Shown here piece by piece: positions 1 through 12,034 of a stretch of 12,034 nucleotides of DNA. Made by a program: the position numbers and the translations under genes. Position 1 is the stretch's first letter. Each line of letters opens with the position of its first letter. Source of the DNA: a bacterium (GTDB lineage Bacteria > Eisenbacteria > RBG-16-71-46); assembly GCA_043779265.1 (NCBI GenBank), contig JAYWEM010000052.1, positions 1 to 12,034 of the forward strand. The letters are read 5' to 3'. A model generated the notes under the pieces. It was not told where the DNA came from. It did not search any database and was given only the letters and a program-made list of their open reading frames with translations.

Positions 1-1
1 G

Positions 2-607
2 CTCGGGGCGCTCACCGTGTGGAAGCTGCTCGATCCCTCGGTGGTCAGTGGGCATCTGGCTGTCGCGCTTCTGCTCTTCGCCTCGGTGATCACGATCGCC
101 GTGGTGAGCCATCTCGAGTCGCGTGCGCCGGTGACCAGCCTCCCTCGGCCCGCGGGTCTGCTGCCGCTGCTCGGGTTCACGACGCTCGCGCTGTGGTTCC
201 AGTCCGTCCTCGGCGGCATCGTCAGCACGAATCACGCGAGCCTCGTGTGCCCCGACTGGCCGACCTGCGGTGGCGTGTGGTTCCCGGCGCTCGAGGGGCT
301 GGTGGGCGTGCACATGCTGCACCGCTACGTCGCCTACGGGGTGACCGTTCTGATGTGCTTCGTCGCCGCACGCTTGTGGCGAGCGCCCGATCCGACGGTC
401 CGCATGCTCGGGCATGCCCTCCTGATCCTCACGATCAAGCAGGTCGCACTGGGCATCTGCAGCCTCCTGCTCGGGGTGCCGGTGTTCCTGTCGGCCATCC
501 ACCTCGCCAACGCGGCGGCGCTGATCGCGCTCTCGCTCATCGCCACGTTGCGCGTCGCCGCACTCTCAGCACCGAGCCCGGCGCTGGCGAACGCCCCGGC
601 ACGATGA
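2..607 (+). CDS. ctaA: Heme A synthase (COX15/CtaA family), 5'-truncated by the window edge
   Basis: Frame is open from base 2 (LGALTVWKL...). Shows helical His motifs SGHLAVA, VHMLHRY and AIHLANA, QSVLGGIVS, and the loop Cys pair CPDWPTC. Lies directly upstream of heme O synthase. Confidence 0.92.
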   Translation, partial: LGALTVWKLLDPSVVSGHLAVALLLFASVITIAVVSHLESRAPVTSLPRPAGLLPLLGFTTLALWFQSVLGGIVSTNHASLVCPDWPTCGGVWFPALEGLVGVHMLHRYVAYGVTVLMCFVAARLWRAPDPTVRMLGHALLILTIKQVALGICSLLLGVPVFLSAIHLANAAALIALSLIATLRVAALSAPSPALANAPAR

Positions 608-617
608 GGATGATCCG

Positions 618-1535
618 ATGAGCGTCGCCCTGCCGAGCGGCAAGAGCGCCCGCACGGCGATGGCCTGGGTCGAGCTGACCAAACCCAGCATCATCTCGCT
701 CGTGCTCTTCACGGGGCTTCCCGCGCTGCTGATGGCCGCGGGCCCGGGCTGGCCGGAAGCCCGCGTGTTCTGGGGGGCGTTGGCCGGGATCACGCTGTCG
801 GCCGCCTCCGCGGCGAGCTTCAATCACTACTTCGATCGCGACATCGACGCGCTCATGCGGCGCACGCAGACCCGGCCGCTGCCCTCGGGAGCCCTGCCGC
901 CGATCGCCGCGCTGTCGCTGGGCTTCGTGCTGGCGGGCGCGGCCTGGGCCGTGCTCATGCTCACGACGAATCTGCTGGCGAGCGCGCTGGCGATGAACAA
1001 CATCTTCTACTACGCGATCGTCTACACCGTCTGGCTCAAGCGCCGCACCCCGCAGAACATCGTGATCGGCGGCGGGGCGGGGGCTTCTGCGCCGCTCATC
1101 GCGTGGGCGGCAGTGACCGGCCGACTCGATCCGCCAGCATGGCTGCTCTTCGGCATCATCTTCCTGTGGACGCCGCCGCACTTCTGGGCCCTGTCGCTCT
1201 ATCGCCGCGACGACTACGCGCGTGCCGGGATCCCGATGCTGCCGGTCACGCATGGCGAGGCCGAGACGAGGCGCCAGATCCTCGGCTACACGCTGGTGCT
1301 GGTCCCGGTGACGCTCGGCGTCGCCCCGCTCGCCGGTCTTTCGTGGGTCTATCTGGTCCCGGCCACGCTTCTCGGCGCGCTGTTCCTCTGGCTGGCGGTG
1401 CGCCTGTACCGCAAGCCCTCGACTCCGCACGCCATGCAGATGTTCCGATTCTCGATCCTCTACCTGTTCGCGCTCTTCATGATGATGACGGTGGATGCCG
1501 GCCTCGCCGCATTCGGTCCGCCACGGCTCGGATGA
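618..1535 (+). CDS. ctaB: Protoheme IX farnesyltransferase (heme O synthase)
   Basis: Motifs ELTKP, NHYFDRDIDALMRRTQTRPLPSG, YTVWLKRRTPQNIVIGG, FLWTPPHFWAL and DDYARAGIPMLPV. GAGGA RBS at 606-610. Confidence 0.97.
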   Translation: MSVALPSGKSARTAMAWVELTKPSIISLVLFTGLPALLMAAGPGWPEARVFWGALAGITLSAASAASFNHYFDRDIDALMRRTQTRPLPSGALPPIAALSLGFVLAGAAWAVLMLTTNLLASALAMNNIFYYAIVYTVWLKRRTPQNIVIGGGAGASAPLIAWAAVTGRLDPPAWLLFGIIFLWTPPHFWALSLYRRDDYARAGIPMLPVTHGEAETRRQILGYTLVLVPVTLGVAPLAGLSWVYLVPATLLGALFLWLAVRLYRKPSTPHAMQMFRFSILYLFALFMMMTVDAGLAAFGPPRLG

Positions 1536-1559
1536 TGAAGAAGATCAACCCCGCTTCAC

Positions 1560-1588
1560 TTGTCGAGTTGTCGTCAATCGTGTATCCG
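1560..1588 (+). promoter_or_regulatory. Possible sigma70-type promoter for the oxidase structural operon
   Basis: TTGTCG (1560-1565), 17 nt, TATCCG (1583-1588) in the largest intergenic gap of the cluster. The -10 match is weak. Confidence 0.3.
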
Positions 1589-1680
1589 TGCCGTTCTCGG
1601 CACTCAGTTGGAATCCGCTGGCCGCGGCGCGCTTCGCTCTCCTGCCTGGGCCGTGCGGTGTCCCCTATCCGGAGGCGACC

Positions 1681-2328
1681 TTGTTGAGGAAGGCGCGATT
1701 CATCCTGGTCGCGGCCGTGCCACTCGCCGTGGCGCTTGCCAGCTGTGGTGACCCGGGCTCGGTCGACCTGGTCGCCGGAAGTGAGATCTACGACACCTGT
1801 GTGCCCTGTCACGGTGAGAACGGTGCGGGCGATGTCGTACTCCACGCTCCGCCCATCGCCGGCTTGCCGGAGTGGTACCTGGTCGAGCAGCTGACCAAGT
1901 TCAAGGCCGACATGCGCGGGGCACACCCCGACGACATCGAGGGCCACCGGATGCGCCCGATGGCGCGCACGCTCTCGAGCGAGGCGCAGATCGCCTCGGT
2001 TTCCAAGCATGTCGCGGGACTCCCGGCAGTGCACTCCGCCGAGACGCTCACGGGTGGCGATGCGGCCGCTGGCGCCGATCTCTACAACGGGATCTGCGTC
2101 GCCTGCCACGGAGCCGACGCCAAGGGCAATGTCGACATGAAGGCCCCGCCGCTGGTCGGTCAGGCGGACTGGTACATGGTGTCGCAGCTCCACAAGTACA
2201 AGGACGGCTTGCGCGGCGCCCACCCGGATGATGTGTGGGGAGGCACGATGCGCGCGATGTCCATGACCCTCGAGGACGAGCAGGCGATGAAGAACGTGGT
2301 CGCCCACATCCGCTCGCTTCCCCGCTAG
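1681..2328 (+). CDS. Diheme cytochrome c4/c553-like protein, probable lipoprotein
   Basis: GGAGG at 1671-1675 then TTG at 1681 (preferred to the 1495 start). Signal peptide ends in lipobox LASC. Two CxxCH motifs (CVPCH, CVACH) in two duplicated domains (APP.AG...WY.V.QL.K.K...RGAHPDD..G..MR.M..TL). Confidence 0.9.
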   Translation: MLRKARFILVAAVPLAVALASCGDPGSVDLVAGSEIYDTCVPCHGENGAGDVVLHAPPIAGLPEWYLVEQLTKFKADMRGAHPDDIEGHRMRPMARTLSSEAQIASVSKHVAGLPAVHSAETLTGGDAAAGADLYNGICVACHGADAKGNVDMKAPPLVGQADWYMVSQLHKYKDGLRGAHPDDVWGGTMRAMSMTLEDEQAMKNVVAHIRSLPR

Positions 2329-2348
2329 AAGGGCAGGAGGACACCACC

Positions 2349-2465
2349 ATGGCAGACGATCCGAACGACGCGAACTGGGGCAACTCGCTGGCTGGCCTCA
2401 CCGCACTGGTCACCTTGATCTGCGCCGTGCTGTTCGTCGGCGCGGTCGTCTTCTTCATCCTCTAG
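2349..2465 (+). CDS. 38-aa single-pass membrane peptide, putative small oxidase subunit
   Basis: AGGAGG RBS at 2335-2340, ATG 2349. MADDPNDANWGNSLAGLTALVTLICAVLFVGAVVFFIL has one hydrophobic helix and fills the gap between the cytochrome c and subunit II genes. Confidence 0.75.
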   Translation: MADDPNDANWGNSLAGLTALVTLICAVLFVGAVVFFIL

Positions 2466-2482
2466 GCCAGGGACGAGACACG

Positions 2483-3193
2483 ATGATCGATCGTTGGCTG
2501 CAACAGGCCTCGAGCTACGCGAGTCAGATCGACGGGCTCATCCTGCTGGTGACCGTGCTCGTCGGCTTCTGGTTCATCGCCGCCGAGATCATGTTCTTCT
2601 GGCTCATCTTCCGCTTCCGCAAGCGTGACGGTGTGCCGACGCAGTACCTCTCGGGCAAAGAGAAGCACGTCAAGCGATGGGTGAACATCCCGCACTATCT
2701 GGTGCTGGTGTGCGACGTGTTCATCATCATCGCGGCCGTGAAGGTGTGGGTGCACGTCAAGCAGACGCTGCCGCCCGCGGACTCCACGATCCGCATCGTC
2801 GGGCATCAGTGGGCGTGGACGTTCACGCACCCGGGCGCCGACGGCCTGCTCGACACGGCGGACGACATCCGCACGACGGACAAGCTGAACGTCGAGGTGG
2901 GCAAGACCTATCACTTCAAGCTCCAGTCCACGGATGTGCTGCACAGCTTCTCGGTGCCCGTGTTCCGCCTCAAGCAGGACTCGGTTCCGGGGCGCACGAT
3001 CACCGGCTGGTTCAAGCCGACCAGGACCGGGGAGTTCGACATCCAGTGCGCGGAGATCTGCGGAATCGGCCACGGCATCATGGCCGCGCGGATCCACGTG
3101 GACACGGCCGAGCAGCATCACCAGTGGTTGGCGCAGAACAGCGCCATCGCCGACGCGGACGACGCGGCCGGCGAGACGACCACGACGGAGTAG
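2483..3193 (+). CDS. coxB: Cytochrome c oxidase subunit II (CuA)
   Basis: Two N-terminal TM helices, GHQWAW, DVLHSF, and the CuA motif CAEICGIGHGIM. No fused cytochrome c. Confidence 0.96.
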   Translation: MIDRWLQQASSYASQIDGLILLVTVLVGFWFIAAEIMFFWLIFRFRKRDGVPTQYLSGKEKHVKRWVNIPHYLVLVCDVFIIIAAVKVWVHVKQTLPPADSTIRIVGHQWAWTFTHPGADGLLDTADDIRTTDKLNVEVGKTYHFKLQSTDVLHSFSVPVFRLKQDSVPGRTITGWFKPTRTGEFDIQCAEICGIGHGIMAARIHVDTAEQHHQWLAQNSAIADADDAAGETTTTE

Positions 3194-3202
3194 GGGAGCG
3201 CC

Positions 3203-4915
3203 ATGGCCCAGCAAGCACACGCAGAGGCTCACGCGGGGGGACACGGCACCAGCGCCCACCACAAGGAGTCGTGGTTCAAGCACTACTTCTGGTCCACCGA
3301 CCACAAGATGATCGCCTTCCAGTACCTGTGGACGGGCATGATCATGGGGTTGATCGGTGCGTACACGGCCTACGTGTTCCGGATGCAGCTCGCCTTCCCG
3401 GGCCAGCCCGTCCCCGGATGGGGACTCGTCTCGCCGGGCGAGTACAACTCACTGATCACCACGCACGGCACCATCATGGTGTTCTGGGTGGCGATGCCCG
3501 TCTTGATCGCAGCGTTCGGCAACTTCCTGATTCCGCTCATGTGCGGCGTGGACGACATGGTGTTCCCACGCCTCAATCGCCTCAGTTATCAGATCTTCCT
3601 GCTGAGCGCGATCCTGATCGTGGCCTCGCTGTTCGTGAAGGGCGGCGCGTTCGGCGGCGCCTGGACGGCCTATCCGCCGCTGTCCGCGGATGCCCGATAC
3701 AGTCTCACCCCCATCGGATCGTCACTCTGGGTGATCGCGGTCGCACTCGAGTTCGTGGCCTTCCTGATGGGCGGTATCAACTTCATCGTGACCGCGATGA
3801 ACTCTCGAGCACCCGGCATGAAGGCGCTCGATGTCCCCATCGTGGTGTGGTGCATCGTCATCGCCAGCCTGCTGTTCATGGCGTCGGTCGGGCCGTTGTT
3901 CGCAGGCGCGGTGATGCTGCTGTTCGACCAGACGCTCGGCACGGGCTTCTACAATCCGGCACGAGGCGGTGACCCGATCCTGTGGCAGCATCTGTTCTGG
4001 TTCTTCGGTCACCCCGAGGTCTACGTCGTGTTGTTGCCCGCCATGGGCATCGTCGCCGAGATCATCGCGGTGTTCGCCCGCAAGAAGCTGTTCGGCTACA
4101 AGACGATCCTCTACACGATCATCGCCACGGCCGTGCTGAGCTTCTTCGTCTGGGCGCATCACCAGTTCATCGCCGGCATCGACCCGCGCATGGCGAATGT
4201 GTTCACGGTGACGACGCTGCTCATCTCGATCCCGATCGCCGAGATGTGCTTCCTTTACATCGCCACGCTCTACGGCGGCTCGATCCGGCTCGGCACGCCG
4301 ATGCTGTGGGCGCTGTCGTTCATCGCCACGTTCCTGCTCGGCGGCGTGACCGGCATCTACCTGGGTGCGAGCGGCTCGGACATCTACTTCCACGACACGT
4401 ACTTCGTCGTAGCGCACTTCCACTATACGTTCTTCCCGATCGCCATCATCGCGACGTTCGCCGGCTTCACGTTCTGGTTCCCCAAGATGTTCGGTCGAAT
4501 GCTCGACGAGCGTCTCGGCAAGATCCACTTCTGGGGCACGATCATCCCGTTCAACACGATCTTCATCCCGCTGTTCTTCACCGGCGCGATGGGCGATCAC
4601 CGCCGCATCTACAACTACATGAACTTCCCCGATCAGTCGGGGCCCGAGCTGCAGATGCTGCGCATGATCGCGACCATCTCGTTGCTGGTGATGCTGGCGT
4701 TCCAGCTCGTGTTCTTCTTCAACGTCTGGAAGTCGTTCCGCGGACCGAAGAATGCGGAGAAGAACCCGTGGAAGTCGAACACGCTCGAGTGGACGGCCGA
4801 TTCCCCGCCGCCGCACGGCAACTGGGCCGAACTGCCCACGGTCTACCGCGGACCCTACGAGTACGGCGTGCCCGGGCGCGCCACGGACTACTGGCCTCAG
4901 AACGAGAAAGACTGA
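3203..4915 (+). CDS. coxA: Heme-copper oxidase subunit I, A-family (A1-like GHPEVY), atypical proton channels
   Basis: STDHK, ITTHG, WTAYPPLS, LFWFFGHPEVY, VWAHH, HDTYFVVAHFHY and HRR. All six His ligands and the cross-linking Tyr position are present. Confidence 0.97.
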   Translation: MAQQAHAEAHAGGHGTSAHHKESWFKHYFWSTDHKMIAFQYLWTGMIMGLIGAYTAYVFRMQLAFPGQPVPGWGLVSPGEYNSLITTHGTIMVFWVAMPVLIAAFGNFLIPLMCGVDDMVFPRLNRLSYQIFLLSAILIVASLFVKGGAFGGAWTAYPPLSADARYSLTPIGSSLWVIAVALEFVAFLMGGINFIVTAMNSRAPGMKALDVPIVVWCIVIASLLFMASVGPLFAGAVMLLFDQTLGTGFYNPARGGDPILWQHLFWFFGHPEVYVVLLPAMGIVAEIIAVFARKKLFGYKTILYTIIATAVLSFFVWAHHQFIAGIDPRMANVFTVTTLLISIPIAEMCFLYIATLYGGSIRLGTPMLWALSFIATFLLGGVTGIYLGASGSDIYFHDTYFVVAHFHYTFFPIAIIATFAGFTFWFPKMFGRMLDERLGKIHFWGTIIPFNTIFIPLFFTGAMGDHRRIYNYMNFPDQSGPELQMLRMIATISLLVMLAFQLVFFFNVWKSFRGPKNAEKNPWKSNTLEWTADSPPPHGNWAELPTVYRGPYEYGVPGRATDYWPQNEKD

Positions 4916-4925
4916 GGGAGGACCT

Positions 4926-5504
4926 GTGAGCGCCAAGACCGTCGCGACCACCCGTTCCGCCATGAACATCCCCACCGGCCGTCTTGGCGTGTGGTGGCTG
5001 CTCGTCTCCGAGATCGTGATCTTCGGCGGACTGCTGGTGGCTTACATCATGAATCGCCAGGCGCACTCGCATGATTGGGCAGCGCAGGCCGCGGTGACGG
5101 ACTGGCGCATCGGCGCCTTCAACACGTTCGTCCTGCTCAGCTCGAGCCTCTCCGCCGTGTTCGCCCATCAGGCGGCCGAGAAGGGCGACGGCAAGAAGGC
5201 GGCGCGCCTGCTCTACGTGACGTGCCTCGGCGGACTCATCTTCCTGCTCGTGAAGAGTTTCGAGTGGGCCACCGAGATCTCGCACGGCTACACGATCATG
5301 TCGCACACGTTCTGGTCGTACTACTACACGCTCGCCGGTCTGCACGCGTTCCACGTGATCGCGGGAATGGCCGTGATGGTGTGGGTGGCCCGCACGGCTG
5401 CCAAGAATCAGGAGCTGCACCGCGTCGAGAACGTGGGCATCTACTGGCACTTCGTCGACATCGTCTGGATCTTCCTCTTCCCGCTGCTGTACATCGCCAA
5501 GTAG
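4926..5504 (+). CDS. coxC: Cytochrome c oxidase subunit III (short, 5-TM type), copy 1
   Basis: GAGGGAGG RBS then GTG 4926. Motifs WLLVSEIVIFGGL, NTFVLLSSS, LAGLHAFHV and YWHFVDIVWIFLF. Confidence 0.93.
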   Translation: MSAKTVATTRSAMNIPTGRLGVWWLLVSEIVIFGGLLVAYIMNRQAHSHDWAAQAAVTDWRIGAFNTFVLLSSSLSAVFAHQAAEKGDGKKAARLLYVTCLGGLIFLLVKSFEWATEISHGYTIMSHTFWSYYYTLAGLHAFHVIAGMAVMVWVARTAAKNQELHRVENVGIYWHFVDIVWIFLFPLLYIAK

Positions 5505-5513
5505 GAGCCGACC

Positions 5514-5891
5514 ATGTCCGCACACGCGCAGGGCCATGACACGAACTACCTGCGGGTCTACTTCCTGCTGCTGGGACTGCTGGTCGTGAGCATCGTGGGC
5601 CCGCTGTTCGAGATCCGCGTCGTCACGCTGATCACCGCGTTCGGTGTGGCGCTCGTGAAGGCCTACATCGTGGCCGTCAAGTTCATGCACCTGGATATCG
5701 AGAAGCCCATCATCCAGTGGCTCCTCGGAGTCGGGCTCGTCCTGATGCTGATCCTGTTCGGCGGATTGGCTCCCGATGTGATGAAGGACAAGGGGCGCAA
5801 CTGGGAGAAGGACGCGAGCTTCCATCAGTCGGCCGCTCCGGACGCGCATGGTGAGGACAAGGGACATGGCACCGGCGGCAGCGGTCATTGA
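5514..5891 (+). CDS. Cytochrome c oxidase subunit IV (CtaF/CyoD-like)
   Basis: AGGAG RBS, three hydrophobic helices, KAYIVAVKFMHL motif typical of prokaryotic subunit IV, and position after subunit III. Confidence 0.85.
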   Translation: MSAHAQGHDTNYLRVYFLLLGLLVVSIVGPLFEIRVVTLITAFGVALVKAYIVAVKFMHLDIEKPIIQWLLGVGLVLMLILFGGLAPDVMKDKGRNWEKDASFHQSAAPDAHGEDKGHGTGGSGH

Positions 5892-6459
5892 GCCGAACCT
5901 GAGGGCTGCGCCTCGGCGCGCCATCGAGCATGGCGTGTTCGCCATGCTGCTGCTGGTTTTCGCCGAGGTCATGCTCTTCTCGGGGCTCCTGTCGGCCTAC
6001 CTGATCGCCCGCGCGAGCGCGCTCCCCGGGACCTGGCCGCCGCCCGACCAGCCGCTCCTGCCGTTCGCCTCGACCGCGATCAACACGCTGGCCCTGCTCG
6101 CGAGCGGTGCGCTGCTGTGGCGGGCTCACGTGGCCTTCCGGAAGGACGAGGCCACGGCAACGAGGCTCACGGGCTGGGCGTTGGCATTGGGCGTGTTCTT
6201 CGTGGCATTCCAGGGCGTCGAGTGGGCTCGGCTGCTCGCGCAGGGCCTGACGCTCACATCGAGTAAGCTGGGGGCGTTCTTCTACACGATGGTCGGCGCA
6301 CACGCGCTGCACGCGGTGGCGGCGATCCTCGGCCTCGGCTGGGTGTGGTTGCAGATGCGCGCGGGCCGTGTGACGCGCTCCGCGTTCGGTGCAGCTCAGG
6401 TCTTCTGGTACTTCGTGGTGCTCCTATGGCCCGTCCTCTTCCTGCTGCTCTATCGCTGA
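5866..6459 (+). CDS. Cytochrome c oxidase subunit III-like, copy 2
   Basis: FAEVMLFSGL, NTLALLASG, FQGVEW, GAHALHAV and FWYFVVLLWPVLF. ATG 5866 overlaps the end of subunit IV. Confidence 0.9.
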   Translation: MAPAAAVIEPNLRAAPRRAIEHGVFAMLLLVFAEVMLFSGLLSAYLIARASALPGTWPPPDQPLLPFASTAINTLALLASGALLWRAHVAFRKDEATATRLTGWALALGVFFVAFQGVEWARLLAQGLTLTSSKLGAFFYTMVGAHALHAVAAILGLGWVWLQMRAGRVTRSAFGAAQVFWYFVVLLWPVLFLLLYR

Positions 6460-6719
6460 TCGGTGCGGCGCTCCTGGCGCCCGCGATCGCGCTCGCCTGT
6501 GCTGTCTGCGGCGCCGGTGAGGATGCGAGCAATGGACCGTTCCTGTGGTCCACCCTTGCCTTGTCCGCACTCCCGTTGCTGATGCTCGGGGGTGGTGTGG
6601 GGTGGGTGTGGTGGCGTCTGCGTGATCGCTGGGCGGATGAACTCGCCGAGCGCCACGCCTATGTCGCTCCTGATGCAGCCGGGACCGGTTCGACCGGTCA
6701 CAAGCCCGGGGGGGCTTGA
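6426..6719 (+). CDS. Small exported/membrane protein with CxxC motif (oxidase-associated hypothetical)
   Basis: ATG 6426 overlaps the previous gene. Signal-like N-terminus ends ALA-CAVC, followed by one TM helix and WWRLR. Confidence 0.7.
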   Translation: MARPLPAALSLIGAALLAPAIALACAVCGAGEDASNGPFLWSTLALSALPLLMLGGGVGWVWWRLRDRWADELAERHAYVAPDAAGTGSTGHKPGGA

Positions 6720-6792
6720 CGGCTGCGGAGCGCACGACGCACTCCGCGAGATCGGGCCCGACCTGACGGCTCGAATCGAGCGAGGAGGCGCC

Positions 6793-7983
6793 ATGCCGAA
6801 GTACCAGATGCACGGAGACGTCCCGGTGTGGGGGGACGTCAACGATCCGCATGCTCTCGAACAGATGCTGCGATGCCGCACCACCGCTGACGGCGGCGCG
6901 ATGATGGCCGACCACCATCTCGGCTACTCGGTCCCGATCGGGGGGGTGGTCGTCTACCGCGACCGCATCTCACCGAGCGGGGTCGGCTACGACATCGGCT
7001 GCGGCAACAAGGCGGTCCGGCTCGACGTGGATGCGGCCGAGGTGCGGCGGAACATCGCCACGCTGATGGACGACATCGCCTCGAACCTGTCGTTCGGCAT
7101 GGGGCGCCGCAATCCGACGCCCGTCGAGCACCCCCTGTTCGAGCCCGAACGAGAGGAGTGGAGCCATCCCGCGATCGCATCGCTGCGCGGCATGGCCGCC
7201 AAGCAGCTCGGCACGATCGGCGGCGGTAACCACTACGTCGACCTGTTCGTCGATGAGCTGGAGCGCGTCTGGGTGGGCGTCCACTTCGGCTCGCGCGGCC
7301 TCGGGCACAAGACGGCCACGTGGTTCCTCGAGAAGAACGGCGCGATCGATGCCATCCACGCCCCGCCACTCGAGCTCGATGTCGCGAGCGAGATGGGCGC
7401 GGGTTACATCGCCTGCATGCGGCTGGCGGGCGAGTACGCCTACGCCGGGCGCGACTGGGTGTGCGCCCAGGTGGCCCGCATGATCGGCGCGGACGTGGTC
7501 GAGGAGGTGCATAACCACCACAACTTCGCCTGGCATGAGGAGCACAAGGGCGAGCGCGTGTGGGTGGTGAGGAAGGGAGCGACGCCGGCGTGGCCCGGGC
7601 AGCGCGGATTCGTCGGGGCCTCGATGGGCGAGAACGCCGTGATCGTCGAGGGCATCGATTCCGAGGAGGCGCGGCTCGCGTACCGATCCACCGTCCACGG
7701 GGCCGGCCGTGCCATGAGCCGAACTGCCGCCAAGGGCCGGGTCGATCGCCGGACGGGCGAGGTACGCCGCCCCGGCCTCGTCTCGCCCGAGATGATGCGC
7801 GAGTGGGTGGAGCGGGCCGGGGTCGAGCTGCGAGGCGGCGACCTCGACGAGGCCCCGCAGGCCTACAAGCGGCTCGATGAGGTTCTCGCCTACCACGAGG
7901 CCAGCGTGCGCGTGATCCACACATTGAAGCCGATCGGGGTGGCGATGGCCGGGAGGGACGTGTTCGACCCGTTCAAGGACTGA
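6793..7983 (+). CDS. rtcB: RtcB family 3'-phosphate/5'-OH RNA ligase
   Basis: GAGGAGG RBS then ATG 6793. Motifs MADHHLGYSVPIGGV, GVGYDIGCG, QLGTIGGGNHY, VHFGSRGLG, HNHHN, RKGATPA, HGAGRAMSR and DEAPQAYK. Confidence 0.97.
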   Translation: MPKYQMHGDVPVWGDVNDPHALEQMLRCRTTADGGAMMADHHLGYSVPIGGVVVYRDRISPSGVGYDIGCGNKAVRLDVDAAEVRRNIATLMDDIASNLSFGMGRRNPTPVEHPLFEPEREEWSHPAIASLRGMAAKQLGTIGGGNHYVDLFVDELERVWVGVHFGSRGLGHKTATWFLEKNGAIDAIHAPPLELDVASEMGAGYIACMRLAGEYAYAGRDWVCAQVARMIGADVVEEVHNHHNFAWHEEHKGERVWVVRKGATPAWPGQRGFVGASMGENAVIVEGIDSEEARLAYRSTVHGAGRAMSRTAAKGRVDRRTGEVRRPGLVSPEMMREWVERAGVELRGGDLDEAPQAYKRLDEVLAYHEASVRVIHTLKPIGVAMAGRDVFDPFKD

Positions 7984-8012
7984 GGGAGCCCGAACAGCCC
8001 GAGAAAAGGTTC

Positions 8013-8042
8013 GAGCCCCGGCAGGGAAACCTGCCGGGGCTC
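8013..8042. terminator. Probable bidirectional intrinsic terminator between rtcB and the convergent tRNA 3' end
   Basis: Perfect 13-bp stem GAGCCCCGGCAGG / CCTGCCGGGGCTC with a GAAA loop. Flanked by AAAAGGTTC on the left and TACTTT on the right. Confidence 0.8.
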
Positions 8043-8047
8043 TACTT

Positions 8048-8102
8048 TGGTAGCGGGGGCTGGATTTGAACCAGCGACCTTCGGGTTATGAGCCCGACGA
8101 GC
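8048..8102 (-). tRNA. 3' 55 nt of initiator tRNA-Met(CAT); incomplete gene, probable attachment (attR-type) site
   Basis: Minus strand reads GCTCG TCGGG CTCATAA CCCGA AGGTC GCTGG TTCAAAT CCAGC CCCCGCT A CCA: CAT anticodon, three G-C pairs in the anticodon stem (initiator signature), intact T arm and CCA. The normal D arm is absent upstream. Confidence 0.9.
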
Positions 8103-8130
8103 ATCGTCTGCACCCAGCATGGAGGCTGGT

Positions 8131-8403
8131 GTGCACAAGAGACCCGCAGGTTTCCGTCTTCTCTCGTTCCAACGTGAGCATCTCCGCGACGCGCGTCACG
8201 ACCGCATCACGTCCGTCGACCCAGCGACGCTGACCGGCCGGGCATTCGCTCGCCCGACCCACCTCGAAGGACCGCAGTACGGCCGCGGCCTGGCGCTGAT
8301 CATCGCGGCGACCGTCGTCGCGCTCCTCGCATGGGCCGCTCTCTCGCCCTCCCTGGACCAGGTGCTGCCGCAGTCGGCAGAGGTCGCGCAGGTGGGGCGA
8401 TGA
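8131..8403 (+). CDS. Hypothetical protein with one C-terminal TM helix
   Basis: GGAGG 8121-8125 then GTG 8131 (in frame with ATG 8119). Hydrophobic stretch LALIIAATVVALLAWAAL. Stop overlaps the next ATG (ATGA). Confidence 0.6.
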   Translation: MHKRPAGFRLLSFQREHLRDARHDRITSVDPATLTGRAFARPTHLEGPQYGRGLALIIAATVVALLAWAALSPSLDQVLPQSAEVAQVGR

Positions 8404-9083
8404 GCGCCACTGTGATTCGGATCGAGCCCGCTCAGGGGCACAGCGTCCACGTCGAAGCGCCGACCCAGCCCCTGTGGACGCCCTCGCTCAACGGAACGAA
8501 GCCGACGCCGTCGGTCGAGGCGCTCACCGGGCTCGTGCGGTGTGGGCAGGCGGCTGAGCGCGCGATTTCGACGCTCCTCGAGATGAAGGTCGAGTACCTC
8601 GATCTGCTCCGGCTCAACGTGAGGAACGCCCAGGCGATGGTGGGGCGCGTTCGGCTGCGGCTCGAGGAGTACGACTCCGAGACGGAGCATCTCTGCGCGG
8701 ACATGGCCAGCAAGGCGCGTGCGGCTCGCGCCCGCCTCGGTGGGGCTCGGCGCGATTTCGACGACGCCCGCGACAGAGGCTCGGAGTACGTGGGTCCCAA
8801 CCTGGAGATCGTCGAGCGCGAGCTCTCCGACGTCGAGACGGTCGACCGCTCTCTGGTGGCCAACCGGCTGCTCAGTCGCGAGGCGACCGAGGACACGTTC
8901 TTCCGTGCCGTGCATGCGGCCGTCCACTGCTCGGAGCGGCTGTGGGAGCTGGTCGAGAGCCAGCTGCTGCCGCTCGAGGCGATCGTGACTGGCGGCAAGC
9001 GCGCGGCCGAGATGATCGAGCACCTCCGGACCGCACCCGGCGTGGAGTCACAGGGAACCGAACCGACGCAGGCCACCCACTGA
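8400..9083 (+). CDS. Hypothetical helical/coiled-coil-like protein
   Basis: ATG 8400 coupled to the upstream stop, preceded by GGTGGGG. 227 aa, rich in E/R/L/A, no recognised motif. Confidence 0.7.
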   Translation: MSATVIRIEPAQGHSVHVEAPTQPLWTPSLNGTKPTPSVEALTGLVRCGQAAERAISTLLEMKVEYLDLLRLNVRNAQAMVGRVRLRLEEYDSETEHLCADMASKARAARARLGGARRDFDDARDRGSEYVGPNLEIVERELSDVETVDRSLVANRLLSREATEDTFFRAVHAAVHCSERLWELVESQLLPLEAIVTGGKRAAEMIEHLRTAPGVESQGTEPTQATH

Positions 9084-9087
9084 TCGA

Positions 9088-9186
9088 GCCGGGGGGCGGC
9101 ACCACGACGGCGCGAAGGCAGCAGCACGCGTGTCCCGCAGACACGGTCGGCTGCGCGCCGAGGTGATGTGCACGTCGCCCCCCGGT
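9088..9186 (+). other. Long nested inverted repeat (candidate structured RNA leader) upstream of the ParB gene
   Basis: 9088-9100 pairs with 9174-9186 (13 bp, 2 G-U). Nested stems 9108-9114/9154-9160, GCAGC/GCTGC and 9129-9134/9140-9145. Confidence 0.55.
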
Positions 9187-9207
9187 CGTGACTTCAAGGA
9201 GGAACCC

Positions 9208-10695
9208 ATGCAGGCGGAACTCATCCCGGTCGCGTCCATCGCGGTTACGAAGGGCAACCCACGGAGCAGGTTCGACAAGGCACTCGACGCCGAGCTGGCG
9301 GCAAGCGTGCGCCAGGTGGGGGTGCTGCAGCCGATTCTGGTGCGACGCACGGACAAGGGCTGGCACGAGCTCGTCTGTGGGCACCGGCGTCTGGCGGCAG
9401 CGCAGGCGGCGGAGCTGGTGGAGATCCCGGCCGTAATCCGCGAGCTGACCGACGAGCAGGTGCTCGAGATCCAGATCATCGAGAACCTGCAGCGCTCCGA
9501 CGTCCACCCGCTCGATGAGGCGGAGGCCTACCGCCAGCTGCACGAGCGCTACAAGCACGACGTCGCGCGCATCGCCGGGAGGGTCGGCCGCTCGGTGGCA
9601 TACGTGTACGACCGCATCCGGCTGACGGCTCTGACGGCCGAGGCCAAGGAGCACTTCCGTGCCGGCCGCATCGAGGCGGGGCACGCGGTGATCCTCGCCC
9701 GGCTCAAGCCGAAGGACCAGGGGCGGGCCATCGACGCCGACAAGGGCGGGCTCTTCCAGGGCGAGTCGCTCCTCTGGGATCCGGACGAGAAGGAGACCGA
9801 GGCGAAGCCCTACCACGGGCTCAAGCACCGCACAGTGCGCGAGCTGCAGGCGTGGGTGGATGAGCATGTGAAGTTTGACGCGACGGCCGCCGAGGTCCCA
9901 CAGCTCTTCCCCGAGACCGCTAGGACACTCGAGGTGGCGAAGGCGGTTGCCGAGAAGGTCGTCCACATCACGCGTGACTACATGGTCCAGCGCGATGCAC
10001 GCGACGGCAACAGGGTGCTCACCGAGCGCTCGTGGATGCGCGCGGACGGCACTGGCAAGCACAAGCGCTGCGACAAGGGCGTGATGGGCGTCCTCGTCAT
10101 CGGCCCGGGCCGCGGCGAAGCCTTCCGCGTCTGCATCGACAAGACGTGCCGAACCCACTGGGCTGCCGAACAGCGCGAAGCCGCCCGGCGGAATGCCGCG
10201 AGGGAGGCAGGCGACGGCGCTGCGGCCTCGGCCCGCTCCGAGGCTGCGAATCGACGCGAGCGGGAGCGGAGGGACAAGCAGGAGCTCGAGGCGAATCGCT
10301 GGAAGAAGGCGACCCCGGCGCTCATCGAGGCGCTCAGGGATGCCCTGGTCAGCGCGGACATCTCGAGCTCTGGCCCCATAGCCGACTCACTCATCGAGGA
10401 TTGCTCGACCTACAGCTTCGGATCCAAGCATGCATCGAAGCTGATGAAGCCGGGCAAGACGGCGGAGGACCTCGTCCGCTACCTGGCGTTCATGTCGCTG
10501 GGCGGCGTGCTCTGCAACTGGGGCGCGGCCGAACACTTCCCCGGGATCGCCAAGAGCCTCGGCCTCGACCACAAGGCCGTGCTCGACCGCGCGGCCCCAC
10601 CGGCGCTCGTCGCGCCGGCGGCGAAGAAGTCGCCCAAGGCCAAGCCCGCGAAGCAACTGAAGAAGGCGAAGCCGCGCCGGAAGGCGGTGGCGTGA
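9208..10695 (+). CDS. ParB/RepB/Spo0J N-terminal domain protein with long C-terminal extension
   Basis: AAGGAGGA RBS, ATG 9208. NPRSRF, LAASVRQVGVLQPILVR, GHRRLAA (GxRR), ENLQRSDVHPLDEAEAY and HTH-like VARIAGRVGRSVAYV. Lys/Ala-rich tail. Confidence 0.9.
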   Translation: MQAELIPVASIAVTKGNPRSRFDKALDAELAASVRQVGVLQPILVRRTDKGWHELVCGHRRLAAAQAAELVEIPAVIRELTDEQVLEIQIIENLQRSDVHPLDEAEAYRQLHERYKHDVARIAGRVGRSVAYVYDRIRLTALTAEAKEHFRAGRIEAGHAVILARLKPKDQGRAIDADKGGLFQGESLLWDPDEKETEAKPYHGLKHRTVRELQAWVDEHVKFDATAAEVPQLFPETARTLEVAKAVAEKVVHITRDYMVQRDARDGNRVLTERSWMRADGTGKHKRCDKGVMGVLVIGPGRGEAFRVCIDKTCRTHWAAEQREAARRNAAREAGDGAAASARSEAANRRERERRDKQELEANRWKKATPALIEALRDALVSADISSSGPIADSLIEDCSTYSFGSKHASKLMKPGKTAEDLVRYLAFMSLGGVLCNWGAAEHFPGIAKSLGLDHKAVLDRAAPPALVAPAAKKSPKAKPAKQLKKAKPRRKAVA

Positions 10696-11186
10696 TGGCG
10701 TACGCGACCACGACCAGCGTGCCGATCGAGCGCACGCGACTGGCGATTGAGGAACTCACGCGCGAGAAGGGCGCAACGCAGTTCATGTCGGCGTTCGACT
10801 ACGGCGACGGCCGCGCGATCATCGGATGGAGCCAGCAGGGTCGGATGGTCCGACTGCAGGTGCCGCTTCCCAAGCCGGACGAGAAGCGGTTCCTCTACCG
10901 TCGAACCGCGCACGGCTGGTCGTACAAGGACCTGTCCAAGGAGAAGCAGCGACTGCTCTGGGAGCAGGCGTGCCGCTCCCGATGGCGTGCGGTCCTCCTC
11001 ATCCTGCTCGCCAAGTTCGAGGCCATCGAGGCCGACATCTCGACGTTCGAGCGGGAGTTCCTCGCGGACACGATGATGGCCGACGGGTCGACCGTCGGGG
11101 AGTGGATCCAGCCCCAGCTCGTGACCATGTACGCGAGTGGTCGCATGCCGGCGCTGCTCCCGGCAGCTGCGGGAGGCTCGCGATGA
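10695..11186 (+). CDS. Phage-type conserved hypothetical protein
   Basis: ATG 10695 overlaps the ParB stop (TGATG). Pattern YA..T.V...R...IE...GA..F...RWRA..L...AK.EA.E..I.TFE.EFLA.....DG.TVG resembles a phage hypothetical family I recall; not verified by search. Confidence 0.8.
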   Translation: MAYATTTSVPIERTRLAIEELTREKGATQFMSAFDYGDGRAIIGWSQQGRMVRLQVPLPKPDEKRFLYRRTAHGWSYKDLSKEKQRLLWEQACRSRWRAVLLILLAKFEAIEADISTFEREFLADTMMADGSTVGEWIQPQLVTMYASGRMPALLPAAAGGSR

Positions 11187-11541
11187 GCCTCCACCACACC
11201 GCGATCGCCGCCGCAGGGACATCTCGCCGTGCGCCATCTGCGGCAAGGGCACCATGCACACCGGTCTGCCGCTCGCGTGGCGGGTCACCGTCGAACGCTT
11301 CGGGTTCGACGCACGGGAGATCGAGCGCCAGCACGGCCTCGAGTTCGTGATCGGCAACCCGCTCCTCGCCCAGTTGATGGGCCCCGACGCCGCTCTCGCC
11401 AGTCGCTTCGACGGCCCGGGGGGTGGCCTCGTGTGCGAGGAGTGCTTCATGAAGCCGTACGCACTCGCACAGCTGTTCGACTCGATGGCCTCGCGCGGGG
11501 TGGAACCGAAGGAGGACGCGGATGGCCCGCCCCCGTCCTAG
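11183..11541 (+). pseudogene. Zn-ribbon-like (CxxC...CxxC) phage hypothetical, apparently frameshifted near its start
   Basis: GGAGG RBS and ATGA-coupled start at 11183 lie in a different frame from the protein-like body (SPCAICGKG...VCEEC, stop 11541). The only upstream in-frame start is a GTG at 11137 with no RBS. Confidence 0.55.
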
Positions 11542-11566
11542 GCAGGAGACACGCTACCAGCAGCGC

Positions 11567-12034
11567 ATGCGCTCGCGCCGACTCACGCGGGCCCGCACTC
11601 GCGAGCTCGAGCGACTCGAGTCCCAACCTGGCCCCGGGGTATTGCTGCTCATGCTGGCGGTGATGGCTCTGCTCGTGGGGACGCTCCTCTTCAACTCCTG
11701 CAAGGCGGACGCTGCCGTGCGCGTGCCGCTCGAGTGGTCGGCTCTTGATGGAGTGGAGCGCTACGAGGCGATCGCGCGCCGACCCGACGGCGTCTTCCTC
11801 TCGTTGAACCTCTGGGCGGACAGCACCGGGTCGGCCGTCCCGACCCTGTCGGCTCCCGGTGCCCCCCAGAGGGCGTGGGCCCTGGTCTCGGAGGACTGGC
11901 GAGCGGGCGCGTGGATGGTCCTCGTGCGCGCATGCAACTCCGCGGGCTGCGGCGGCTGGTCCAACGCGGTCGTGGTCACCGCCGGCATGCCCGACACGCT
12001 CTGGTACCTCGAGCGCGGAGGGCAGCCGCTCACG
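11567..12034 (+). CDS. Exported or membrane-anchored protein with fibronectin type III-like domain, 3'-truncated
   Basis: Frame is open from ATG 11567 to the window end (156 codons) and is absent from the ORF track. Hydrophobic VLLLMLAVMALLVGTLLFNSC, then LEWSALDGVERYE and VRACNSAGCGGWSN, matching FN3 strand patterns. Confidence 0.75.
   Translation, partial: MRSRRLTRARTRELERLESQPGPGVLLLMLAVMALLVGTLLFNSCKADAAVRVPLEWSALDGVERYEAIARRPDGVFLSLNLWADSTGSAVPTLSAPGAPQRAWALVSEDWRAGAWMVLVRACNSAGCGGWSNAVVVTAGMPDTLWYLERGGQPLT

What the first reader, a model, noticed from the sequence alone, without database searches (positions are those of the whole stretch)
4010..4255. A1-type oxidase subunit I that lacks the entire canonical K-proton channel and has a new Glu in helix VIII
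Seen: helix VIII reads ISIPIAEMCFL where A-family enzymes read IAVPTGIKIFS. A constant offset of 14 to Rhodobacter sphaeroides aa3 numbering holds for D118/D132, N193/N207, H270/H284, H319/H333 and H405/H419. On that offset K362 is M348, T359 is I345, S365 is L351 and S299 is A285, and a Glu (E347, codon 4241-4243) sits next to the lost Lys. E272 and Y274 of HPEVY are retained. Established: K362M essentially abolishes oxidase turnover in R. sphaeroides. Inference: the operon is intact and carries its heme A/O biosynthesis genes, so the enzyme probably uses another route for chemical protons, couples another ion, or does different chemistry. It may be an uncharacterised oxidase subfamily; I cannot tell whether this clade is already described.
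Basis: partly seen in the sequence, partly recalled or inferred. Interest (0 to 1): 0.85.

Follow-up and report, generated by a model that had tools for sequence, protein, structure and literature searches.

The report
Cytochrome oxidase with rebuilt proton channel
This bacterium's only detectable oxygen-respiring enzyme belongs to a widespread, apparently unstudied branch of cytochrome c oxidases that has lost a proton channel thought to be essential and gained a new set of buried acidic residues, making it a natural test of how these enzymes deliver protons.

Summary
Confirmed. Subunit I (3203-4915) aligns without gaps to R. sphaeroides across helices VI-X: K362→M348, T359→I345, S365→L351, S299→A285, I361→E347. 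It is no one-off: none of two 120-hit sets has a Lys there, and the clade is monophyletic (100/100) among K-bearing A1 oxidases. E347 is not indispensable: a subclade (24 of 120) lacks it but keeps E376. All O2-chemistry residues are intact. It is the genome's only heme-copper or bd oxidase hit, and in relatives it occupies the ctaAB locus otherwise held by a canonical oxidase. Best reading: an aa3 O2 reductase with a rebuilt carboxylate/hydroxyl route (0.5); rival: D-channel only (0.3). K-less A1 oxidases are catalogued by sequence (PMC8239418), including this clade's sister lineage; I found no row or biochemistry for this clade. The scan noted what appears to be the same clade before on other DNA (e1-7894029).

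The parts
2..607 (+). ctaA, heme A synthase (5' part off the contig)
   Evidence: PF02628 E 1.8e-26
618..1535 (+). ctaB, heme O synthase
   Evidence: TIGR01473 324 bits, over cut-off
1495..2328 (+). diheme cytochrome c, likely electron donor (true start probably downstream of 1495)
   Evidence: PF00034 two stretches; both CxxCH invariant in 29 of 29 clade rows; directly upstream of subunit II in clade loci
2483..3193 (+). subunit II with intact CuA site; lacks the K-channel entry Glu
   Evidence: PF00116; H154, C189, C193, H197, M200 invariant in 39 rows
2693..2716 (+). subunit II TM2 His71 (2693-2695) and Asp78 (2714-2716), clade-specific buried polar pair
   Evidence: 29 of 29 clade rows; no acid at this place in 89 of 89 K-bearing subunits II with a scorable motif
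3203..4915 (+). subunit I, A1 type (GHPEVY), 570 aa
   Evidence: PF00115 E 4.5e-132; alignment to 1m56_A; model
3749..3763 (+). helix IV D-channel wall: E183 (=S197), A186 (=S200), F187 (=S201)
   Evidence: E183 119 of 120 and 120 of 120
4010..4060 (+). helix VI: H270, E272, Y274 kept; A285 replaces S299; E/D286
4115..4141 (+). helix VII polar stripe T305, T309, S313 (=A319, I323, G327)
4214..4258 (+). helix VIII: T338 kept, S342 (=A356), I345 (=T359), E347 (=I361), M348 (=K362), L351 (=S365), Y352 (=W366)
4328..4330 (+). helix IX position 376 (=L390): Thr here, Glu in most of the clade
   Evidence: E in 109 of 120 and 115 of 120
4926..5504 (+). subunit III, first short copy (GTG start)
   Evidence: PF00510 E 3.6e-21
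5514..5891 (+). subunit IV (caa3-type)
   Evidence: TIGR02229 over cut-off
5848..6459 (+). subunit III, second short copy
   Evidence: PF00510 E 1.8e-19
6426..6719 (+). small membrane protein with CxxC, conserved end of the cassette; no family
   Evidence: 13 of 20 clade loci, both Cys 14 of 14 rows; no Pfam/NCBIfam/PHROG hit; Atlas gives only hypothetical clusters

Best explanation
An aa3-type cytochrome c oxidase that reduces O2 to water (about 0.9 for this part alone) as the end of a chain alternative complex III → diheme cytochrome c → CuA → heme a → heme a3-CuB with the His-Tyr cofactor. Pumped protons and the oxidative-phase chemical protons use the D-channel, whose upper half is remodelled (S197E, S201F). 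The one or two reductive-phase protons that K362 normally delivers to the Tyr come through a rebuilt second route in the same part of the protein: a lysine-free chain of hydroxyls and carboxylates (E286, T305, T309, S313, S342) with buried acids on helices VIII/IX (E347 and/or E376) and subunit II TM2 (H71, D78) taking over the relay and charge-compensation role. Shown: the substitutions, their conservation, the intact catalytic residues, the genomic role. Inferred: O2 turnover, the route itself and which side chains touch.
For: Catalytic set invariant in 120 of 120 hits (H88, H270, E272, Y274, H319, H320, H405, H407, D393, H397, R467, R468, W154). Only PF00115 hit in a 92% complete genome; no bd; ACIII present; H+-type c subunit. 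Same ctaAB locus holds either this cassette or a K-bearing one in the same family, ctaB 64-71% identical in both. In 11 of 20 second oxidases fetched from carriers the partner is cbb3, so this enzyme fills the A-family slot. dN/dS 0.13-0.26 against three relatives. New polar residues cluster at the old channel: A356, G327, P315 and W366 are K-channel walls (PMC10341450 passage) and are S, S, mostly T and Y here; I323 is Ile in 164 of 165 and 77 of 77 K-bearing rows but Thr in 117 of 120 clade hits. T309 and E347 are present or lost together in 120 of 120 rows; every row has E347 or E376. An unrelated K-less lineage (L050, L051) has Thr at 356 and Glu at subunit II position 78. Positions 286, 305 and 313 are those tabulated as the C-family K(C) channel (PMC8239418 Fig. 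S7).
Against: No activity, expression or complex structure; side-chain directions of E347, E376, H71 and D78 could not be read from any model. A 24-member subclade lacks both E347 and T309, and the sister lineages (L020, L021, P0122) lack E347, E376 and H71 yet are also K-less, so these residues are not required for life without K362. The E347/T309 coupling is a single evolutionary event. S356 also occurs with Lys in 7 of 77 further rows and S327 in 51 of 77; the independent-pairs test for K-loss with S/T356 gave 3 of 4, p 0.25. Three K-less loci of another lineage (L160-L162) show no subunit II acid at that place. Some carriers also keep a K-bearing A-type gene (L122, L123, L124).
Confidence: 0.5

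Rival explanations
1. O2 reductase that takes all eight protons per O2 through a remodelled D-channel; the new Glu183 one to two turns below E272 acts as an extra proton store, and the new residues near helix VIII only fill and stabilise the dead K pore.
For: An acid at 183 is the most widely shared change: 119 of 120, 120 of 120 and all three full-length sister rows (D or E), absent in 77 of 77 K-bearing rows. S197, S200, S201 are D-channel walls (PMC10341450). The D-pathway can already carry seven of eight protons (PMC12901375 passage). The E347-less subclade keeps E183.
Against: K319M/K362M blocks the O→E step despite an intact D-channel (PMC12901375). It does not explain invariant S342, T305/T309, H71 and D78, or why one of E347/E376 is always kept. 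Most other K-less lineages have no acid at 183.
Confidence: 0.3
2. O2 reductase with lowered energy yield: the reductive-phase chemical protons enter from the periplasmic side (for instance past subunit II D78), as in cNOR.
For: D78 lies in the outer half of the subunit II helix, which is a few residues longer than in canonical enzymes; the cytoplasmic entry Glu and S365 are gone.
Against: The polar stripe E286-T305-T309 leads to the cytoplasmic side; an A-family enzyme that is often the sole oxidase would lose efficiency; no precedent seen in the papers read.
Confidence: 0.07
3. Na+-translocating oxidase, with E347/E376/D78 plus Ser/Thr forming a cation site.
For: A cluster of buried carboxylates and hydroxyls resembles a Na+ site; a Na+-pumping cbb3 oxidase is known (recalled, not checked).
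Against: Full proton-pumping D-channel kept; the ATP synthase c subunit has Glu-Ala and lacks the Na+ signature (signature recalled); the acids are not all universal.
Confidence: 0.05
4. NO reductase or other non-O2 chemistry derived from the A family.
For: K362M does not affect the oxidative phase, so a K-less site could suit another substrate; Q321 and T409 near the active site are clade-specific and invariant.
Against: Tyr of the cross-link invariant, no FeB Glu; NORs lack the Tyr (PMC11214002). No nirS, nirK or nosZ hit in the genome (92% complete). It would leave the genome with heme A synthesis and ACIII but no O2 reductase.
Confidence: 0.04
5. Sequencing error or a decaying, inactive gene.
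For: K362M abolishes turnover in the model enzyme.
Against: 239 distinct homologues share the loss; dN/dS well under 1; coordinated changes in two subunits.
Confidence: 0.02

Closest known systems
A1-type aa3 cytochrome c oxidase of R. sphaeroides / P. denitrificans (PDB 1M56, 2GSM, 1AR1)
   Same: Fold (rmsd 1.3-1.6 A), GHPEVY motif, all metal ligands, His-Tyr pair, D132/N121/N139/N207/E286, CuA, Mg site, Arg pair.
   Different: No K362, T359, S365, S299 or E101(II); new E183, T305, T309, S342, E347 (E376), H71(II), D78(II); two short subunits III, a caa3-type subunit IV, a diheme cytochrome c and a CxxC protein in the operon.
A1 'KC channel' subclade (Elusimicrobia, Ca. Calescamantes HR19, Methylacidiphilum) and 'Oligoflexia' subclade of Degli Esposti et al. 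2021 (PMC8239418, Suppl. Table S1, Fig. S7)
   Same: A1 motif, no Lys, polar residues at the K(C) positions; the Ca. Calescibacterium locus L021, with F/T/F at 299/362/359 like the HR19 row, is sister to this clade (100/100).
   Different: No row of Fig. S7 has this clade's pattern (Y A M I L E); positions 361, 390, 197, 356 and subunit II 71/78 are not tabulated; L021 lacks E347, E376, H71. Sequence classification only, no biochemistry.
K-less A-family oxidases of acidophilic iron oxidisers (Acidithiobacillus, Acidithrix, Thioclava; '2TM' group) and of Ferrigenium straubiae
   Same: Lys and subunit II Glu replaced by hydrophobic residues while the D-channel is kept.
   Different: Those keep T359 and carry two extra N-terminal helices; this protein has 12 TM helices and sits among K-bearing Gemmatimonadota/Acidobacteria-type A1 enzymes. 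I had no named member of that group in the tree.
B-family (ba3) and C-family (cbb3) single-channel oxidases
   Same: Work with a lysine-free Ser/Thr/Tyr channel (T312 and G286 at the K362 position; PMC12901375 Table 2).
   Different: They lack the D-channel; this enzyme keeps it. Sequence similarity to ba3 is only E about 1e-12 to 1e-14 against 1e-121 for A1. NCBI's label 'cbb3-type subunit I' on many clade members is a misnomer.

Membership tests
Heme-copper O2 reductase | Six His ligands and the cross-linking Tyr on helix VI | tested here: met
   H88, H270, H319, H320, H405, H407, Y274 in 120 of 120
A family, A1 subtype | GHPEVY motif with Glu286 | tested here: met
A family | D-channel D132, N121, N139, N207, Y33, S142 | tested here: met
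   120 of 120 each; but S197→E, S200→A, S201→F
A family (canonical) | K-channel K362, T359, S365, S299 and subunit II E101 | tested here: not met
A family | CuA subunit II and subunit III | tested here: met
A family | Heme A content | not testable with these tools
   ctaA and ctaB found in 30 of 30 carrier genomes: indirect only
A family | O2 turnover and 4 H+ pumped per O2 | not testable with these tools
   needs purified enzyme
A1 'KC channel' category (Degli Esposti 2021) | No Lys; protonatable residues at the K(C) positions (292, 316/319, 327 equivalents) | tested here: met
   E286, T305, S313 against Fig. S7 columns; the category's exact scoring rule was not seen
A1 'KC channel' subclade as a clade | Groups with the listed members | tested here: inconclusive
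   sister to Ca. Calescibacterium L021; no Elusimicrobia, Methylacidiphilum or Bacteriovorax reference was in my tree
B family | No D-channel; S309/T312 channel | tested here: not met
   D-channel kept; I345/M348 at those positions
C family (cbb3) | Tyr on helix VII, cytochrome c subunits CcoO/P in place of CuA | tested here: not met
   S313 at that place, Tyr on helix VI, CuA present
NO reductases (cNOR, qNOR, eNOR and kin) | No Tyr cofactor; Glu/Gln at the FeB site | tested here: not met
   Y274 invariant; criterion from PMC11214002

The most novel reading that the evidence does not exclude
A natural A-family oxidase that runs its whole cycle, chemical and pumped protons alike, on one remodelled D-channel with a second internal glutamate, the mirror image of the B and C families; or that has built a wholly new carboxylate channel at the subunit I/II interface, reached more than once in evolution. 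Either would overturn the view that the K-channel lysine is mechanistically indispensable in A-type oxidases, and the substitutions give a ready list of suppressors for K362M.
Probability: 0.35. Interest if true: 0.85.

Novelty: new variant of a known kind. Interest (0 to 1): 0.62.

Why it matters
Why A-type oxidases, including the mitochondrial enzyme, need two proton channels, and what K362 does (proton wire or charge compensation), is a long-standing question studied almost only with dead mutants. This clade is a natural, selected K362M background that serves as the main or sole oxidase in bacteria of several phyla (Ca. Eisenbacteria, Myxococcota, Gemmatimonadota, Bdellovibrionota, Verrucomicrobiota by record titles). 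It supplies a short list of compensating residues and natural variants with E347 only, E376 only or both. It also matters for annotation: many members are labelled cbb3-type, which would wrongly imply high O2 affinity.

Tried and rejected
Register shift hiding a Lys: rejected. One-off allele or error: rejected. E286 (at H300) as a new residue: rejected, Glu is common there in canonical enzymes (PMC8239418 Fig. S7). Subunit II E34 as a channel residue: rejected, variable. S313 as clade-specific: rejected, present in 51 of 77 K-bearing rows. A single origin of all K-less, S/T356 oxidases: rejected, AU p 3e-61 (groups were chosen after seeing an earlier tree). K-loss always coupled to S/T356: suggestive only (74 of 88 K-less rows against 1 of 165 and 7 of 77 K-bearing; independent pairs p 0.25). 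Strict either/or with canonical A oxidases: holds in 9 of 10 close carriers but not in two Myxococcota carriers. Tail-less heme b at the active site, leaving a water-filled groove: disfavoured since all 30 carriers keep ctaA and ctaB, not excluded. The motif count was mis-anchored for many K-bearing rows and is not used; one search replaced it and left 40 of 129 K-bearing subunits II unscored. No RNA holder was listed for the operon. Promoter/terminator scan: nothing above chance. Subunit II of the second K-less oxidase in G052 was not found in the stretch fetched. Literature searches found no biochemical study of this clade; the library lacks most subscription papers, and the 2020 BBA review by Degli Esposti and the bioRxiv supplements (Fig. 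S10 of 10.1101/2020.03.01.968255) were not seen and could list it.

Full report
1. Observation. The ORF 3203-4915 encodes a 570-residue heme-copper subunit I. Its best solved relative is R. sphaeroides aa3 (1m56_A, E 2.7e-121). An AlphaFold2 model (85-row alignment, pLDDT 91.2) matches R. sphaeroides subunit I at rmsd 1.3 A over 502 residues.

2. It is a clade. The 120 best protein hits (74-100% identity, the query included) all have E347 and none has Lys at 348 (M 110, T 4, L 4, A 2). A second search from the most divergent genome hit (L015) gave 119 further proteins and one shared: no Lys in residues 336-356 in either set. Named loci come from Myxococcota, Gemmatimonadota, Ca. Eisenbacteria, Bdellovibrionota and Verrucomicrobiota; the window's nearest named hits are Ca. 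Eisenbacteria. In trees built without the helix VI/VIII trait columns the clade has 100/100 support, is nested with three K-less sister rows (L020, L021 Ca. Calescibacterium, P0122; 100/100), and lies inside a 100/99 group otherwise made largely of K-bearing A1 enzymes (36 rows, LG+G4, midpoint root; 84- and 50-row trees agree). Other K-less groups fall elsewhere; holding them together is rejected (AU p 3e-61). dN/dS against three relatives is 0.13, 0.19 and 0.26. The cassette cytochrome c - II - I - IIIa - IV - IIIb is shared by the clade loci as far as their contigs reach, with a small CxxC protein in 13 of 20.

3. What else changed. Around the old K pore: S342 (=A356; 120 of 120 against A/G in 164 of 165), T309 (=I323; 117 of 120 against Ile in 164 of 165, and 77 of 77 in a further set), T305 (=A319), Y352 (=W366). 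[quoted passage not shown] Helix IX carries a second buried Glu at 376 (=L390) in 109 of 120 and 115 of 120 hits, Thr in the window. In the D-channel, S197, S200 and S201 (channel walls in the same paper) become E183, A186 and F187 in 119 of 120 (one gap) and 120 of 120, while D132, N121, N139, N207, Y33, S142 and E286 are kept. Subunit II has lost the entry Glu and carries H71 and D78 in TM2 in 29 of 29 rows (28 distinct); no acid lies there in 89 of 89 K-bearing subunits II with a scorable ExxWxxxP motif (40 more unscored). So the channel was dismantled and re-lined in both subunits.

4. E347 is not the whole answer. In the second hit set 24 of 120 proteins, the L015 subclade, have Ile/Val at 347 and all 24 also have Leu at 309; the other 96 have Glu and Thr. 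All 24 keep E376; five rows have E347 without E376; 91 have both. The sister rows have neither, nor H71, but share an acid at 183 and S342, and the two with a subunit II sequence (L020, L021) have the Asp in TM2. An unrelated K-less lineage (L050, L051) has Thr at 356 and Glu at subunit II position 78, but three loci of a third lineage show no such acid. S/T356 is enriched in K-less rows (74 of 88) yet not exclusive (1 of 165 and 7 of 77 K-bearing), and the independent-pairs test is not significant (3 of 4, p 0.25).

5. Role in the cell. The window is a whole contig of a 3.4-Mb genome, 92% complete. This gene is its only PF00115 match; there is no match for cytochrome bd, cytochrome b, NirS, NirK or NosZ. 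An actBCDE-like alternative complex III locus is present (gene names from my own reading), an Sco protein too, and the ATP synthase c subunit has the Glu-Ala pattern of H+ types (signature recalled). Among 41 related genomes, 10 have this type; 19 published ones were verified to have a K-bearing A-type gene and no hit of this type; 5 had partial matches I did not classify and 6 none. One of the 10 also has a K-bearing A2 fragment. ctaA-ctaB lie just upstream in 7 of 7 canonical loci fetched and in 4 of 9 other carriers (one with a 1.8-kb gap), with ctaB 64-71% identical to the window's in both groups, while subunit I is 77-80% versus 42-45%: one cassette has replaced the other at the same locus, direction not shown. 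In 31 handles (30 distinct; two are sister lineages) the clade gene was the single PF00115 match in 7, and 5 of these had no bd match (completeness mostly not given). Of 20 additional heme-copper genes fetched from carriers, 11 are cbb3-type, 3 K-bearing A-type, 2 other K-less A-type, 3 NOR-like by motif (motifs recalled) and 1 unclassified. All 30 carriers searched have ctaA and ctaB matches (26 over the ctaB cut-off). This pattern fits the ordinary low-affinity O2 reductase; W172, F282, G283 and V287 of the A-type O2 path are also kept.

6. Mechanism. In model enzymes K319M/K362M blocks the O→E step, while the D-pathway can carry the other seven protons (PMC12901375, passages and section 24; PMC8361435 passages). 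The enzyme therefore needs a new source for one, at most two, protons. I favour a rebuilt route (0.5): E286-T305-T309-S313/S342-Y274 follows the positions of the C-family K(C) channel, and E347/E376 with H71/D78 of subunit II form a buried acid cluster next to it. That helix VIII's outer face packs on subunit II TM2 is recalled from the bovine structure, not measured. The D-only reading (0.3) rests on E183 being the most widely shared gain. Periplasmic uptake (0.07), Na+ (0.05), NO chemistry (0.04) and decay (0.02) follow. No contact, cavity, activity or expression was shown.

7. What is known. Degli Esposti et al. 2021 (PMC8239418; passages, section 12, Table S1, Data Sheet 2 parts 2, 3, 6, 7) list K-less A1 subclades ('KC channel', 'Oligoflexia') and many K-less A2-type ones; the preprint (10.1101/2020.03.01.968255, passages and section 8) describes the loss in iron oxidisers; 10.64898/2026.01.22.701106 (passages) notes it in Ferrigenium with effect unknown. 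None of the Fig. S7 rows I read has this clade's pattern, and the new positions are not tabulated. Murali et al. 2024 (PMC11214002, passages and supplement search; one file cut, one unreadable) keep a single 'A' class. PMC6431628 and 10.1101/592808 (passages) added nothing on it. So losing the K-channel is known at sequence level; this clade's specific rebuild appears undescribed in the library searched, and no biochemistry was found. The scan's note e1-7894029 reports a matching clade from another genome; I saw only its few lines and tested the claims independently on this DNA.

8. Verdict. [quoted passage not shown]

Noticed in passing
window 8035-8100, minus strand: 3' part of a tRNA-Met gene without the 5' part (ARAGORN finds no tRNA; 87% over 101 bases to a stretch on contig C89 beside a tRNA-Met call): probable attachment site of an integrated element that starts near 8100.
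   Followed up: partly
window 8119-12034: Phage- or mobile-element-like genes: a ParB-domain protein (9130-10695) and a PHROG 17260 protein (10695-11186); the others have no family.
   Followed up: partly
window 6592-7983: RtcB-family RNA ligase (PF01139), not found beside the oxidase in 16 relatives' loci.
   Followed up: partly
window 6426-6719: 97-aa membrane protein with an invariant CxxC ending the cassette in most clade loci; candidate copper-delivery or assembly factor, no family.
   Followed up: partly
window subunit I residues 453-487: H-pathway-region changes in the clade: T467→I, H472→F, N494→R487 (Arg in 120 of 120 in both sets); also invariant Q321, T409, Q130.
   Followed up: no
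L008: A MAG titled Klebsiella pneumoniae carries this cassette at 75% identity as its only heme-copper hit; the label looks wrong.
   Followed up: no
P0163, P0185 and kin: Another K-less group has Gln at 362, keeps T/S359 and has Glu at N207; apparently the clade of earlier notes e1-5170565 and e1-5274797, distinct from this one.
   Followed up: partly
L127 (G052) and P0127, P0203, P0207: A further K-less A1 clade (LAHPEVY, ISIPSVIIL); one genome carries it alongside the clade studied here.
   Followed up: partly
L120, L129, L134: Tyr-less, NOR-like heme-copper genes (HSSQQ motif; one lacking the helix VI His) in carriers.
   Followed up: no
L025 (G062): The clade's subunit I is broken into several frames in this assembly, probably sequencing indels.
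   Followed up: no
L114 (G000:C39): A second NrfD-family module with a 4Fe-4S partner in the window's genome, substrate not determined.
   Followed up: no
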